A stretch of DNA of 64,000 nucleotides, taken from Acholeplasmatales bacterium (GTDB taxonomy: Bacteria > Bacillota_I > Bacilli_A > Acholeplasmatales > JAEDCM01). Positions within the stretch are counted from its first letter, which is position 1. Each line of letters opens with the position of its first letter. Of this stretch, positions 1 through 64,000 are shown one piece after another. The stretch lies in assembly GCA_017961685.1 (NCBI GenBank), contig JAGCWW010000050.1, positions 290-64,289 of the forward strand. The letters run 5' to 3'. The position numbers were made by a program, and so were the translations under genes. The notes below the pieces were generated by a model. It was not told the origin of the DNA. It did not search any database and saw only the letters and a list, made by a program, of their open reading frames with translations.

Positions 1-1
1 T

Positions 2-757
2 GTTAATTATGTATTTGATAGACTTAAAAATGCATTCAAGATTGATGTAGAAACTGAAGCTCCAAAAATTGTTTATAGAGAAACTATTAAAGGTTCAGTT
101 GAAACTGAAGGTAGATATAAGAAACAATCTGGTGGATCAGGACACTTTGGTGTTGTTAAAATTAAATGGGAAAAATCAGGATCTGATGAAAATATCTTTG
201 CTGAACAAGTATTTGGTGGAGCAGTACCTAAAAACTTCTTCCCAGCTGTTGAAAAAGGTGTTAATAAGAGTCTTGAATCAGGTCTACTTGCAGGATTCCC
301 AGTAATTGGTGTTAAAGCAACACTGCTTGATGGTGCATACCACCCAGTAGATTCAGATGAAATTTCATTCGTTAATGCAGCTATTCTTTCTTATAAAGAA
401 GCTTATGAAGTTAATAAGGATGGTAGAACAGGCAATAAATTCTTACTAAAACCTACTATCTTAGAGCCAATTATGAAATTAACAATTACTGCTAGCTCAA
501 TTTATACTGGTGATATTCTATCAGATATTAACACTAGACGTGCTAGAGTATTATCAATGGAAGAAACTAATGGTGAACAAGTATTAGTTGCTGCTGTACC
601 AGAAGCTGAAATACTTGAATATGCTAATACACTTAAATCTATCACTAAATCTAGTGGTATGTTCACAAGAGAATTTATGGCATATGAAGAAGTACCATCA
701 TTCTTAATTGATAAAGTTATTGCTGATAATAGAATAACTAGAGAAGATAAACAATAA
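2..757 (+). CDS. EF-G family translation GTPase, C-terminal part (5' end outside window)
   Basis: Open frame from position 2 to TAA at 755-757. The translation contains YRETIKG...GRYKKQSGGSGHFG...GFPV..VKATLLDGAYHPVDSDE..F and ILEPIM...DILSDINTRRARV, typical of EF-G domains III-V. The track ORF at 473..757 is in the same frame. No rpsG/tuf neighbours, so it may be an EF-G paralogue. Confidence 0.8.
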   Translation, partial: VNYVFDRLKNAFKIDVETEAPKIVYRETIKGSVETEGRYKKQSGGSGHFGVVKIKWEKSGSDENIFAEQVFGGAVPKNFFPAVEKGVNKSLESGLLAGFPVIGVKATLLDGAYHPVDSDEISFVNAAILSYKEAYEVNKDGRTGNKFLLKPTILEPIMKLTITASSIYTGDILSDINTRRARVLSMEETNGEQVLVAAVPEAEILEYANTLKSITKSSGMFTREFMAYEEVPSFLIDKVIADNRITREDKQ

Positions 758-764
758 AAAAATA

Positions 765-787
765 GGCACTATTTAGTGCCTTTTTTT
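765..787 (+). terminator. Rho-independent terminator after the EF-G-like gene
   Basis: Hairpin GGCACT-attt-AGTGCC (765-780) followed by T7. Confidence 0.7.
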
Positions 788-802
788 AAAGGAAGTGACA
801 TC

Positions 803-2032
803 TTGAATAAATTTATAGATTTAGCTAATAAAAGCGTTGAAAATAAAGATTATACTGAGGCTATTAAATATTTAAATTTGGCTATTAATAATAAAGAATA
901 TGAAGCATATTCTATTTTAGCTATGTTTTATATTACTGGTTTAAGTGTAGATAAAGATGTTAATAAAGGCTTAGAATATTTATACTTAGGAGAAAAATAT
1001 AATGATCCAAAAAGTATATCTATGTTAGTTGATTTTTACTATAATGGTATATATGTTGAAAAAGATTTAGTTAAAGCTAGAATCTATTATGAAAAAGCTT
1101 GCGATTTAAATGAAGGACATGCAATAGGTATGGTTGGCCTATTTTATTATAATGAAGAAAACTATAGTGAAGCTATCATTTTTTTTAAAAGTGGAGTAAC
1201 TTTTCATGATCAAAATTCTATGTTTTATTTAGGAATATGTGCATTTAAAGGCTTAGGAATGGATAAGGATTATAAATTAAGCTTTATGCTTTTTAATAAA
1301 TTATATGAATATGGTAATAAAAATAGTGATCTTATAAAATATTTAGCAGATTCATATTTTAATGGTTATGGAATAAATCAAGATATATTAAAAGCAAAAG
1401 AACTATATGAAACATTAAATGATGATGAATCTATTTTTAATCTAGGTTTAATTTATAAGAATCATCTAAAAGATTATGAAAAAGCACTTGTTACTTTTAA
1501 AAGAGTTAAAAGTGTTGAATCTCAATTTGAACAAGCCTTAATGCTTTATAATGGGTTAGGATGCATAGAAAATAAAAATGATGCGTATTTTAAATTTTAT
1601 GCTTGTGCAGCAAGTAAATACGTTTATGCTTATCCTTTTGTTGGTGATGCATATTATTATGGTTATGGTGTTAAAAAGGATTATAATGAGGCATTAAGCT
1701 GGTATAGGCTTGCTTTAGATAATAATATTCCTAATCAATATATAAATATTGCATCGGTTTATATGAAATTTAAAAATTATAAGGAAGCAATCAATTATTT
1801 AGATAATGAAACTGATTCAGCTAATAAATATAAATTAATTGCTGAAGCTTATATGAAACTTAAAAAATATGAAGATGCTTATAATTCATATTTAAAAGCA
1901 AAAGAACTTGGTGATATATATTCAATTTATGAACTATATAGACTTACTAAAAAAGGAAAAGGTATAACTAAAAATAAAGAATTAGCAAACAAGTATTATT
2001 TAGAATATTTGATGTATTATAATAAAGAATAG
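803..2032 (+). CDS. Sel1-like (SLR/TPR-type) repeat protein
   Basis: Repeated ~36-aa units of the type Y..G.GV.KD..KA..YY.KA (for example GYGVKKDYNEALSWYRLA). The preferred start is TTG at 803, 7 nt after AGGAAG. The track start at 776 lies inside the upstream terminator hairpin. Confidence 0.7.
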   Translation: MNKFIDLANKSVENKDYTEAIKYLNLAINNKEYEAYSILAMFYITGLSVDKDVNKGLEYLYLGEKYNDPKSISMLVDFYYNGIYVEKDLVKARIYYEKACDLNEGHAIGMVGLFYYNEENYSEAIIFFKSGVTFHDQNSMFYLGICAFKGLGMDKDYKLSFMLFNKLYEYGNKNSDLIKYLADSYFNGYGINQDILKAKELYETLNDDESIFNLGLIYKNHLKDYEKALVTFKRVKSVESQFEQALMLYNGLGCIENKNDAYFKFYACAASKYVYAYPFVGDAYYYGYGVKKDYNEALSWYRLALDNNIPNQYINIASVYMKFKNYKEAINYLDNETDSANKYKLIAEAYMKLKKYEDAYNSYLKAKELGDIYSIYELYRLTKKGKGITKNKELANKYYLEYLMYYNKE

Positions 2033-2069
2033 AAGCACTCAAATTAAGCCAAAATAACTAAAAAAACTA

Positions 2070-2098
2070 TTTACAAAGGTAAGATATTATTATATAAT
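2070..2098 (+). promoter_or_regulatory. Sigma-A type promoter for tRNA-Arg
   Basis: TTTACA (2070-2075), a 17-nt spacer, then TATAAT (2093-2098), about 19 nt upstream of the tRNA 5' end. Confidence 0.5.
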
Positions 2099-2116
2099 AA
2101 TAAATGCATGGAAAAT

Positions 2117-2193
2117 GTTCCGGTAGCTCAGCTGGATAGAGCAACGGCCTTCTAAGCCGTTGGTCGCACGTTCGAATCGTGTCCGGAACGCCA
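2117..2193 (+). tRNA. tRNA-Arg (anticodon TCT), CCA encoded
   Basis: Acceptor stem GTTCCGG/CCGGAAC. D-arm is AGCTCAGCTGGATAGAGC. Anticodon stem ACGGC/GCCGT with loop CTTCTAA. T-arm has GTTCGAATC. The 3' end is GCCA. Confidence 0.9.
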
Positions 2194-2211
2194 TGTTTTT
2201 ATTTTACCCTT

Positions 2212-2236
2212 AATGTCCTTATTAGGACATTTTTTT
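2212..2236 (+). terminator. Terminator after tRNA-Arg
   Basis: AATGTCC-ttatta-GGACATT followed by a T-run. Confidence 0.6.
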
Positions 2237-2336
2237 CTTTAAGCGATTTGCGTTTCTTATTTTTAAGTATTGCTAATTTTTGCGAAATGTAATATAGCTA
2301 ACCAAAACATTTTACTAAAGCAGGATAACTAACAAA

Positions 2337-2374
2337 AATACGGGTCAGTTTTCTTGACAAATATGGGTCAGTTT
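2337..2374 (+). repeat. Two direct 15-mers AATA(C/T)GGGTCAGTTT, 23 nt apart
   Basis: The copies at 2337-2351 and 2360-2374 differ at one position. A related ACGGGTC/GGTCGA cluster occurs at about 4081-4128 at the other end of the islet. Confidence 0.5.
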
Positions 2375-2752
2375 GGATAAAAACAATCGTAAAAACAGTT
2401 GATGATTAATGCTGAAAACACGTAGTTAACAACAATAATTTTAAAAAAAATGAAAAAAATGTCGTTAACATACCGTTTTCGTGATGTGGTGAATCCTTAT
2501 TTTGTACAAATTAAATTTATTATATATTTATATTTCTTAACACAATCTAGCTTAAATTCTTTTGGATGCTTTTTTTGTCAGGAATCTTCCTTACTAAATA
2601 GTTCAACTTTTTGTGCTCAGTACATTTATTAATTAAAATCTATTTCCCATTTTTGAAAAATGTTGATTTTGGGGAAATATAACATTTGGAAAAATTTGGA
2701 GTTGAACTCCAATTATTTCTTTAGTATAATATAAGTGAAGGAAGTGATTATA

Positions 2753-3988
2753 ATGATTAGTAGAACTATATATAAAGAAATATTGGATACTATAAGCAAT
2801 AAAGCAGTAACTGTTATAACTGGTGCTAGACAAGTAGGTAAAACAACACTTTGCTCTTGGATTGAAAAAGAATTAAAGTTTAATTATGTTTCGTTAGCTG
2901 ACCCAATAATTAGGAATGCTGCTAAGAATGATCCTTCTGAATTCTTATCATTAAATCCTTTTCCTTTAATAATTGATGAAATACAAAAGGCTCCTGAGTT
3001 ATTTGATTATTTAGAAGGAATAGTTGATAAAGAAATAAAAAAAGGAAATAAAAAAGGACTATATGTATTAACTGGTTCACAAGCATATAAATTAATGAAA
3101 GGCGTAAATGAATCTATGTCTGGTAGAGTAGGACTTGTATCAATGTCTCCTTTATCATTAAGTGAAATCAACGGCAAAGAAGAAAATCCTTTTTGCGTTG
3201 ATATAAAAAGGATAAATTGTAGAATTAATGATTATTCTATTGAAACAAGAAAGATGTATGACTATATAACTAGAGGTTTTTATCCAGAATTATATGATAA
3301 TCCATCTTTAAAAGCATCCGTATTTTATGCTGATTATGTTGAAACATATATAGAACGCGATGTAACGGATTTTATTACACTTAAAGATAAACAGAAATTC
3401 ATTAATTTAATGACTATTCTAGCATCATTAACTGGGCAAGAATTAATATATGATAATTTAGCAAAGATTATTGGTGTTGACGTAAAAACAATTCAAAGTT
3501 GGGTAAGTGTTTTAATAGCAGGCAATATCATATATCTATTACAACCATATAATGAAGAAAGTATGGTTAAACAAGTAACAAAAAGATCAAAAATATATTT
3601 TTGCGACACTGGACTAGCATGCTATTTAGCAAGAGTAAACACAACTGATGCTTTAATATCATCATATTTAAAAGGACATATGGTTGAAACATTCATTATC
3701 AATGAAATTATAAAAAGTTATAAGAATAATAGAGTTGATAAAGAATCATCATTTTATTATTACAGAAATTCTAATCAAGAAGAAATAGATTTAATAATTA
3801 ATAGAGATGGAAAATTAACACTTCTTGAATGTAAAAGCGGAGAAGAATATAGTGCATCAGATGTTTCATCATTTGATAATCTAGAAAAAACGAAGTTAAA
3901 AATTGATAATAATGCAATTATTTGCACAACAAAAACAATATATTCTATAAAAAAAGGAGTATATGTTATTCCATTTACTGCTATATAA
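2753..3988 (+). CDS. AAA+ ATPase (AAA_14-like) with a C-terminal DUF4143 / PD-(D/E)xK-like domain
   Basis: Walker A is ITGARQVGKTT and Walker B-like is LIIDEIQ. The C-terminus has EIDLIINRDGKLTLLECK, a D...ExK nuclease-like motif. The start is ATG at 2753, after GAAGGAAG. Confidence 0.75.
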   Translation: MISRTIYKEILDTISNKAVTVITGARQVGKTTLCSWIEKELKFNYVSLADPIIRNAAKNDPSEFLSLNPFPLIIDEIQKAPELFDYLEGIVDKEIKKGNKKGLYVLTGSQAYKLMKGVNESMSGRVGLVSMSPLSLSEINGKEENPFCVDIKRINCRINDYSIETRKMYDYITRGFYPELYDNPSLKASVFYADYVETYIERDVTDFITLKDKQKFINLMTILASLTGQELIYDNLAKIIGVDVKTIQSWVSVLIAGNIIYLLQPYNEESMVKQVTKRSKIYFCDTGLACYLARVNTTDALISSYLKGHMVETFIINEIIKSYKNNRVDKESSFYYYRNSNQEEIDLIINRDGKLTLLECKSGEEYSASDVSSFDNLEKTKLKIDNNAIICTTKTIYSIKKGVYVIPFTAI

Positions 3989-4016
3989 TAATGTGTTTTA
4001 AGATGTTTTTACTTAG

Positions 4017-4046
4017 AACTAAGGGACTGATCCCTTAGTTTTTTTG
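4017..4046 (+). terminator. Terminator after the AAA+ ATPase gene
   Basis: AACTAAGGGA-ctga-TCCCTTAGTT followed by T-run. Confidence 0.65.
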
Positions 4047-4133
4047 TTTTCATATAAAAACGTTTATAACATAATAAAAGTCGACCTTAATTTAAAAACG
4101 GGTCGAAAAAAAGGTCGATGAATGATATTGAAT

Positions 4134-4177
4134 GATATAAAAAGATATAAAAGATATTAGACGATATTTCGCGGAAA
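4134..4177 (+). repeat. Five helically phased GATAT motifs
   Basis: GATAT occurs at 4134, 4144, 4154, 4163 and 4173 (spacing 10, 10, 9, 10 nt), immediately left of the tRNA-fragment repeat. Confidence 0.5.
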
Positions 4178-4185
4178 AAGAAAAA

Positions 4186-4244
4186 CTTCTAAGCCGTTTA
4201 TTTGGACGATAGAAATCGTGTCTAAAACAACATGTTTTTATTTT
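4186..4244 (+). repeat. Decayed direct copy of the 3' half of tRNA-Arg plus 3' flank (att-like remnant)
   Basis: CTTCTAAGCCGTT (4186-4198) is identical to tRNA positions 2149-2161. The last 33 aligned nt match at 26 positions, including an identical CATGTTTTTATTTT tail. Like the real tRNA, it is followed by its own terminator-like hairpin (about 4251-4305). Confidence 0.6.
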
Positions 4245-4372
4245 GCATTAAACACCTTTATGAACTAAATGGGGTTCAGTTCATTATCAAAGGGTGTTTT
4301 TTTCTTTAGTTATATAAATATAGTTAATTATTTAAATAAATGATATAATGTATTTGGTGGAGGTGTTATATA

Positions 4373-4630
4373 ATGTTTAATTCTTTAATTGGTGAAAGGG
4401 TAACTGTTGTTGTATCTTCAAAAGCAGAAATATTATTAGAATATACAGGTAATTTATCTAGTGAAAGTGAAGATGCTATAGAATTAACTGATGTTTATAT
4501 TTCTTATTTAATTGCAGATTTTAGTCCTTTTAGTGGGGTACCAGTAAATAAAACATTCATTTATAAAAAAGAATTAGAAAAAGTAATTATTAGTAAAAAA
4601 TATACTATTTCATGTAATAAGTTAGCGTAA
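4373..4630 (+). CDS. Small hypothetical protein (85 aa), possibly Sm-like fold
   Basis: GGTGGAGG RBS 7 nt upstream. The pattern GERVTVVV...YTGNL...DAIELTDV loosely resembles an Sm1 motif. Confidence 0.45.
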   Translation: MFNSLIGERVTVVVSSKAEILLEYTGNLSSESEDAIELTDVYISYLIADFSPFSGVPVNKTFIYKKELEKVIISKKYTISCNKLA

Positions 4631-4703
4631 AATTATTATTCTATTTTTCTTAATAGTGGAAGTAGAATTGTTTTGTTTGGTATATAGACTAGGAGTGATT
4701 TCT

Positions 4704-5123
4704 ATGGATTTAAAGAAAATTGAAAAGTTTATAAAAAAACAAAAGGTAAGCTTTATATGTTCAGTAGATAGCGAAAACTATCCTAATGTTAAAGCTATGC
4801 TAAAACCTAGAAAACGTGATGGTTTAGAAGTTTTCTACTTTTCTACTAATACTTCATCAATGAGAGTAAAACAATACTTAAATAACCCAAATGCATGTAT
4901 CTATTTTTATCATAAAGGCTTATTTAAATATGTAGGTGTTATGCTTAAAGGTAAGATGGAAGTATTAACTGATCAAGAAACAAAAAATATGTTGTGGAAG
5001 AAGTTTGATAAGATATTCTATAAAGAAGGAGTTACTGATCCTGATTACTGTGTACTTAAGTTTACAGCTACAAGTGGTAGATATTACTGTGATTTAAAAA
5101 CAGAAAGTTTTGAAATAAAATAA
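4704..5123 (+). CDS. Pyridoxamine 5'-phosphate oxidase-family (FMN-binding split barrel) protein
   Basis: Size and pattern fit (VSFICSVD..NYPNVKAM...FYFSTNTSS.K...L..NP.ACIYF). The start is ATG at 4704, after AGGAG. Confidence 0.55.
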   Translation: MDLKKIEKFIKKQKVSFICSVDSENYPNVKAMLKPRKRDGLEVFYFSTNTSSMRVKQYLNNPNACIYFYHKGLFKYVGVMLKGKMEVLTDQETKNMLWKKFDKIFYKEGVTDPDYCVLKFTATSGRYYCDLKTESFEIK

Positions 5124-5143
5124 CACCAATAATGGTGTTTTTT
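5122..5143 (+). terminator. Terminator
   Basis: AACACCA-ataa-TGGTGTT followed by T-run. Confidence 0.6.
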
Positions 5144-5193
5144 ATTATTTTTTGATATAATAAGTAATGTATTGTGCTAAAGGAGATATTTAT

Positions 5194-6084
5194 ATGGCAA
5201 AAAAGGAAGATAAAAAGAAAAAGAATGAATTATCGAAAGATAATGTATATTTGATACTTAATTTAGTATTAGCTGTTATAACCATGGCACTAGCTGCTGC
5301 ACTAACTGGTAAATCTTTACAGGAAAATGCTGATTTTCACCAGGTAGCACTATTCCTTGGTTTAACTATATTTTCACAAATATTATTTCAATGTTTACTA
5401 TTTGTTGTAAAAGATAGTAAAAGAGATAAGATTAGAGCAGTAGTTGTTGGAATTATTTATATAGGAGCAATGATAACCGCCTTTGCAGCAAGTAAAGAAA
5501 ACTATCTATTATTCTACATTGCTGATGCATTAATATTGCTTGCACTTGCTGTAAATCAGTTTATGCAAATAAACAAGGAAAAAACAAAAAAGGGCATCAT
5601 TACAAATATTTTATTAGGTGTAGTATTAGTTCTATTAACTGTTGCTGTATTTGATGATATAACAGAAGAGGATCTAAATTATGTTCCTTTACTAGCTGTA
5701 ATAATCTTCTTATTTACTTCATTTAAGAAGATACTATTCCCTTCACTAAAACTAGAAAAGATTAGATTATTACTTAACATTTTAGTTAAAACACATACAT
5801 TTGATATTCTAATTTGTTTATTAGCATTTATGATTGCTTTCTCATTTATTCTACCTAGATTTGAACTTTCAATTACAAACTTCTGGGATGGTATGTGGTA
5901 TTGCTTCACTGTTATAACAACAATAGGCTTTGGTGATTTTGTAGCAACAACTCCTGTAGGTAGATTACTAACAGTTATACTTGGTATTTATGGTATTGTT
6001 GTAGTTGCTATTTTAACGAGTGTTATCGTTAATTTCTATAACGAAGTTTCAGCAAAAGAAAGAGCTAGAGATATTATTGAATAA
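5194..6084 (+). CDS. Potassium channel family membrane protein
   Basis: Multi-TM protein ending in a pore helix and selectivity filter, TVITTIGFGDF. The start is ATG at 5194, after AAAGGAG. Confidence 0.8.
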   Translation: MAKKEDKKKKNELSKDNVYLILNLVLAVITMALAAALTGKSLQENADFHQVALFLGLTIFSQILFQCLLFVVKDSKRDKIRAVVVGIIYIGAMITAFAASKENYLLFYIADALILLALAVNQFMQINKEKTKKGIITNILLGVVLVLLTVAVFDDITEEDLNYVPLLAVIIFLFTSFKKILFPSLKLEKIRLLLNILVKTHTFDILICLLAFMIAFSFILPRFELSITNFWDGMWYCFTVITTIGFGDFVATTPVGRLLTVILGIYGIVVVAILTSVIVNFYNEVSAKERARDIIE

Positions 6085-6090
6085 TTATTA

Positions 6091-6119
6091 AACATGGCAA
6101 TTTTAAGCCATGTTTTTTT
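6091..6119 (+). terminator. Terminator
   Basis: AACATGGC-loop-GCCATGTT followed by T-run. Confidence 0.65.
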
Positions 6120-6147
6120 ATGCTAAAATAGAATTAGAGGTGGTAAT

Positions 6148-6993
6148 ATGAGTTTTACATCAAAATTAGTTTATTTATATTTTAAACATCAAAAAAGATA
6201 TAATAGTGAATACTGGGATGAAAAAATAAAAAATACTAATACACCACAAATACCACCACTACCTAAAAGAGAATATAGATTTGAAAATAATATATTCTAT
6301 TTTAATGAAAACTCAACTAGTGATATAGCTATTTATTATATACATGGAGGAGCGTATTTAAATACTTTTAGTAAATACCATTTTAAATTTATTGATAAAT
6401 TAATTAAGAAAACTAATGCATTAGTTATAGCTCCAAATTATGATCTAATTCCTTTTTCTAATGGTGAAAAATTAATAGATTATTTATCAAATATTTATCT
6501 AGATTGTGTAAGTAAAAATAGTAATAAAAAAATAATTATCATTGGAGATTCTGCAGGAGGGGGATTATCTCTTTCTTTAGCCTTATTTTTAAGTATGAAT
6601 AACTATAAAAAACCTGATAAAATGGTATTATTATCACCTTGTGTTGATATAACTATATCTAACCCTAAAATAGAAGAATTTAAAAAGTATGATCCTTGGT
6701 TATATACAGAAAGATTAAGCATATGCTGTAAGTATTTTGCGGATAACTTAGATTATAAAGATTATAGAGTAAGTCCATTATATGGAGATATTGATTTACT
6801 AAAAAATATGTTAATATTTGTTGGAACAAAAGAAATACTTAATCCTGATATTACATTATTTTATGAAAAGTTAAAAGATAAAGAAACTAATAAACTTATT
6901 ATAGGTAAAAACATGCTTCATGTTTATCCTATTTTACCTATTAAAGAAGCTAAAAAAGCTTTAAAAATAATAAGTGATTATATTTTAGATTAA
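6148..6993 (+). CDS. Alpha/beta hydrolase (family IV / HSL-type esterase-lipase)
   Basis: Oxyanion motif YIHGGAY and nucleophile elbow GDSAGG. Confidence 0.8.
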   Translation: MSFTSKLVYLYFKHQKRYNSEYWDEKIKNTNTPQIPPLPKREYRFENNIFYFNENSTSDIAIYYIHGGAYLNTFSKYHFKFIDKLIKKTNALVIAPNYDLIPFSNGEKLIDYLSNIYLDCVSKNSNKKIIIIGDSAGGGLSLSLALFLSMNNYKKPDKMVLLSPCVDITISNPKIEEFKKYDPWLYTERLSICCKYFADNLDYKDYRVSPLYGDIDLLKNMLIFVGTKEILNPDITLFYEKLKDKETNKLIIGKNMLHVYPILPIKEAKKALKIISDYILD

Positions 6994-7072
6994 ACTTAAA
7001 AAACTATCTTTAAAATGTAAATAATTATATGATATAATATATCTATAATTCGTCGATATTGGAGGTATATAT

Positions 7073-7816
7073 ATGAGAAATATTAAAGCTATTTGCGATT
7101 CTTTTAAGATAACTACAGGAAAAGCATGTGAAATCTTTGGTGTTACAGCTGATGAACTTCAAAAAATCTATAATGAAGAAGTAGATTTAGATAGTAAAGG
7201 TTTATATGAATTAATTAAAGTAACTCAAGTTTCTATTGATTATATTATGGAAGGTAAAGTAACTAACGCTAATGATAGATTAGTTGCTAACTACGTATCT
7301 GTAACAAATAAATCAATGCTTATAAAGAAAAGAATAGAAGAATTAATTTTCTATTTAGGTAGTGAAGGAATTGATTCATCTAATTATGAATTTGATATTT
7401 TAAAATTATTCAATAAAGATATCGATGAAGTTGATGGTTTAATGCTTCTAAAACTTAATGATTATAAATTATATGATTTATTAAAGAGAAGATATTTAAT
7501 GAAAAAATTCTCTGTTAAAACTAATGAAAAAGTAATTTATATTAGTGATTGGCATGAATTAATTAACTATTATCTAGTAACTTATTTATTTGATAAAACA
7601 ATAACAGATCCTAAGTTTATTGAAGAATTAAGTGTACCTAATGATTATCTACTTGAGGCTTACCGTAATGGAGGCTTAAAATGGAATTCTAGAGCCATTT
7701 TACACTTAATTTCAATTGGTTCAGTATTATACTATAATTCAGTTGATGGTAAGCGTGTAGATATACTAGAAACTAAACTTTTAAAGGATTATTGTCTAAA
7801 TCATATTGATGAATAG
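7073..7816 (+). CDS. Hypothetical protein with an N-terminal XRE-like HTH
   Basis: The first ~60 aa fit a helix-turn-helix pattern (ACEIFGVTADELQKIY...VSIDYIMEG). The rest is unrecognised. Confidence 0.4.
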   Translation: MRNIKAICDSFKITTGKACEIFGVTADELQKIYNEEVDLDSKGLYELIKVTQVSIDYIMEGKVTNANDRLVANYVSVTNKSMLIKKRIEELIFYLGSEGIDSSNYEFDILKLFNKDIDEVDGLMLLKLNDYKLYDLLKRRYLMKKFSVKTNEKVIYISDWHELINYYLVTYLFDKTITDPKFIEELSVPNDYLLEAYRNGGLKWNSRAILHLISIGSVLYYNSVDGKRVDILETKLLKDYCLNHIDE

Positions 7817-7829
7817 TAAATAAAAAGAT

Positions 7830-7857
7830 AAAAAAGAGGAAATTTCCTCTTTTTTTA
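7830..7857 (+). terminator. Terminator
   Basis: AGAGGAAATTTCCTCT palindrome flanked by A-run and T-run. Confidence 0.65.
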
Positions 7858-7921
7858 TATGTTTTGTATATTTATGGTAATATATACTATGTTATAATAA
7901 AGTTTATAAGGAGGCGATATT

Positions 7922-10585
7922 TTGAAAGGTTTATATAAAAAAATACTAACTCTTTTTCTTACAATACTAACAGTAATCGCACTTACTGCATGTAGTAAGG
8001 ATAAAAACAAAAAGAATAAGTTTAATCCAGTTCAAAACGTAGGAGAAATCATACGTGATGATGATATGGAATTAGATTTATTTGATGGACTTGAAATGAC
8101 TGAATTAAATCCTGAAAACCCAAATATGTATAAGAGTACATATATGGATGTTGAACCTGACTTTACTTTAACATTAATTGCTAAATCAACTTATCTTGGT
8201 GATGCTATTGTTGCACAAACAGTTAAGGTAACAGATTCATATGAAGCTGATGTTGAATTCTTGGTTGAAGAAGGAACTGATCCTGATATTCAATCATACA
8301 TCGTTTCAGCTGTAGGTGGATTCAAGAGCGGTTCAGCTTATACTGTTTCAATTGAAGAAAATAATGCTTTATTCTTTAAGGATAGAGATGAATCAATAAG
8401 AAAAGTATTATTTACTGTAAAAGATACAGATAAAGATGAAATGAAAATCAAAGAAGATATTCCTCAATATGACTTTAGAAAAGTAACATATTTTGATGGA
8501 TTTGGTGATTATGATACTTACATGATTTATGAAGGAGAATTTAATGAATCAGAAGGTAGTGTAGTATCATTTACTAATACTGGTGATGAACAAGACATTT
8601 ATATCAAGGTATTATCAGTTTCAAAACAAAAGAAGGGCGTTTATAAAATTTATTATGAAGCACCTGAAGCTGCTGATATTTTTGAAAAACTAGATCTTCA
8701 TATTGATAACAAGCAAGTTTTACTAAATAATAATAATTTAAATCTTAAGACTGAAGAAGAAATTATCAAAGCTATAAAGGAAACTTCATTTGCGCAAGAA
8801 TATATTGCTAAAGCAGCTTATATTTATAATTTCCATGAGCAAATTTTAAAAGCAGAAGAAAATAGTAAAGCTAGTGATTTCTGGGATAAATGTTATATAC
8901 AAGTATCATTTAACACTACTGATACACATTTAACTGTAGGTGTTTCTTTTAGCTATACAATCACATTTGAATCTGGTTGGAGATTACTTCTTTGTGTAAA
9001 CTTTAAGTTTGTTCAAGGCTTTATCGTAAGTGGTTCAGCTAAGGTTGATACATTCTTAGGTATTCCTACAGGTGTAGATATGAACGTAAGTGCTACACGT
9101 GAAAGCTCAATTGGCGTTGAATTTAGAGCAGTAGTTGCTAACCCTAAGTTTAATCCTGACTGGATGGAAGCCGAACCAGAAAACTTTGATTTAAATGATG
9201 CTCAAAAAGCTGTAGACGATTTAAAGAAAAAATGGTTTGATAAAGGTGCTGGTAGAGACGGTATTAATAGAGATGCTGTTGAAGGCGACACTTTATTAAT
9301 TAACGTTGGTTTCTTAAAGTTTATCATTGCTGGCTGTTTATCAATCGACTTAGATTTCTTTATTGGTGTTAAGAATCAAGCTAACATTACTCTTGGTATA
9401 GGTTATACTTATTCAAGCGTAAGTGTATTGGTTAGCTATTCAACTTCATCAGGTGGTGGAGATGGTGGTGAAAGTCCAGATTCTATTAGAGAACATTCAA
9501 TTGGCGGAAGCTTTGTTGGTAAATATAGTGCTGAATTATTCTTTAAAGTAAGATTATCAGTTTATATTACTCCAATTAAATGGATAATTTGTCTATATGT
9601 TGATGCTGATGCAGGCTTATACTTTGATTTAGCTGGCTTAGTTGAATTAAAATATGACTTTGTTGCTAGTGATTTAGATGTATCAGGTGCATTTACCGCA
9701 GAGTTTGGATTGTTTTGTAGAGTAACACTAAATCTACAAATCTTAAAGAATATTCACTACAACTGGACACTTTTTGAAGGTAGGTTCCCGGCACTCAAAT
9801 TTACATGTAATAATGCCTTAAGGGAGCGAGATACAGATGAAAGATTTACAATTGAACTAACAAACAATAAATCTGATTCTATGCTATATCGTATGTTTGA
9901 ATATAGAGTATTTGATCCAAATGCACTTGGTGTTGTTGTAAAGAATTACAAATATGATACAGAAGTAACATATTTTGAAATGTTTAAAGATCCAATTGGA
10001 AAATATAAGATGTTTGATAACTTTACTTCAAATAATGATAATGTTCAATTTGTAGATGGATATATCATCGTAAATGAAAATTCAGCTGATGAATATGCAA
10101 GAATATCTTATGTTTATTATGATATTTCAGGTGATAAATATAACGACTATGTAGATATTCACTATAGATCACAAGATGCTTTAACTGTAACATATGGTGG
10201 AAAGAATCCTAGATACTATCTAGCAGGTGATGTTATTGAATTCGTTGAACCTGAACACATCGATGGTAAAATCTTTAGAGGTTATACTTATAAGGGTAAG
10301 ACTTATGTTTCAACAGATGTCTTTGTAATGCCAAATAATGATGTTGAATTTGATTTATTATACATTGATGATGTAACATACACTGTAAAATATTATGATG
10401 GTAATAACCAATTAATTTATACTGAAGAAGTATTTAATGGTGATACAGCAAAAGGTCCAGATGCAGCTACAAGAGATGCATTAATGGAAAGTGGATATAT
10501 CTTCGTATGCTATGATCAACCACTAGATAATATTAATTGCGATTTAGAAGTACACGCAATCTATACAAGAAAGGGTGATCGATAA
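7922..10585 (+). CDS. Large surface lipoprotein (887 aa) with C-terminal Listeria-Bacteroides-type repeats
   Basis: TTG start 7 nt after AAGGAGG. Lipobox is LTAC|SK. The centre is beta-rich and unrecognised. C-terminal units such as YTVKYYDGNN...GYIFVCYDQPL...VHAIY resemble InlB B-repeats. Confidence 0.7.
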   Translation: MKGLYKKILTLFLTILTVIALTACSKDKNKKNKFNPVQNVGEIIRDDDMELDLFDGLEMTELNPENPNMYKSTYMDVEPDFTLTLIAKSTYLGDAIVAQTVKVTDSYEADVEFLVEEGTDPDIQSYIVSAVGGFKSGSAYTVSIEENNALFFKDRDESIRKVLFTVKDTDKDEMKIKEDIPQYDFRKVTYFDGFGDYDTYMIYEGEFNESEGSVVSFTNTGDEQDIYIKVLSVSKQKKGVYKIYYEAPEAADIFEKLDLHIDNKQVLLNNNNLNLKTEEEIIKAIKETSFAQEYIAKAAYIYNFHEQILKAEENSKASDFWDKCYIQVSFNTTDTHLTVGVSFSYTITFESGWRLLLCVNFKFVQGFIVSGSAKVDTFLGIPTGVDMNVSATRESSIGVEFRAVVANPKFNPDWMEAEPENFDLNDAQKAVDDLKKKWFDKGAGRDGINRDAVEGDTLLINVGFLKFIIAGCLSIDLDFFIGVKNQANITLGIGYTYSSVSVLVSYSTSSGGGDGGESPDSIREHSIGGSFVGKYSAELFFKVRLSVYITPIKWIICLYVDADAGLYFDLAGLVELKYDFVASDLDVSGAFTAEFGLFCRVTLNLQILKNIHYNWTLFEGRFPALKFTCNNALRERDTDERFTIELTNNKSDSMLYRMFEYRVFDPNALGVVVKNYKYDTEVTYFEMFKDPIGKYKMFDNFTSNNDNVQFVDGYIIVNENSADEYARISYVYYDISGDKYNDYVDIHYRSQDALTVTYGGKNPRYYLAGDVIEFVEPEHIDGKIFRGYTYKGKTYVSTDVFVMPNNDVEFDLLYIDDVTYTVKYYDGNNQLIYTEEVFNGDTAKGPDAATRDALMESGYIFVCYDQPLDNINCDLEVHAIYTRKGDR

Positions 10586-11997
10586 TGAAGAAATTACTTA
10601 GTTTATTATTATTCTCATCCTTAGCTCTAGCTGTTGCTGGATGTTCTAAAAAAGATGTACATCGTCCTATAGAACTTGCTGCTAAAATTGATTATTTTGA
10701 CACGAGAAAACAAGTTTCTGATGTTAAAATAACTAATGTACCTAAGCAAATTAAGTTAGGCTATCTAGCAAGTGAAAACATAACTTTAAATGTTAGTTAT
10801 TTAGATGGAACTAAATCAAGTTATCATATTACAGAAGAATTCTTCCCAAAAGAAGCACTACCTGAACTTAAAACTGAAGGTGATAAGAACTTTGACTTTA
10901 TTTATAAAGGAAATCATATGCCACTTAAGTTTAAGCATGTTGCTTCAACTGTACCTATGACTTATGAAGTTAAATTCTTAGATGAAACTGGTAAAACAGT
11001 TGAAACTAAATATGTTAATTACTTAGAAAAAGCTACATGTACAACTTCTAAACTTAATAGAATTAATAACTATATGAGTGATGGTTATTACTATAAGTTC
11101 ACTAAAACATTTGATCAAGATTTAGATTATGTTTATAAGAATGTAGTAGCTAAACCTATATTTGATAAATATAAAACATATGGTGATTATGGTAATTATT
11201 ATAATTACTTATCTACTACAGAATATGAAAGAATGGCTGTACAAGTTGATGAAGATTTAACATATCATTCTCTAATTTATGTAGGTAGATTAAATAATGT
11301 TGCATCTAGTAACTTAACTAAACCTCATGAAAGAACTACTTATAATAGAGAACAATGGCAATTTAGAAAATATGAATCAGGAAAAGATTTCTATGAAAAT
11401 GTATGTAGTAATTTAAGTACCTTAATTACTAATAACTATAATCATGAAAAAGATTATCCAAAAGATACTAGTTTAACTATTACTAATACTAACTGCTTAG
11501 ATTTAAATCTAAACAAAAAGAGTAGTTATGAACTTGGTACTGATTCAAATAAGTTTAATGTAGATATTCAAGATTGCTTCACTAAAGATTTCTCTAGATA
11601 CACACTTGATACAACAAAGAAGAGAAAAGATGGTAGTGATTACTCATTTGATTCTGTATTTGATAAATCACTAAAATTCTATCAAGATGAAGCTGCATAT
11701 AATAGTCAATCGCATTATAAACAAATCTTCTCAGAAGATTATGCTAAAGGCTTCTATAGTATGGACTTCACAATTGATATGGATGTTTATCTAGATGTAT
11801 CATTTAAATTTAGCCATAATAATGATGATTGCTTATTCGAATTATCTGATGCTAAATTAGCATTTGGTTATGTAGCTGGTTCAGCTAAATATTCATTAAA
11901 TTATTCAACTGATAATCATTATGAATATTATGGAAATAAATTCTCAATCTATAACTCTGTATTAGCTGAAACATTATATCAAGTTGTAACTCACTAA
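10585..11997 (+). CDS. Lipoprotein (470 aa), function unknown
   Basis: The start overlaps the upstream stop (TAATG). Signal peptide plus lipobox LAVAGC|SK. Confidence 0.7.
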   Translation: MKKLLSLLLFSSLALAVAGCSKKDVHRPIELAAKIDYFDTRKQVSDVKITNVPKQIKLGYLASENITLNVSYLDGTKSSYHITEEFFPKEALPELKTEGDKNFDFIYKGNHMPLKFKHVASTVPMTYEVKFLDETGKTVETKYVNYLEKATCTTSKLNRINNYMSDGYYYKFTKTFDQDLDYVYKNVVAKPIFDKYKTYGDYGNYYNYLSTTEYERMAVQVDEDLTYHSLIYVGRLNNVASSNLTKPHERTTYNREQWQFRKYESGKDFYENVCSNLSTLITNNYNHEKDYPKDTSLTITNTNCLDLNLNKKSSYELGTDSNKFNVDIQDCFTKDFSRYTLDTTKKRKDGSDYSFDSVFDKSLKFYQDEAAYNSQSHYKQIFSEDYAKGFYSMDFTIDMDVYLDVSFKFSHNNDDCLFELSDAKLAFGYVAGSAKYSLNYSTDNHYEYYGNKFSIYNSVLAETLYQVVTH

Positions 11998-12002
11998 CGA
12001 TT

Positions 12003-12031
12003 AAAAAAGAGCCTTTCTAGGCTCTTTTCTT
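12003..12031. terminator. Bidirectional terminator between convergent genes
   Basis: A-run, AGAGCCT-ttct-AGGCTCT, T-run. Confidence 0.6.
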
Positions 12032-13312
12032 TTATATCATAATTGCTAAACCAAGTAAACTTGTGCATAATGTTGGAATAGATATTATAACTCCATATTT
12101 AATAAAATCTAAGAAGCTAAATTTTATTTCATGTTTCTTTAAAATGCTTAACCACATAATACCTGCTAAAGCACCAATAGGTGTTAGGAATGCTCCTATA
12201 TTTGATCCTATAATTGATGCATAAATACTGCCAGAATTAGTTGTTATACTACTATATAAAACACTCATAGGTATATTATTAATTAAGCTACAAGATAAAT
12301 AAGAAGTAGTACCATAACTAAATATTGTATTTGTCTTATTTAATAATTCTTTTAAGTTATCAGTTATACCTTGATTATCTAGTGCTAAAACAATAAAGAA
12401 CATTGATATAACAAATGGAAATAAGGAATAAGGTATTCTTTTTAATCCGTTAACAATAATTGTTTTATCTTTATGAATAATTAAATTACCAATAATAAAT
12501 AGAAGTAGTGCTAAAGCACAAACTAAGGATACTAAATACATTTCTAAATTAATGTAGTTAGATATCGCAAGTAATATAATACAAATTATTAATAATATTA
12601 AAGACACAGCAAGTAAGAACTTATCTTTGATTATAATTTCTTCACTAGTACAATCTAATTTTTCTTTAAATTTATTTCTAAATAATAAGAATAATATTAA
12701 TAAAGAAGTAAGGCCTGCAAATATTGTAGGTAAGAACATTACTTTAAAATAATCTAAGAATGTTATATTTGCGTTAGCTCCAATATAAATATTTGTAGGA
12801 TTACCTATAATAAATAACATACTCCAAGTATTAGCCGCAATAAATTCTGTGACTAAGTAAGGTATAGGATTAATTTTCGCATTCTTACTAAAGAAAATAA
12901 TAAATGGAGTAAATGTAAGAATAACTATATCATTTGATGTGAATATGGTTAATATTGAACATAATAAATAAAGTATTATAAATAGTTTTATTTGGCTTCC
13001 ATTAGCCTTTTTTAGTGCTTTATTAGCTAAGTATTCAAAGAAGTTTAATTCATCTAATATAATAGATATAAAACTCATTGAGAAGAACAAGACAATTATC
13101 TTTAGTGGATTCATTCCACCACTACTAACTAATTTATTCATCGCATCCTCTATATCTATTAATTTAAACGCCGCAATTAATAACATGGCGATAAAAGGGA
13201 AGATGTAGAAGGTCTGCGTCTCAAATGATTTAAATTTAATTTTAGGGAATACAATTATAGATATAAGCATCAATATAATGGCACTTATACATATAACTAA
13301 AGTTAAAACCAT
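12032..13312 (-). CDS. ArsB/NhaD-superfamily (SLC13/CitMHS-like) anion permease
   Basis: Polytopic membrane protein of about 425 aa with composition typical of this superfamily. The preferred start is M21 of the track ORF (MVLTLV), 6 nt after AAGGTG. TGCTACAAT lies upstream. Confidence 0.55.
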   Translation of the reverse strand: MVLTLVICISAIILMLISIIVFPKIKFKSFETQTFYIFPFIAMLLIAAFKLIDIEDAMNKLVSSGGMNPLKIIVLFFSMSFISIILDELNFFEYLANKALKKANGSQIKLFIILYLLCSILTIFTSNDIVILTFTPFIIFFSKNAKINPIPYLVTEFIAANTWSMLFIIGNPTNIYIGANANITFLDYFKVMFLPTIFAGLTSLLILFLLFRNKFKEKLDCTSEEIIIKDKFLLAVSLILLIICIILLAISNYINLEMYLVSLVCALALLLFIIGNLIIHKDKTIIVNGLKRIPYSLFPFVISMFFIVLALDNQGITDNLKELLNKTNTIFSYGTTSYLSCSLINNIPMSVLYSSITTNSGSIYASIIGSNIGAFLTPIGALAGIMWLSILKKHEIKFSFLDFIKYGVIISIPTLCTSLLGLAIMI

Positions 13313-13384
13313 ATGCATCACCTTAAATATTGTAGCACAAATAGAAAAAAAGTTGCCAATAATTTTTAGCAACTTTTTATTATT

Positions 13385-13846
13385 TTATTGTGCAAGTTTT
13401 TTGATTAAGTATAATTCACCATCATCAATAGTACCATCTATTGCAGCAAAGCATATAGCATATTCAACTAAGTTTTCCTTTAGTTGAGCCATTTTCTTAC
13501 CTAGAGTATCGATAAAATCATCTACGATATTAATTGTTTTTTGTAAATCACAATTTTTGATTTCTTCAACTAATTGTTTAGGTGATGGCTTATCAATTAA
13601 ACCTTCAGTAATTTCAACAAATAATTCATATTCATTGACATTTACTTTATTATCTCCAGCAATAGAAGCATAAGATAATCTAAGAAGTAACTCCCAAGGC
13701 ATTAGGTTATGCTTTTCAAATAGATCAGTAGTTTTATAAATCTTTGTAAATTCATTTAAGATATCTACTACAACAATTTTTGCACGTTTTTTAATTTGTT
13801 CTTTATTTAACTTTTTAATTTCATTTACTAACTTTAAGTAATCCAT
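13385..13846 (-). CDS. Hypothetical protein, possibly TerB-like
   Basis: Two segments resemble TerB-type motifs (IAGDNKVNVNEYELF and AAIDGTIDDGELYLIKKL). This is a weak call. Confidence 0.3.
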   Translation of the reverse strand: MDYLKLVNEIKKLNKEQIKKRAKIVVVDILNEFTKIYKTTDLFEKHNLMPWELLLRLSYASIAGDNKVNVNEYELFVEITEGLIDKPSPKQLVEEIKNCDLQKTINIVDDFIDTLGKKMAQLKENLVEYAICFAAIDGTIDDGELYLIKKLAQ

Positions 13847-13851
13847 AAATT

Positions 13852-14268
13852 CTATCCAGCTTTTTTGTAAATGTTTCTACCATTTTCATCCTTTTCGTAA
13901 TCGTTAAGGTTTTTAGAACTTCCAGCTAATAAGCATCCGATTACATATGCAGCAAGTAATACAAGTTGAATAATAACTGTCCACTTAGTTTCCATTCCAC
14001 CTATTCCGTTATGTTTAAGTGACATTTCCATTGCAGCTAAAGCGATTGATAATGCTACATAAATAATAGAAATAGTAGATGTAATAGGTTTAGAATCACT
14101 GAATAAGAATGTTAAACCACAAGCGATAACAATTCCACCAGCTGTAAACCAAACAGCAATTGCTTGTTCTTGTGTCATCTTGTTAGTACCAATTACTAAA
14201 TATGAAATCATAATGAATACTAATAACACAATCGCAAAAGAAATACATAATACAAATTTTCTGCTCAT
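13852..14268 (-). CDS. Small integral membrane protein (4 TM)
   Basis: AAGGAGG RBS. Four hydrophobic segments. The stop lies 5 nt before the downstream start. Confidence 0.6.
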   Translation of the reverse strand: MSRKFVLCISFAIVLLVFIMISYLVIGTNKMTQEQAIAVWFTAGGIVIACGLTFLFSDSKPITSTISIIYVALSIALAAMEMSLKHNGIGGMETKWTVIIQLVLLAAYVIGCLLAGSSKNLNDYEKDENGRNIYKKAG

Positions 14269-14411
14269 AATTATATCCTCCTTAAATTCTATTATAAATC
14301 AAATTAATTAATAATACAACATAATTAAAGAAAACGCTTTTTGTTGTTGTTAAAACGTATTATATTATGATATAATAACTCTTGTAGTATATTTAAAGGC
14401 AGGTATTAATT

Positions 14412-16304
14412 ATGGGACTAACATTAGTAGAAAAAATTATTAAAGAACATACAACAGATCCTTTAGTAAGAGGAGAAAAAATAAATTTAAAGATTGATCA
14501 AACTTTAACGCAAGATGCAACAGGTACAATGGCATATCTTGAACTTGAATCAATTGGTATTGGAAAAGTAAAAACAAAGCTTTCTGTAAGTTATGTAGAT
14601 CATAACACATTACAAAATGGTTTTGAAAATGCAGATGACCACAGATTCTTACAATCTGTAGCTGATAAGCATGGAATTTATTTTTCAAGAGTAGGTAATG
14701 GTATTTGCCATCAAGTACACTTAGAAAGATTTGCTCATCCAGGTTACACTCTACTTGGGTCTGATTCACATACACCTACAGCAGGTGGTATGGGATCTCT
14801 AGCTATTGGTGCTGGAGGACTAGATGTAGCATGTGCTATGGCTGGTATGCCTTTCCCAATGGTAATGCCAAAGATTGTAAATGTTAAATTACACAACAAA
14901 CTACCTAAGGGCGTTGCTGCAAAAGATATTATTTTATATGTTTTAAAGCAAATGACTGTTAAAGGTGGAGTAAATAAGGTTATCGAATATTCAGGCGATG
15001 GTGTATTAAGCTTAGAAGTACCTGAAAGAGCAACTATTACAAATATGGGTGCTGAACTAGGCGCAACTTCAAGTGTCTTCCCATCAGATGATAATACACT
15101 TGATTTCTTAAGAAAACAAAATAGAGAAAATGACTTCGTAAGACTTGAAGCAGATGCTGATGCTGTATATGATGAAGTTATTGAAATAGATTTATCAACA
15201 TTAAAACCTTTACTAGCATGTCCAAATAGCCCAGATAATGTTAAAGAAGTATCTGAATTAGTTGGAACTAAAGTAAACCAAGTTTTAATTGGAAGCTGTA
15301 CAAACTCAAGCTACTATGATTTCATTAAAGTAGCATCAGTTCTAAAAGGAAAACACGTCCATAAAGACGTTTCTCTAGGTATTGCACCAGGTAGTAAGCA
15401 AGTTCTAGAAATGATTACTAAATCAGGAATCCTATCTATTTTACTTGAAGCTGGAGCAAGAATTTTAGAATCAGCTTGTGGACCATGTATTGGTATGGGA
15501 CAAGCTCCATGTACTGATGCCGTATCTTTAAGAACATTTAATAGAAACTTCTATGGTAGAAGTGGAACAAACTCTGCTCAAGTTTATTTAGTAAGTCCTG
15601 AACTTGCTGCTTTAAGTGCGGTTAATGGATGTATTTCTGATCCATCAGGCCTAGACTTAGATTTATTTGAAAAACCATCTAAGTTCTTAGTAGATGATTC
15701 AATGATTATTAAGCCAACTATGACTAGTGAAATAATCCTTGGACCAAATATCAAACCACTACCTAAGTTTGATAAACTACCAGAAACTTTAGAAAAGAAA
15801 GTAATATTAAAGGTAGAAGATAACATTACAACAGACCACATTATGCCTGCTGGAAGTAAAGTTTTACCTTATAGAAGTAATATTGAAAAAATTTCGGAAT
15901 TCGTATTCTACAAAGTAGATGAAAAATTCAAAGAAAACTGCGTAGCTAATGAAGGTGGATTTATTGTTGGTGGTAATAACTACGGTCAAGGTTCATCAAG
16001 AGAACATGCTGCTATAGCTCCAAGATACTTAGGAATTAGAGCAGTTATCGCAAAGAGCTTCGCAAGAATTCATAGACAAAACTTAATTAACTTTGGTATT
16101 ATGCCATTAACATTTGTTAATGAAGCTGATTATGAAAATATAAGTCAATTTGATACTTTAAAATTTGATGATTTAAAATTAGAAGTAGGTAAAAATATTA
16201 TTGTTAAAAATATAACTAAAAATACTCAATTTGAATTATGCCATGGATTAACTAAGAAAGAAATCGAGTTAATCAATGCTGGTGGACTTTTAAACACTTT
16301 ATAG
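14412..16304 (+). CDS. Aconitate hydratase (630-aa aconitase-family enzyme)
   Basis: Fe-S ligand motifs IGSCTNSS and CGPCIGMG. The swivel-domain motif GQGSSREHAA is at the C-terminus. Confidence 0.85.
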   Translation: MGLTLVEKIIKEHTTDPLVRGEKINLKIDQTLTQDATGTMAYLELESIGIGKVKTKLSVSYVDHNTLQNGFENADDHRFLQSVADKHGIYFSRVGNGICHQVHLERFAHPGYTLLGSDSHTPTAGGMGSLAIGAGGLDVACAMAGMPFPMVMPKIVNVKLHNKLPKGVAAKDIILYVLKQMTVKGGVNKVIEYSGDGVLSLEVPERATITNMGAELGATSSVFPSDDNTLDFLRKQNRENDFVRLEADADAVYDEVIEIDLSTLKPLLACPNSPDNVKEVSELVGTKVNQVLIGSCTNSSYYDFIKVASVLKGKHVHKDVSLGIAPGSKQVLEMITKSGILSILLEAGARILESACGPCIGMGQAPCTDAVSLRTFNRNFYGRSGTNSAQVYLVSPELAALSAVNGCISDPSGLDLDLFEKPSKFLVDDSMIIKPTMTSEIILGPNIKPLPKFDKLPETLEKKVILKVEDNITTDHIMPAGSKVLPYRSNIEKISEFVFYKVDEKFKENCVANEGGFIVGGNNYGQGSSREHAAIAPRYLGIRAVIAKSFARIHRQNLINFGIMPLTFVNEADYENISQFDTLKFDDLKLEVGKNIIVKNITKNTQFELCHGLTKKEIELINAGGLLNTL

Positions 16305-16315
16305 GAGGGATTAAA

Positions 16316-17650
16316 GTGATAAACTTAAAAAGTGATTTCGTTAAAGAAAAATATGATGAATTACTTGAACTTGGAAATATTGAAAATGAATTATATGAAA
16401 AGTTTAATGTAAAAAAAGGTTTAAGAAATGCCAATGGAACAGGTGTTTTAGTCGAATTAACTAAAGTTGCTAACGTACATGGTTATGAAATAGATGCTAA
16501 TGGAAATAAAATAGATTCTGAAGGTTTATTATCATTTAGAGGTGTAGATATCTATGATTTAGCTAGACTAGATAAATCAGTTTATGGATATGAAAAAACT
16601 TGCTACTTACTACTTTTTGGTAGACTACCAAATGATGAAGAATTTGAGCAATTTAAAGCAATCATCTCTGATTGCTATGATCTACCTCAAGAATTCATTA
16701 ACAACATCATTACACGTGGTGTAAGTGAAAACTTAATGAATCATATTATGCGTTCTATTTTAGCATTATATACATTTGATAATGATCCAGATAATACTGA
16801 TCCACTACAAACATTACAAAAAGGTATTTCAATTATTGCTAAATTACCTTCAATTGTAAGTTATTCACTTCAAGCTAAACGTCATTATCTTGATTATAAG
16901 ACTCTTCACATTAGAAGACCTAGAAAAGATTTCTCTATTGCTGAAAACTTATTATACATGTCAAGAAATCATGGTGCATTCAACCAAGTAGAAGCTGAAA
17001 CACTAGATTTAGCATTAATGATTCATGCTGAACATGGTGGAGGTAATAACAGTGCCTTTGCTAACGTAGTAGTTGCTTCAACTGGTACAGATATCTATTC
17101 AGCAATGGTCGCATCATTAGGTTCACTAAAAGGACCTCGTCATGGTGGAGCTAACGGAGCTGTTGAAGATATGATGACTGAAGTAATTAATGCTGTAGGT
17201 GTTAATGCTACTGATGATGAATTAAGAGTAATTGCTAATAAATTATTAGATAAGAATTTCTATGATAAATCAGGATTAATTTATGGTATCGGTCATGCCG
17301 TATATACTTTAAGTGATCCAAGAACTATTCTACTTAAGGCTAAATCAAAAGAATTAGCTATAATGAAGGATAAACTTGATTTATTTGATTTATATGATAG
17401 ATTTGAACGTATTGCTATTGAAGAATTAAAGAGAAGAAAAGGACCTAATTTCCATACATGTGCAAACGTTGACTTCTATAGTGGTTTAACTTATAAATTA
17501 CTAAATATTCCAAGAGACTTATATACTCCAATCTTTGCTTGTGCAAGAATGGTTGGTTGGTTAGCTCATAACGTAGAAGATAAGCTATACTGCAATAAGA
17601 TTATTAGACCAGCAGCTAAATATGTTGGTGAATATAAGCATATTGATTAA
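16316..17650 (+). CDS. Citrate synthase
   Basis: GTG start after TAGGAGGG. Motifs HAEHGGGNNSAF, GPRHGGAN and GIGHAVY. Confidence 0.85.
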   Translation: MINLKSDFVKEKYDELLELGNIENELYEKFNVKKGLRNANGTGVLVELTKVANVHGYEIDANGNKIDSEGLLSFRGVDIYDLARLDKSVYGYEKTCYLLLFGRLPNDEEFEQFKAIISDCYDLPQEFINNIITRGVSENLMNHIMRSILALYTFDNDPDNTDPLQTLQKGISIIAKLPSIVSYSLQAKRHYLDYKTLHIRRPRKDFSIAENLLYMSRNHGAFNQVEAETLDLALMIHAEHGGGNNSAFANVVVASTGTDIYSAMVASLGSLKGPRHGGANGAVEDMMTEVINAVGVNATDDELRVIANKLLDKNFYDKSGLIYGIGHAVYTLSDPRTILLKAKSKELAIMKDKLDLFDLYDRFERIAIEELKRRKGPNFHTCANVDFYSGLTYKLLNIPRDLYTPIFACARMVGWLAHNVEDKLYCNKIIRPAAKYVGEYKHID

Positions 17651-18078
17651 TGAGAGTTTTAATAGATGGTGATGCATCACCAGTAAAAGAGATCGCAGTT
17701 GATTTATGCAACAGTTTTGGTGTAGAATGTATTATATACATGGATTATGCACACGAATATGAATCGCACTATGCAAAAGTTATATTTTGCGATAAACATA
17801 AAGATTCTGTCGATTTAAGAATAAGCAACGATTGCTTAAAAGATGATATAGTTGTAACTCAAGATTATGGCTTAGCTACCCTAATTCTTACAAAAGGAGC
17901 TAAGGTGTTACATAATAACGGCTTTATCATTGATGAAAAAAATATTGATTCACTTTTAGAATCAAGATATCTAGGTAATAAACTTAGAAACAAACAAAAA
18001 ATTAAAGGGCCAAGAAAAAGAGTATTAGAAGATGATATTAAATTTTCTAATACATTAAAAGCACTTTTAGGGGGTTAA
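17650..18078 (+). CDS. YaiI/YqxD family protein (UPF0178/DUF188)
   Basis: N-terminus RVLIDGDASPVKE and overall collinearity with YaiI. The start overlaps the citrate synthase stop (TAATG). Confidence 0.65.
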   Translation: MRVLIDGDASPVKEIAVDLCNSFGVECIIYMDYAHEYESHYAKVIFCDKHKDSVDLRISNDCLKDDIVVTQDYGLATLILTKGAKVLHNNGFIIDEKNIDSLLESRYLGNKLRNKQKIKGPRKRVLEDDIKFSNTLKALLGG

Positions 18079-18081
18079 ATT

Positions 18082-18939
18082 ATGAATAAAGTTGCCATTT
18101 TTACTGATAGTACATGTGATTTAATGCCTGAAACTATTAAAGAGCATGATATACATGTAATACCACTATATGTTAATTTTAAGGATGAATCCTTTAAAGA
18201 TGGTGTTGATATGACTTCACCATTACTTTATGAAAAAGTTGAAAAAGAAAAAATCATGCCTAAAACAAGTGCAGCAACAGTTAAAGACTTTGTTGATGCT
18301 TTCACACCATTTATAAATGATGGATATGATATCTTCTATACAGGTATTAGTAGTAAGATGAGTGTTAACATGCAAAATGTTTTAACTGCTGCATCTGAAT
18401 TTGATGAAGGTAGAGTATATGTATCTGATTCAATGAACTTATCAAGTGATATTGGACTATTAGTTTTAAAAGCTTGTAAGTTTAGAGATGAAGGTAAATC
18501 AGCTAAGGAAATTAAAGATGAAATTGATATTCTAGCACCAAGAGTTAAGGGTGGATTTGTTATTAAATCTATGGACTTTTTATATAAAGGTGGTAGATGT
18601 GGTGCCTTATCAAAAATATTTGGTACAATTTTAAAAATTAAACCATTTATTAGAGTAAAAGATGGTAGTATGTATGTACATAAAAAACCACGTGGTAAAT
18701 TCCATTCAGCTATTGATGTAATGATAGAAGAAGCAATTAATGATTTACCAAATATGAATACAGATTATATTATGGTTACTCATTCTCTAGGTGATGAATA
18801 TGCTCCATATATAATTGAAAAATTAAAAGAACATACTGATATTCCTATTATGGAAACTTATGCAGGTTGTGTAATTTCATCACACTGTGGTAAAGGAACA
18901 ATCGGTATTCTATATATCTTAAAAGATAAATTTGAATAA
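18082..18939 (+). CDS. DegV family fatty-acid-binding protein
   Basis: VAIFTDSTCDL N-terminus and typical length. Confidence 0.85.
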   Translation: MNKVAIFTDSTCDLMPETIKEHDIHVIPLYVNFKDESFKDGVDMTSPLLYEKVEKEKIMPKTSAATVKDFVDAFTPFINDGYDIFYTGISSKMSVNMQNVLTAASEFDEGRVYVSDSMNLSSDIGLLVLKACKFRDEGKSAKEIKDEIDILAPRVKGGFVIKSMDFLYKGGRCGALSKIFGTILKIKPFIRVKDGSMYVHKKPRGKFHSAIDVMIEEAINDLPNMNTDYIMVTHSLGDEYAPYIIEKLKEHTDIPIMETYAGCVISSHCGKGTIGILYILKDKFE

Positions 18940-18962
18940 TAAAAAAAGCCTTCATGGCTTTT

Positions 18963-19526
18963 TTATTTTAATAAATTTTTCTTTAATTTATCAATTTCTT
19001 CTTGTTTCTTTTCATCTAACATTGTAATTATCTTTTCAGATAATGTTTTATATATATTAGCCTTTAAAGCTAATTCCATAGCTAATTTCTTTAATTCTTC
19101 ATCTTCATTTTCTTTTTTAATCTTAGTGATTTGCTTTTTAATAGTACCACTAATATTATTAACTAAATCATTTTGAATATCTTTATAATATGAATATACA
19201 TCTTTATAGTTAGAATAATCAATTATAGTCATTATTTCATTTAAAGATAAGACATTTTTAAGTGAACAAATCTCTAATAAATATGTTAATTGAACTTTAG
19301 CATATTTTTTATTTACTGGTGCAGGAATAATATTTCCTTTAACATAATTGTTTACCATAGATGATGTTATTAACTTATCATTTAGTTCAAAAACCTTTAA
19401 ATTATCTTCTAAATAAGTTATAACTTGATCCATGTAGAAGTTCATTTGTGGTAGGGCATCTACATTAGGAACATTATAATTTGATAATTCAAGTAGATAT
19501 GATTGTAATCTTCTTTTAACAAACAT
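18963..19526 (-). CDS. DUF1836-like protein
   Basis: The pattern ITSSMVNNYVK...IIP.P..KKY matches DUF1836 as remembered, and this family commonly neighbours degV. The start is ATG at 19526, after AGAGGTG. Confidence 0.45.
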   Translation of the reverse strand: MFVKRRLQSYLLELSNYNVPNVDALPQMNFYMDQVITYLEDNLKVFELNDKLITSSMVNNYVKGNIIPAPVNKKYAKVQLTYLLEICSLKNVLSLNEIMTIIDYSNYKDVYSYYKDIQNDLVNNISGTIKKQITKIKKENEDEELKKLAMELALKANIYKTLSEKIITMLDEKKQEEIDKLKKNLLK

Positions 19527-19741
19527 GTTTAACACCTCTAATAAAATTATATCAAAATAATTTTATATATTCAATATTATGTTATATAGTTTTTAAAACT
19601 AGATATATATAACTTTTCATTAGAAAAATGTAAATAATCAAAAAACGCTTTCATAAAGGTATTGAATAAAATAGTAATTATTGATATAATTAAGGTGTAT
19701 AGGCGATAATATAAAAATTAATAAATAAAGGAGAATATAAA

Positions 19742-20350
19742 ATGAAAGAAGTTATTTTAGCAGCAGTTGAATTCGTTAAAAATCTTTATGTAGGAACTTA
19801 TGATGGTAATAATTACTATCACTCTGAGCGTGTTTATTACATTGCTTTAGAATTAGTTAAAACTGAAAAAGCAAACAATTTCTTAGTTGCTCTTGCCGCT
19901 TTACTACACTCAGTAGATTCTAGAGATGATAGAGCATCTAAAAAGTGCCCAGTTGCAAGAAAGTTCTTATCTAGTCAAAAACTAGAATCAAAAATTGTAG
20001 AAAGTGTTATTGATATTATTTCTCAAGCAGATTTCAAATACAATAGAACACATGCAAGACTAAAGAGTAAAGAAGCTGAAGTTGTTGCAGATGCTAACAT
20101 GCTAGATTCTATTGGAGCTATCGGTGTAGCTAGATGCTTTGCATGGGGTGGATATCATAAGATTGAAATGTATGATGGAACTATCTCATCTCCAAACTCA
20201 ATTAAGTCTTTCTATGATAAGTTATTAGTTATTAAAGATTGTTTACATACAGAATCAGCAAAGAAAATTGCTCAAGATAAGATTAAATTTATGGATGACT
20301 TCCTACATCAATTCTATTCTGAATGGAATATCGGAAGAAATAAGAGATAA
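19742..20350 (+). CDS. HD-domain phosphohydrolase
   Basis: Motifs H..RV ... LLHSVD and length of about 200 aa. Confidence 0.7.
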   Translation: MKEVILAAVEFVKNLYVGTYDGNNYYHSERVYYIALELVKTEKANNFLVALAALLHSVDSRDDRASKKCPVARKFLSSQKLESKIVESVIDIISQADFKYNRTHARLKSKEAEVVADANMLDSIGAIGVARCFAWGGYHKIEMYDGTISSPNSIKSFYDKLLVIKDCLHTESAKKIAQDKIKFMDDFLHQFYSEWNIGRNKR

Positions 20351-20379
20351 AAAAATGGCTATTAAAGCCATTTTTTTTA
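20351..20379. terminator. Bidirectional terminator
   Basis: AAATGGCT-attaa-AGCCATTT flanked by A- and T-runs. Confidence 0.55.
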
Positions 20380-21624
20380 TTTAACAATTATTTTTTTAAG
20401 TCTAGCAAAACGTGGTAGTCCATTTTCTTTAGGAAGTTCAGTTTCACCTTGAATTAATGGTAAGACATAATTAATAAAATCTTTAGTTACATTATTTCCT
20501 TCTTTATTGATCCATTCTTGTGGAACTAATTTTTCATAGTTAGCAACATTTTCTAGTGGTATTAATTCAATTTCACATTTATAATCACTTACATTTTTAC
20601 CACGACTACATTTAAAAGCAACCATCTTATCACTAATACCTTCAATAGCATTTTCTACAGCTGCTTTACCAGCAAGATAAGCTTCATCATAATCAGTTTT
20701 ACTTGCTAAATGTGCTGCACAACGCTGTAAAAGTGATAATTCAATTCCTCTAATTTTAGCACCAGTTCTAAGTTTGACAGCATTAGCTAAATATTGTGCT
20801 AAACCACCCATTTGAATATGACCAAATTTATCTTTTTCTTTTTTAGAATTATTATATTCAGATATATATTTTCCATCTTTATCTTTTATACCTTCACTAA
20901 CCGCTACAATTACTTTTCCTTTAGCTTCGTATATATCATTAACATCATCTATAAATTTTTCTAAATCAAATGGAACTTCAGGTAAGTAAATTAAATCAGC
21001 ACCCATTCCATTAATATTTGATAATGCTGCAGAAGCAGCTAGCCATCCTGCATTTCTACCCATTATTTCAACAATAGAAATATTACCATAATCATAAACT
21101 CTAGTATCAAGGGAAATTTCCATAATAGAAGTTGCAATATATTTTGCGGCTGATGCGAATCCTGGGCAGTGATCTGTACAATATAAGTCATTATCGATAG
21201 TTTTAGGAATTCCCATAACTCGACATTCATAACCATTTTTAATACAGTATTTAGAAATCTTATTACAAGTATCCATTGAATCATTCCCGCCACAATAGAA
21301 GAAATATCTTACATTATATTTTTTGAATACTTCAAGAATTCTTTTATATTCATAGTCATCATCATCGTGTAGTTTATGTCTACAAGAACCTAGTGCTGAT
21401 GCTGGAGTATATCTAAGTAATTCTAATTCATTTTTATCTTCTAAATTTAAATCGTATAATTCATCATTTAAAACACCAATTATACCATTAGAAGCACCAT
21501 AAACTCTTGTAATTTCTTCAGCTTCTAAGGCTTTTTTTATTGCTCCAAGAATTGATGCATTAATTACAGAAGTAGGTCCTCCAGATTGTCCTATTATTGC
21601 TGAACCTATTAATTTTTTAGCCAT
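20377..21624 (-). CDS. pfp: Phosphofructokinase, PPi-dependent type signature
   Basis: Motifs GGPTSVINAS, CGGNDS, PKTIDND and MGRNAGWLA, 415 aa. It has Asp in GGNDS and Lys in PKTIDND at the positions that are Gly104 and Gly124 in E. coli PfkA. Confidence 0.8.
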   Translation of the reverse strand: MAKKLIGSAIIGQSGGPTSVINASILGAIKKALEAEEITRVYGASNGIIGVLNDELYDLNLEDKNELELLRYTPASALGSCRHKLHDDDDYEYKRILEVFKKYNVRYFFYCGGNDSMDTCNKISKYCIKNGYECRVMGIPKTIDNDLYCTDHCPGFASAAKYIATSIMEISLDTRVYDYGNISIVEIMGRNAGWLAASAALSNINGMGADLIYLPEVPFDLEKFIDDVNDIYEAKGKVIVAVSEGIKDKDGKYISEYNNSKKEKDKFGHIQMGGLAQYLANAVKLRTGAKIRGIELSLLQRCAAHLASKTDYDEAYLAGKAAVENAIEGISDKMVAFKCSRGKNVSDYKCEIELIPLENVANYEKLVPQEWINKEGNNVTKDFINYVLPLIQGETELPKENGLPRFARLKKIIVK

Positions 21625-21747
21625 AATATATCCCTCCTAAAAGTCCATATTTATAATATCATAATGTATTATATATTACAAGTATATACACCTATATAAA
21701 TAAAAACACTTTCATAAAAAAATGTATGAATTTTATTTCATATTAGT

Positions 21748-21776
21748 ATTGACATTTAAATTAATTTAAAGTAAAA
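21748..21776 (+). promoter_or_regulatory. Consensus-like sigma-A promoter of feoAB
   Basis: TTGACA (21748-21753), a 17-nt spacer, then TAAAAT (21771-21776). Confidence 0.55.
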
Positions 21777-21791
21777 TTACATTGGAATTGA

Positions 21792-21811
21792 TTGTTAGTC
21801 GTTGCTAACAA
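21792..21811 (+). promoter_or_regulatory. Perfect inverted repeat TTGTTAG-N6-CTAACAA in the feoA leader
   Basis: It sits between the -10 element and the RBS. It is a candidate metalloregulator operator or a 5'UTR hairpin. Confidence 0.4.
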
Positions 21812-21826
21812 ACGAAAGGACATTAT

Positions 21827-22060
21827 ATGGAAAAAAGATTAGACGAATTTAAAATCGGTGACAAAGGAACTATTAAAGTAGTCAACGGAGAAGGACAACT
21901 TAGACGTAGATTATTTGATATGGGAGCAACACCTGGCGCTAAGATCGAACTAATTAAAAAAGCTCCTCTTGGTGATCCACTAGAAGTACATATTAGAAAT
22001 TATGTATTAACTTTAAGAAAAAGTGAAGCCTCACTTATTATAATGGAGGTGGAAAAATGA
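21827..22060 (+). CDS. feoA: Ferrous iron transport protein A
   Basis: 77-aa FeoA/SH3-like domain, overlapping the feoB start (ATGA). Confidence 0.85.
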   Translation: MEKRLDEFKIGDKGTIKVVNGEGQLRRRLFDMGATPGAKIELIKKAPLGDPLEVHIRNYVLTLRKSEASLIIMEVEK

Positions 22061-24360
22061 TTAAAGTAGCTTTAGCTGGAAACCCTAACTGTGGTAAAAC
22101 AACTTTATTTAATGCCTTAACTGGTTCAACAGCTCATGTTGGTAACTGGCCTGGTGTAACAGTAGATAAAAGAGAAGGTTTCTACAAGAAATTAGGAGAA
22201 GATATTAAAATTGTAGACTTACCTGGTATTTATTCATTATCTCCTTATACTCCAGAAGAAGTAATATCAAGAAACTTTATTGTTGAAGAAAAACCAGATT
22301 GTGTAATTAATATTGTTGATGCAACAAACTTAGAGAGAAACTTATATTTAACAACACAATTACTTGAAATGGATGTTCCTGTAATTGTTGCGTTAAACAT
22401 GATGGATTTAATAGAAAAAAGAAAAGATAAACTTGATGTAGATAAACTTCAACAAGCTCTAGGAGTGCCTGTAATAAGTATTTCAGCATTAAAAAAGCAA
22501 GGTAATGAAGAATTAATGCTTGCAGCCTTAAATGCTAAAAAGCGTGAGCCTAAAACAGTATTAGAAAATACCTCATTAAAGCCATTAATTGATAAAATCG
22601 TTGATGTATGTAAAGGTAATAATGAAATTGATAACTTACTATATCATGCGATTAAAGTAATTGAAGAAGATGAAATTGAAATCAAAGATCATAAGCTTCA
22701 AGTTAATATTGTTGAAGAGTTTAAAAAAGAAACAGGTATTGATACTGAAGCAATGATTGCTGATGAAAGATATAAATATATTGAAGCAAATTACTCTATC
22801 TGTATGGAAAAAAGTGAAAATAGAAGAGTATTAAAATCTGAGAAAGTTGATAAGGTATTAACTCATAAGGTATTTGGATTTGTATTTTTCTTCCTAATTT
22901 TATTTGCTGTATTCCATTTAACATTTAGTGAAAACTTCCTATTTTTAGGAGGATTAATTGATGATGATTGGGTAAGCTTTGAAAAAGTACCTATCCTAGA
23001 AGGAATTTTAGGAGAAGGAGCGATAAACTCACCTGGTGTTATAATAACTAACCTATTTAATAACTGTGTAGAATGGTTATTTGGTATAATTGGTGGATGG
23101 TTTGAAAGTGGCCCTGAATGGTTAAATTCATTCGTAAATGATGGCTTACTTGCGGGATTATCTGCGGTTCTAAGTTTCTTACCATTAATCATGATACTAT
23201 TCTTATTTATGAGTATTCTAGAAGATACAGGATATATGGCAAGAGTTGCCTTCATATTCGATAAGATCTTCAAGAAATTTGGATTATCTGGTAGAGCATT
23301 AATGCCTATGATTATGGGATTTGGTTGTAGTGTACCTGCTATGGCAAATACTAGAACACTACAAAATCAAAATGAAAGAACAACAACAATTAGAGTTATT
23401 CCTTTCTTCTCATGTGGTGCAAAGCTTCCAATTTTAACAGCTATTGCTGGTGCAATTGCTTTACGCTGGGGAGCAAATGCTGATTTAATTACATTTAGTA
23501 TGTATCTACTTGGTATTACAGTTGCTATTATTGCTATTATAATTATGCGTGGTACTACAATGAAGGGTGAATCTCAACCATTCATTATGGAATTGCCTGA
23601 ATATCATAGACCAAGCTTTAAGAGTATAATGCATTTATTATGGCATAAGTTAAGTCATTTCATTAAAAAAGCATTTACTATTATTCTTGCAAGTCAAATC
23701 GTAGTTTGGTTCTTACTAAACTTCACATTCGATTGGAAATACATTCCAACATACGAAACATTAGATGTTGATTCATCAATTCTTGCTGGATTTGGTAAAT
23801 TATTACAACCATTATTTACTCCACTTGGCTTTGGTAGTCAACTTGGATCAACTGGTTGGGTATTCATCGTAGCTGCAATATCTGGTTTAATTGCTAAAGA
23901 AAATGTTATTTCAACATTCGGTACACTTGCAGCTTGTCTAATTGCATCTGGAGCAATTTCTGGTATAGGACTTGATATTGAAGCTGAAAGCGGAATTGAT
24001 GCTGTTAGAGCAATGATGGATGCAACAGGAATTACAGCTGCAGGCTTAATCGCATTTATCGTATTTAATATGACAACTATTCCATGTTTCGCTGCTGTAG
24101 CTACAGCTAAGGGTGAATCACCAGATAAACATACTTACCGCTTCACATTATTATTTTGGGTTGTTGCATCAATCTTAGCTGCTACAACAGTATATCTAAT
24201 CGGTTCATGGTGGTGGACAACATTCATTATTGTTGGTGTAATTGCTCTTGTAATTGTTCTAATAAGAATTATAAACAAGAATGATAAAAATAATAAGAAT
24301 AAGAAAGATGGTGATTTATTTGACTACGCTAGAGATAATAGTCATCATTGCTGCGATTAG
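22057..24360 (+). CDS. feoB: Ferrous iron transporter B
   Basis: N-terminal G-domain (GNPNCGKTT, DLPG, NMMD) followed by a polytopic membrane domain. Confidence 0.95.
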   Translation: MIKVALAGNPNCGKTTLFNALTGSTAHVGNWPGVTVDKREGFYKKLGEDIKIVDLPGIYSLSPYTPEEVISRNFIVEEKPDCVINIVDATNLERNLYLTTQLLEMDVPVIVALNMMDLIEKRKDKLDVDKLQQALGVPVISISALKKQGNEELMLAALNAKKREPKTVLENTSLKPLIDKIVDVCKGNNEIDNLLYHAIKVIEEDEIEIKDHKLQVNIVEEFKKETGIDTEAMIADERYKYIEANYSICMEKSENRRVLKSEKVDKVLTHKVFGFVFFFLILFAVFHLTFSENFLFLGGLIDDDWVSFEKVPILEGILGEGAINSPGVIITNLFNNCVEWLFGIIGGWFESGPEWLNSFVNDGLLAGLSAVLSFLPLIMILFLFMSILEDTGYMARVAFIFDKIFKKFGLSGRALMPMIMGFGCSVPAMANTRTLQNQNERTTTIRVIPFFSCGAKLPILTAIAGAIALRWGANADLITFSMYLLGITVAIIAIIIMRGTTMKGESQPFIMELPEYHRPSFKSIMHLLWHKLSHFIKKAFTIILASQIVVWFLLNFTFDWKYIPTYETLDVDSSILAGFGKLLQPLFTPLGFGSQLGSTGWVFIVAAISGLIAKENVISTFGTLAACLIASGAISGIGLDIEAESGIDAVRAMMDATGITAAGLIAFIVFNMTTIPCFAAVATAKGESPDKHTYRFTLLFWVVASILAATTVYLIGSWWWTTFIIVGVIALVIVLIRIINKNDKNNKNKKDGDLFDYARDNSHHCCD

Positions 24361-24520
24361 TTTTGTAGTAGCTGTATTTACAAAAGCTATTATTAATAAA
24401 GTTCATGGCAAATGTGATTGCCCTGAATGTGATGGAATGTGTTCTTTATGCGATGGAAGTTGTAATAAATATTCAAAAGAAGAACTTAAAAAACATCTTA
24501 AAGAAACATATATCAAGTAA
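24308..24520 (+). CDS. FeoB-associated Cys-rich small membrane protein
   Basis: One TM helix followed by CDCPECDGMCSLCDGSC. It overlaps the last ~50 nt of feoB in another frame. The start codon is uncertain (ATG 24308 / GTG 24311 / TTG 24320). Confidence 0.55.
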   Translation: MVIYLTTLEIIVIIAAISFVVAVFTKAIINKVHGKCDCPECDGMCSLCDGSCNKYSKEELKKHLKETYIK

Positions 24521-24544
24521 TTGTTAGACATAAATAATTGGCCT

Positions 24545-24583
24545 AAAAAAGGACTGCATCCTCCACAAACGCAGTCCTTTTTG
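24545..24583. terminator. Bidirectional terminator
   Basis: AGGACTGC-loop-GCAGTCCT with A- and T-runs. Confidence 0.6.
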
Positions 24584-24585
24584 TT

Positions 24586-25362
24586 TTATTTCTTTTTAAC
24601 TATATCAACTATATGACTTCCAATACCTATAAGTTCTTTTCTATTACTTACTTTATAAACATAATCTAAGTATGCTTCAAATGTTTTATCATCCATCTTA
24701 TTAATTATCTTTCTCATATAATCAGTTAATAAGTCAGGAGTAAATATATCAATTCTATCAAAACCTACAACTTTATTTAATTCATCTATATCTTCAATTC
24801 TAGAATATGAATATAAATCATTTTCTTTTCCAATGATTTTATAGTCATTATCTACTTCATTATTATTAATAGATTCACTAATAAAATTATCAATAAAACC
24901 ATGATTTATAACGGCATAATCATTCATATAATAACATATAAAAATAATACCATCTTTCTTTAAAACTCTTTTAGCTTCATTTAATGCTTTTATTTTTTCA
25001 TCCTTATCAATTAAGTGATAAATTGGACCAAACATTATAATAAAATCAAAAGATTCATCCTTAAATTTTAAATCAAGCGCATTACCTAAAAAGGCCTTTA
25101 TATTAGGATTTTTCATTGTAATGTATTTTAAATTATGCTTAACTAATTCAACAGCTGTAACATCATAACCTAAACTATCTAAATATAGACTATATTTACC
25201 TGTACCAGCACCTAAATCTAATATTTTTGGATTATCGAATCTATTTAAGTATTCTAGAATGTATTTAATTGATGTATTAAATTCAACAATACCATGTCTA
25301 GAATTTAATCTTTTATCTTCGTTGAATTTGTTATAATAATTCTTTAATAATTCTTCATTCAT
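24586..25362 (-). CDS. Class I SAM-dependent methyltransferase
   Basis: Motif I is ILDLGAGTGKYS. The start is ATG at 25362, after AGGTGA. Confidence 0.8.
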   Translation of the reverse strand: MNEELLKNYYNKFNEDKRLNSRHGIVEFNTSIKYILEYLNRFDNPKILDLGAGTGKYSLYLDSLGYDVTAVELVKHNLKYITMKNPNIKAFLGNALDLKFKDESFDFIIMFGPIYHLIDKDEKIKALNEAKRVLKKDGIIFICYYMNDYAVINHGFIDNFISESINNNEVDNDYKIIGKENDLYSYSRIEDIDELNKVVGFDRIDIFTPDLLTDYMRKIINKMDDKTFEAYLDYVYKVSNRKELIGIGSHIVDIVKKK

Positions 25363-25453
25363 TATTATCACCTAAAATCATTATAACAATTTTTTACAAA
25401 AAAGATACATTATTATTCAAAATGTGCTACAATATTTCTAGGAGCGTGATACT

Positions 25454-28075
25454 ATGAAAAAAATAATTTATTTATTTTTTGCATATGCTTTACTTGTGTG
25501 TTTAACAGGATGTGATTTCTTTAACTTTATTGATAAAGATACAACAAGTAAAAAAACAAATATCACAATTGGATATGTAATTGGTGATAAAATAACTTAT
25601 AAGATTTATGATAGTTATGATGATATAACTTTTATGGAATTAGAAACTGAAACAGGTTATGAACTATTGGGTTGGTCCTTTACTAAAAATGGTGATGTAA
25701 TCACTAAAGAAGATTTAAAGGACAAAACGCAAGTTAATGTTTATCCTATAATTGGTTTAAAGAATTACCGTATTAATTATGATCTTGATGGTGGAATTAA
25801 TAATAATAGTAATCCTCTAACTTATACAATAGAAGATGAATTTACTATTAAAGCTCCAACAAAAACAAACTATGCATTTACAGGTTGGACTACTGATACT
25901 ATAACTACTCCAGTTTTAGAATATAAAATAACTCTTGGTAGCTATGGAGATTTAAATCTTAAAGCTAATTATGAACATGGAAAAGTTAATGTCATTTTCA
26001 ATTATGAAGGAATTGAAATGCAAACAATTGACTATAATACATGTTGTACTAAACCAGAAGATCCAACAAAAATGTTTGATACATTTGTATGTTGGTGTAC
26101 TGACGATTCACTAGAAGAAGAATTTGATTTTAGTAAACCAGTTTTAGAAAGTATTACATTATATCCTAAATGGGCTAGTACAGTATTCTATACTTTAACT
26201 ATTACAAATAATGATTTGATTAAATCTAATTATGAAACTGGTAAACAATTACCAAAGGATGCAGTTATTGATTTAACTACTGATTATTTAGTTAATGGAT
26301 ATGCCTTTAAGGGTTGGTATGTAAATGGAGAATACATTACAAATTATTATGCATTAGAAGTTTCAATGCCTGAAGGAAATCTACTAATAGAGCCTTTATT
26401 TGAGGCTGTAGAAAATTATACATATACACTTGGTAGTAAAACAAACTTACAAACTAATATTACTAAAGAAGGTAATGGAGAATTATATGGTGAAGGTATT
26501 GGTTCAGATTATGGACATTCATCAAATAAGCTATATTTAAAATATAGTACACTTGAAAAATTAACTCCTGGAGTTCATTCATTTGTATATGAATTTAGAT
26601 TAATGTTTAATGTCTATGTAATACAAAGTGATACAAAAGTACCTGATATAACAATTGATTATGATATTAATTATCCATACGCAACTATTTTATTTAATGA
26701 AGTAGAAGGCGTTAGCTATAGCTATGCACTTGATGAAGAAGATTTTGTTGATTGTCATTCAGGTGATACATTTGATATTGGTGATAAGTTCACTGAACAT
26801 AATATAATGTTACGTGCTGGAAGTGCTATTAGAACATTTGCAATAGAAGAACTACCAGCTCAAGCACAAACATATGCGACTAAAACATTCAAGTATCAAG
26901 GTGATGTATATGATCACTATATTGATAGTATGGATGATTTAAGAATATTATTAGAATATTATGCATATTCTGTATATCCATCAGCTGGTGGTACATCTTA
27001 TCCATTTGATTTCTATTATCCAAATGCAATTAATATGTCAGCTTCAGAAGATTATGAATATGTTATTAAACGTTTAATAAGTGTTCCATATGACTTACAA
27101 TATTCATTTACACAAGGAAGTAAAGTAGTAAACTTTGAATTAAAATCAGAAGGATTATTTAATTCACTTAATACAACTCAAGTAAAAGAAGATGTAACTA
27201 CAACTATCTTCATGCCATCTACAAGAAATGAATCAACTCAATTATATGTAGATAAATGTAGTAAAACACAAGAAGTAAAAACTATTTATGAGCTTGAAGC
27301 GTTAAATCTTGGTGTTAAGCCAATTATTACTGATACAAAGACTTTAGAATTATATAATAAAGCAAGATATGTTTTATATACTTATGTAGATGATTCAATG
27401 ACTGAATTTGAAAAATGTAAGGCAATTTATGATTATCTAGCAAGCTATGTAACTTATGATGATGCATTACTAGAACTTGAAGGTAAGAAGAGTGATTATT
27501 CATCATTTACATCTTATGCAGCACTAGTTAGAGGAATTGCGGTATGTGATGGTATTTCAAGTGCTTATAAATTATTATGTACACTTGAAGGTATTGAATG
27601 TATCGAAGTAGTAGGAGCTGCTAAAGGCGGTGGACATGCTTGGAATAAAGTTAAAATTGCTGGTGCTTGGTATGGTGTAGATGCTACATGGGCTAGACTA
27701 GAAATAACTGATACAGGTGTTTATATTACACATAATTATTTCTTAATTGATGAATTAACACTAATGACTTTTGGTTCATCAAGACACTTTGAACAAGCAG
27801 AAGTTGTTGGACCTAATACTTACTCATATATTAATGTTGTTAATACAGCTAATAATAAATTAACATATTTTGATTTAATTAGTTATGGTGATTTTGATTT
27901 AGTATGTACATCAGTAATTGAATTTAGGGGTATGGTTGACTATTTTAGAACTATTGGATTAAACTTTGTTGAAATAAAATTAGTTGGTCTAGAATATAGT
28001 GATGTTTCTGGATACTCTGGATTCTATTATTCAACATGTAATCCAGGAAATAACTTAATATATTTAGTACGTTAA
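25454..28075 (+). CDS. Surface lipoprotein: Listeria-Bacteroides repeats plus a C-terminal transglutaminase-like cysteine protease core
   Basis: Lipobox LTGC|D. Repeat units of the type YRINYDLDGG...YAFTGWTTD. C-terminal core AVCDGISSAYKLL...GGGHAWNKV...WYGVDATW (Cys-His-Asp). Confidence 0.75.
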   Translation: MKKIIYLFFAYALLVCLTGCDFFNFIDKDTTSKKTNITIGYVIGDKITYKIYDSYDDITFMELETETGYELLGWSFTKNGDVITKEDLKDKTQVNVYPIIGLKNYRINYDLDGGINNNSNPLTYTIEDEFTIKAPTKTNYAFTGWTTDTITTPVLEYKITLGSYGDLNLKANYEHGKVNVIFNYEGIEMQTIDYNTCCTKPEDPTKMFDTFVCWCTDDSLEEEFDFSKPVLESITLYPKWASTVFYTLTITNNDLIKSNYETGKQLPKDAVIDLTTDYLVNGYAFKGWYVNGEYITNYYALEVSMPEGNLLIEPLFEAVENYTYTLGSKTNLQTNITKEGNGELYGEGIGSDYGHSSNKLYLKYSTLEKLTPGVHSFVYEFRLMFNVYVIQSDTKVPDITIDYDINYPYATILFNEVEGVSYSYALDEEDFVDCHSGDTFDIGDKFTEHNIMLRAGSAIRTFAIEELPAQAQTYATKTFKYQGDVYDHYIDSMDDLRILLEYYAYSVYPSAGGTSYPFDFYYPNAINMSASEDYEYVIKRLISVPYDLQYSFTQGSKVVNFELKSEGLFNSLNTTQVKEDVTTTIFMPSTRNESTQLYVDKCSKTQEVKTIYELEALNLGVKPIITDTKTLELYNKARYVLYTYVDDSMTEFEKCKAIYDYLASYVTYDDALLELEGKKSDYSSFTSYAALVRGIAVCDGISSAYKLLCTLEGIECIEVVGAAKGGGHAWNKVKIAGAWYGVDATWARLEITDTGVYITHNYFLIDELTLMTFGSSRHFEQAEVVGPNTYSYINVVNTANNKLTYFDLISYGDFDLVCTSVIEFRGMVDYFRTIGLNFVEIKLVGLEYSDVSGYSGFYYSTCNPGNNLIYLVR

Positions 28076-28120
28076 AACGGCTTTCATTAGCCGTTTTATT
28101 AAACAGAAAGGAGGATTAAT

Positions 28121-29407
28121 TTGATTTGTTTATGCATAGATTTAAAATCATTTTATGCAAGTGTTGAATGTGTATATAGAAACTTAGATTCAATGACTAC
28201 TAAATTAGTTGTTGCAGATGAATCTAGGGGTGGCGGTACTATTTGCCTTGCTGTTAGTCCTGCCTTAAAGGAGTTAGGGGTTAGAAATAGATGTAGGTTA
28301 TTTGAAATACCAAAGGATATAGACTATATTATTGCTAAACCTAGAATGAAAGCATATATGGAAATGAGTGCTTTAATATATTCTATATATTTAAAATATG
28401 TTTCTAAAGATGATATACATGTTTATTCAATTGATGAATGCTTTATTGATATAACTGATTACTTAAAACTTTATAATTTAGAAGCAATGAATTTTGCTAA
28501 AAAAATAATAGATGATGTTTTTGATACAACAGGTATATGCGCAACAGCAGGTATTGGTACTAACCTGTATCTAGCAAAAATAGCTATGGATATAACTGCT
28601 AAACATAATAAAAGTCATATAGCCTATTTAGATGAAGAACTATTTAAGAAAACATTGTGGCATCATAGACCTATAACTGATTTTTGGAATATAAGTTATG
28701 GTACACAAAATAGATTAGCTAAGCATGGTATCTTTGATATGTATGATATAACACAAGCTGATGAATATACTTTATATAAAGAATTTGGAGTAAATGCCGA
28801 ACTTTTAATAGATCATGCTAATGGTATAGAAACATGTACTATTAAAGATATTCATTCATATAAATCAAAGAATAATTCATTATCTAATTCTCAAGTTTTA
28901 TTTAGTGATTATAATTATGATGATGCTTTATTAGTATTAAAAGAAATGGTTGATTTAGAAGTAATGGAATTAGTCGATAAAGGCTTGGTTACCCCATCTA
29001 TTAGTTTATCAATAGGATATTCTAGTAAGATGCCTAATAGCTATGAAGATTATCGTAGTATTCCATCAACTGGTGGAACGATGAAGCTAAGTACTATTAC
29101 TCAATCAAGAAGAGAATTAATGGATTCTTTTACTGATTTATATATTAAAACAACGCATAAAGATATACCTATTAGACGTATTACAATTTCTTTTAATAAT
29201 GTAGTTGATGAAATATATCAAACTTATGATTTTTTCTCTGATACAAAAAAACTTGAAAAAGAAAAAAAGGTTGTAAAAACTGTAAGTGAAATTAATGAAA
29301 AATATGGTAAAAATTCAATACTTAAAGCAATGGATTTAGATCCTAAAGCGACAACTAAAATGCGTAATAAACTTATAGGAGGACATAACAGTGGAGAAGA
29401 TGAGTAG
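28121..29407 (+). CDS. Y-family DNA polymerase (UmuC/DinB/UvrX-like)
   Basis: TTG start 6 nt after AAGGAGG. Motifs IDLKSFYASVE and SIDECFIDIT. Confidence 0.85.
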   Translation: MICLCIDLKSFYASVECVYRNLDSMTTKLVVADESRGGGTICLAVSPALKELGVRNRCRLFEIPKDIDYIIAKPRMKAYMEMSALIYSIYLKYVSKDDIHVYSIDECFIDITDYLKLYNLEAMNFAKKIIDDVFDTTGICATAGIGTNLYLAKIAMDITAKHNKSHIAYLDEELFKKTLWHHRPITDFWNISYGTQNRLAKHGIFDMYDITQADEYTLYKEFGVNAELLIDHANGIETCTIKDIHSYKSKNNSLSNSQVLFSDYNYDDALLVLKEMVDLEVMELVDKGLVTPSISLSIGYSSKMPNSYEDYRSIPSTGGTMKLSTITQSRRELMDSFTDLYIKTTHKDIPIRRITISFNNVVDEIYQTYDFFSDTKKLEKEKKVVKTVSEINEKYGKNSILKAMDLDPKATTKMRNKLIGGHNSGEDE

Positions 29408-29702
29408 ACGCGATAGAGCAAAACAATTTTTACCATTTAATTCCCTAAGAGGTTATTATGATTTAATTAGAGAAAAAGAAAAAGAAGTTACACCTAAAAG
29501 AGAATTATCAAATGATGATTTATTAGAATTATCAAACAAGTTAAAAGAAATAAAAAAGAACAGGATGGTTAAAATAACATATTATGATGTTGATTCATAT
29601 AAAACAATATCGGGATTAGTATCAAAAATTGATTTTACTTATAAGTATATTGTGATTGTTAAAACAAAGATTAGCTTTAACGACATAAGTGTCATCTATT
29701 GA
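29400..29702 (+). CDS. YolD-like protein
   Basis: N-terminal RAKQFLPFNSLRGY motif. It overlaps the polymerase stop and shows the typical pairing with a Y-family polymerase. The start is ATG 29400 or GTG 29391. Confidence 0.6.
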   Translation: MSRRDRAKQFLPFNSLRGYYDLIREKEKEVTPKRELSNDDLLELSNKLKEIKKNRMVKITYYDVDSYKTISGLVSKIDFTYKYIVIVKTKISFNDISVIY

Positions 29703-29719
29703 TTTTGTTGTTATATTGT

Positions 29720-29815
29720 TATATAATTTAAGTGCGAAAGTAATGATAAATAGATTTCAAGAGAAAAAAGGATAGAGTTCGTGGCTCTATCCTTTTCGCA
29801 TTTGGTGAGACAAAG
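29720..29815. repeat. Repeat unit 1: TATAAT, AAGTGCGAAAG box, terminator hairpin, TTTTCGCATTTGGTGAG
   Basis: TATAAT at 29722-29727. Box at 29730-29740. Hairpin GGATAGAG-ttcgtgg-CTCTATCC at 29770-29792. On the minus strand the hairpin is followed by T6. Confidence 0.45.
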
Positions 29816-29864
29816 ACTAGTTTAAAATCATAAGAAACATTTATTGATTTTGCTTTTGTATTAT

Positions 29865-29955
29865 TATATAATATAAGTGCGAAAGCAATGATTAATTGAG
29901 AAAAAAAGAAAAGGATAGGCTGCAACCTATCCTTTTCGCATTTGGTGAGGCAATG
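29865..29955. repeat. Repeat unit 2 (145 nt downstream of unit 1), same architecture
   Basis: TATAAT at 29867-29872. Box at 29875-29885. Hairpin GGATAGG-ctgcaa-CCTATCC at 29913-29932. On the minus strand it is followed by TTTTCTTTTTTT. Confidence 0.45.
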
Positions 29956-29976
29956 ATTAATTAAGTTTAATAAATA

Positions 29977-30045
29977 TTAACGCTTATCTCTAAGCATTAT
30001 AGTTATAGTAACAAGTACTACAACTAGGACTACTAAGTAATCCAT
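29977..30045 (-). CDS. 22-aa hydrophobic peptide MDYLVVLVVVLVTITIMLRDKR (candidate type I toxin-like peptide)
   Basis: ATG 5 nt after GGAGG. A single TM-like segment with a charged C-terminal tail. The unit 2 terminator hairpin lies about 45 nt downstream on the same strand. It is too short to appear in the ORF track. Confidence 0.4.
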   Translation of the reverse strand: MDYLVVLVVVLVTITIMLRDKR

Positions 30046-30047
30046 AT

Positions 30048-30092
30048 TTACCTCCGCATCATGCACATTGCCTCATTTAACAAGTGTTTCAT
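30048..30092 (-). CDS. 14-codon leader ORF MKHLLNEAMCMMRR, whose last codons and stop overlap the SD of the 22-aa ORF
   Basis: GGAGG, 7 nt, then ATG. It ends CGG AGG TAA, where GGAGG is the SD of the downstream peptide ORF. Confidence 0.25.
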   Translation of the reverse strand: MKHLLNEAMCMMRR

Positions 30093-30232
30093 TGCTAAAC
30101 CTCCTGCACCACAATAGTGGCAAATATATTATAACGCAATAAATGGCTTTATTAAGCCTTTTCTTTTTGAAAAATTTATCAAAAAATGAACCTAAATTAG
30201 TATAAATTTTATCATATTTTATCAAAAAATAA

Positions 30233-30254
30233 TTTAAAAACTTTTGTTTTTAAA
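30233..30254 (+). promoter_or_regulatory. Palindrome TTTAAAAAC-N4-GTTTTTAAA next to the -35 region of the COG0523 promoter
   Basis: Perfect 9-bp arms. The extended -10, TGGTATAAT, is at 30276-30284. Confidence 0.3.
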
Positions 30255-30306
30255 GTGGTTTAAAAGTTTTATATGTGGTATAATATTATGATGGAAGGTG
30301 ATTAAA

Positions 30307-31389
30307 ATGACTAAAATAGATGTATTTTCAGGATTCCTAGGTGCTGGGAAGACTACACTTATAAAAAGACTTATTAATGCCTATAAGGGTGAGAAAGTTG
30401 TCCTTATTGAAAATGAGTTTGGTGAGATTGGTGTTGACTCATCATTCTTAAAGGATGCAGGATTTGAAATCAAAGAAATTAACTCTGGATGTATTTGCTG
30501 TACATTAGTTGGTGATTTCACAAAAGCTTTAAAAGAAGTAATTGACGAATATCGTCCTGATAGAGTAATTATTGAACCATCAGGGGTTGGTAAACTATCT
30601 GATATTAAACATATTATTGAAAAAGCAGGATTAACTCCTAATATGTTAGTAACTGTTGTTGATGCATCAAAGGGTAAGTTATATATGCGTAACTTTGGTG
30701 AATTCTTTAATGATCAAGTTAAAGAAGCTACAACAATTCTAATTAGTAAGGTTGATAGAACACCTGAATCAAAAGTATTAGAGCTTGCTGATTTAATTAG
30801 AGAAAAGAATCCAAATGCTAATATTATCACAACACCAATTGCTGAACTTGAAATTAAAAAGCTAATTGAAATATTTGAAAATGATAAATCAATGTTAAAT
30901 GAATTAATTGAAGAATTAAATCATGAACATCATGAACACGATGATGATGACGATGATGATGAATGTGAAAGCCATGAACATCACCATCATGAACACGGTG
31001 AAGAATGTCACTGTCATGATCACGAACATGAACACGAACATCATCATGAACATGGTGAAGAATGTCATTGTTATGACCATGAACACCATCACCATGATCA
31101 CCATGCAGATGAAATATTTGATAACTGGGGTATTGAAACTCACCAAGCAGTTTCAAAAGGAGAACTTGAAATCTTCTTAAATAAACTTGCTAATGATGAT
31201 ACACTAGGTATAATACTTCGTGCAAAAGGTATTTTACGTGCTAAAGATGATACTAATTGGTACTATTTTGATTTAGTTGATGACACATATGAAATTCGTT
31301 TAGGTAAGCCAGATTATGCAGGTAGAATTTGTGTAATTGGAGCAAATATTGATAAGACAAAAATTAGTAATTTATTCCTTAAAAAATAA
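30307..31389 (+). CDS. COG0523 (CobW/ZigA/YeiR-type) metallochaperone GTPase with a His/Asp/Cys-rich insert
   Basis: P-loop GFLGAGKTT, CxCC motif GCICC, IIEPSG, SKVD. A ~65-aa tract HEHHEHDDDDDDDECESHEHHHHEHGEECHCHDHEH... with an internal HEHGEECHC(H/Y)DHEH repeat. The start is ATG at 30307. Confidence 0.85.
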   Translation: MTKIDVFSGFLGAGKTTLIKRLINAYKGEKVVLIENEFGEIGVDSSFLKDAGFEIKEINSGCICCTLVGDFTKALKEVIDEYRPDRVIIEPSGVGKLSDIKHIIEKAGLTPNMLVTVVDASKGKLYMRNFGEFFNDQVKEATTILISKVDRTPESKVLELADLIREKNPNANIITTPIAELEIKKLIEIFENDKSMLNELIEELNHEHHEHDDDDDDDECESHEHHHHEHGEECHCHDHEHEHEHHHEHGEECHCYDHEHHHHDHHADEIFDNWGIETHQAVSKGELEIFLNKLANDDTLGIILRAKGILRAKDDTNWYYFDLVDDTYEIRLGKPDYAGRICVIGANIDKTKISNLFLKK

Positions 31390-31391
31390 TT

Positions 31392-32306
31392 ATGAAGCAA
31401 ATACCTTTATTTATAATTAATGGAATGCTTGATGCTGGTAAAACAACATTTATTCAAACAATTATTCATCAAGATGGCTTTCATAAGAAAGGCACAACTC
31501 TTCTAATTACTCTAGAAGAAGGCGAAGTTGAATATGATAGCTTAAAACTTCTTGATGATTATAATACAACAGTTTTAAGTTTAAATGATGATACAGTTTT
31601 ACCAAAAGAAAAGCTAGAAAACTTAGTAATGATGCATCGCTTTGATAGAGTAATTATTGAAAATAATGCGATGAGTGAAAATGTCTTAGAATTACCTGAA
31701 TGCTTAATTGTAAGTCAAATAATAACTTTAATTGACTGTGAAACTTTTGAAACTTATTATCAAAATATGCGTGTAAAGATGGCTGATATTATTAGACCAG
31801 CTAATCTAATATTATTTAATAGAATTGATGGCTTTGAAGATAAACTACTTAGCTATAAGAGAAGCTTAATGCTATTAAATGCTGATGCTGATTATGTATT
31901 CCAAAATAGTAAAGGCGAAGTAATAGATACATTAGCCGATGAACTTCCTTATGATTTAAATAGCGATATTATCAAGGTTGAAGATAAAGATTATGGTGTA
32001 TTCTTTATTGATACATACGACCAAAAAGAGCGCTATGAAGGAAAAAAAGTAAATTTAGATTGTGTATGTTATATGCAAACAGATGGGACTGTAGTAGTTG
32101 GACGTTTAGCTATGACATGCTGTGAAAATGATATTCAATTATTAGGCTTCTTTACTGACATAAAAGAAACATTTAAAGCTAATGAATGGATTAATTTAAC
32201 TGCAGAAATAAAATATGAAGTTATTGAGGATGAAGAAGAACCAGTATTTAAAGTAATTGAGTATAAAAAAATCAAACAAATCAAAGATCCAGTGGTTAAT
32301 TTATAG
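31392..32306 (+). CDS. COG0523-like P-loop paralogue lacking CxCC, with a C-terminal CC-motif domain (DUF1980-like?)
   Basis: P-loop GMLDAGKTT and VIIENN in place of E.SG, with no CxCC. The C-terminus VVVGRLAMTCCENDIQLLGFF resembles the R..isCCaaDa...Gf motif recalled for YcgQ/DUF1980. Confidence 0.55.
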   Translation: MKQIPLFIINGMLDAGKTTFIQTIIHQDGFHKKGTTLLITLEEGEVEYDSLKLLDDYNTTVLSLNDDTVLPKEKLENLVMMHRFDRVIIENNAMSENVLELPECLIVSQIITLIDCETFETYYQNMRVKMADIIRPANLILFNRIDGFEDKLLSYKRSLMLLNADADYVFQNSKGEVIDTLADELPYDLNSDIIKVEDKDYGVFFIDTYDQKERYEGKKVNLDCVCYMQTDGTVVVGRLAMTCCENDIQLLGFFTDIKETFKANEWINLTAEIKYEVIEDEEEPVFKVIEYKKIKQIKDPVVNL

Positions 32307-32353
32307 CCACTGGTTTTTCTTTAAATATGAGTAAACTTTTTGTTAATAAATTA

Positions 32354-32382
32354 TTTACATATATATATATATATTGTATAAT
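32354..32382 (+). promoter_or_regulatory. Promoter with the spacer made of an (AT)8 tract
   Basis: TTTACA (32354-32359), a 17-nt spacer containing (AT)8 at 32359-32374, then TATAAT (32377-32382), 40 nt before the ATG. Confidence 0.45.
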
Positions 32383-32421
32383 TAACTTGGATTTTTCCAA
32401 ATATAAAAGGGAGATGAACAT

Positions 32422-35400
32422 ATGAAAAAAACAGGCAAAATTGCTTTTGTAGCTATGATGGGCTTGTTATTGTTTGGTTGTAGTAAAAAGAACAATAAAG
32501 ACAATACTACAAAAAACGATAATACAACAATAACTAGATCTAATGTAACTACAAAGAGTGGTACAACTACTCAAGTAAAAAAATGCATCCTAAGATATAA
32601 CGCTAATGGCGGAAATATCAGTGGGACAAAGATTGGTGAAGAAGTAACATTTGGTAAAGCATTTGAACTTCTAATTCCAACAAAAGAAGGTTCTACATTT
32701 AAAGGCTGGTACTATGAAAAAGGTACTGAAATGGTATTCTTAACTGGTGCAGATGGAAAATCTATAAAAGCATTTGATGTTGAAGTTCAAGGAGAAACAT
32801 TAAATATTTATGCTTCATGGGAAGATGCTGTTTATAGTGTATTATTTGATGCTAACTATGGTGATGATTCCGCCAACTTCACTCAAGATGTTAAATTCGG
32901 ACAATACGCATCAAAACCAGATGAAGACCCAGAAAGAGATGGTTACCATTTTGATGGATGGTTCACAAAAGCAACAGGTGGAGAAGAATGGGCATTTACT
33001 TCTACACAAATTCGTGGAGAAACAACAATTTATGCACATTGGACTGCATTTGAATATGCATTTGCTTTTGAAAGTGAAGATGATGGTGAAATAAGTGTTA
33101 CATCAACTGTTAATGCTGGTGATGTTGCTTGTGGTACATCAATTACTTTAACAGCAACTGAACTTTGGGGTGCTACATTTACAGGTTGGTATAGTTATTT
33201 TGAACAAAAAGTTGTTAGTACAGATAAAGAATATACATTCAATATGCCTGCTCATGATGACACATTTAGAGCAGAATTTACTTCATATACTTTATGGTTA
33301 AAGAAGGATGGCGAAGGCACAGTTTCTCCTGGTTATTATGCATATACAGCTGGAGAACCTGTTACAATACAAGCTAAACCAGCTACAGGTTATACATTTG
33401 TTGGTTGGTTTGATGGTGAAACTAAGGTAATTGATAGAACTGATTGTACAAAAGATAATAATGGTTTTTATTGTTATGATTATATAATGCCATTTGCAAA
33501 TGCTGAATTAACTGCTAAATTCTCAGTTAATACACATACAATCACTATTGATAAGGATATTAATAGAACAACAACAGAAGATTATGGTACTATTTCACAA
33601 AGCCATACTGATGGAATTTATGAATATGGTGAAACTGTAACTCTAACAGCAACTCCAGCAACAGGATATACATTCCTTTATTGGTATGATGTAATTAATG
33701 ATACATACTATAATTCAACATTTAATATGGTTGATGAAGATTTAGTTTTAACAGGTATATTCACATATTATACTGTTGGTTGTGATAATGAATGTAATAG
33801 AGATACAGATGATATTTATGGTTCAACTTCATTATATGGAGAAGAAAAATATAGCGTTGGATCTGAAGTAACACTAACAGCAACACCAGAAGAAGGTTAT
33901 ACATTCGTTGGATGGTGGGATTTAGATGCTAATGATTGGCTAGATATTAGCGGAGTTGATTACACTAAAAATGAAATCTCATTTGCAATGCCAAATACAG
34001 ATGTTGAAGTAAGAGCTATATTTACATATTATTTAGTTCAAGTATCTTTAAGAGCAAGTGACGCTTCATTCGGTCAATTAAGCTCTGATAATTATGTAGA
34101 TGAAACTATGGTTGTAGGTGGAACTCAAATTAGTGTAACAGCAACTTCTAAATACCCTGCAACTGTTGAATTTGATGGCTGGTATTTAGATGGTATAAAG
34201 ACTGTGACTAATTCTACATTAACATTCACTGTTTATGCAGATGATTTCCATTATGAAGCTAGATTTAAATTAATTGATTTTACTATTACTTATACATTGA
34301 ATGGTGGAACAAACAACTCAAATAACCCTACAAAAGTTAATATGTCTAACACATTCCCTATTACATTAGCAAATCCAACTAGAGATGGTTATTCATTTGC
34401 TGGATGGAAAGAAAATGGCTCAACTGTAACAGAAATTACATCTTGTGCAGCACATACATATGTTGCTAATTGGACTGCTAAAAATTATAATGCACACTTT
34501 ATATTAGTTGAAAACGACAATAATACTGGTGTATGGGGAAAATATAGATTTAAAACAAATACTATGAGTAGTTATTCAACATATGTTTCTACTAGTGATG
34601 ACAAAAGTGCTGTAGTTACATATGATGCTGATGTTGTGATAAATTTGGTTCCATATTTAGGAAGAAAGGTAGATGTTAATAAAATAACTGTTGATGGAAC
34701 TGCAGTTAATGGAACTTACAATTCTTCAACAAATGAATTTACATTTACTTATAAATATGCTGCATCAAAAAATATCTATATTAATTTTGGAACAGCTGAT
34801 AATAGTCTACAATATTTTAACTTTGTAAGTACAGAATCTACTTGTGAAATACTATCAAGTAATTATTCTACTGTTACTGAGATTTATATTCCTACTTATG
34901 TTACAAAAATAGAAAAAGGTGCATTTAGAAAATTATACAAAATTGAAAAAATAGAAGCTCCATTTATTGGAGAAACAAAAACAGCACAAGCTGACCCTTC
35001 AAAAAATATTTTTGGACATTTCTTTGGATATTATGGAGAAGATGATTATTTATCATGTTTGCAATTCTACGATTACAATGATACTACTTATGAATATAAT
35101 TGTTATCTTCCAAAATCTTTAACAACATTTATTTTAAATGCTGATTATACTAATTCTACAGCAACATTTAATGATTATTGTTTCTGCTTTACTACTAGTT
35201 CTAGTTATGATACACCAAATATTACAACAATTGGATATTGGATTGGTTCGAATACAAGTGTAGGTAATTATGCATTCTATAATTTAAAGAAATTATCTAT
35301 TTTTGGCTTCACTTCTCATCCTGAAGACGAATCATCTAATAGATGTTGGTTTAGTGTTGGACATCATGCTTTCCAAGGAACTGCAATAACTGGAATTGAA

Positions 35401-35769
35401 ATTTTGAAAAATGATAGTTCTGATTCTTTAACAATTGGAGATAGTGCATTTAGAGATTGTTCTAAACTAACATATGTACTTATTGATGAAAATGTTATAG
35501 TTGGAAACTATGCATTCACTTATTGTACAAGTTTAAATTATACAAGTAATGTTGCTAAATCTGGTTTAATTATTAAAAAAGGTGTTAGATTTAAATATGA
35601 AGTATTTGGATCGAGCACACCTCTTACAGCAATAAGATTTACTGGTACTAAAAGTGAGTGGAGCACTGTAACATTGGAATCTAATTGGAATAATAATAGT
35701 CATATACTTGGATATTACTATGGCTTTGATACATCAACTGGTAGTTCTACTGGATATCAATCCTTATAA
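32422..35769 (+). CDS. Giant surface lipoprotein (1115 aa): Listeria-Bacteroides repeats, Ig-like repeat array, BspA-type leucine-rich repeats
   Basis: Lipobox LFGC|SKK. Units such as VLFDANYGDD...PERDGYHFDGWFTK...TIYAHW. Repeated GYTF(V/L)GW modules. C-terminal LRR_5-like segments (IEKGAFRKL, VGNYAFYNL, IGDSAFRDCSKLTYV, VGNYAFTYCTSL). Confidence 0.8.
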   Translation: MKKTGKIAFVAMMGLLLFGCSKKNNKDNTTKNDNTTITRSNVTTKSGTTTQVKKCILRYNANGGNISGTKIGEEVTFGKAFELLIPTKEGSTFKGWYYEKGTEMVFLTGADGKSIKAFDVEVQGETLNIYASWEDAVYSVLFDANYGDDSANFTQDVKFGQYASKPDEDPERDGYHFDGWFTKATGGEEWAFTSTQIRGETTIYAHWTAFEYAFAFESEDDGEISVTSTVNAGDVACGTSITLTATELWGATFTGWYSYFEQKVVSTDKEYTFNMPAHDDTFRAEFTSYTLWLKKDGEGTVSPGYYAYTAGEPVTIQAKPATGYTFVGWFDGETKVIDRTDCTKDNNGFYCYDYIMPFANAELTAKFSVNTHTITIDKDINRTTTEDYGTISQSHTDGIYEYGETVTLTATPATGYTFLYWYDVINDTYYNSTFNMVDEDLVLTGIFTYYTVGCDNECNRDTDDIYGSTSLYGEEKYSVGSEVTLTATPEEGYTFVGWWDLDANDWLDISGVDYTKNEISFAMPNTDVEVRAIFTYYLVQVSLRASDASFGQLSSDNYVDETMVVGGTQISVTATSKYPATVEFDGWYLDGIKTVTNSTLTFTVYADDFHYEARFKLIDFTITYTLNGGTNNSNNPTKVNMSNTFPITLANPTRDGYSFAGWKENGSTVTEITSCAAHTYVANWTAKNYNAHFILVENDNNTGVWGKYRFKTNTMSSYSTYVSTSDDKSAVVTYDADVVINLVPYLGRKVDVNKITVDGTAVNGTYNSSTNEFTFTYKYAASKNIYINFGTADNSLQYFNFVSTESTCEILSSNYSTVTEIYIPTYVTKIEKGAFRKLYKIEKIEAPFIGETKTAQADPSKNIFGHFFGYYGEDDYLSCLQFYDYNDTTYEYNCYLPKSLTTFILNADYTNSTATFNDYCFCFTTSSSYDTPNITTIGYWIGSNTSVGNYAFYNLKKLSIFGFTSHPEDESSNRCWFSVGHHAFQGTAITGIEILKNDSSDSLTIGDSAFRDCSKLTYVLIDENVIVGNYAFTYCTSLNYTSNVAKSGLIIKKGVRFKYEVFGSSTPLTAIRFTGTKSEWSTVTLESNWNNNSHILGYYYGFDTSTGSSTGYQSL

Positions 35770-35899
35770 TTAACAATTAAGACCTAGAATCTTCTCTAGG
35801 TCTTTTCTTTTGTTAATAAATTGTTAAATAAATATTTATTTATAGATAAATATATTGTATAATTATAATGTATTTTTTCATATGAAGGAGGGTTTATAT

Positions 35900-38800
35900 A
35901 TGAAGAAAGCAAGTAAGATTGCTTTTGTAGCTATGATGGGGTTACTATTATTTGGTTGTAGTAAGAAAAATAATAAAGATAAAACCAAAGATACAACTAA
36001 TGTAACTACAAAGGTTGAAAGAAAAGCTACTTTAATTTATTCTGCTGGAGAAGGAGCAACTATTCCAGGGTCTAAATTAGGTGCTGAAGTAATTTATGGA
36101 AAGAGCTTTACGCTAGATGTTCCAACTAAGAAAGGTTCAACTTTTAAAGGTTGGTATATAAGAGAAGGTATTACTAGAATTGATTTAACTGATGCCAGCG
36201 GTAAATCACTTAAAAACTTCGATTATGAATTTAGTGGAAGCGAATTAACTATTTATGCTGATTGGACTACTGAAGTTGAAACAGTAACATTTAACTCATG
36301 CGGTGGAACAAATGTTAATGCACAAGAAGTAGAATATGGTAGTTATGCAAGCCGTCCTGATACCAATCCTACAAGAGATGGTTATACTTTTGATGATTGG
36401 TATACAAAAGAAGTAGGTGGAGAAAAATGGACATTTACTTCTACACAAGTTTTAGCAGATACAACAATTTATGCACATTGGACACCAAAGCAATATGCTT
36501 TAGATTTTGATACTGATGATGATTCAATGGGTACAGTTAGTTGTTCAATTACTGATGCTGTTGTTGATTGTGGAACTAGTTTCACTTTAACAGCTACAGA
36601 AAAAGAAGGATACACATTTGATCGTTGGTATTATTATAAAGATGCTGATTTATCAACTAGAATTCCACTAGATAATGGAACTTCAAAAACTGTTACATTA
36701 ACAATGCCAGCATATGATGTAAGTTATTTAGCTGTATGGACTACATGTGAATTAACTACTCAAAAAGTTGGTGATGGTATTATTTCTGTATATGATACAG
36801 CAAATATAACAGCAGGTAAAACAGTTGAATTAGTAGCTAAACCTGCTACTGGTTATACATTTGCTGGTTGGTATTATGGAGAAGAACAAGAGGTTGCTCC
36901 AAGTGATTGTACTTATGATAGCGAATCTGGTTCATATACATATGCATATGTTATGCCAAAAGCTAGTCTTACATTAACTGCTAAATTTGTAATTAATACT
37001 CATACAATTACAATTGATAAGACAATTTTAAGAACTACTACTGAAAAATATGGAACTATTTCACAAAGTGGAAATGGAACATATGAATATGGTGGTAGTG
37101 TTACTCTAACAGCATCTGCAGAAGATGGTTATACATTCTTAGGATGGTATGGCAGCAGTGATACATTAGTAACTCCTCAAGAAAGTTTTACATTTAATGT
37201 AGAAGATAGAGATTATGCTTTCACTGCAAAATTCACATATTATACAGTAACTACTTTAGTTTCATCTGATTGTAGTGATAGAGGAACAATTAATGAAACA
37301 TATAATAATGTAAAAGTTACTGTTGGTGATCTTATTTACTTAGAAGCAACTCCAAAGACTTGGAACCAATTCAATGGTTGGTATGATCAAAATGATGAAT
37401 TAGCATTTGCTTCAAGCGAATTATTTTTTGAAATGTCAGCAGAAGATTTATACTTATGCGCTAAATTTGGGTTAATCGAATATACTATTACATATGATTT
37501 AGATGCAACAGATGCAACAAATAATGAAGGAAATAAAGCTAAATTTACTACAGAAGATATTCCACTAGTATTATTAGATCCTTCAAGAGTTGGTTATACA
37601 TTTAGTGGATGGGTTGATGCAACAACTAACCAACCTATTACTGAAATAAATGAAAATAACTTTGGAAGCAAGAGCATTAAAGCTACTTGGACAGCTAAAA
37701 CATATAAGATTTACTTCTACAATGGTATATCTGGTGTAGAAGGAAGTAATCAAGGTGTATATGATATTTATTTAGGCGGAGTTGCAGATGGCACTTCAGA
37801 TACAACTTGTAATATTACTTATGATTCACAAGTTAAATTAAAATTCAGACCATATGCTGGAAGACAAGTACAATCTATATTATTCTATATAGGCAATGAA
37901 TTAGTTGAAACATTAGTTGATGATTATGATTCAACAGCTGATTATACATTTACAAGTAAGCTAATTAACGAAACTACTCAAAATGCATCAATTAGAGTAA
38001 TATTTGAAGCAGTAGAAGAAATGAAGTATTTCACTTTTATGGCTGGTAAGGTACAATATGAAAAAACATATAACTGTAAAATTACTGGTGCAAATCCTGA
38101 ATATGTTAATGCAAGTGGATATGTTGATATAACAGAATTAACTATTCCTAATTATGTTGATGGATTCTCTTATGGTTCATTAGCTAAATTTACTATGTTA
38201 AAAACATTATCAACACCAATTATTGGATTAATGGGTGACGGAACAACAACTGGTAAAAGTCAAATGTATGTATTTAGTTATGTATTTGGTTCACAAGAAC
38301 TATATAATACAGTTAAGAGTGTATATGTGTATAACGTTGAAAATAACAATACATCAACTGCATATTTACCAAAAGATTTAGAAGTAGTAAAAATCACAAA
38401 TATGGATATAATTCCATGTTGTGCATTTGCATTCATTAGTGGATGCCCAACTAACTTTAAAGTTGTTGAACTTTATCCAACAGCAGTAGGTGATTATGCA
38501 TTCTATGGATCTAATATAGCAGGTAATTATGTTCCGTCTAATGGAGAATATGTTTATAGCGTTGGTTCATATGCAACTTATATTGGAAAATACGCCTTTG
38601 CAAATGATACTGCATTAACATATTTCCATTACTCACTTACTGGAGATTCAATTACAGATATTAAAAAGATTACAATTGGCAAATGTGCATTTGCTGGTTG
38701 TAAAAATCTAAATTATCTTCAAGTACCATTCGTTGGTGAAAGTGCTAATTTCGATACATCAAGTACTGATTTTAATATTAAATATTCATTCTTCTATTGG

Positions 38801-39559
38801 TTTGGTGAATCTAGTGATAGTAAAGTACAAAATAAATCAGATATGTATGCATGGATTGCATGGGACGATAATGTTTATTATGTTCCAAAAACAATTGGTT
38901 CAGCAAAATTCAATATCGATTTTGTATCATTCTGTGGTATTGCATTTGGAGCATTCGCATATAAGGGACCAGATACTGCTGGTTCAACTAGTGCACCATT
39001 ACTTGAAATATATTTTGAAAATGCCGCATATAATGGTAATACTACATGCTATAAAATAGGCAATTATGCATTTTATAAAGTTCCAAGAGTAAGATTCTAT
39101 GAATATAGCGGAAATGTTCAATTGTATTGTGTTAATGAAATTGGTGAAAGAGCATTCCAAAATGCTGGATTACATAATAGCCCATTCTCACGTTATTCTC
39201 ATGATGTGGTAACAATTGGAGATTATGCTTTCTTTAATGCATTTAGTACTGTAACTAGTGGTGTAGACATTATTCTTCCAGATACAGTAAAAACTATTAG
39301 ACAATGTGCATTTGCAGGTAGTCATAATAAAATTAATAGATTTGTATTCAATAAAGGTTTAACTTCAATTTCTAATATCTTTAAAGGTGACGATACAAAT
39401 TGTGCAGATGTCGGTAATGTATATTTCTATGGTACACAAACTGAATATGAAAGCTCAACAGTAAAATCTAGTGTTATAACTTGGAATATTGGCTTAACTA
39501 AGATTTATAAATATGATGGCTTATACGAATTTACTACAACAGTAATAGCTACATTATAA
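35900..39559 (+). CDS. Paralogous giant surface lipoprotein (1219 aa) with the same architecture
   Basis: ATG at 35900 after AAGGAGGG. The signal peptide and lipobox are nearly identical to the upstream gene (KIAFVAMMGLLLFGCSKKNNKD). It is collinear but diverged, with a longer C-terminal BspA-type LRR region. Confidence 0.8.
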   Translation: MKKASKIAFVAMMGLLLFGCSKKNNKDKTKDTTNVTTKVERKATLIYSAGEGATIPGSKLGAEVIYGKSFTLDVPTKKGSTFKGWYIREGITRIDLTDASGKSLKNFDYEFSGSELTIYADWTTEVETVTFNSCGGTNVNAQEVEYGSYASRPDTNPTRDGYTFDDWYTKEVGGEKWTFTSTQVLADTTIYAHWTPKQYALDFDTDDDSMGTVSCSITDAVVDCGTSFTLTATEKEGYTFDRWYYYKDADLSTRIPLDNGTSKTVTLTMPAYDVSYLAVWTTCELTTQKVGDGIISVYDTANITAGKTVELVAKPATGYTFAGWYYGEEQEVAPSDCTYDSESGSYTYAYVMPKASLTLTAKFVINTHTITIDKTILRTTTEKYGTISQSGNGTYEYGGSVTLTASAEDGYTFLGWYGSSDTLVTPQESFTFNVEDRDYAFTAKFTYYTVTTLVSSDCSDRGTINETYNNVKVTVGDLIYLEATPKTWNQFNGWYDQNDELAFASSELFFEMSAEDLYLCAKFGLIEYTITYDLDATDATNNEGNKAKFTTEDIPLVLLDPSRVGYTFSGWVDATTNQPITEINENNFGSKSIKATWTAKTYKIYFYNGISGVEGSNQGVYDIYLGGVADGTSDTTCNITYDSQVKLKFRPYAGRQVQSILFYIGNELVETLVDDYDSTADYTFTSKLINETTQNASIRVIFEAVEEMKYFTFMAGKVQYEKTYNCKITGANPEYVNASGYVDITELTIPNYVDGFSYGSLAKFTMLKTLSTPIIGLMGDGTTTGKSQMYVFSYVFGSQELYNTVKSVYVYNVENNNTSTAYLPKDLEVVKITNMDIIPCCAFAFISGCPTNFKVVELYPTAVGDYAFYGSNIAGNYVPSNGEYVYSVGSYATYIGKYAFANDTALTYFHYSLTGDSITDIKKITIGKCAFAGCKNLNYLQVPFVGESANFDTSSTDFNIKYSFFYWFGESSDSKVQNKSDMYAWIAWDDNVYYVPKTIGSAKFNIDFVSFCGIAFGAFAYKGPDTAGSTSAPLLEIYFENAAYNGNTTCYKIGNYAFYKVPRVRFYEYSGNVQLYCVNEIGERAFQNAGLHNSPFSRYSHDVVTIGDYAFFNAFSTVTSGVDIILPDTVKTIRQCAFAGSHNKINRFVFNKGLTSISNIFKGDDTNCADVGNVYFYGTQTEYESSTVKSSVITWNIGLTKIYKYDGLYEFTTTVIATL

Positions 39560-39570
39560 TTAAATAAATT

Positions 39571-39603
39571 AGAGATAATCGATAAAAAGATTATCTCTTT
39601 TTT
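39571..39603 (+). terminator. Terminator of the lipoprotein gene
   Basis: AGAGATAATC-loop-GATTATCTCT followed by T5. Confidence 0.7.
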
Positions 39604-39610
39604 GTTAAGT

Positions 39611-39636
39611 AAAAAAGGAGTAGAATTCTACTCCTT
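39611..39636 (-). terminator. Terminator of ispG (the hairpin includes the stop codon)
   Basis: AAGGAGTAGAATTCTACTCCTT palindrome, with a T-run on the minus strand. Confidence 0.5.
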
Positions 39637-40665
39637 AATTAATTTATTTAATTCAATAATAAATTCATTATATAAATTCTTTTCATCAACTTTTTTAATG
39701 ATATTACCATGTGATATTATAACACCACTATTTTTACCACCACATATAGCCAAATCAGCATACTTTGCTTCACCTATACCATTAACAACACACCCCATAA
39801 CTGCAAGTTTTAGAGGCTTTTTAATATTTTTAATATATTCGTTAATTTTATTAGCTATAGGTATTAAATCATATTCTGTTCTACCACATGTAGGACATAC
39901 TGTAAGTGTTGGTTTACTATATAAATTAAAGTTAGATAAAATCTCTTTAGCCGCAGTTACTTCATTAACTGGATTACTTGCAAGTGATACTCTAATAGTA
40001 TCACCTATACCTTCATATAAAAGGATTCCTAAACCAATAGATGATTTAACTAAACCACTATAATCTAGCCCTGCTTCAGTTATGCCTATATGCATAGGAT
40101 AATTATACATAGAAGAAGCTAGTTCATAAGCTTTAACACATAAATTAATATCATTTGCTTTTAGTGAGATACATATATCATAAAAGTTAAGAGATTCTAA
40201 TATATCTATATGACGTTTAAGAGCCATAACCATATTATTTGCGTTTAATTCTAAATCTTTTGGTAAGCTTCCTGCATTAACTCCAATTCTAATAGGAATA
40301 CTTTTTTCTTTACATAAATTAACAACTTCCTTAACATGCTCAATATTTTCAATATTGCCTGGATTTAAACGTATTTTATCGCATCCTGAATTAATTGATT
40401 CAATTGCTAATTTATAATCAAAATGAATGTCCGCAACTATTGGTATATTAGTTTCTTTTTTTATTTCTTTAATAGATTTCGCATCATCCATATCTAAAAT
40501 AGATACTCTAATTATATCGCAACCATTACTTTCCAATTCTTTAATTTGTTTAATGACTAAATCAGTTTTACTAGTCTTTATATTAGTCATGCTTTGAATC
40601 AAAATAGGGTTAGTACCACCTATTAATTTATCACCTATTTTAATAACCTTAGTTAATTTACGCAT
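39628..40665 (-). CDS. ispG: 4-hydroxy-3-methylbut-2-enyl diphosphate synthase
   Basis: GcpE-like length and motifs (IRVS, RLNPGN, CPTCGR). The start is ATG at 40665, 5 nt after GGTGG. Confidence 0.9.
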   Translation of the reverse strand: MRKLTKVIKIGDKLIGGTNPILIQSMTNIKTSKTDLVIKQIKELESNGCDIIRVSILDMDDAKSIKEIKKETNIPIVADIHFDYKLAIESINSGCDKIRLNPGNIENIEHVKEVVNLCKEKSIPIRIGVNAGSLPKDLELNANNMVMALKRHIDILESLNFYDICISLKANDINLCVKAYELASSMYNYPMHIGITEAGLDYSGLVKSSIGLGILLYEGIGDTIRVSLASNPVNEVTAAKEILSNFNLYSKPTLTVCPTCGRTEYDLIPIANKINEYIKNIKKPLKLAVMGCVVNGIGEAKYADLAICGGKNSGVIISHGNIIKKVDEKNLYNEFIIELNKLIKE

Positions 40666-40767
40666 ATTTACCACCAAATTAATTATAACATAAAAAAACT
40701 AGTTGAAAAATATTTAAATAATGATATAATATAAAAGGAAATAAAAAAAATGTAGGGAGGTTTAACC

Positions 40768-40917
40768 ATGCGTGATTTTATAAGATTATTATGTACAGAA
40801 TGTAAGGAAGAAAACTATTACACTGATAAGAATAAAAAAACAATCCCTGGACGTTTCGAAATCAAGAAATATTGTCCTAAATGTAAAAAGCATACTTTAC
40901 ACAGAGAAAAGAAGTAA
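40768..40917 (+). CDS. rpmG: 50S ribosomal protein L33
   Basis: [49 protein letters not shown], with two CxxC pairs. GGGAGG RBS. A terminator hairpin AGAGTTGA-taaaa-TTCAACTCT follows. It is not in the ORF track (49 aa). Confidence 0.85.
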
Positions 40918-40970
40918 GAGTTGATAAAATTCAACTCTTTATTTTTTTTATAAAAAAATGATTGAAGTGA

Positions 40971-41210
40971 ATATATGGTTATACTACAAAAGCATTTAAT
41001 CAACAAGTAAATAGGAATATTAATAAATTTCCAGAAAGATACAGGTTTAAATTAACCAAGAATGAAGTTGAATACTTATCGAGGTCACAATTTGTGACCA
41101 CGATTATGCAAGAGTCGGGCATTAGAGGAGGACGTGTTTATTTACCCTATGCATTTACAGAACAAGGTATATATATGCTTATGGCAGTGTTAAAAGGAGT
41201 GAATATATGA
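40971..41210 (+). pseudogene. 5'-truncated fragment of an ORF6N (KilA-N-like) domain gene
   Basis: An in-frame translation with no start codon: ...KFPERYRFKLTKNEVEYLSRS...LPYAFTEQGIYMLMAVLKG. It parallels residues ~35-107 of the next gene. A 42-nt block (41141-41182) is identical to 41480-41521. Confidence 0.6.
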
Positions 41211-42184
41211 ATAATGATGTAATTATATCAGAATTAAATAATGAAAGAATTGAATCCATGATATATGAAATTAGAGGAGTTAAAGTAATGCTAGACTTTG
41301 ATTTAGCTAGAATATATGGATATGAAACTAAAAGATTAAATGAGCAAGTTAAGAATAATATTACGAAATTCCCTGAACGATATAGATTTAAATTAACAAA
41401 AGAGGAGTTATATTCTTTAGCGAGGTCGAAAAAAACGACCGCGCAGATTTGGGCAACAAATGAAGGTGGAAGAACTACATTACCCTATGCATTTACAGAA
41501 CAAGGTATATATATGCTTATGACTGTTTTAAAAGGAGATTTAGCCACAAAGCAAAGTATTATTTTAATTGATACATTTAAACAAATGAAAGATTTTTTAA
41601 TTGAATCAAATAAATTATTATCAATTAATGAATTAATAAAACTAGTTAATGAACAAAATGATAAATTTGCCACAAAAGCTGAATTAGAAACAATAAAAAA
41701 TGATTTATCTATTTTAATGGATAAATTTATTAATATAAAAAATAACTATCTATTTTTTAAGGGCGAAAGAATAGAAGTGGATTGCTTTTTTCAAAATGTT
41801 TTTTCTAAGGCAAAACACTCCATTTATATTATTGATGATTATATCGATATTAAAACATTATTATTACTTAAATGCGTTAATACAAAGGTAAAAATAATTA
41901 TATTTACTGATAATAAAGGGACAAATAGCTTAACTAAAGAATTTATAAACGATTTTAAAAAGGATACTAATATTAATCTAATAATTAAAGAAAATAAAGA
42001 ACTTCATGATAGAGTTATTGTAATAGATTTTAATTATAAAAATGAAGTAATTTATCACTTAGGACAATCAATTAAAGATAGTGGTAATAGAGTTGGTGGA
42101 ATAGATATAATAAGTGATAGATTAAAATATAGTGAAATAATATCTAAAATGATAATTAATAATAAAGAATTAGATTTATTATGA
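41207..42184 (+). CDS. ORF6N-domain DNA-binding protein with an uncharacterised C-terminal domain (HxR..D PLD-like motif?)
   Basis: N-terminus IYEIRGVKVMLDFDLARIYG...FPERYRFKLT...LPYAFTEQG. C-terminus IYIIDDY...LHDRVIVID...YHLGQSIKD. Confidence 0.6.
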   Translation: MNNDVIISELNNERIESMIYEIRGVKVMLDFDLARIYGYETKRLNEQVKNNITKFPERYRFKLTKEELYSLARSKKTTAQIWATNEGGRTTLPYAFTEQGIYMLMTVLKGDLATKQSIILIDTFKQMKDFLIESNKLLSINELIKLVNEQNDKFATKAELETIKNDLSILMDKFINIKNNYLFFKGERIEVDCFFQNVFSKAKHSIYIIDDYIDIKTLLLLKCVNTKVKIIIFTDNKGTNSLTKEFINDFKKDTNINLIIKENKELHDRVIVIDFNYKNEVIYHLGQSIKDSGNRVGGIDIISDRLKYSEIISKMIINNKELDLL

Positions 42185-42206
42185 TATAATCATATTGGTG
42201 ATATTT

Positions 42207-42836
42207 ATGATTAAAAAAATAGTATCTAATGATATTATAGATATGAATGTATATTTAATAATTGATGAAAATAAGTGTTTTATAGTAGATCCAGGTGGAA
42301 ATTATAGCGAAATAGAAAAAACGATAAAAGAGCTAAATTTAGAGGTTTTAGGAATACTTTTAACTCATGCTCATGTAGATCATACTTATTTAATTGGTAA
42401 GTTTAACTGTCCAATATACATTCATGAAAAAGAAGTTGAAATTTTAAAATATAGTAACTTATCTTTATATGATTCATTTGGCTTTGATATGCCTTTTAAT
42501 TATTTAAAACTAGATATTAAAAAGATTAAGGATAACGATATAATTAAACTAAATGATAAAGAAATTAAAGTAATTCATACACCAGGTCATACAAAAGGTT
42601 CTGTATGTTATTTAATAGACAATAAATTGTTTAGTGGTGATACTTTATTTAAAGAATCATGTGGTAGATGTGACTTACCTTCTGGTAGTGAAGTTGATAT
42701 GGCTAAGTCTTTAATTAAATTAATTGATAATTTAGATGAATTTATAAAAGTTTATCCAGGACATGATGAAACAACAACAATCAAACATGAAAAAGAATTT
42801 AATGCACCATATAAATATTATAAAAAGGTAGCTTAG
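42207..42836 (+). CDS. MBL-fold metallo-hydrolase (glyoxalase II-like)
   Basis: THAHVDH motif, plus HTPGHT and D..F. Confidence 0.8.
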   Translation: MIKKIVSNDIIDMNVYLIIDENKCFIVDPGGNYSEIEKTIKELNLEVLGILLTHAHVDHTYLIGKFNCPIYIHEKEVEILKYSNLSLYDSFGFDMPFNYLKLDIKKIKDNDIIKLNDKEIKVIHTPGHTKGSVCYLIDNKLFSGDTLFKESCGRCDLPSGSEVDMAKSLIKLIDNLDEFIKVYPGHDETTTIKHEKEFNAPYKYYKKVA

Positions 42837-42939
42837 GCAAGATTATTTAAAATAACCTTCCTTTTTTTGTTATACAACTTGTATATTTTATATAATTTAT
42901 ATCATTTTTGTTATAAAATATTATACGAAGGTGATCGTT

Positions 42940-43947
42940 ATGAAAATATTATTTATTGGTGGTACTGGAACTATCAGTATGGCTATTACAAAACAAATAT
43001 TAAAAGAAGGAAAAGATGAATTATATCTATTAAATAGAGGTAATAGAAATAATAGTTTAGAAGGCATTAAAGAAATTAATGTTGATATTAATGGAGATAT
43101 TAATAAAGTTAAAGAAAAACTAAAAGATTTAGAATTTGATTGTGTTTGTGATTTTATAATATTCCATTTAGATCAAGCTAAACGTGATTATGAATTATTC
43201 AAAGATAAAACAAAACAATTTATCTTTATATCTAGTGCATCAGCTTATAAGAAGCCTGTAGATAATTTTATTATCACAGAAAAAACACCACTAGAAAATC
43301 CTTACTGGCAGTATTCTAGAGATAAAAAGGAAATTGAAGAATATTTCTTAGATAAATATAAGACTGAAGGCTTCCCTATAACTATTGTTAGACCAAGTCA
43401 CACATATGATGAAAGAAGTGTTCCACTTGGAGTACATGGTGCTAAAGGAAGCTATCAAGTAGTTAAAAGAATGCTTGAAGGAAAGAAAGTTATAATTCAT
43501 GGAGATGGTGAATCACTATGGGTGATGACTAATAATTATGATTTTGCTAAACTATTTGTACCACTAATTGGTAATTCTAAGACAATAGGTGAAGCATATC
43601 AAATAACAGGTGATGAAGTATTAACTTGGAATAATATATATAAAAATATTGCAAATGCTTTAAATGTTGAATTAAAGCCAATTTATGTTTCTTCACAATT
43701 ACTTGCAGAGCTTTCTGATTTTGAAGGAACTCTAATAGGTGATAAAGCAAATAGTGTTATTTTTGATAATAAAAAAGTAAAAGAATTTAACCCGAATTTT
43801 AAACAAGAAATCTTATTTAAAGATGGTATTAAAAAGACTATAGATTATGTTTTAACTCATAAAGAATGTCAAATAGAAGATAAGGAATTTGATGATTTTT
43901 GTGATAAATTAATAGAAAAATTAGAAAAAATTAAGGAGGAATTTTAA
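42940..43947 (+). CDS. NAD-dependent epimerase/dehydratase family (extended SDR)
   Basis: N-terminal ILFIGGTGTIS Rossmann motif, with YxxxK (YSRDK). Confidence 0.7.
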   Translation: MKILFIGGTGTISMAITKQILKEGKDELYLLNRGNRNNSLEGIKEINVDINGDINKVKEKLKDLEFDCVCDFIIFHLDQAKRDYELFKDKTKQFIFISSASAYKKPVDNFIITEKTPLENPYWQYSRDKKEIEEYFLDKYKTEGFPITIVRPSHTYDERSVPLGVHGAKGSYQVVKRMLEGKKVIIHGDGESLWVMTNNYDFAKLFVPLIGNSKTIGEAYQITGDEVLTWNNIYKNIANALNVELKPIYVSSQLLAELSDFEGTLIGDKANSVIFDNKKVKEFNPNFKQEILFKDGIKKTIDYVLTHKECQIEDKEFDDFCDKLIEKLEKIKEEF

Positions 43948-43948
43948 A

Positions 43949-44647
43949 ATGGAAAAATATTGTTTTATTAGTGGAGCTAGTCGTGGAGTAGGTTATGAAA
44001 TTGCTAAATTTATGGCAAGTAAAGGTTATAATTTAGTTTTAGTCGCAAGAACTATTGATAACTTAAAAGGTATAATTGATGAAATTAAACAATATAACGT
44101 TAAATATATTGCTAGAAGCTGTAACTTAGAAGATATTGATTCAATTAATAATATGCTAAAAAGTATTAATGTTGATGTAGATATTGTATTTAACAATGCA
44201 GGTATCCAAATTGGATATGCTAAAGATTTTTTAAATGCAAGCTATGATTCATTTATGCCACAATTTTTAGTTAATACAATAGCGCCAACATTTATCACAT
44301 ATCATTTCTTAAAGAAAATGAAAAAAGGTTATATTATAAATGTAACTAGTGGAATTAATCATGAGCCAGAACAACCAGCATATTCTGGAAGTAAAGCAGC
44401 ACTAGATAAAATCACTAATGATTTAGCATTTAGATATAAAGATAGTGATATTACAATTAGCCTTGCAGATCCAGGATGGTGTAGAACTGATTTAGGTGGT
44501 AAAAACGCTCCAAATGACGTTAAATCAGTTATTCCAGGAATTGTTTTAGGAGCTTTTAGTAAAGATGCAAATGGTAAAACAATTCATGCTCAAGACTTCG
44601 TTAATTTGAGTTTAGATGAAGCTATTGAAAAGCTTAAAACTTATTAA
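43949..44647 (+). CDS. Short-chain dehydrogenase/reductase
   Basis: Motifs SGASRGVG, NNAG and YSGSKAA. Confidence 0.85.
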   Translation: MEKYCFISGASRGVGYEIAKFMASKGYNLVLVARTIDNLKGIIDEIKQYNVKYIARSCNLEDIDSINNMLKSINVDVDIVFNNAGIQIGYAKDFLNASYDSFMPQFLVNTIAPTFITYHFLKKMKKGYIINVTSGINHEPEQPAYSGSKAALDKITNDLAFRYKDSDITISLADPGWCRTDLGGKNAPNDVKSVIPGIVLGAFSKDANGKTIHAQDFVNLSLDEAIEKLKTY

Positions 44648-44747
44648 AAAGCACTCATAAGGTGCTTTTTTTAATGTATACGTTTACTTTATCTTATTAT
44701 TTTAAAAATAATAAATAAAGAGTATAATATATGTAGGTGATAACGAT

Positions 44748-45374
44748 ATGAATAGCTTAGGACATATAAAGCTAATAACTAAATCTATTTCTATTTTTAA
44801 TAATAAATTTCCTAATTTAAAAATAAGTGATGAGGATATTGAAATTCTTAAAAAAGGAGTTGTAGACCCTGATCATATAAATAAAACTAAAGGAAGTCAT
44901 TATGCCATTTATGATAAAAAAACAGATAGTTATCATAATAGAATAAAAGGAAAAAAAGATAATGCTTTTTCCAATTTGATTAAATATTATGATTATTCTG
45001 TTCAACAAAAAAGTATTTATTATTTAGGTTTTGCCCTACATTTTGTCATGGATATGCTAACTATTCCTCATGCTACAGGTATTCAAATCGCACCACTTTA
45101 TTATTTTGGCCGTCATCGTAAATATGAACGCTATACTACTAAAAATATGGAAAAATATTTTATAGATGATGTTGAAATTAATAATTTATTAAATATTGAT
45201 ATAAAAGAATTATTTAGAAGACATGCTGATGAAATAGATGGTTATAAGGATAAATTAAAAAAGAGTTATTATGATGAAATAAATAATAAAATGATTCCGT
45301 TAATTATTACATATACTGTATTATTTTTATACAAATACTATAATGAAAGGAGTGTTATAGATGCCAGAAATTAA
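44748..45374 (+). CDS. Zinc-dependent phospholipase C-family-like protein
   Basis: Ordered candidate metal ligands: GH near the N-terminus, DPD, GSHY and ALHFVMD...PH. This is a moderate call. Confidence 0.45.
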   Translation: MNSLGHIKLITKSISIFNNKFPNLKISDEDIEILKKGVVDPDHINKTKGSHYAIYDKKTDSYHNRIKGKKDNAFSNLIKYYDYSVQQKSIYYLGFALHFVMDMLTIPHATGIQIAPLYYFGRHRKYERYTTKNMEKYFIDDVEINNLLNIDIKELFRRHADEIDGYKDKLKKSYYDEINNKMIPLIITYTVLFLYKYYNERSVIDARN

Positions 45375-47034
45375 GATTGGTGCTCTAGGCGGTTTAGGAG
45401 AAATTGGTAAAAACTTATATATAGTAGAAGTTGATGAAAAAATCTTTGTTTTAGACTGTGGTATAAAAGTACCACCATCAGAATTTTTTGGTATTGATAC
45501 TATCATTCCTGATTATAAATATTTAAAGGATAATGTTGATAGAATTGAAGGAATATTTTTAACACATGCTCATGATGATCATATTAATGCACTTGCTTAT
45601 ATGATTGATGATATTAATAAAGATGTATATGCATCAAACTTCACAATGGCTTTAGTAATGGATTCGTTTCAAATAGAAAAGAAGGATCCAGCTAATTATA
45701 AATTACATGTAGTTAATGAAGATGATGTAATTGATTTTAAAGATGTAACTGTATCATTTTTTAGATTAACACACAGTGTTCCTGAAGCTTTTGGTATATC
45801 TATTAATACAGCAGATGGATCAATACTTTATACTGGTGATTATTCATTTGACCAAAACGTTGATTTAGATTATAGAACAAGTTTTGATAAACTATCAATG
45901 CTTGGAAATAGTGGTGTTCTAGCCCTTTTAAGCGATTGCTATGGTGCAAGAAATATTTCTACTGATTCATACCAAGAATTATTATTTAAACTTAATGCTA
46001 TCTTTAAAGATGCACCTGGAAGAATCATTATAACATCATTTTCAAACGATTTAAGACGTATTCAACAAATAATTGATGTTTCTCTAAAATATAACAAAAA
46101 AGTTGCTATAATTGGACGTAAGACACAAAGATTAGTTGATATCGCTATTAATCTTGGCTATATTAAAATTCCAGAAGAAAGTTTAGTAAGCTTAAGATAT
46201 ATTGATGATAAGAACTCAAACAATAATCCTGATATGGTTGTAATTGTTGCGGGTGATAGACATGAACCATACTTCATGCTTCAAAGAATGTGTAAGAAGA
46301 TTGATAGATTAATTAACATCACAAGCCTAGACACAATTATCACAATGACTACACCAACCGATGGATCTGAAAAGCTAGCCGCAAAAACACTAGATTTATT
46401 ATCTAGAGTAAATACTAGAATTCATACACTAAGTAAAAAAATACTTGAGACAAGTCATGCCACAAGAGAAGAAATAAAAATGATGATAAATATCACTAAA
46501 CCAAAATATGTTATTCCAGTTAAAGGTGAATTTAATCATCAATATGCTTTAATTGATATCGCTAATGAAATTCATTATGATATTAATAGAGTTATTATTT
46601 TAGACAATGGAGATTTCGCAATATTTAATAAAAGCGAAAGAGAACATAAGATATTATCATTCCCTGCAGGAGAAATTCTAATTGATGGTAATGTTGCGGG
46701 TGATGTTAATAGTGTTGTAATTCATGATAGAGAACAATTAAGTAAAGATGGAATATTACTAGTAATTGCTAATTTAAATCCTAAATCTAAAAACATTCTT
46801 GCCGGTCCTGAAATTGCTAGTCGTGGATTTATTAACTTAAAAGATAATCAAGATATTTATGAAGGAATAATTGATTCTTTCCATAAAGTATCAGAGAAGA
46901 TGCTAGTAAATAGATTTGTTAACTGGAATGATTATAAGAAAGAAATCAAAGATGAAATATCTAGATTCTTATATAAAGAACTACAACGTTCACCAGTTAT
47001 CATCCCTATTATAATTGCAACTGATGAAGAATAA
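45361..47034 (+). CDS. rnj: Ribonuclease J
   Basis: Beta-CASP MBL protein of 557 aa with THAHDDH. N-terminus IGALGGLGEIGKN. Confidence 0.9.
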   Translation: MPEIKIGALGGLGEIGKNLYIVEVDEKIFVLDCGIKVPPSEFFGIDTIIPDYKYLKDNVDRIEGIFLTHAHDDHINALAYMIDDINKDVYASNFTMALVMDSFQIEKKDPANYKLHVVNEDDVIDFKDVTVSFFRLTHSVPEAFGISINTADGSILYTGDYSFDQNVDLDYRTSFDKLSMLGNSGVLALLSDCYGARNISTDSYQELLFKLNAIFKDAPGRIIITSFSNDLRRIQQIIDVSLKYNKKVAIIGRKTQRLVDIAINLGYIKIPEESLVSLRYIDDKNSNNNPDMVVIVAGDRHEPYFMLQRMCKKIDRLINITSLDTIITMTTPTDGSEKLAAKTLDLLSRVNTRIHTLSKKILETSHATREEIKMMINITKPKYVIPVKGEFNHQYALIDIANEIHYDINRVIILDNGDFAIFNKSEREHKILSFPAGEILIDGNVAGDVNSVVIHDREQLSKDGILLVIANLNPKSKNILAGPEIASRGFINLKDNQDIYEGIIDSFHKVSEKMLVNRFVNWNDYKKEIKDEISRFLYKELQRSPVIIPIIIATDEE

Positions 47035-47048
47035 GAAAAAGCCTATTT

Positions 47049-48083
47049 CTAGGCTTTTTTTACTTCTTTAGTCTTATCAATTTTTAGTATGAAAGTAGAA
47101 CCTTTATCAAGCTCAGATATAATTTCAAGTTCATATCCTTCAAAATCAATAATTTTTTTAACAATACTCATTCCAAGACCACATCCATTATTATGTGATT
47201 TATCTGCTTGAAATGATACATCATAAATATGCGCAATAGTATTTTCACTCATACCTATACCATCATCACTAATAATAAATTTAACAATATTATTTTCTTC
47301 ATGAAGCGACATAAATATTTTTGATTTAGTATACTTAATCGCATTGTTTAAAAGATTGTTTATTATTTGATAAATATGTATTTCTCTTGCTTTTATTTTA
47401 ACTGGATCAATCGCAAATGATAAATTTAAATTACCTATCTTTTGATCATTTTCAACGATTATTTCTTTTATAAGTTCATCCATATCAATTTCTTCAATTT
47501 CAAAATGAGCTGTTTTAACTCCGATGTTCGCAAGTTGTAAAATACTATCAGATAATGTATTTAATCTTCTTGATTCTTTAATAATGATATCAACGAATTC
47601 TTTTCTTTCTTCATCAGTTAATGATGGTTCACTAAGTAATTCAGCATAATTACATATTGAATTTATTGGTGTTCTACATTCATGCGAGAAGTTAGAAATA
47701 AAATCGCTTCTTAAAATTTCAATTTGACTTAATTCATCACTCATCTTATTAAACGCAATAGAAACGTCTTTAAATAAGGTATTATCATTAGGATTTAATT
47801 TATAATCGAAATTACCTTTAGAAGCCTCTAATATGGCTTTAAATAAGTCTTCGTTATAATTTTTAGCGCTCCTGCTAGTTATCATACTAATAATTATAGT
47901 AATAAATACGCAAAGTAATACCGCAACTAAAATACGTAAAACGAAGTCTTTAACAGTAAAACTTAAAAATCCATAAGCTAAACCTAGATAAGTAACTGAA
48001 ATAGAGAATATAGATGTTACTAAGAAAGATATGAATACCCCCGTAGAAAAGTTAGAGAAGAAACTTTCCTTTTTATTATTCAT
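47049..48083 (-). CDS. Sensor histidine kinase
   Basis: Two N-terminal TM segments. H-box FISNFSHECRTPI. N, G1 and G2 boxes (NNLLNNAIKY, DDGIGM, GLGMSIV). Confidence 0.85.
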   Translation of the reverse strand: MNNKKESFFSNFSTGVFISFLVTSIFSISVTYLGLAYGFLSFTVKDFVLRILVAVLLCVFITIIISMITSRSAKNYNEDLFKAILEASKGNFDYKLNPNDNTLFKDVSIAFNKMSDELSQIEILRSDFISNFSHECRTPINSICNYAELLSEPSLTDEERKEFVDIIIKESRRLNTLSDSILQLANIGVKTAHFEIEEIDMDELIKEIIVENDQKIGNLNLSFAIDPVKIKAREIHIYQIINNLLNNAIKYTKSKIFMSLHEENNIVKFIISDDGIGMSENTIAHIYDVSFQADKSHNNGCGLGMSIVKKIIDFEGYELEIISELDKGSTFILKIDKTKEVKKA

Positions 48084-48750
48084 CTTTCTTTACCGCCTTA
48101 TATCCTAAGCCCCTTACAGTTTTTATTTCAAATGGATAATCAGGGAATCTATTTCTAATTCTATTAATGTGTACTTTAATTGTATTTTCATCTGTAGAAG
48201 TATCCATTCCCCAAATTTCATTCATGATTTGTTCTTTTGTAAATACTTGATCAGGATATGATAATAATTTAAATAATAAGTAGAACTCTTTCTTAGGAAT
48301 AACAGTTACTTCATCACCCCTAGTAACACTTAATCCGTTATAATCAAGTAAAACATCCCCAACAGTAATTTGATGAGATGTATTTATTTTTGCTCTTCTA
48401 AGTAAAGCTTTAACTCTTAAAATTAATTCTTCACGTTCAAATGGTTTTGTTAGGTAATCATCAGCACCTAAATCAAAACACTTTCTCTTATCGATAATAG
48501 AAGTTCTTGCAGTTAAAATTAGGATAGGAGTTGCAAAGCCATTATTTCTAATTGCTTTTGTTAATTCAAATCCATCCATAACATTCATCATTAAATCGAC
48601 AATAAATAATTTAATGTCATATTTATTCATTAAATCTAATGCTTCACTACCATTTTTAGCTTCAATTACTGTAAATTGATTTGCTTTTAGTAAGAAATGT
48701 ATTAAACGTCTTGTTGAATCATCGTCTTCAACTACCATAATATTAATCAT
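48076..48750 (-). CDS. OmpR-family response regulator
   Basis: Receiver domain (VVEDD...DLMM) plus a winged-helix C-terminus (VRGLGYK). It overlaps the kinase gene by 8 nt. Confidence 0.9.
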   Translation of the reverse strand: MINIMVVEDDDSTRRLIHFLLKANQFTVIEAKNGSEALDLMNKYDIKLFIVDLMMNVMDGFELTKAIRNNGFATPILILTARTSIIDKRKCFDLGADDYLTKPFEREELILRVKALLRRAKINTSHQITVGDVLLDYNGLSVTRGDEVTVIPKKEFYLLFKLLSYPDQVFTKEQIMNEIWGMDTSTDENTIKVHINRIRNRFPDYPFEIKTVRGLGYKAVKKDE

Positions 48751-48860
48751 GTAAATCTCCTCCTTATATATGCATTCATACTATATATATTTTAACATAT
48801 AATTTACCTAAATAATATATTTATTTACTTACTAAATATAAAAAAAATTAACTTAAACGC

Positions 48861-48980
48861 AAAAAAAAGGATTCAAATGAATCCTTTTTGATAGTAAAAC
48901 TGGTAAAACGATAAGCATTGGGGAGTTGCTAAAATACTCAAGATATATGGGGGAGAGATATAAAATAAGTCGAATTACCA
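48861..48980 (-). ncRNA. Candidate small RNA (or leader) with two C-rich motifs and a strong terminator
   Basis: On the minus strand, CUCCCCC (complement of 48949-48957) and CUCCCC (complement of 48920-48925) are followed by GGATTC-loop-GAATCC plus U8 (48861-48884). The 5' end is not defined. A weak TATAAG lies at 48987-48992. Confidence 0.3.
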
Positions 48981-49121
48981 TATTTACTTATACTATCTAC
49001 CTTCATAATAAGGCTAATATGTTAAACGAAAGTAAATATTACGTGATAATTTCGTGAAATTTCGAATTTGTTTACATTTAAATAACAAAATTAACCTTTT
49101 TTGTCTATAAAAACGTTTTTT

Positions 49122-49151
49122 TTATCAGAATTTATATCTATGTGATATAAT
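49122..49151 (+). promoter_or_regulatory. Promoter of the ECF S-component / coaX operon
   Basis: TTATCA, an 18-nt spacer, then the extended -10 TGATATAAT (49143-49151). Confidence 0.45.
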
Positions 49152-49216
49152 TATTATGGATCTAAAAGATCTACTTATGGGACCCATCGCGGCCTAGAAA
49201 GAGAGGAAAATTAAAT

Positions 49217-49903
49217 ATGAAAAACAGTTTAAAAATTAAAAGAATGGTAGGAATTGCAATTCTAGCAGCTATTGTTATTGTCCTACAAGTTCTATCGAAC
49301 TACGTTCAATTTGGTGCTATCAGTATTACATTAGCATTAATTCCAATTGCAGTGGGAGCTATTTTATATGGACCTATCGCAGGAGCAATACTTGGAGCAC
49401 TTATGGGTGTAATTGTACTTACAGCCCCATCAACACAAGCTTATTTCTTTGTAAATAATCCTTGGGCAACAATTTTCTTATGCCTACTAAAAACAGGAAT
49501 CGCCGGAATCGTTGCTGGATTATTATTCAAACTATTTGCACACTTTGCAAAGAAAACAGATAACACAAAGAAGAAGAATGTGTTATTCGCTATAGGAATT
49601 ATCGCTGCTACATTAATTATTCCTGTAATCAATACTTCCTTATTTATTGGAGGAGCTGCCTTATTCTTCCTAGATTCAGTATACGGAGGATCAACAATGG
49701 CAATTATCACTGGTGTATTTACAACAAACTTCTTAATTGAATTTATTGTAAGTGCTGTATTATCACCAGCAATTGTTACATTAATTAAGGTATTAGTAAG
49801 CAAAAATGATTTAGGATTCACAAATGATTTTGATGAATTTATTGACTATAAAGATATTGAAGACGAAATAGATGATTTAGAAGAAATAGAAGATTTAGCA
49901 TAG
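49217..49903 (+). CDS. ECF transporter S component (possibly pantothenate-specific) with an acidic C-terminal tail
   Basis: Small 6-TM protein with a typical S-component N-terminus (IAILAAIVIVLQ...). It sits directly upstream of coaX. The tail is DFDEFIDYKDIEDEIDDLEEIEDLA. Confidence 0.6.
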   Translation: MKNSLKIKRMVGIAILAAIVIVLQVLSNYVQFGAISITLALIPIAVGAILYGPIAGAILGALMGVIVLTAPSTQAYFFVNNPWATIFLCLLKTGIAGIVAGLLFKLFAHFAKKTDNTKKKNVLFAIGIIAATLIIPVINTSLFIGGAALFFLDSVYGGSTMAIITGVFTTNFLIEFIVSAVLSPAIVTLIKVLVSKNDLGFTNDFDEFIDYKDIEDEIDDLEEIEDLA

Positions 49904-49920
49904 AAATAGAAGGTGAGCAA

Positions 49921-50667
49921 ATGGTATTATTAGTTGATGTAGGAAATTCAAATATCGTATTTGGATTTGCTAATGAAAAAGAAATAGTTGATACTTTTAG
50001 ATTTAAAAGCTTAACTGATATTACAACAGATGAATATTATTTACTTATAAAAACTATGCTTGATAAATATAACGTGGAAGACGTTATAATTTCATCAGTT
50101 GTACCAGTAATTACTAGTGCACTAAAAAAATTATTTAATAAATATTTAAAGAAAGAACCATTAATAATTGGTCCTGGTGTTAAAACAGGAATTGAACTTA
50201 AATGTGATGATCCAAAGACAGTTGGAGCAGATATGATTTGTGATTGTGCAGGAGCTATGAAATACTTTAATGAAGCGATTATCATTGATTTAGGTACTGC
50301 AACAAAATATATCTACGCAAAGAATAATAAGTTCTTAGGATGCTCTATTGCTCCAGGGGTTTCAATTTCAATGAAGGCCTTAGTTAACAATGCTGCATTA
50401 CTTCCACAATTTGAACTTATTACACCTAAAAAGGTATTATCAACTAATACAATTAATTGTCTACAATCAGGAGTACTATTTGGTGCATCAAGCCAAGTAG
50501 ATGGCATGATTGATAAGATTTTAGATGAACTTGATAATAAGGATGTTCCAGTGCTTGCTACAGGTGGATTATCAAAAGTAATTATTCCTTTATGTAATCA
50601 TAAAATAATGCAAGTTGATAACTTAACATTATACGGATTACTTGATATTTATTATAAAAACAAATAA
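49921..50667 (+). CDS. coaX: Type III pantothenate kinase
   Basis: N-terminus LLVDVGNSN, with DLGTA and TGG motifs, 248 aa. Confidence 0.85.
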   Translation: MVLLVDVGNSNIVFGFANEKEIVDTFRFKSLTDITTDEYYLLIKTMLDKYNVEDVIISSVVPVITSALKKLFNKYLKKEPLIIGPGVKTGIELKCDDPKTVGADMICDCAGAMKYFNEAIIIDLGTATKYIYAKNNKFLGCSIAPGVSISMKALVNNAALLPQFELITPKKVLSTNTINCLQSGVLFGASSQVDGMIDKILDELDNKDVPVLATGGLSKVIIPLCNHKIMQVDNLTLYGLLDIYYKNK

Positions 50668-50745
50668 GACTACGAATATGTAGTCTTTTTCTTTTCTATT
50701 GATATTCACCTATTTATTTTGTAAAATAAATATGAGGCGATTGTT

Positions 50746-51798
50746 ATGGAAAATACAAAAGTTAAACATCCAGGAATAATTATTCAAGATGAAATGGAAA
50801 AGATGAAAATGAGTCTAAACGAATTTTCAATTAGAACAATGATTCCAAGTAAAACATTAACTAAATTATTTGCTGGTGAAATAAACTTAACAACAGATAT
50901 GTCAAAAAAACTAGCTATGTTTTTTAATAAACCTATTGAAGATGTAATGAATCTTCAAACTAAATATGATGAATATTTAATTAATAAAGAAATATTAAAA
51001 AACATTGATAATGAATATGAAATAGCTAAAATCTTTGATAAGAACTTTATAAAAGAAGTAGCTAATATAAAAGCTACTGCGAATAATAAGGTTGAATTAG
51101 TTGAAAAACTTAGAAACTCATTTATGGTTAATTCACTTGAAATCTTAAAGGATATAAACCTTTATGGTTTAAATAAGATCTTTAAGGATAAAGAATTTAG
51201 TGAAAATGAAATAATTATGCATAACGCATATATTTCATATGCAATGTATCAATCTAGATTTGCTAAGAGTTTCTCATTTGATTATAAGAATAATACACAA
51301 TTAATTGAAGAACTTAAAAAGATTACTTTTGAAACAAAAAATCAATTATATAGCCTAATGGAAAAACTTAATAAATACGGTGTAAAAATAGTTTTAATGC
51401 CTTATTTAAAAGACTTAAAGATTACTTCATTTATTAAGTTATCACCAGAAGATAATTCCGTAGTTTTAGGTGTAAGTACAAATTCACTTGATGCTTTTGA
51501 TATTTGGTATAAAATACATGCTGAAATAGCTTATACTTACAAGATTCATACAAAATTACTTTCAATTACTTATGATGATAAATATGATGAATATGCAACT
51601 AAGTTTGCAACATGTACTCTAATTAACCCACAAGCATATGATTATTTTGTATCACTTCATGATTTTGAAAGTAAAGCAATTGATATTTTTAGTAAGAAAA
51701 TTGATACAGCTAAATTTATAATAGTTGGTAAGCTTAAAAAAGATAAACTTATTCCTAAAAAAGCTCTTCCAAAAGAAACTATTACATATAAGATTTAA
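50746..51798 (+). CDS. HigA/XRE-type HTH protein fused to a degenerate ImmA/IrrE (DUF955)-like domain
   Basis: N-terminus HPGIIIQDEMEKMKMSLNEFS...INLTTDMSKKLA. The C-terminus shows the DUF955 pattern, but HAEIAY stands where HExxH is expected. The downstream EYATKFATCTLINP matches E..AN.FA..LL.P. Confidence 0.5.
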   Translation: MENTKVKHPGIIIQDEMEKMKMSLNEFSIRTMIPSKTLTKLFAGEINLTTDMSKKLAMFFNKPIEDVMNLQTKYDEYLINKEILKNIDNEYEIAKIFDKNFIKEVANIKATANNKVELVEKLRNSFMVNSLEILKDINLYGLNKIFKDKEFSENEIIMHNAYISYAMYQSRFAKSFSFDYKNNTQLIEELKKITFETKNQLYSLMEKLNKYGVKIVLMPYLKDLKITSFIKLSPEDNSVVLGVSTNSLDAFDIWYKIHAEIAYTYKIHTKLLSITYDDKYDEYATKFATCTLINPQAYDYFVSLHDFESKAIDIFSKKIDTAKFIIVGKLKKDKLIPKKALPKETITYKI

Positions 51799-51878
51799 GG
51801 ACTATTTATTAGTCCTTTTTTAATTATATATATTTAAATAATTGCATATCTATGGTAAAATATAAAGAGGTGATAGAT

Positions 51879-52778
51879 ATGAATTATGTAGAAGAAATTA
51901 ACAAACTAAAAAAAGAAAAAAATGCTATTATTCTTGCTCATTATTATCAAAAAGGTGAGGTACAAGATGTAGCGGATTATTTAGGTGATTCATACAATTT
52001 AAGTGTTATTGCGAAAAATAGTGATGCGAAAATCATTGTTTTTTGTGGCGTAACTTTTATGGGTGAAACGGCTAAAATCTTATCACCAGAAAAGAAAGTA
52101 TTAATGCCTCATAAAGTCTTACCTTGTAAAATGGCTAATGACATTACTGCTAAAGATTTATTAGAATATAAGAAGAAAAATCCTGATAGAATTATTATTT
52201 CTTATGTTAATACAAATGCCGATATTAAGGCCTTATCTGATTGTTGCGTAACTAGTTCTAATGCGTTAAAAATATTAGAACACTATAAAGATAAAAAGAT
52301 ACTTTACTGCCCAGATAAGAATCTAGCAACTTATGCCAAAAATAAGTATGGATATGATATTGATCTATGGAATGGTAATTGTAATATACATGATGAATTA
52401 ACAGTTGATGATGTTAATAAACTTAAAGCTGAACATCCAAACGCATTAGTATTAATTCATCCTGAAGCAAGATTTGATGTAGCTAGTCTTGCTGATTATG
52501 CAGGTAGTACTAAAGGTATAATTGATTATGTTAATAAATCTGATAAGGATGAATTTATTATTGGTACTGAATGTGGTATTATTCATGAACTTGAAAAGAA
52601 AAATCCAAATAAGAAATTTTATTTATTAAACAAATGCTTAGTTTGTAAGTTTATGAAATTAATATCTTTAGAAGATGTTTATAACTGTTTAAAAGATGAA
52701 AAGTTTGAAATAAAAGTAGATGAAGAAATAAGAAGTAAAGCGCAAAAAGCACTTGATAAAATGCTTGAATTAAGTTAG
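51879..52778 (+). CDS. nadA: Quinolinate synthase
   Basis: ILAHYYQ motif and about 300 aa. The start is ATG at 51879, after AGAGGTGA. Confidence 0.9.
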   Translation: MNYVEEINKLKKEKNAIILAHYYQKGEVQDVADYLGDSYNLSVIAKNSDAKIIVFCGVTFMGETAKILSPEKKVLMPHKVLPCKMANDITAKDLLEYKKKNPDRIIISYVNTNADIKALSDCCVTSSNALKILEHYKDKKILYCPDKNLATYAKNKYGYDIDLWNGNCNIHDELTVDDVNKLKAEHPNALVLIHPEARFDVASLADYAGSTKGIIDYVNKSDKDEFIIGTECGIIHELEKKNPNKKFYLLNKCLVCKFMKLISLEDVYNCLKDEKFEIKVDEEIRSKAQKALDKMLELS

Positions 52779-52789
52779 AAGGTGTTATT

Positions 52790-54280
52790 ATGGATACAAA
52801 ATATAATGTTTTAATTTTAGGCGGTGGCTTAGCTGGTATGTTTATAGCCTTAAACTTACCTAAAGAAATTAAAATTGCTATTGTTATGAAAGATACAAAA
52901 GATATCGCTAATTCAGAGCTTGCACAAGGCGGTATTGCAGCTGAATTAACAAAAAATGATGAAGCTTTAAAAAAACATATCGAAGATACACTAAAAGCAG
53001 GAAGTAATGTTAATGATTTAAATGCAACTAAAACATTAGTTTATGAAGCAAGTGAAAACATTGAAAAGCTAATGGAATTTGGTGTTGAATTTGATAAAGA
53101 TAAAGAAGGACATTTATTACTTGCTCAAGAAGGTGGGCATAGAGGAAGAAGAATATTACGTGCTGGTGGAGATGCAACAGGACGTGAAATCATGCGTGCT
53201 TTAAAGAAAAGAATTGTGGAAAAAGAAAATGTCACAATCTTTGAAGAAACAATGTCTACTGATTTAATCATAAAAGATGGTAAATGTATTGGAGCAACTT
53301 TAATTGATAAGGATAACAATATGTTTGATTGTATAGCAAGTAAAACAGTTATCGCTACAGGCGGATTAGGTGCTGTTTATAAAAACTCAACTAACCCTAA
53401 AATTGCTACAGGCGATGGTATAGCTATGGCTTATAGAGCTAATGTTGAATGCGAAAACTTAGAGTTTATACAATTCCACCCAACAGGTTTCTATACTGAA
53501 GAAGATGGTCAAAAATTTTTAATCAGTGAAGCTGTTAGAGGCGAAGGCGCACAATTGAAAAATGTCGATGGGGAGCGCTTTATGGGTAAATATGATGAAA
53601 GAATGGAATTAGCACCAAGAGATATCGTAAGTCAATCAATTTATAGAGAAATGTATGATACATGGAGTGATCATGTATACTTAGATATTACATTTGAATC
53701 TAAAGAATTCTTACAAGAAAGATTCCCTACAATTTATAATAAAGTTTTAGAATATGGTATACATATGGAGAAAGACTTTATACCTGTTGCACCAGTAGAA
53801 CATTTCTCTTGCGGTGGTATTAAAATTGATTTAGATGGTAAAACAAACTTAGAAAACTTATATGCAAATGGTGAATGTGCATGTAGTGGTGTACATGGAG
53901 CTAACCGTTTAGCTTCTAATTCACTTTTAGAATGTGTTGTATTTGGTAATAGAATTGCTGAAGATATTAAACGCAGTGATTTAACTATTCCAGATGTAGA
54001 ACCTAAAACACATACAGTAACACATAAGATGTTTAGTTTCCATCCAATCCGTAGTGAAATTAGAGATGTAATGGATAAATATGTTGGAATTGTTAGAAGT
54101 GAAGAAGGACTAGAAATTGCTAAAAAGATTATTGGTAGACACTTTAAGAACTTAAGTAAAACACTAGTTCATTCACATTACTATTATGAAACACTTAACA
54201 TGGCTACAACAGCTATGATGATTATTGAAGCTGCACTAAAGAGAAAGGAGTCAGTTGGCTGCCACTTTAGAGTCAACTAG
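52790..54280 (+). CDS. nadB: L-aspartate oxidase
   Basis: FAD motif ILGGGLAG, with HPTG and GANRLASNSLLE. Confidence 0.9.
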   Translation: MDTKYNVLILGGGLAGMFIALNLPKEIKIAIVMKDTKDIANSELAQGGIAAELTKNDEALKKHIEDTLKAGSNVNDLNATKTLVYEASENIEKLMEFGVEFDKDKEGHLLLAQEGGHRGRRILRAGGDATGREIMRALKKRIVEKENVTIFEETMSTDLIIKDGKCIGATLIDKDNNMFDCIASKTVIATGGLGAVYKNSTNPKIATGDGIAMAYRANVECENLEFIQFHPTGFYTEEDGQKFLISEAVRGEGAQLKNVDGERFMGKYDERMELAPRDIVSQSIYREMYDTWSDHVYLDITFESKEFLQERFPTIYNKVLEYGIHMEKDFIPVAPVEHFSCGGIKIDLDGKTNLENLYANGECACSGVHGANRLASNSLLECVVFGNRIAEDIKRSDLTIPDVEPKTHTVTHKMFSFHPIRSEIRDVMDKYVGIVRSEEGLEIAKKIIGRHFKNLSKTLVHSHYYYETLNMATTAMMIIEAALKRKESVGCHFRVN

Positions 54281-54287
54281 TAATTAT

Positions 54288-55118
54288 ATGACTAATAAAG
54301 AAATTGATTTATTCTTAAAAAATGCATTAGATGAAGATATGCCAAAAGGAGATATTACAACTGATAATATAATTGATCCAAATGAAATATCTTATGCAGA
54401 ATTCATTGCTAAAGAAAATGGCGTAATTTCGGGAATTAACTATGCTAAAAGAACATTTGATTTAATTGGTGGAAACGTTGATTTTAAGATCTTTAAACAA
54501 GATGGTGAAAAAGTAGTTAAAGGTGATTTAATCGCAACTATTAAAGGTAATACTAGAACAATTTTAAAAGGTGAAAGAACTTCACTAAATCTTTTACAAT
54601 ATATGTCAGGTATTGCAACTACAACTAATAATTACTTATCTTATATGTCAGGTAAAACAGAATTGCTTGATACTAGAAAGACTACTCCAGGTATGCGTTT
54701 CTTTGCTAAAAAGGCTGTTAAAGATGGTGGAGGAACAAACCACCGTTATGGCTTATCTGATATGGTTTTAATTAAGGATAATCATATTGAAGCTGCTGGA
54801 TCTATTACAAATGCTGTTAATATGGTTTATGGAAAAGTTAATTGTAAAATTGAAGTTGAAGTAGAAACTATGGAACAATTCCTAGAAGCTTTAAAAACTC
54901 CATGTGATATTATTATGTTAGATAACATGAATAATGAACTAATGAGCAAATGCGTTAAAATTAATAACGGATTAAAGAAGCTAGAAGCTAGTGGTAATAT
55001 GACATTTGAAAGATTAGATTCTGTTTGTAAAACAGGAGTTGACTACATTAGCGTTGGAGCTTTAACTCATTCATTTAAAGCTTTGGATATATCACTTAAA
55101 TTTAAAGATGAGAAATAA
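54288..55118 (+). CDS. nadC: Nicotinate-nucleotide diphosphorylase (carboxylating)
   Basis: Motifs GERTSLN, TRKTTPG, DNH and MLDN. The start is ATG at 54288, just after the nadB stop. Confidence 0.9.
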   Translation: MTNKEIDLFLKNALDEDMPKGDITTDNIIDPNEISYAEFIAKENGVISGINYAKRTFDLIGGNVDFKIFKQDGEKVVKGDLIATIKGNTRTILKGERTSLNLLQYMSGIATTTNNYLSYMSGKTELLDTRKTTPGMRFFAKKAVKDGGGTNHRYGLSDMVLIKDNHIEAAGSITNAVNMVYGKVNCKIEVEVETMEQFLEALKTPCDIIMLDNMNNELMSKCVKINNGLKKLEASGNMTFERLDSVCKTGVDYISVGALTHSFKALDISLKFKDEK

Positions 55119-55228
55119 GAGGGTTAATCCCTCTTTTTTACTTAAAAAAATTTATAATAATATTATAATTTTTATTGAAATAAAATATTATAAAAGTTAT
55201 AATTAAAACGAATGAAAGGATTGATATT

Positions 55229-56875
55229 ATGAATTATTTAGAAAAATATGATTTATGGATTAAACAAAAAGATTTAGATCCAAGAATTGAAGAAGAATTA
55301 CTTAAAATGACAGATCAAGAAAAGAAGGAAGCATTCACTAACGATATGGAATTCGGTACAGGTGGTATGCGTGGTATTCTTGGTGCTGGAACAAATAGAT
55401 TAAACATCTATATCATTAGAAAGGCAAGCTATGGATTTGGTATGTGGTTAAAGAGCCAATCAGATAATCCAAGTGCTGTAATTGCTTATGATAATAGACA
55501 TTATTCAACAGAATTCGCTAAGGAAACAGCAAAAGTATTCGCATCTATGGGAATTAGAGCTTATGTTTGTAAGGAACTTAGACCTACACCTTACTTATCA
55601 TTTGCTGTTAGAGAATTACATGCTACAGGTGGTGTAATGATTACAGCTAGCCACAACACTAAAGAATATAACGGATATAAAATTTATGACTGCGAAGGTT
55701 GTCAATTAGTTCCAAGACTTGCTGATCAAGTTATTGAAAATATTAACTCAGTAGAAGATATTTTCTCAATTGAAACAGAAAAGAATCCTACATTAATTAA
55801 TGAAGTAGCTGAAGATGTAGATACTAAATACATCGAAATGGTTAAAGAAATTTCTTTAAGAAATGATGATAAGAATATTAAAGTAGTATATACTCCACTA
55901 CATGGTACAGGAAGCGTATTTGCTCCAAAAATCTTAAGACAATTAGGTTATGATGTTGTATGCGTTGAAGATCAAATGATTCATGACCCTGATTTTAGTA
56001 GTGTAAGTAGTGCAAACCCAGAAAATAAACAAGCATTTGATAAAGCAATCGCTTTAGGTAAAGAAGCAAAAGCTGATATTCTACTTGCTAATGACCCAGA
56101 TGCAGATAGACTTGGTATTGCTCCACTACATAACGGTGAATATGTATTATTAACTGGTAACCAAACAGCAGCAATTGTACTTAAATATTTACTAGAAAAT
56201 ACAAAACAAATTCCAGAAAATTCATATCTATTTACAACAATCGTTTCATCTAATCTACCAAGCAAGATGGCAGAAAAGAATGGCTTAAAAGTAAAAGAAG
56301 TTTTAACTGGATTTAAGTTCATTGGTGAACAAGCAAAATTAATTGAAAAAACAGGTAACTATTTCTTTGGATTTGAAGAATCTTATGGATGCTTAGTAAG
56401 TGATAAGGTTAGAGATAAGGATGCTATGCAAGCAAGCTTAATCGCATGTGAAGCATGTAACTATTATAAGGCTCAAGGAAAGACTTTAGTTGATGTTTTA
56501 AACTCTATTTATGAAGAATATGGATATTACATTGAAGGAATAGAAAACATCGTATTAAAGGGATTAGATGGAGCTTCTAAGATCCAACAAATCATGGATT
56601 ATTTTAGAAATAATGATGTTAATGTTAAAGGCATTAAGATTAAAGAAGATTATAAATTACAAAAGGTTTATGGTATGAATAAAACAATTGATCTACCTAA
56701 ATCAAATGTTATTAAATATATCCTAGATGATGAATCATGGTTTATCTTAAGACCAAGTGGAACTGAACCAAAATTAAAGGTTTATTTCGGTGTTAAAGCT
56801 CAAACTATGAATCTAGCAACAACAAGGTTAGAACAAATCAAGAAAGAAGTATTGGAGATTATTAATAAAATCTAA
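55229..56875 (+). CDS. Phosphoglucomutase / phosphomannomutase family (PgcA-like)
   Basis: Active-site loop TASHNTKEYNGYK, with metal loop DPDADR and GEESYG-like FEESYG. Confidence 0.85.
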   Translation: MNYLEKYDLWIKQKDLDPRIEEELLKMTDQEKKEAFTNDMEFGTGGMRGILGAGTNRLNIYIIRKASYGFGMWLKSQSDNPSAVIAYDNRHYSTEFAKETAKVFASMGIRAYVCKELRPTPYLSFAVRELHATGGVMITASHNTKEYNGYKIYDCEGCQLVPRLADQVIENINSVEDIFSIETEKNPTLINEVAEDVDTKYIEMVKEISLRNDDKNIKVVYTPLHGTGSVFAPKILRQLGYDVVCVEDQMIHDPDFSSVSSANPENKQAFDKAIALGKEAKADILLANDPDADRLGIAPLHNGEYVLLTGNQTAAIVLKYLLENTKQIPENSYLFTTIVSSNLPSKMAEKNGLKVKEVLTGFKFIGEQAKLIEKTGNYFFGFEESYGCLVSDKVRDKDAMQASLIACEACNYYKAQGKTLVDVLNSIYEEYGYYIEGIENIVLKGLDGASKIQQIMDYFRNNDVNVKGIKIKEDYKLQKVYGMNKTIDLPKSNVIKYILDDESWFILRPSGTEPKLKVYFGVKAQTMNLATTRLEQIKKEVLEIINKI

Positions 56876-58119
56876 TGAAAGAATACTTCATTAATAGAAG
56901 AGAAAAGTTTATCGCAACACTACCTAACGGATGTGTTGCCTTACTTTTTTCTGGTGTCAAAAAAAATATGAGTAATGATTTAGACTATCCTTTTGTTGTT
57001 GATAAAAATTTTTACTATTTAACAGGTTTAGAAGAAGACAAATTAATCTATATGCTTATAAAGGGCAATGATTTCTATAAAGAATTTTTATTTACAGAAG
57101 AACGTAGTAAAGAAAAAGAATTATGGATAGGGCCACGTATGAAGCGTCACGATATCCTTGAAATTTCAGGATTAGAAAATGTTTATTCTTTAAACGATTT
57201 TGATAGAGTTTTAGGTAGTTATTTAAAAAGTGATACACAGGGAGTTTTTGATGCGATATATTTAAATTTACCTAAAACAGTTGATCCTTTTAACAAAAAA
57301 GTTGATGAATATTATGCTAATAAATTAAAAGAAGAATATCCTAATATCTATTTTAGAAGTCTATACAATAATGTTTGTAATCTAAGATTAATTAAAGACA
57401 AATTAGAAATAGAAAACATTTGTAAAGCAATATCTATTACAAAACAAGGTATTTGTGAAATGATGAAGAATGCCAAGAATTGTAATTATGAATATGAAGT
57501 TGAATCGTTTTATGTATGGACTTTAAAACAACATAATACAATTGAATCATTTAAAACAATTTGTGCTTCAGGAGTAAATGCGACAATCCTACACTATGAA
57601 GATAATAATAGTGCCTTCTTAGATGATACACTTATTTTATGTGATTTAGGTTCACTTAAAAACAATTATGCATCTGATATATCTAGAACATTCCCTAAGT
57701 ACGGAAAGTTTACTGATATGCAAAAAAAGATATATCAAATTGTCTTAAATTGTAATAAAGAAATGATAAAAAAACTAAAAGATGGTTATTCAAGAAGAGA
57801 ATATGAAGAAGAAGCCGCAAATCTTTTAGCTAAGGGATTAATTGAACTTGGTATTATAAAAGAATTTGATGAAGTTTTTAAATATTATTATCATTCTGTA
57901 GGTCATATGTTAGGACTTGATGTACATGATGTTGGTAAGTTTGATGAATTTAAAGCAGGTATGGTTGTAACATGTGAACCAGGCTTATATATACCTGAGC
58001 TTAATATCGGTATCCGTATTGAAGATGACATTTTAATCACAAAAGACGGCTCAATTAACTTATCAAAAGATATTATTAAAGAAATTGATGAGATTGAAGA
58101 ATTCATGACAAATTGTTAA
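56875..58119 (+). CDS. M24 family Xaa-Pro aminopeptidase
   Basis: Motifs HSVGHMLGLDVHD, EPG and IRIEDDILIT. The start overlaps the upstream stop (TAATG). Confidence 0.8.
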   Translation: MKEYFINRREKFIATLPNGCVALLFSGVKKNMSNDLDYPFVVDKNFYYLTGLEEDKLIYMLIKGNDFYKEFLFTEERSKEKELWIGPRMKRHDILEISGLENVYSLNDFDRVLGSYLKSDTQGVFDAIYLNLPKTVDPFNKKVDEYYANKLKEEYPNIYFRSLYNNVCNLRLIKDKLEIENICKAISITKQGICEMMKNAKNCNYEYEVESFYVWTLKQHNTIESFKTICASGVNATILHYEDNNSAFLDDTLILCDLGSLKNNYASDISRTFPKYGKFTDMQKKIYQIVLNCNKEMIKKLKDGYSRREYEEEAANLLAKGLIELGIIKEFDEVFKYYYHSVGHMLGLDVHDVGKFDEFKAGMVVTCEPGLYIPELNIGIRIEDDILITKDGSINLSKDIIKEIDEIEEFMTNC

Positions 58120-58232
58120 CGGACAATAAATAAATATTTATAAAGTAAATATAAAATCAATGAAAACGCTTTACCTTTTCTTATTTTAATGTTAAAATAA
58201 CATAAATATAGGATAAAAAGGGGGCGTTTTTT

Positions 58233-60707
58233 ATGGCTATAATTAGTAAATCATTTCAAGCAATTATTGTTTTTAACGCAACTGAATCAAATAAAGCTAT
58301 CATTAAGAAAGCCTTAAGTGAAGATTACAAGCTTTTTTTCGTAAATACTGTTGCTGATGCAATGAGGACTTTCTTAAAATATGGTAAGAAGGTTTTAGAG
58401 TTTGTTGTTGATACAACAGGCAATTCTGAATTATCAATCTCCTTTGTCAGAGAATGGGAAAATGATTTGGCAATTCAAATCGTCCCATTAGTTGCTATAT
58501 TAGATTTGGAAAAAAGAGAAATTGAACGACTTTTAATTAACCACAGTGTAAGTAGTTTAATGTATTTACCTATTGATGAAAAGAAAATAAGTCAACACGT
58601 TAAAACTACCGCAAGACGTTATCAATTAAATCAAACTAGAATTAATGAACTTTATGATTCAGTATTAAAAAACGCCAGAGAAAAAGTATTTATCGTTTCC
58701 GAAGCAGTTGATGCTGGTATTCTTTTCCTTAAAATAGAAGATGAAGTTGCATATGTTGATTATACAAATAAAAAGCTAAAAGAAATTTGTAGCTTTAAAG
58801 ATTTTGATGGTCTACTAGATTTTTTAGGACTAGAAGGCGGATCAAAATTCATGACTATGCTTAATAAGTCTAGAATTAATTATGAAGCAAATGCAGCTTT
58901 AATAAAAACAAATATCCATGATGAAGATAGAACTTTTGAAGTTATTATTAGACAAATACCTAATATCGATAGACAAACTTATGATGGCTATGTTTATAAA
59001 TTTATAGTTACATTTGTTGAAAGAACAATAAGAGAAAATTTAAAACAAAAATATCAAAGAAACCATGAATTAATGAGTTCGATTTTGGAAAACATTAATG
59101 GTGGTGTAATATTGTTTACTTCTCAAGATCATAAAATAACTGTTGATTTTGTAAGTGATGGTATTTATAAATATACTGGTTTTCCACATGATGCTGATTT
59201 AATATTAGCTAGAATGATACCAGCATCTACTTACAGACAAGCAAAACAAGAGTTCTATGATAGATATGATTCTATTCTTGCGGGACAAGAAGAGACAGTT
59301 GTAATTCATAGTAAAATCATATGCTTCGAACATGTTAGTAAACATGCTCAAATAACTATTGCTTTTTCTAAAATAGGACCAAATACAATTAGCTGTAAAT
59401 GCTTAATCTTAGATGATACAGAAACCTATGATTATGCATATAAGTTAAAAAAATTATCTGAATTTGATCCTGAAACAAATCTATTTAATTATAATAAATT
59501 TGTTAACGCCTCTACAAAACTATATCGTTCTAACGATGAATTAGAATATCGCTTACTAGTATTTAGAATATATAAATATGATGAATTAGTAAGTTTCTTC
59601 GGAAGAGAAAAAGTATTAGAATTGTTAAGAGTCATTACTGATGGAGTATTAAAGTTTACAAACAAGACTTTAAAGGGAAGAGTAGATCCTAAAACATTTG
59701 CCCTATCTTATATTAAAGGTAAGTTTGATGAAAAGAAGTTTATTGAAGAATTAGATAATTATGTTAAAGAAAACTATAAGATTTATCAAGTTAAATTATA
59801 TTATGGTATTTACACTTTATCTGATGTTTATGAAACTGTAAACTCATTACTTGTACAAACTAAATACGCAATTAAAGAAATTGAAGGAAGTGCACTAAAG
59901 AATAGCGTTTATTGTGATCACAGATTAAAGAGTAGAATGATCGAAACTGATAATATCACAAATGAAATGAAGCAAGCATTAGCTAATAATGAATTTGAAA
60001 TATTCCTTCAACCAGTATATGATTTAAAAACAAGACAAATTGTAAGTGCTGAAGCTTTAACTAGATGGCACCATCCAAAGCGTGGGTATATTTCTCCTGC
60101 TGAATATGTTCCTATTTTTGAGGAAAATGGTTTTATTGTAAATGTCGATAATTATGTATGGGAATCTGTATGTAAGATTATTAGATGTTGGCTAGATAAT
60201 GGTGTTAGGGCTGTTCCTATCAGCGTTAACGTATCTAGAATAGACTTATTCTCAATTGATTTCTATGAAGTAATTACAGGGCTAGTTGAAAAATACAATA
60301 TTCCTATTGAATTCTTAAGAATAGAAATTACTGAAAGTGCATTCGTTTTAAATGAAAAGACCGTTATTGAAATAGTTGATAAATTAAGAAACTATGGATT
60401 CAAGATTTTAATGGATGACTTTGGTAGTGGATATTCATCACTAAACTCACTAAAGTTTATCAATGTCGACTTCTTAAAGATCGATATGGACTTAGTAAAA
60501 GGTATGGAAGAATCTATTAAACAAGCCAATATCCTTAAGTCAGTTATTAACTTAGGAACTACACTAAATCTAGAAATGATTTGTGAAGGAGTTGAAACAG
60601 AAAAACAAGCTGACTTTGTTAATGACTGTGGATGCGCTAAAGCACAAGGTTGGTTATTCTCTAAGGCAATACCTGTAGATGAATTCAACAAAAAATTGAA
60701 GAATTAA
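58233..60707 (+). CDS. EAL-domain c-di-GMP phosphodiesterase with N-terminal receiver-like and PAS-like regions and a degenerate GGDEF domain
   Basis: EAL domain motifs EALTRW, NVS, EITES, DDFGSGYSSL and QGWLFSKA. The upstream GGDEF-like region has GRVDPKTFAL where GGDEF/GGEEF is expected. Confidence 0.8.
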   Translation: MAIISKSFQAIIVFNATESNKAIIKKALSEDYKLFFVNTVADAMRTFLKYGKKVLEFVVDTTGNSELSISFVREWENDLAIQIVPLVAILDLEKREIERLLINHSVSSLMYLPIDEKKISQHVKTTARRYQLNQTRINELYDSVLKNAREKVFIVSEAVDAGILFLKIEDEVAYVDYTNKKLKEICSFKDFDGLLDFLGLEGGSKFMTMLNKSRINYEANAALIKTNIHDEDRTFEVIIRQIPNIDRQTYDGYVYKFIVTFVERTIRENLKQKYQRNHELMSSILENINGGVILFTSQDHKITVDFVSDGIYKYTGFPHDADLILARMIPASTYRQAKQEFYDRYDSILAGQEETVVIHSKIICFEHVSKHAQITIAFSKIGPNTISCKCLILDDTETYDYAYKLKKLSEFDPETNLFNYNKFVNASTKLYRSNDELEYRLLVFRIYKYDELVSFFGREKVLELLRVITDGVLKFTNKTLKGRVDPKTFALSYIKGKFDEKKFIEELDNYVKENYKIYQVKLYYGIYTLSDVYETVNSLLVQTKYAIKEIEGSALKNSVYCDHRLKSRMIETDNITNEMKQALANNEFEIFLQPVYDLKTRQIVSAEALTRWHHPKRGYISPAEYVPIFEENGFIVNVDNYVWESVCKIIRCWLDNGVRAVPISVNVSRIDLFSIDFYEVITGLVEKYNIPIEFLRIEITESAFVLNEKTVIEIVDKLRNYGFKILMDDFGSGYSSLNSLKFINVDFLKIDMDLVKGMEESIKQANILKSVINLGTTLNLEMICEGVETEKQADFVNDCGCAKAQGWLFSKAIPVDEFNKKLKN

Positions 60708-60818
60708 TAAAAAGAAGTGGAAGAATTATCTTCCTCTTTTTTTTGAAAAAAATATTATTTTTTAAACCTTAGGAAAATTTAATAAATTCATCCGTATTAT
60801 ATTATAGAGGTGAATAAT

Positions 60819-61460
60819 ATGAGAAAAATAATATTTTTATTAATTGTCGTAATGATGATATCTATATCTACATCATTTACAACGGCAAAAGCAAGTGGTG
60901 GAGACTATATGTCTTATACCGATTTATATTTTGAAGATTACCATAATAAATTATTATATCAATATAGTGATGAAGAATTAGATCAGTATGATGATAAAAT
61001 AAGTGGTAAAAAATTTATGGGTTGGAATGCTTATTATTTTATGAAGCATCAAAAGGTTTTTTATACAGAAGGAATTAAGTTTATGTATAAAAATACAGGA
61101 TCAACAGCCGCAACCTATAAGTTTGAATTTAAAGAAGAAAAAATAACAAAAAGAAGCTTTAGTGTTACAGGTAGCCTAGATGTAAGTGTTAAAGGTGAAA
61201 TTAAAAAACTTAAAGCAGGACTTGATACTAAACTTAAAATTGATTATTCAGAGACTTCAACTAAAACAACACGTACAACTTGGTCAACAAATACTCAAGT
61301 AGATCCAGGTACAACCTTAAAGATTTCTATTAAAGGAGAAGGCTATGTAGATCAAGGTGTAGCAAGTAAATATTTCTTCTGGGTAAGAACAAAAAAGGGC
61401 GCATTTGAGATATTTAACATAGCTACTGAATATTATTGTATGGAGAAAGTGAAGGTCTAA
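60819..61460 (+). CDS. Secreted beta-rich protein of unknown function (possible aerolysin/ETX-MTX2-like fold)
   Basis: Signal peptide ending TTAKA|SGG. Alternating-polarity strands and a Ser/Thr-rich stretch, KIDYSETSTKTTRTTWSTNTQV. The start is ATG at 60819, after AGAGGTGA. Confidence 0.45.
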   Translation: MRKIIFLLIVVMMISISTSFTTAKASGGDYMSYTDLYFEDYHNKLLYQYSDEELDQYDDKISGKKFMGWNAYYFMKHQKVFYTEGIKFMYKNTGSTAATYKFEFKEEKITKRSFSVTGSLDVSVKGEIKKLKAGLDTKLKIDYSETSTKTTRTTWSTNTQVDPGTTLKISIKGEGYVDQGVASKYFFWVRTKKGAFEIFNIATEYYCMEKVKV

Positions 61461-61461
61461 A

Positions 61462-62331
61462 ATGATGAAAAAAGCGATTATTACAATACTTATAACTACA
61501 ACACTTACTTTAATTTTTTCTTTAGTTTTAAATGGCTGTAAATTAAAGAAAAAAGATGGTGCCTTATCCCTTAGAATGATTAATAATTACTGTTTAAATG
61601 ATTCTGATAGAAGAATTAATCAAGTCTTATATTTTACTAGAGATAATATATATAATAACTTTGATATAGTTAGTTCAATTTATTTAATTGATGAAGAAAT
61701 AGATGGTACAATAAAATTAAAAATAAATAATATTAGAAAAACAGGATATGCGCATAAATATAATGGTACTAAATATTATTCATATATTTATGATTTATCT
61801 ATTCCAAGCGTTACACATGAACTTATTTTTAATGACGCGAAATTATTAATAAATTCTGAAGATAATTCAATTAAAATACCTATTGGAGTAGTATCTATTA
61901 AATATGATGAAAATTATCATGATAGAAAAATAAGCGCAAACTCCCTATCAGGATTATGTGCATATAATCCATATCAAAGCTTAAAAAGTATTAATATAAA
62001 GCTACAAAATAAAGAAAATAGTAATATTAATATATTAAGTATGAATATGGGTAAATATGTAGATCTAGTAAAAGAAGAATGTAATGATTTAATATTTAAT
62101 AATACTAATACTAATATAAATGAATCTATTATAGGATATATGGAAAAAGAATTTGATTTATCCTTATCTTATAAAGCAAGATATATTTTAAAAGAAAGCT
62201 ATATAGAAATAATTTATGAATGCCAAGGCTTAACAAAAAAAGAAATAGTTGATACTTATAACTTCTATGATAATGGCTATAAACTTCCAGAAGAAGATGA
62301 TTTAATTTATAAAATAGATTTTCAAGTTTAA
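61462..62331 (+). CDS. Lipoprotein of unknown function
   Basis: Signal peptide plus lipobox VLNGC|K. It starts 1 nt after the upstream stop. Confidence 0.6.
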   Translation: MMKKAIITILITTTLTLIFSLVLNGCKLKKKDGALSLRMINNYCLNDSDRRINQVLYFTRDNIYNNFDIVSSIYLIDEEIDGTIKLKINNIRKTGYAHKYNGTKYYSYIYDLSIPSVTHELIFNDAKLLINSEDNSIKIPIGVVSIKYDENYHDRKISANSLSGLCAYNPYQSLKSINIKLQNKENSNINILSMNMGKYVDLVKEECNDLIFNNTNTNINESIIGYMEKEFDLSLSYKARYILKESYIEIIYECQGLTKKEIVDTYNFYDNGYKLPEEDDLIYKIDFQV

Positions 62332-62340
62332 GGAGTTTAT

Positions 62341-62928
62341 ATGATTAAATTTATAGATGTTAGTTTTTCTTACGGGAAAAAATTAGTTTTAGATAATATA
62401 AATCTAACAATAAATAGAGGAGATTTCATCCTCTTTTTAGGCCAAAATGGAAGTGGTAAAAGTACAACAGTAAAATTGATTTTAAATTATTTAAAAGGTG
62501 AAAAAGGTTTGATTGAAAGAAAATATAATGATTATTGTTATATGCCAGAAAAAACAATTTTACCTGATTATATATCAATAGGTGAGTTTTTATATGATTT
62601 ATCATATATATCTAAAAACTGTAATTATGAGAAATATTTAGAGATTTTTAATATGGAGAAAAGCGCTCTAATAGGCAGTTTATCAAAAGGAAATAAGCAA
62701 AAGGTTGCTTTAATTCAATTGTTAATGGAAGATAAGGATTTGTATGTATTAGATGAACCAACAAATGGACTTGATCAAGAATCAATTAATATATTAATTA
62801 AGTTATTAAAAGAGAAGAATAAGCAAGGTAAAACAGTTATTGTTGTAACTCATTATAGAAAGCTATTTCAAAGATGGAAAATAAAAAAATATGAATTTAT
62901 AGAAGGTAAAATAAATGAAATTTCTTAA
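62341..62928 (+). CDS. ABC transporter ATP-binding protein (short, 195 aa)
   Basis: Walker A GQNGSGKST. Signature variant LSKGNKQK. Walker B LYVLDEPTNGLD. H-loop VTH. Confidence 0.85.
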   Translation: MIKFIDVSFSYGKKLVLDNINLTINRGDFILFLGQNGSGKSTTVKLILNYLKGEKGLIERKYNDYCYMPEKTILPDYISIGEFLYDLSYISKNCNYEKYLEIFNMEKSALIGSLSKGNKQKVALIQLLMEDKDLYVLDEPTNGLDQESINILIKLLKEKNKQGKTVIVVTHYRKLFQRWKIKKYEFIEGKINEIS

Positions 62929-63640
62929 GCTTATAGGTATAAATATCAAATTTATTTTAAGCAAGCAATCTATCTTTTTCTTATCTATTAGTTTTCTAAT
63001 ACTTTGCGTGTCTTTCTTGTTTAATACAAACTTTTTATCTAATACATCATCTAAAATATTATTTGAAAAAGAATATTATAGTTCATATATTTCTAGTTCT
63101 TATAATGTGTTAATAGCCATCTTTGGACTATTAAGTGTTTTCTTATCAATTATGTTTTCTAATTCATATGACCTATACCTTATATCGAGAAGAAGAAGAA
63201 GTGAGGTAATAACATCAAAGCTCGTTTCAGGACTTTTAATAGAACTATTTTATATCTATATATCTTTTGCATTATTTAACTTTATACCAGTTATATTTTT
63301 AAGGTATTATAAGTTTAAAATCTCTTTTGTAAGCGATTTTTTACTTATTTATCTAAATGGTATATTCTTATTACTTTTAAGCTTATTACTAATAGAATTA
63401 TTTAAAAATGTCTTATCATGCTTTATCGTTTTAGTATTATTCTGGGCAATGAAGATTTTTACCAATTCAAGTATAAAGAAGAATAGTTTAATTTATGTAA
63501 TTAATCATTTCTTTCCTACCTTAATTGTTGATGATGTTAAAACCAAGCTTTATTATCCTAACAATTTTATTGTCATACCTCTTGCAATATTGCTTGGTTT
63601 TTTCATAACCATTTACTACTCAAGAAAGAATATCAAATGA
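62915..63640 (+). CDS. Polytopic membrane protein, probable ABC-2-type permease partner
   Basis: About 6 TM segments. It overlaps the ATPase gene by 14 nt. Confidence 0.55.
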   Translation: MKFLKLIGINIKFILSKQSIFFLSISFLILCVSFLFNTNFLSNTSSKILFEKEYYSSYISSSYNVLIAIFGLLSVFLSIMFSNSYDLYLISRRRRSEVITSKLVSGLLIELFYIYISFALFNFIPVIFLRYYKFKISFVSDFLLIYLNGIFLLLLSLLLIELFKNVLSCFIVLVLFWAMKIFTNSSIKKNSLIYVINHFFPTLIVDDVKTKLYYPNNFIVIPLAILLGFFITIYYSRKNIK

Positions 63641-63705
63641 ATATTTTTCAAGCGGACTTTAGGGTTCGCTTTTTCTTTGAAAATTTTTACATTTTTAGGA
63701 AATTA

Positions 63706-63743
63706 ATTATAAAATTATAAATTAATTTAAAATTTTATAATTA
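63706..63743. repeat. 38-bp AT-only near-perfect palindrome
   Basis: AATTATAAAATT-N14-AATTTTATAATT, with a largely self-complementary centre (36 of 38 positions symmetric). It sits just upstream of TTGAAA-17-TGCTATAAT (63750-63778). Confidence 0.5.
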
Positions 63744-63829
63744 AACTATTGAAAATAATGTTTTCATATGCTATAATGAAGATAGAATTGGTATCAAACT
63801 AATTCAATTCTAGAAGAAGGGAGAATAAA

Positions 63830-64000
63830 ATGGACGAATTAAAAATAGTTAAAGCTATGCAAGAAGATCTTGATAGTGTTTGTAAGGTTATCAATGATAT
63901 AGTTTTAGAACTCTTCCCTCACTACTTTGGTTTAGGTGAAAGAATATCAATTCATCAAACAGAAGAAAGATTAAAAGAAGAAATAAAAGATGGTTACATT
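63830..64000 (+). CDS. Hypothetical protein, 5' part (possibly GNAT-like), runs off the window
   Basis: ATG 7 nt after GAAGGGAG. The frame is open to the window end. The family call is weak. Confidence 0.35.
   Translation, partial: MDELKIVKAMQEDLDSVCKVINDIVLELFPHYFGLGERISIHQTEERLKEEIKDGYI

Follow-up and report, generated by a model that had tools for sequence, protein, structure and literature searches.

The 64,000-nucleotide stretch of Acholeplasmatales DNA that was analyzed (the window) contains a 145-bp segment duplicated in tandem. The two copies are most probably, at odds that we put near three in four, paralogous genes for antisense sRNAs of about 70 nt, with the sRNA serving as the antitoxin of a type I toxin-antitoxin-like cassette. 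The putative toxin is a 22-residue hydrophobic peptide encoded on the opposite strand. The sRNA of the copy that adjoins the toxin gene (unit 2) is the candidate for its cognate antitoxin, as judged from the sequence. The sRNA of the other copy (unit 1) is probably still transcribed without being a working antitoxin for the neighboring toxin; unit 1 is either a redundant copy that is becoming an orphan or a copy with a changed specificity. The cassette apparently represents a toxin-antitoxin family that is new to the literature and is carried by uncultured Acholeplasmatales from gut and rumen. The papers that were searched gave no account of it, nor of any type I family in which a 3'-end-overlapping sRNA is joined with a leader ORF.

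Tandem units and their predicted transcripts

The initial annotation had described two tandem units at a spacing of 145 nt. This was borne out by a repeat search and by pairwise alignment, and the units were longer than had been stated. In the alignment, unit 1 spans 29676-29820 and unit 2 spans 29821-29965 (both on the plus strand, 145 bp each); both units start with TTTAA, and a third TTTAA is located at 29966. The repeat search returned the pairs 29676-29767/29821-29912 (92 nt, 78% identity, spacing 145) and 29787-29833/29927-29973 (47 nt, 81% identity, spacing 140). The box AAGTGCGAAAGYAATGAT occurs exactly twice, as against 0.22 expected matches at ≤3 mismatches, and the box CTATCCTTTTCGCATTTGGTGAG also occurs exactly twice, as against 0.00 expected. 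Both units comprise an sRNA gene with its promoter and terminator (sRNA-1 in unit 1, sRNA-2 in unit 2). Unit 1 also contains the last 27 nt of a YolD-like ORF, an end that is copied in unit 2; the toxin 3'-UTR box is decayed in unit 1 and intact in unit 2.

The sRNA-1 promoter (29699-29727, plus strand) has TTGATT as its -35 element, which overlaps the TGA stop codon of the upstream ORF, followed by a 17-nt spacer and a -10 element of TATAAT (29722-29727). The sRNA-2 promoter (29844-29872, plus strand) has the same form, TTGATT-17-TATAAT, and each of the two scored 10/12. Predicted sRNA-1 (29733-29806, plus strand; ca. 74 nt, with estimated ends) has a diverged 5' arm, GUAAUGAUAAAUAGAUUU, a hairpin at 29766-29796, and the tail UUUUCGCAUUU; it was matched by the sRNA HMM with E=5.7e-14. 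Predicted sRNA-2 occupies 29878-29946 (plus strand; ca. 69 nt, ends likewise estimated). The hairpin at 29908-29937 is a bidirectional terminator, common to sRNA-2 on the plus strand and the toxin mRNA on the minus strand. It was scored as a terminator on the minus strand with the tail TTTTTTTCTC, in agreement with the earlier proposal that the unit 2 hairpin terminates the peptide mRNA, and terminator-like sites in the region numbered 3 compared to 0.2 expected. On the plus strand, the U-tract UUUUCGCAUUU is interrupted, and the terminator scan gave no plus-strand call there. The predicted sRNAs of both units folded much more stably than shuffled sequences (z = -4.4 each). The TATAAT, the conserved box, and the hairpin that had been noted in each unit were thus recovered by box counts, promoter scan, and folds.

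These promoters were conserved in position among relatives. Across 37 loci of two families, the sRNA -10 box was present with ≤1 mismatch in 37/37 (a perfect TATAAT in 34), at a median of 36 nt upstream of the hairpin, and the -35 elements were mostly of the TTGA type; the sRNA promoters are of consensus strength.

The putative toxin gene and its predicted recognition by sRNA-2

The putative toxin ORF (29977-30045, minus strand) encodes MDYLVVLVVVLVTITIMLRDKR, a candidate hydrophobic membrane toxin of 22 aa. Paired with an antisense RNA that is predicted to base-pair with its mRNA, such a hydrophobic peptide gene is the combination characteristic of type I systems in general. The peptide has a charged tail and no Pro or Gly motif. 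Pfam searches with five toxin paralogues yielded no significant family (the best, Hol_Tox at E=0.025, was below the cut-off) and no match to Fst. The first codons of the ORF form the hairpin GGAUUAC-UUA-GUAGUCC. The toxin ORF is preceded by a leader ORF, MKHLLNEAMCMMRR (30048-30092, minus strand), the last codons of which constitute the toxin's Shine-Dalgarno sequence and the stop codon of which lies 2 nt before the toxin AUG; this ORF was kept in 12/12 loci of the genus and in most of the second-family loci that were parsed. The toxin mRNA promoter was placed at 30128-30155 (minus strand; TTAATA-16-TATAAT). Within the leader, the box UGAGGCAAUG (30066-30075, minus strand) is complementary to the 3' UTR at 29946-29955 and is predicted to form a long-range lock with it. 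In the consensus fold of eight paralogues, the 3' UTR pairs with the leader (at the leader-ORF Shine-Dalgarno region and a box in the middle of that ORF), and the toxin AUG is inside a hairpin. Closure between leader and 3' UTR was found in the MFE folds of all eight.

The recognition arm of sRNA-2, GCAATGATTAATT (DR1; 29885-29897, plus strand), has a copy in the toxin 3' UTR (DR2; 29950-29962, minus-strand reading). As DNA, the 5' arm and the 3'-UTR box are direct repeats, which makes the two RNAs complementary there, and DR2 is the predicted target of sRNA-2. The calculated duplex had 16 bp and a free energy of -20.6 to -21.1 kcal/mol; the same arm paired with non-cognate mRNAs at -10 to -18 kcal/mol (8 x 10 matrix). 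Over the 37 loci, cognate arm/3'-UTR duplexes had a mean of -23.7 kcal/mol, compared to -11.7 ± 3.7 kcal/mol for non-cognate ones, and the cognate was the single best partner in 30/37. Arm and 3'-UTR box change together across these loci. Several of the positions at which the repeat copies differ are transitions, with pairing preserved as G-U (CGTTCGTTG in the 3' UTR versus CGTCCATTG beyond the hairpin). The loops of the two terminators, i.e. those of sRNA-2 and the toxin mRNA, are also mutually complementary.

sRNA-2 and the toxin mRNA overlap by ca. 45 nt (about 29900-29946), in the terminator region only; the toxin stop codon is at 29977, and the sRNA target falls at least 15 nt downstream of it, within the 3' UTR. 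In the 5' region of the toxin mRNA, no match to the sRNA comparable to that in the 3' UTR was found. Pairing of the sRNA with the translation start of the toxin or the leader was considered and rejected, as all that emerged was a match between the 3' tail and AUGCGGAGG at two loci, which was weak and not conserved.

The 3'-UTR sites of sRNA-2 and of the leader overlap (CAUUGC in the window). Arm and leader share a word of at least 6 nt in 12/12 loci of the genus, and a shared word of at least 7 nt was present in 49% of the 37 loci versus 11% when the arms were shuffled. This mimicry of the leader by the arm is missing in one subgroup of the second family.

The cassette family and the spare unit

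Eight cassettes with ten sRNA genes, all in one layout, were found in the 2-Mb genome. A covariance model of the leader and toxin start gave matches in 34 of the 301 genomes that were sampled from the order, and these matches formed two families; the named records among them were gut or rumen MAGs of Acholeplasmatales, Anaeroplasmataceae, and "Tenericutes". Opposite the sRNA, each cassette has a gene for a hydrophobic peptide of 20-31 aa that lies behind a leader ORF of 10-14 codons, and a bidirectional terminator is common to both RNAs. A matching sRNA was present at all 37 loci at which the terminator hairpin was found; the exception is L034, in which the terminator is disrupted. At L010, L011, and L122, the toxin has been lost and the sRNA retained. 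The toxin is truncated at L117 and intact at L120, which has the same upstream flank and sRNA gene.

The initial annotation had spoken of a spare copy. Unit 1 is indeed an extra copy, but with its recognition arm and loop diverged, it does not work as a duplicate of unit 2. Its promoter hexamers are identical to those of unit 2 in 12/12 columns, versus 53/83 (64%) of the remaining columns (p=0.007). When two boxes, chosen post hoc, are included with the hexamers, 37/38 columns are identical (p=2e-5). The base of its terminator is also identical to that of unit 2; the arm and loop no longer match. The sRNA-1 arm paired with the neighboring toxin 3' UTR at -10.1 kcal/mol (rank 25/37), a value equal to background, and none of the 37 toxin 3' UTRs fitted it (best, -15.6 kcal/mol). 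In a genome-wide blastn-short search with this arm, the best match was in C69 (18/19, same-sense, inside an hsdR-like gene), which was taken as chance. At the syntenic metagenome loci L116 and L121, which have the YolD-like gene upstream, only one unit is present, and it is unit 2 to which it aligns; the tandem arrangement is therefore derived. Unit 1 probably originated when the entire sRNA gene was duplicated in tandem as a 145-bp segment, after which promoter and terminator were kept and the arm/loop match was lost.

Spare upstream units recur, at C61b, G001:C109, G001:C222, and the metagenome locus L115. They were found in 4/12 loci of the genus plus L115, all of them with intact -10 boxes, and their match to the neighboring toxin 3' UTR is graded (-23.1, -15.6, -11.2, and -10.1 kcal/mol). 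For the spare unit G1C109A, the G2_C58 toxin 3' UTR, from another species, is a better partner (-31.5 kcal/mol) than that of its own neighbor. The orphan L010, which has lost its toxin, resembles unit A of L115. An upstream hairpin at C61a was considered as a further spare unit and rejected; it is promoterless and is the terminator of the upstream gene.

That unit 1 is a functional second regulator, not a decaying copy, is possible at odds somewhat short of even. It might keep an older specificity, be an intermediate in a switch of specificity, or regulate some other target; in a further version, it would be a promoter-terminator unit that insulates sRNA-2 and the toxin 3' end from read-through out of the polymerase/YolD operon upstream. 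The identity of promoter and terminator base, set against 64% elsewhere, argues for such a role, as do the recurrence of spare units with intact -10 boxes, their graded residual match, the better fit of G1C109A to a 3' UTR of another species, and the survival of upstream-type units as orphans after toxin loss. It is opposed by the searches of the 37 toxin 3' UTRs and of the genome, in which no other target was found, and the identity of promoter and boxes in units 1 and 2 could reflect gene conversion (with unit 2 or C63a, which share a 23-mer) instead of selection.

Proposed mechanism, alternatives, and known systems

In the mechanism that we favor, sRNA-2 would be transcribed toward the toxin gene and would end at the hairpin that also terminates the opposing toxin mRNA. 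Recognition would occur at two sites: the single-stranded 5' arm would pair with the 3'-UTR box just upstream of the terminator, and the complementary terminator loops would pair with each other. In the free toxin mRNA, the 3'-UTR box would be paired with the leader-ORF region, closing the mRNA, and the closed full-length form would be translationally inert. By virtue of its longer match, sRNA-2 would capture the 3' UTR and displace the leader, and the duplex would then mark the toxin mRNA for decay of the RNase III type, so that toxin would be produced only once the sRNA is exhausted. The genome encodes RNase III (242 bits, above the family cut-off), and as in txpA/RatA and bsrG/SR4, RNase III-dependent decay is the likely outcome. 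A simple translational block is unsupported, because the toxin start tends to open, not to close, when the sRNA site is masked in silico: the predicted accessibility of the toxin AUG rose in 6/8 paralogues, clearly in five (e.g. from 0.04 to 0.49 and from 0.06 to 0.66).

This rise in accessibility, and the overlap of the sRNA site with the leader-binding 3'-UTR box, would also suit an sRNA that is an activator, displacing the leader from the 3'-UTR lock and thereby switching on translation of the leader ORF and the toxin. We consider this improbable. The toxin has repeatedly been lost with the sRNA kept, and no intact toxin was found without a matched sRNA, except at L034. Furthermore, the sRNA promoters are of consensus strength, and the arm/3'-UTR match has been strictly maintained even though the sequences turn over rapidly, as would be expected if the loss of pairing is lethal. 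It is still less probable that no separate sRNA exists and that the units are bidirectional terminators accompanied by chance promoter-like sequence in AT-rich DNA, with the repeats as relics of local duplication. TATAAT-like hexamers are common at 29% G+C, and promoter-like sites in the region numbered 6 versus 4.7 expected; however, the -10 box is fixed in position in 37/37 loci of two families, and the co-variation of arm and 3'-UTR box would be inexplicable unless the plus strand were transcribed.

A cis-acting structured RNA, i.e. a riboswitch or an attenuator with alternative helices, has a probability that we regard as close to negligible. Pairing between the 5' GUGCGAAAG box and the 3' tail is possible, and mutually exclusive structures, possibly of a novel structured RNA family, had been proposed in the initial annotation. 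Neither proposal was sustained. In the predicted folds, the GUGCGAAAG/UUUUCGCAU helix is nested with the hairpin and the two are stacked. That helix is confined to a subgroup, and the consensus derived from 18 sRNAs lacks it, the terminator hairpin being the sole conserved structure; on these grounds the riboswitch idea was rejected. The hairpin is conserved with compensatory changes in 7/12 pairs. There is no plus-strand gene downstream, and no known Rfam element explains the units: at gathering thresholds, the scan returned a tRNA elsewhere and nothing for the units, no antitoxin family was found there or at E≤10, and at E≤10 there were only sub-threshold chance matches (snoRNA, miRNA, SpF25).

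A broader scheme is advanced tentatively, and we consider it rather unlikely that both of its parts hold. It combines an RNA switch of three partners with a view of the spare and orphan sRNAs as snapshots of specificity reassignment. In the switch, the 3'-UTR box would lock the toxin mRNA through the mRNA's own leader ORF, and the antitoxin sRNA, as a leader mimic with a locus-specific toehold, would compete for the lock and decide the fate of the mRNA. In the reassignment, an sRNA gene would duplicate, one copy would drift while the other co-evolved with the 3' UTR, and the old copy would later become an orphan.

Among known systems, par of pAD1 (Fst RNA I/RNA II) and SprA1/SprA1as have convergent promoters, a shared bidirectional terminator, and direct-repeat complementarity beyond the overlap. 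Specificity comes from the repeats, the sequence of which is little conserved from one paralogue to another (PMC7472228, PMC8594479). The present cassette resembles these systems of Enterococcus faecalis and Staphylococcus aureus, respectively, in its convergent promoters, its shared bidirectional intrinsic terminator, and its DNA direct repeats (DR1/DR2), by which sRNA and mRNA would pair outside the overlap. Its recognition logic, with a separate 5' arm that repeats a 3'-UTR box, is that of par/Fst-RNA II (PMC7472228). Unlike par, the repeat target here is in the toxin 3' UTR near the terminator, not at the Shine-Dalgarno sequence or start codon, where pairing in par keeps the ribosome from binding. 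The 3'-UTR box is also predicted to pair with the leader of the same mRNA, and the toxin has a leader ORF in front of it. Fst-type toxins have a charged tail, a conserved Trp, and a hydrophobic domain with PXXXG(C); the toxin here (20-31 aa) shares the charged tail but has neither the PXXXG(C) motif nor a match to Pfam Fst_toxin, and no Rfam antitoxin model matches.

The initial annotation had likened the units to antisense antitoxins of the txpA/RatA or bsrG/SR4 style. Convergent antisense sRNA genes opposite a hydrophobic peptide gene are indeed present, and as in those Bacillus subtilis systems the antisense RNA would, by analogy, act on the 3' end of the toxin mRNA. The style differs. In TxpA/RatA and BsrG/SR4 (BsrE-G-H), the overlap is ca. 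75-120 nt and extends into the ORF, whereas here it is the ca. 45-nt terminator region, short of the ORF; a non-contiguous, par-like 5' arm would provide recognition; and there is no sequence or Rfam similarity. The cassette is like hok/mok/sok and AapA1/IsoA1 (Helicobacter) in having a leader ORF placed for probable coupling of toxin translation and a predicted 5'-3' fold-back that locks the full-length mRNA. There, the mRNA is processed at its 3' end and the antisense RNA binds its 5' leader, in Hok/Mok/Sok blocking the translation start of a leader ORF that toxin translation requires; here it would bind the 3' UTR of the full-length mRNA. Also unlike hok/mok/sok, the sRNA would compete with the fold-back, and it is not complementary to the leader start but resembles the leader instead.

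Tandem sRNA genes are known from dinQ/agrA-agrB of Escherichia coli, in which agrB, with a match of 30/31 nt, gives the phenotype and agrA has a match of 25/31 nt (PMC3567139). Units 1 and 2 are likewise paralogous sRNA genes that lie side by side, each having a promoter and a terminator, and they differ in how well they match the one toxin mRNA (-10.1 and -21.1 kcal/mol, respectively). However, the agr genes diverge from dinQ and their RNAs pair with its 5' part, whereas the sRNAs here are convergent and would target the 3' UTR, and the loss of match in unit 1 is greater than that in agrA.

With the precedent of agrA/agrB, the tandem spare copy alone is a modest finding. The three-partner switch, if true, would be new to the described type I systems. 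The family is abundant, with eight copies in a 2-Mb genome and members in 34 of the 301 genomes that were sampled from the order, and it constitutes a natural experiment: at 37 loci, changes in the arm have gone along with changes in its 3'-UTR target, and sRNA genes have outlasted toxin genes that were deleted. How the specificity of an RNA antitoxin evolves, and what an antitoxin directed at the 3' UTR does to its mRNA, are thereby made directly testable.

Tandem units and cassette organization

No long ORF lies between the end of the YolD-like ORF (29702) and the start of the COG0523 GTPase gene (30298). The repeat search returned a tandem direct repeat (29676-29767 and 29821-29912; 78% identity, spacing 145) and a second pair (29787-29833 and 29927-29973; 81% identity, spacing 140). 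Pairwise alignment agreed, giving two 145-bp units, unit 1 (29676-29820) and unit 2 (29821-29965), so the 145-nt tandem spacing reported in the initial annotation was confirmed. In the alignment, TTTAA stands at the start of each unit and again at 29966, as would be expected for duplication by slippage or unequal exchange. The final 27 nt of the YolD-like ORF are repeated at the start of unit 2, so the duplicated segment was taken to be a whole small gene with its flanks.

Both units have a TTGATT-17-TATAAT promoter and a strong hairpin. The two conserved boxes that they had been said to share occur exactly twice each, with 0.22 and 0.00 matches expected by chance. For the two predicted RNAs, folding energies are -23.6 and -22.5 kcal/mol (z = -4.4 each). 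In these folds, a helix between 5' GUGCGAAAG and 3' UUUUCGCAU surrounds the hairpin; the two structures, previously considered mutually exclusive, are predicted to be nested. No known unrelated element in Rfam explains the units: only an unrelated tRNA was found at gathering thresholds, and only sub-threshold noise at E<=10. The -35 hexamer of the unit 1 sRNA (TTGATT, 29699-29704) contains the TGA that ends the YolD-like ORF. The Y-family polymerase/YolD operon adjoins the cassette, and the sole terminator-like structure after this operon is the unit 1 hairpin.

The genome (a MAG of 2.04 Mb in 84 contigs, 28.9% G+C, 82% complete) holds seven more copies of the ca. 330-bp cassette of sRNA gene, putative toxin and leader ORF. 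An sRNA-only HMM located ten sRNA genes: eight beside toxin genes, unit 1, and a spare unit at C61:28718-28791. On the sRNA strand, every cassette features a -10 box, a variable 5' arm, an A-rich linker, a hairpin with a U-rich tail, and a copy of the arm; after this copy, the opposite strand holds the end of a hydrophobic, basic-tailed ORF of 22-24 codons (MDYLV[VI]LV...). In the mRNA, this toxin ORF is preceded by a leader ORF of 10-14 codons with its own GGAGG, whose stop falls 1-18 nt ahead of the toxin AUG, on or beside the toxin Shine-Dalgarno. A TATAAT promoter is located upstream of the leader, accompanied by a 5' hairpin in 5/8 paralogues. In the window, ORF parsing placed the toxin at 29977-30045 (-) and the leader at 30048-30092 (-), and a promoter scan placed the predicted toxin promoter at 30128-30155 (-).

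Two further elements were observed nearby. In the window (30160-30200) and in C51, C63 and C84, the motif TTTTTTGAAAAATT[CT]A...TTTTTGAAC precedes the toxin -10 box by ca. 45-75 nt; its strict pattern occurs at three cassettes and no other place in the genome, and looser versions at the window, C61b and the remaining two genomes of the genus. Candidate roles are a binding site for a regulator and the boundary of the cassette. Just upstream of the toxin promoter, the small bidirectional hairpin GGCTTTATTAAGCC (30145-30158) recurs as GGCTTTGTTAAGCC at many metagenome cassettes (L116, L117, L118, L123, L125, L127) and resembles an insulating terminator carried along with the cassette.

Predicted pairing of sRNA arm with toxin 3' UTR

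DR1, the sRNA recognition arm (29885-29897), and DR2, its copy in the toxin 3' UTR (29950-29962), give complementary RNAs because these direct repeats are read from opposite strands. Among the eight paralogues, each arm was predicted to pair most stably with the toxin mRNA of its own cassette, and the 3'-UTR box was the site every time (-20.6 to -26.6 kcal/mol, versus -7 to -19 for non-cognate mRNAs). Across 37 loci of two families, thermodynamic predictions averaged -23.7 kcal/mol for cognate pairs and -11.7 +/- 3.7 for non-cognate ones; the cognate was the single best partner in 30/37, the exceptions being groups of near-identical paralogues. Arm/box sequences differ wholly between loci, as in C12 (GCAATGATTAATT) versus C63a (GCAATGAATATATGTAAAA), despite identical encoded toxins, and several DR1/DR2 differences are transitions that preserve G-U pairs. 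The -10 box keeps its place in 37/37 loci (median 36 nt upstream of the hairpin), and the hairpin, the only conserved structure of the sRNA, is maintained by compensatory changes in 7/12 pairs. Together, the co-variation, fixed -10 box and compensated hairpin make a strong comparative case for transcription of the plus strand, with predicted RNA ends, and for an sRNA that acts through base-pairing to the 3' UTR of the toxin mRNA.

The same 3'-UTR segment may have a second partner. RNAalifold, applied to eight toxin mRNAs, predicted that the segment just ahead of the terminator (CAUUGCCUCA, 29946-29955) base-pairs with the central part of the leader ORF (UGAGGCAAUG, 30066-30075) and, more weakly, with GCA...GGU around the leader Shine-Dalgarno; 5'-3' closure was present in 8/8 MFE structures. 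Given this pairing, the conserved TTTCGCATTTGGTG box has two readings: sRNA U-tract on the plus strand, and on the minus strand a 3'-UTR element closing on the leader. There is a six-base overlap between the sRNA site AAUUAAUCAUUGC and the leader site CAUUGCCUCA, and arm and leader carry the same word: GCAATG-type in 12/12 loci of the genus, CGATGAA in C47, and CGATGGACG in part of the second family. Shared words of at least 7 nt were found at 49% of loci, versus 11% for shuffled arms; this mimicry was absent from one subgroup of the second family. The toxin AUG forms the foot of a predicted 7-bp hairpin (GGAUUAC/GUAAUCC) in the first seven codons (30026-30045, -; GGAUUAC-YUA-GUAAUCC), which takes in the G of AUG and has a compensatory version in G001:C222 (GGAAUAC-AUC-GUAUUCC). 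The invariant MDYLVIL N-terminus is probably a consequence of this constraint on the RNA. A second helix predicted in the coding region shows many double changes.

Unit 1 and other spare copies

Unit 2 is, by predicted duplex energy, the cognate sRNA gene: its arm pairs with the 3' UTR of the adjoining toxin at -21.1 kcal/mol, ranking first outright among the 37. The unit 1 arm (GUAAUGAUAAAUAGAUUU) reaches -10.1 kcal/mol (rank 25/37), its loop (UUCGUGG) lacks complementarity to the loop of the toxin terminator, the copy of the 3'-UTR box inside unit 1 has decayed (GACAAAGACTAG), and no other target was found among the 37 toxin 3' UTRs or genome-wide. Between the units, the -35 and -10 hexamers are identical at 12/12 positions versus 53/83 in the remaining columns (p=0.007, in a block-wise test that was partly post hoc), the 5' box and 23-nt 3' block at 25/26, and the stem top of unit 1 has changed compensatorily from A-U to G-C. 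Gene conversion could leave unit 1 with a pattern that looks like selection. From the mismatched arm and loop and the preserved promoter and boxes, unit 1 looks like an sRNA gene that may still be expressed but lacks cognate recognition; the proposal of a spare copy thus holds for the second sRNA-like gene and its promoter, but not for a match to the toxin. Two metagenome loci, L116 and L121, share the gene neighbourhood (YolD-like ORF upstream) and have one unit, aligning with unit 2; the duplication is therefore derived in the window's lineage.

Spare upstream units recur in the genus (C61b, G001:C109, G001:C222, L115), with graded residual matches (-23.1, -15.6 and -11.2 kcal/mol, predicted). 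L119, from a metagenome, has two head-to-tail cassettes whose first toxin gene lacks its 5' half, leaving sRNA, toxin remnant and sRNA; tandem sRNA genes can arise in this way as well as by local duplication. An orphan sRNA in G002 and the upstream unit of L115 lie at the same site and resemble each other. These loci fit a life cycle of duplication, drift of one copy, and loss of toxin and cognate sRNA to leave an orphan. Retention of older specificities by the spare copies fits equally well, and G1C109A matches the 3' UTR of another species' locus (-31.5) better than that of its neighbour. The agrA/agrB genes beside dinQ are a published precedent for a spare sRNA gene arranged beside a toxin gene (PMC3567139).

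Distribution, proposed mechanism and loss pattern

The cassette is present in both other genomes of the genus. A covariance model built on the leader and toxin start gave full-length matches in 34/301 sampled genomes of the order (two families, 8/43 genera). Relatives keep the plan of leader ORF, (M/V)EYLVIL... peptide of 21-31 aa, hairpin, repeated box and sRNA promoter; by pattern scan, the named genomes are rumen and gut MAGs labelled Acholeplasmatales, Anaeroplasmataceae, Tenericutes or, mistakenly, Firmicutes. Literature searches returned no description of the family. Reviews list type I systems in Proteobacteria, Firmicutes and Tenericutes only (PMC12390103).

In the proposed mechanism, the closed full-length toxin mRNA would be inert. 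The sRNA would capture the 3' UTR via a locus-specific toehold and complementary terminator loops, a two-site recognition like that of par; the duplex would presumably then be cleaved (RNase III is encoded in the genome), and toxin would be produced only once the sRNA was depleted. When the sRNA site was masked in silico, the ribosome-binding sites were not hidden and the toxin AUG tended to become more exposed, which makes a par-style direct occlusion unlikely. An opposite role, in which the sRNA opens the lock and switches the toxin mRNA on, is considered improbable.

Orphan sRNA genes without a toxin were found at L010 (syntenic with C51), L011 (syntenic with C47) and L122. Two metagenome contigs, L117 and L120, have the upstream flank and sRNA gene in common; L120, which ends inside the cassette, holds the leader and an intact toxin ORF, whereas L117 retains the sRNA gene and repeat but only the last ca. 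8 toxin codons. Among the loci parsed, no intact toxin gene lacked a matched sRNA except L034 (G099:C31, second family), where a ca. 35-nt insertion splits the terminator hairpin beside an intact toxin ORF; every other toxin locus seen had a clean sRNA terminator. Since the toxin is lost while the sRNA gene stays, this pattern argues that the sRNA would protect against the putative toxic peptide.

Follow-up and report, generated by a model that had tools for sequence, protein, structure and literature searches.

A probable type I toxin-antitoxin-like cassette with a leader ORF and a facing antisense RNA in an Acholeplasmatales genome

What occupies the unannotated gap between yolD and cobW in an Acholeplasmatales MAG? 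The stretch of DNA that was analysed, referred to here as the window, is 64,000 nt long, and the gap within it holds a compact conserved cassette at ~29690-30170. A preliminary description, made from the letters alone, had placed two short ORFs on the minus strand, each with a GGAGG Shine-Dalgarno (SD) sequence, the final codons of the first (CGG AGG TAA) forming the SD of the second, with a TATAAT -10 element upstream and a strong terminator downstream. Both ORFs are present and their coordinates were verified; the SD within the end of ORF1, the promoter and the terminator, a 13-bp hairpin, were likewise confirmed (Table 1). What can be read off directly is the sequence anatomy and its conservation, together with the coding signature of ORF2, the covariation of the RNA and the matching of address segments. 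In our judgement the cassette is probably an insulated type I toxin-antitoxin (TA)-like module, composed of a leader ORF, a membrane peptide gene and a facing candidate antisense sRNA.

Table 1. Features of the cassette (positions are those of the window).
Feature	Position	Strand	Remarks
Outer-edge hairpin GGCTTTATTAAGCC and T-run	30145..30168	both	terminator on both strands; overlaps toxin -35
Toxin promoter, TTAATA-16-TATAAT	30128..30155	-	relatives: TTAACA-17-TGnTATAAT
5'-terminal hairpin of predicted toxin mRNA (GCCAC UAUU GUGGU)	30108..30121	-	complementary across loci despite sequence change
SD1 (GGAGG) of leader	30100..30104	-	invariant, 5-7 nt before AUG1
ORF1, leader ORF MKHLLNEAMCMMRR	30048..30092	-	last codons contain SD2; SD1, AUG1 and a short ORF in 15/15 loci
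Clamp 5' strand (GAGGCAAUG, leader codons 7-9)	30066..30074	-	10-bp helix with 29947-29955
SD2 (GGAGG) of putative toxin ORF	30051..30055	-	invariant in all loci, 4-5 nt before AUG2
ORF2, putative toxin MDYLVVLVVVLVTITIMLRDKR	29977..30045	-	15 loci, 22-24 aa
Toxin 3'UTR element: CAUUGCCUC (clamp 3' strand), AAUUAAUCAUUGC (target of sRNA 5' segment)	29947..29962	-
Shared bidirectional terminator hairpin	29908..29937	both	minus: T7 follows; plus: weak tail CGCAUUUGG
Candidate antitoxin sRNA, ~68 nt (ends inferred)	29879..29946	+	predicted duplex with toxin mRNA 3' part, -80 to -92 kcal/mol
sRNA 5' recognition segment, GCAATGA and locus-specific TTAATT	29885..29897	+	direct repeat of 29950-29962
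Promoter of cognate sRNA (unit 2), TTGATT-17-TATAAT	29844..29872	+	promoter scan
Orphan sRNA unit 1, boundaries approximate	29734..29809	+	5' UGCGAAAGUA mini-hairpin, terminator hairpin 29766-29796, CGCATTTGGTGAG tail
Promoter of orphan sRNA unit 1, TTGATT-17-TATAAT	29699..29727	+	promoter scan; tandem repeat D1/D2, 78-81% identical to unit 2

The arrangement is beyond chance, because the predicted 226-nt toxin transcript has a folding z-score of -7.9 relative to dinucleotide shuffles and the cassette recurs in 14 other diverged loci. Metagenomes were the source of these further toxin-bearing loci, which occupy no fewer than six chromosomal contexts. A degenerate 3'UTR pattern was searched in metagenome contigs and all of its matches (11/11) were true homologues, and CobW homologues led to three syntenic lineages. 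Conservation of the ORF pair in relatives had been named beforehand as a check on the reading, and it is real, the pair being kept in 15 loci. The YolD|CobW context was recognised from the Pfam calls supplied with the contigs, with L073 and L075 assigned by sequence; a Pfam scan gave the others as HSP33|MscL, FMN-reductase|OTCase, ?|RpoZ-Gmk, LysR|TldD and ?|permease. In one close relative (CobW 90% identical) the site is empty, only 54 nt separating yolD and cobW with no module between them. A LexA/SOS link, suggested by the umuC-yolD neighbours, was considered and dropped, since the module is found in five other unrelated contexts.

We then asked whether ORF2 is a gene. Among the 13 loci analysed, 13 synonymous codon variants stand against 15 conservative amino-acid variants, hydrophobic residues being exchanged for one another, and the variable sites at codon positions 1/2/3 number 9/4/12. 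The synonymous variation is spread over 10 codons, indels are solely multiples of three, and lengths of 22, 23 and 24 aa are the only ones found. By this signature ORF2 evolves as a coding sequence, and its product is predicted to be a single helix with a polar or basic tail, which bears out the earlier account of a single-TM-like peptide with a basic tail. A type I toxin is defined as a small (20-60 aa) hydrophobic protein encoded by a short (150-400 nt) mRNA (PMC8594479); ORF2, at 22-24 aa on a predicted mRNA of ~220 nt from promoter to terminator, falls within both ranges. The hydrophobic stretch is short, ~16 residues, and we counted this against the toxin reading.

These codon patterns also bear on whether the region might be a repetitive intergenic element without coding function, either a MITE-like sequence or a repeat that carries a terminator, in which the ORFs are incidental to AT-rich DNA. 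Tandem repetition, dispersal over several contexts, the breaking of contigs of other assemblies within the region and the dominance of hairpins would all fit such an element. We nevertheless consider it very improbable. The distribution of ORF2 changes over codon positions, the synonymous variation at 10 codons and the 3n-only indels all oppose it. Furthermore, the SDs and start codons of both ORFs are invariant, a pair of opposing promoters is maintained with fixed spacing, and no bounding terminal inverted repeats were found.

A coding ORF2 could still specify a harmless small membrane protein, for instance a subunit with a regulatory or accessory role, whose expression a cis-antisense RNA would tune, with no addictive TA pair. 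Many membrane peptides of 20-30 aa are non-toxic regulators, and the L085 homologue tolerates an Asp inside the hydrophobic stretch. The neighbours, however, are at least six unrelated housekeeping gene pairs, and the module thus has no constant partner gene. Its presence or absence also differs among close relatives, and tandem decayed copies and a deletion allele retain the sRNA while the toxin is lost, the only indirect pointer to toxicity. In addition, elaborate locking of the mRNA and insulating terminators on either side are usual, to judge from known type I systems (PMC8594479, PMC8309996), for genes that do harm when their expression leaks. A harmless ORF2 therefore seems unlikely to us, and we retain the reading of ORF2 as a putative toxin.

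The predicted toxin mRNA carries several structures that are maintained by compensatory change. The stem of the 5' hairpin is GUAC/GUAC, UCAC/GUGA, GCAC/GUGC or CCAUA/UAUGG in other loci, two stem pairs of the shared terminator show compensatory changes across loci, and the clamp has an A-U pair in the window where 11 other sequences have U-A. The outer-edge hairpin is kept in all loci, the toxin-deleted L074 included. In the consensus fold 98.2% of cells are paired and nine pairs show compensatory changes (RNAalifold and pair counts), where the consensus structure was derived from the same alignment used to score it; 0 of 500 shuffles reached this value, and slid controls dropped to 37-50% paired. 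The same closed fold was predicted in 12/12 sequences, with an unpaired probability of 0.03-0.14 for AUG2 in 10 of the 12, and SD2 was only partly paired (unpaired probability 0.3-0.85). The covariation supports the predicted closed form of the toxin mRNA, which has its leader ORF clamped by the 3'UTR. When the 3'UTR was blocked in silico, SD1 opened rather than closed.

The leader of 14 codons described earlier is present in the window, where SD1 lies 7 nt ahead of AUG1 and SD2 5 nt before AUG2 within the last codons of ORF1, and it proves to be a derived variant of a family norm of 12 codons (12/15 loci). In all 15 loci the leader ends at or just before the toxin SD. Its stop is the TAG of uAGGAGG in 11 loci and a TAA directly before AGGAGG in L085, and its frame spans the 5' strand of the clamp helix in each lineage. 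The hok/mok-style layout that had been proposed holds to this extent, an SD-driven leader reaching to or next to the toxin SD in 15/15 loci; the mok-like overlap with the toxin ORF is absent. The leader peptide itself lacks conservation, with 2 synonymous against 13 amino-acid variants, often radical, and codons 1-9 are conserved at all three positions. From this substitution pattern the peptide sequence is without purifying selection, and so only the act of translation could matter, if anything. Conservation of the leader could reflect constraints at the RNA level.

It is accordingly conceivable that the module is real and that the leader is untranslated, or that its translation is irrelevant, GGAGG-AUG and the next 36 nt being conserved as RNA. 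The segment would then serve as the 5' strand of the clamp, as a hairpin presenting AUG1, or as a ribosome standby or decoy site, and the toxin would be initiated directly at SD2. The substitution pattern of the peptide favours this, as do the shifted frame of the leader in the L063/L075 lineage and the base pairing of leader codons 7-10 and of SD1 in the consensus fold, in which the first two G of SD1 pair with CC of the 3'UTR. SD2 is moreover a perfect AGGAGG at optimal spacing and partly accessible, and short open frames are common at 28% GC. Against it, the SD1-AUG spacing is an optimal 5-7 nt in 15/15 loci, whereas the pairing needs just two of the five SD1 bases. The stop stays at the same codon despite the TAG-to-TAA difference in sequence, and even the frame-shifted lineage retains an SD-driven ORF that crosses the clamp and stops 7 nt before SD2. 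An RNA-only leader is a serious possibility, though one we doubt; the account below is of a leader that is translated.

Facing the toxin gene, a candidate sRNA converges on it and overlaps its terminator, and the sequence holds both features expected of an antisense gene, an own promoter and complementarity. The promoter has a TTGnnn -35 element (TTGAnn in 11/14) and TATAAT at the same spacing in 14/14 units, with differing flanks. Complementarity to the toxin mRNA comprises ~45 nt of cis overlap and ~20 nt of matched address. The variable part of the address matches within and not between loci (cognate 9.9 vs 5.65; 0/20,000 permutations). All strong pairing falls at the 3' end; pairing to the toxin 5' half was no better than that of shuffled sRNA, and an Fst/SprA1-like contact with the toxin 5' region was rejected for this reason. 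The plus-strand tail after the shared hairpin is weak and was not called as a terminator, which leaves the 3' end of the sRNA uncertain: if it ends at this hairpin, the predicted sRNA stops ~30 nt short of the toxin stop codon, and it may read through to the conserved plus-strand terminator at 30145-30168. In the toxin-bearing loci every toxin gene is paired with an intact sRNA unit, an observation biased by the search pattern, which sits in the sRNA/3'UTR junction. Five sRNA units are without an intact toxin: unit 1 of the window, L068, L072, L077 and the deletion allele L074. Of the nhmmer profile built for the toxin mRNA, only model positions 160-214 find a match at unit 1. The convergent promoter-bearing sRNA, the locked mRNA fold, the patchy distribution over many contexts and the decayed sRNA-only copies are hallmarks of type I TA systems that the preliminary description had not noticed.

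For the transcription, toxicity, coupling and decay mechanism of the cassette we infer the following scheme. An extended -10 promoter would drive a minus-strand toxin mRNA of ~220 nt with, in order, a 5' protective hairpin, SD1, a leader of 12-14 codons, SD2, a 22-aa hydrophobic single-helix toxin with a basic C-terminus, the 3'UTR and the terminator. The 3'UTR (UCAUUGCCNC...CC...UGC) would pair with the central part of the leader ORF and with the edge of SD1, and AUG2 with sequence just past the stop codon. With the clamp and AUG2 paired in this way, the toxin start would be poorly accessible by itself. A ribosome translating the leader would have to melt the clamp and would terminate on or next to SD2, so that leader translation could lead to toxin initiation through coupling or reinitiation. 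On the other strand, a ~70-nt sRNA would be made from its own sigma-70-type promoter, its second complementary stretch serving as a hypervariable 5' 'address' for the toxin 3'UTR of its own locus. Together, sRNA and toxin 3' end would form a long duplex of about 20 + 45 nt, which would target the mRNA for decay through RNase III-type cleavage, as with the 3'-overlapping antitoxins of B. subtilis. A direct effect of the sRNA on translation is uncertain. Because the in-silico 3'UTR block opens SD1, sRNA binding alone is not predicted to stop translation and the decay step is assumed; a pure translation-block model, with the sRNA sequestering SD1/SD2, was dropped in favour of decay on the same grounds.

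Searches against known families placed the cassette in none of them. Pfam and NCBIfam gave no family at E <= 10 for the 22-aa or the 29-aa peptide, neither Hok nor Fst, and the ORF2 peptides were absent from a collection of 15 billion proteins. Rfam, which holds the antitoxin RNAs of 13 type I families (PMC8594479), gave no match at the gathering score, neither for the window nor for the 10 related loci scanned, and the sub-threshold matches were at chance level. Phage and plasmid records gave no match by blastn, nor by tblastn of the peptide, to which the low-complexity filter may contribute. No match was obtained in scans of viral contigs with family-wide patterns, or with PHROGs and PADLOC. 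Several candidates were discarded as chance matches: L001, found in viral contigs with an exact pattern from the two window copies; the 56 viral loci that match GTGCGAAAGNAATGAT, among which L019 and L043 lie inside coding sequence; and L061 (Eggerthellaceae) and L062 (Melioribacter) from an exact-pattern scan of GTDB genomes, in which the species of the window was unmatched.

Homology is a poor guide to type I TA systems, which have been reported from few phyla (Proteobacteria, Firmicutes and Tenericutes; PMC12390103). The 15 diverged loci form a natural series in which RNA fold, leader ORF and antisense recognition segment are readable from sequence, and the cassette exposes a systematic lack of annotation in the genomes of uncultured Acholeplasmatales from rumen and gut. 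We suggest, tentatively and as something short of probable, that it represents a new TA class in wall-less, Gram-positive-derived bacteria, which would unite two logics until now met only separately: a translated leader that must melt a 3'-to-5' clamp before toxin synthesis, and a 3'-side antisense RNA that owes its specificity to a fast-evolving address repeat beside the shared bidirectional terminator. If so, a single genome could accommodate numerous toxin/antitoxin pairs orthogonal to one another, which could diversify through compensatory co-evolution. The address segments would be ready-made orthogonal RNA-RNA pairs, and RNA-RNA pairs of type I systems are now being engineered (PMC12721322). 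Confirmation of the leader-plus-clamp arrangement would mean that a hok-like regulatory logic arose independently in the Bacillota/Mollicutes lineage. We know of no report of hok/ldr-like leader-plus-clamp logic for Gram-positive-type systems.

How does the cassette compare with known type I systems? Fst/RNAII (par of Enterococcus faecalis pAD1) and SprA1/SprA1as likewise have convergent RNAs with a common bidirectional terminator and an asRNA on the 3' side that does not overlap the toxin ORF, and Fst is also a small single-helix toxin with a charged tail. In par, complementarity outside the overlap is supplied by direct repeats flanking the terminator. The decisive complementarity of Fst/SprA1-type systems lies outside the overlap (PMC8594479). 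The cassette shows the same predicted convergent RNAs, shared terminator and predicted pairing outside the overlap, the site being the 3'UTR past the stop codon and not, as in Fst/RNAII, the translation initiation region. It differs further from Fst/RNAII in its leader ORF, in a 22-24 aa peptide outside the Pfam/NCBIfam Fst models and in having no Rfam antitoxin match.

For bsrG/SR4, txpA/RatA, bsrE/SR5 and yonT/SR6, all of Bacillus subtilis, pairing between antitoxin RNA and toxin mRNA occurs at the 3' end of the latter, as predicted here, and decay through cleavage of the duplex is the established action. These toxins are of 38-59 aa, with no leader ORF and no locus-specific address repeat described, and they have no sequence or covariance-model match to the cassette. 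Their asRNAs overlap the toxin ORF (PMC8594479), unlike the predicted cassette sRNA, which falls short of it if it terminates at the shared hairpin. According to the summary in PMC12390103, SR4 binds the 3'UTR and alters the conformation of the mRNA. The 19-aa Ibs toxins of E. coli (Ibs/Sib) are also very short and almost wholly hydrophobic, and their loci, like the cassette, are duplicated in tandem in intergenic regions (PMC2887945); Sib, however, is fully antisense to the whole ibs ORF, and the system has no leader ORF and no sequence similarity to the cassette.

The hok/mok/sok and ldr/rdl systems of Enterobacteria have, like the cassette, a leader ORF upstream of the toxin, in their case a regulatory one, and these are the only families for which T1TAdb annotates leader ORFs (PMC8594479). 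As predicted for the cassette, their transcripts are locked by a fold-back of the 3' end onto the 5' leader region; the hok 3' end is described as competing for the mok translation initiation region (reference 31 as cited in PMC8309996). The resemblance does not amount to kinship with hok/mok: the peptide has no Pfam or NCBIfam match, Hok included, Hok (~50 aa) and Ldr (~35 aa) belong to proteobacterial systems, and mok overlaps hok extensively whereas the cassette leader stops at the toxin SD. Moreover, Sok and Rdl lie wholly within the span of the mRNA and bind the leader initiation region at its 5' end, while the cassette sRNA is predicted to pair with the 3'UTR. A leader ORF and a covariation-supported fold-back are nonetheless both present in the predicted mRNA. 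The cassette thus appears to define a new type I TA-like family, in which a hok/ldr-style leader and clamp are joined to a Gram-positive-style 3' antisense RNA.

Rechecking the sequence placed the two minus-strand ORFs with their GGAGG SDs, the promoter and the terminator exactly where the preliminary description had put them (listed below). The 226-nt toxin transcript was predicted to fold at -79.4 kcal/mol, vs -47.7 kcal/mol for dinucleotide shuffles (z = -7.9). That description had inventoried the minus-strand ORFs of the gap and overlooked candidate sRNA units on the plus strand, where two tandem units of ~145 nt are 78-81% identical. The toxin terminator, read on the opposite strand, forms the hairpin of unit 2, which makes unit 2 a predicted convergent sRNA gene with a bidirectional terminator in common with the toxin mRNA. 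Unit 1 carries no toxin gene, and the toxin mRNA profile matches it over the 3'UTR and terminator part only. The initial finding is genuine but less complete than the module now described, which represents a family of type I TA-like modules that is both conserved and new.

Features of the toxin gene and the sRNA units in the yolD-cobW gap
Feature	Position	Strand	Details
Toxin promoter	30155-30128	minus	TTAATA-16-TATAAT
Toxin mRNA 5' hairpin	30121-30108	minus	GCCAC-UAUU-GUGGU
SD1	30104-30100	minus	GGAGG
ORF1 (leader)	30092-30048	minus	MKHLLNEAMCMMRR, then stop
SD2	30055-30051	minus	GGAGG, within final codons of ORF1
ORF2 (putative toxin)	30045-29977	minus	MDYLVVLVVVLVTITIMLRDKR, then stop
Toxin 3'UTR	29976-29938	minus	39 nt
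Toxin terminator	29937-29908 (hairpin)	minus	13-bp hairpin, then T7
sRNA promoter, unit 1	29699-29727	plus	TTGATT-17-TATAAT
sRNA promoter, unit 2	29844-29872	plus	TTGATT-17-TATAAT
Predicted sRNA, unit 2	~29879-29946	plus	about 68 nt
sRNA unit, order of elements		plus	promoter, motif AAGTGCGAAAG[T/C]AATGA, A-rich linker, hairpin, tail CGCATTTGGTGAG
Outer hairpin	30145-30168	plus	canonical terminator GGCTTTATTAAGCC + T-run
Address examples			window TTAATT; L068 GTTTATAAAAA; L073 TAATTATAAAGAA; L079 TTATGACTA; L085 TATGTGAA

Syntenic relatives of the window (GC content about 28%; proteins NCBI MBP5445685-726) were taken from contigs encoding CobW homologues of 66-90% identity. Same-strain metagenome contigs carry identical copies of the module, and diverged modules lie between yolD and cobW in four related loci (L063, L068, L084 and L085). 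In a close relative whose CobW is 90% identical (L067:2856-2911, equivalent to window 29702-30298) the yolD-cobW gap is 54 nt with no trace of the module, so that this site is cleanly polymorphic for presence or absence of the cassette; L071, a more distant relative, also lacks it. Scanning metagenomes with a degenerate pattern taken at the 3'UTR/terminator junction gave 11 loci, all of them true homologues. Modules occupy at least six chromosomal contexts: YolD/CobW (Pfam calls on contigs; L073 and L075 by sequence) and, from a Pfam scan, HSP33/MscL, flavodoxin-like reductase/carbamoyltransferase, ?/RpoZ-Gmk, LysR/TldD and ?/xanthine/uracil permease. Nothing similar was found among phage records, plasmid records or viral contigs.

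Several features of these surroundings were recorded. Immediately upstream, at window 28121-29702, the genes for a Y-family DNA polymerase (IMS domain) and the YolD-like protein overlap by 17 nt; this pair is absent from L071 and so may also be accessory. Downstream (30298-32306) lie two CobW-like genes, the first for a COG0523/CobW GTPase that has a long insert rich in His, Asp and Glu, the second with a DUF1980_C domain, which together look like a metal (zinc) homeostasis pair; the extended -10 promoter upstream of them (TGTGGTATAAT) is kept in all relatives. Right after the outer hairpin, every context has the motif TTTGATAAAA(T/A)TT (window 30159-30230; flank in L072-L084), and between the window module and the cobW promoter TTT(T)ATCAAAAAAT (repeat D4) occurs twice; a UP element or a site for protein binding could lie here. 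In many cases CobW-bearing contigs are just 1-3 kb long, and several independent assemblies break within the toxin gene or 3'UTR: the window-equivalent ends are 30006 for L003, 29971 for L004 and a point just inside the terminator for L070. Such breaks would be expected of a module, or an sRNA part of it, that varies between strains or is present in multiple copies in these samples.

The ORF pair is conserved: ORF2 was found in 15 loci, and in 15/15 an AUG follows SD1 (GGAGG) by 5-7 nt. The ORF2 consensus is M[DE]Y[LI]V[VIF]LV[IV][AV]L[CVFD][VIT]I[TAS][IMLY][ML][LI], then 4-6 polar residues with a K/R-R/H end. Lengths are 22, 23 or 24 aa, and all indels are therefore multiples of three. Over 17 ungapped codons in 13 loci (11 distinct sequences) we counted 13 additional synonymous codon types (at Leu11, for instance, CTA, CTC, CTG and CTT all occur) and 15 additional amino-acid types, hydrophobic swaps throughout; variable sites by codon position were 9/4/12. 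Judged by this pattern of variation, ORF2 is very probably a gene. Pfam, NCBIfam, PHROG and PADLOC models gave no match to the peptide, and no ORF2-family peptide was found in a 15-billion-protein collection. One homologue (L085:797-1011), which lacks the 5' hairpin, has Asp at position 12 within the hydrophobic helix (MEYIVFLVIALDVITYLLKDNRH) and may be attenuated or decaying; its contig has a run of N within yolD.

Twelve loci have a 12-codon leader reading MK[YH]L[LF]KVAM and then three variable residues. The TAG within uAGGAGG ends it in 11 of these, and a TAA immediately 5' of AGGAGG does so in L085. The window leader has lost the family stop and is two codons longer, and L063 and L075 carry a 1-nt insertion, the SD-driven ORF there being MIYHYEGGND with its stop 7 nt upstream of SD2. 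Leader variants comprise 2 synonymous vs 13 amino-acid changes, some radical, and the peptide sequence is not conserved. In every lineage the leader reading crosses the 5' strand of a long-range helix with the toxin 3'UTR, the clamp. If the leader has a role, it would act via its translation, which is itself inferred.

The consensus fold of 12 toxin transcripts (RNAalifold, alignment A3) has a GCA/UGC closing helix, SD1 GG paired with CC of the 3'UTR, AUG1 presented by a small hairpin, the 10-bp clamp joining GUGGCAAUGA (leader codons 7-10) to UCAUUGCCAC of the 3'UTR, three ORF2-internal hairpins and the terminator. Standard pairs fill 98.2% of cells with double changes at 9 pairs, a GAGG/CCUC compensatory change is present in the window clamp, 0/500 column shuffles reached the observed values, and pairing falls to 37-50% when the partners are slid. 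By eye, the 5'-terminal hairpin also covaries (GUAC/GUAC, UCAC/GUGA, GCAC/GUGC, CCAUA/UAUGG). Single-sequence folds recover the closed architecture in 12/12 transcripts: AUG2 pairs with sequence right after the stop codon (predicted unpaired probability 0.03-0.14 in 10/12), and SD2 is only partly paired. Covariation extends into two ORF2-internal hairpins, one of which begins at the G of AUG2 and spans codons 1-7 (window 30043-30025). Here pair 87-97 joins codon 2 (GAU/GAA) to codon 6 (AUC/GUC/UUC, through its first base) as AU 5, UA 4 and UG 3, so that Asp/Glu at position 2 covaries with Val/Ile/Phe at position 6 via an RNA base pair; it is RNA pairing that imposes this amino-acid covariation.

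In all 14 toxin-side sRNA units a TTGnnn -35 (TTGAnn in 11) stands 17 nt from TATAAT, amid divergent flanking sequence. The 10-16 nt after the conserved GCAATGA, the address, are hypervariable across loci and recur within each locus on the same strand just past the terminator, where this second copy fills the stretch of toxin 3'UTR that separates the stop codon from UCAUUGC. Cognate addresses score 9.9 vs 5.65 for non-cognate ones, and the observed total was matched in 0/20,000 permutations. Co-evolution of the sRNA 5' segment with the toxin 3'UTR follows from this and implies that the sRNA and the toxin mRNA base-pair. Predicted duplexes with the toxin 3' part reach -80 to -92 kcal/mol; with the 5' half, the sRNA pairs no better than shuffled versions of it do. 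Read-through may also give a longer antisense RNA spanning the whole toxin gene, because the plus-strand tail of the common hairpin (CGCAUUUGG) is a weak terminator and the outer hairpin stands at the far edge of every module. Read on the minus strand, the outer hairpin is again a terminator and would keep transcription that enters from upstream, e.g. from mscL or OTCase elsewhere, away from the toxin promoter. Within a 305-aa ORF (window 5826-5847, minus strand), the sRNA 5' motif is matched with 3 mismatches (AAATGAGAAAGCAATCATAAAT), probably by chance; the toxin mRNA profile finds nothing there.

These findings suggest a type I TA-like cassette in which the toxin mRNA would be made locked, both by the clamp of its 3'UTR over the leader and by pairing of AUG2. 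Leader translation would open the clamp and bring the terminating ribosome onto SD2. The sRNA would pair with the terminator region and the address segment, giving a near-continuous duplex at the mRNA 3' end that most plausibly leads to cleavage and decay. A pure translational block by the sRNA is not supported, because blocking its 3'UTR site in silico opens, rather than closes, SD1.

Every toxin gene found has an sRNA unit, a count biased by the search pattern, and four loci (window, L068, L072 and L077) have an extra toxin-less unit. L074 (reverse strand, about 4940-5330), in the HSP33/MscL context common to L078, is a natural deletion allele. The toxin promoter and leader are missing, as is most of ORF2, and the outer hairpin is joined directly to a remnant that keeps the last toxin codons, the 3'UTR and the sRNA gene. 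Toxin loss with the antitoxin kept is what an addictive pair would predict.

Neither the window nor any of 10 related loci gave an above-threshold match to an Rfam family. Sub-threshold matches in one locus (L082:4232-4320, plus, and 4303-4471, minus) to the Enterococcus antisense sRNA Ref66 (25 bits vs gathering 92) and Listeria rli28 (24.7 vs 45) probably stem from the terminator hairpin and do not indicate membership. Our literature searches found no description of this feature combination for Gram-positive-type systems and no link between type I TA systems and Acholeplasma. The antisense-side layout is the Gram-positive one, with the antisense RNA on the 3' side and partially overlapping. 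As in Fst/RNAII and SprA1/SprA1as, the interaction reaches beyond the overlap and the toxin ORF is not overlapped (PMC8594479); their extra site, however, is the initiation region, whereas here it is the 3'UTR. Leader ORFs are annotated solely for the hok/mok and ldr families (PMC8594479), and for hok, competition by the 3' end is described in the account that PMC8309996 cites (its reference 31). With its leader ORF and predicted 3'-5' fold-back, the present module is reminiscent of hok/mok and ldr. Unlike in hok and ldr, this leader does not overlap the toxin ORF and is not targeted by the antisense RNA.
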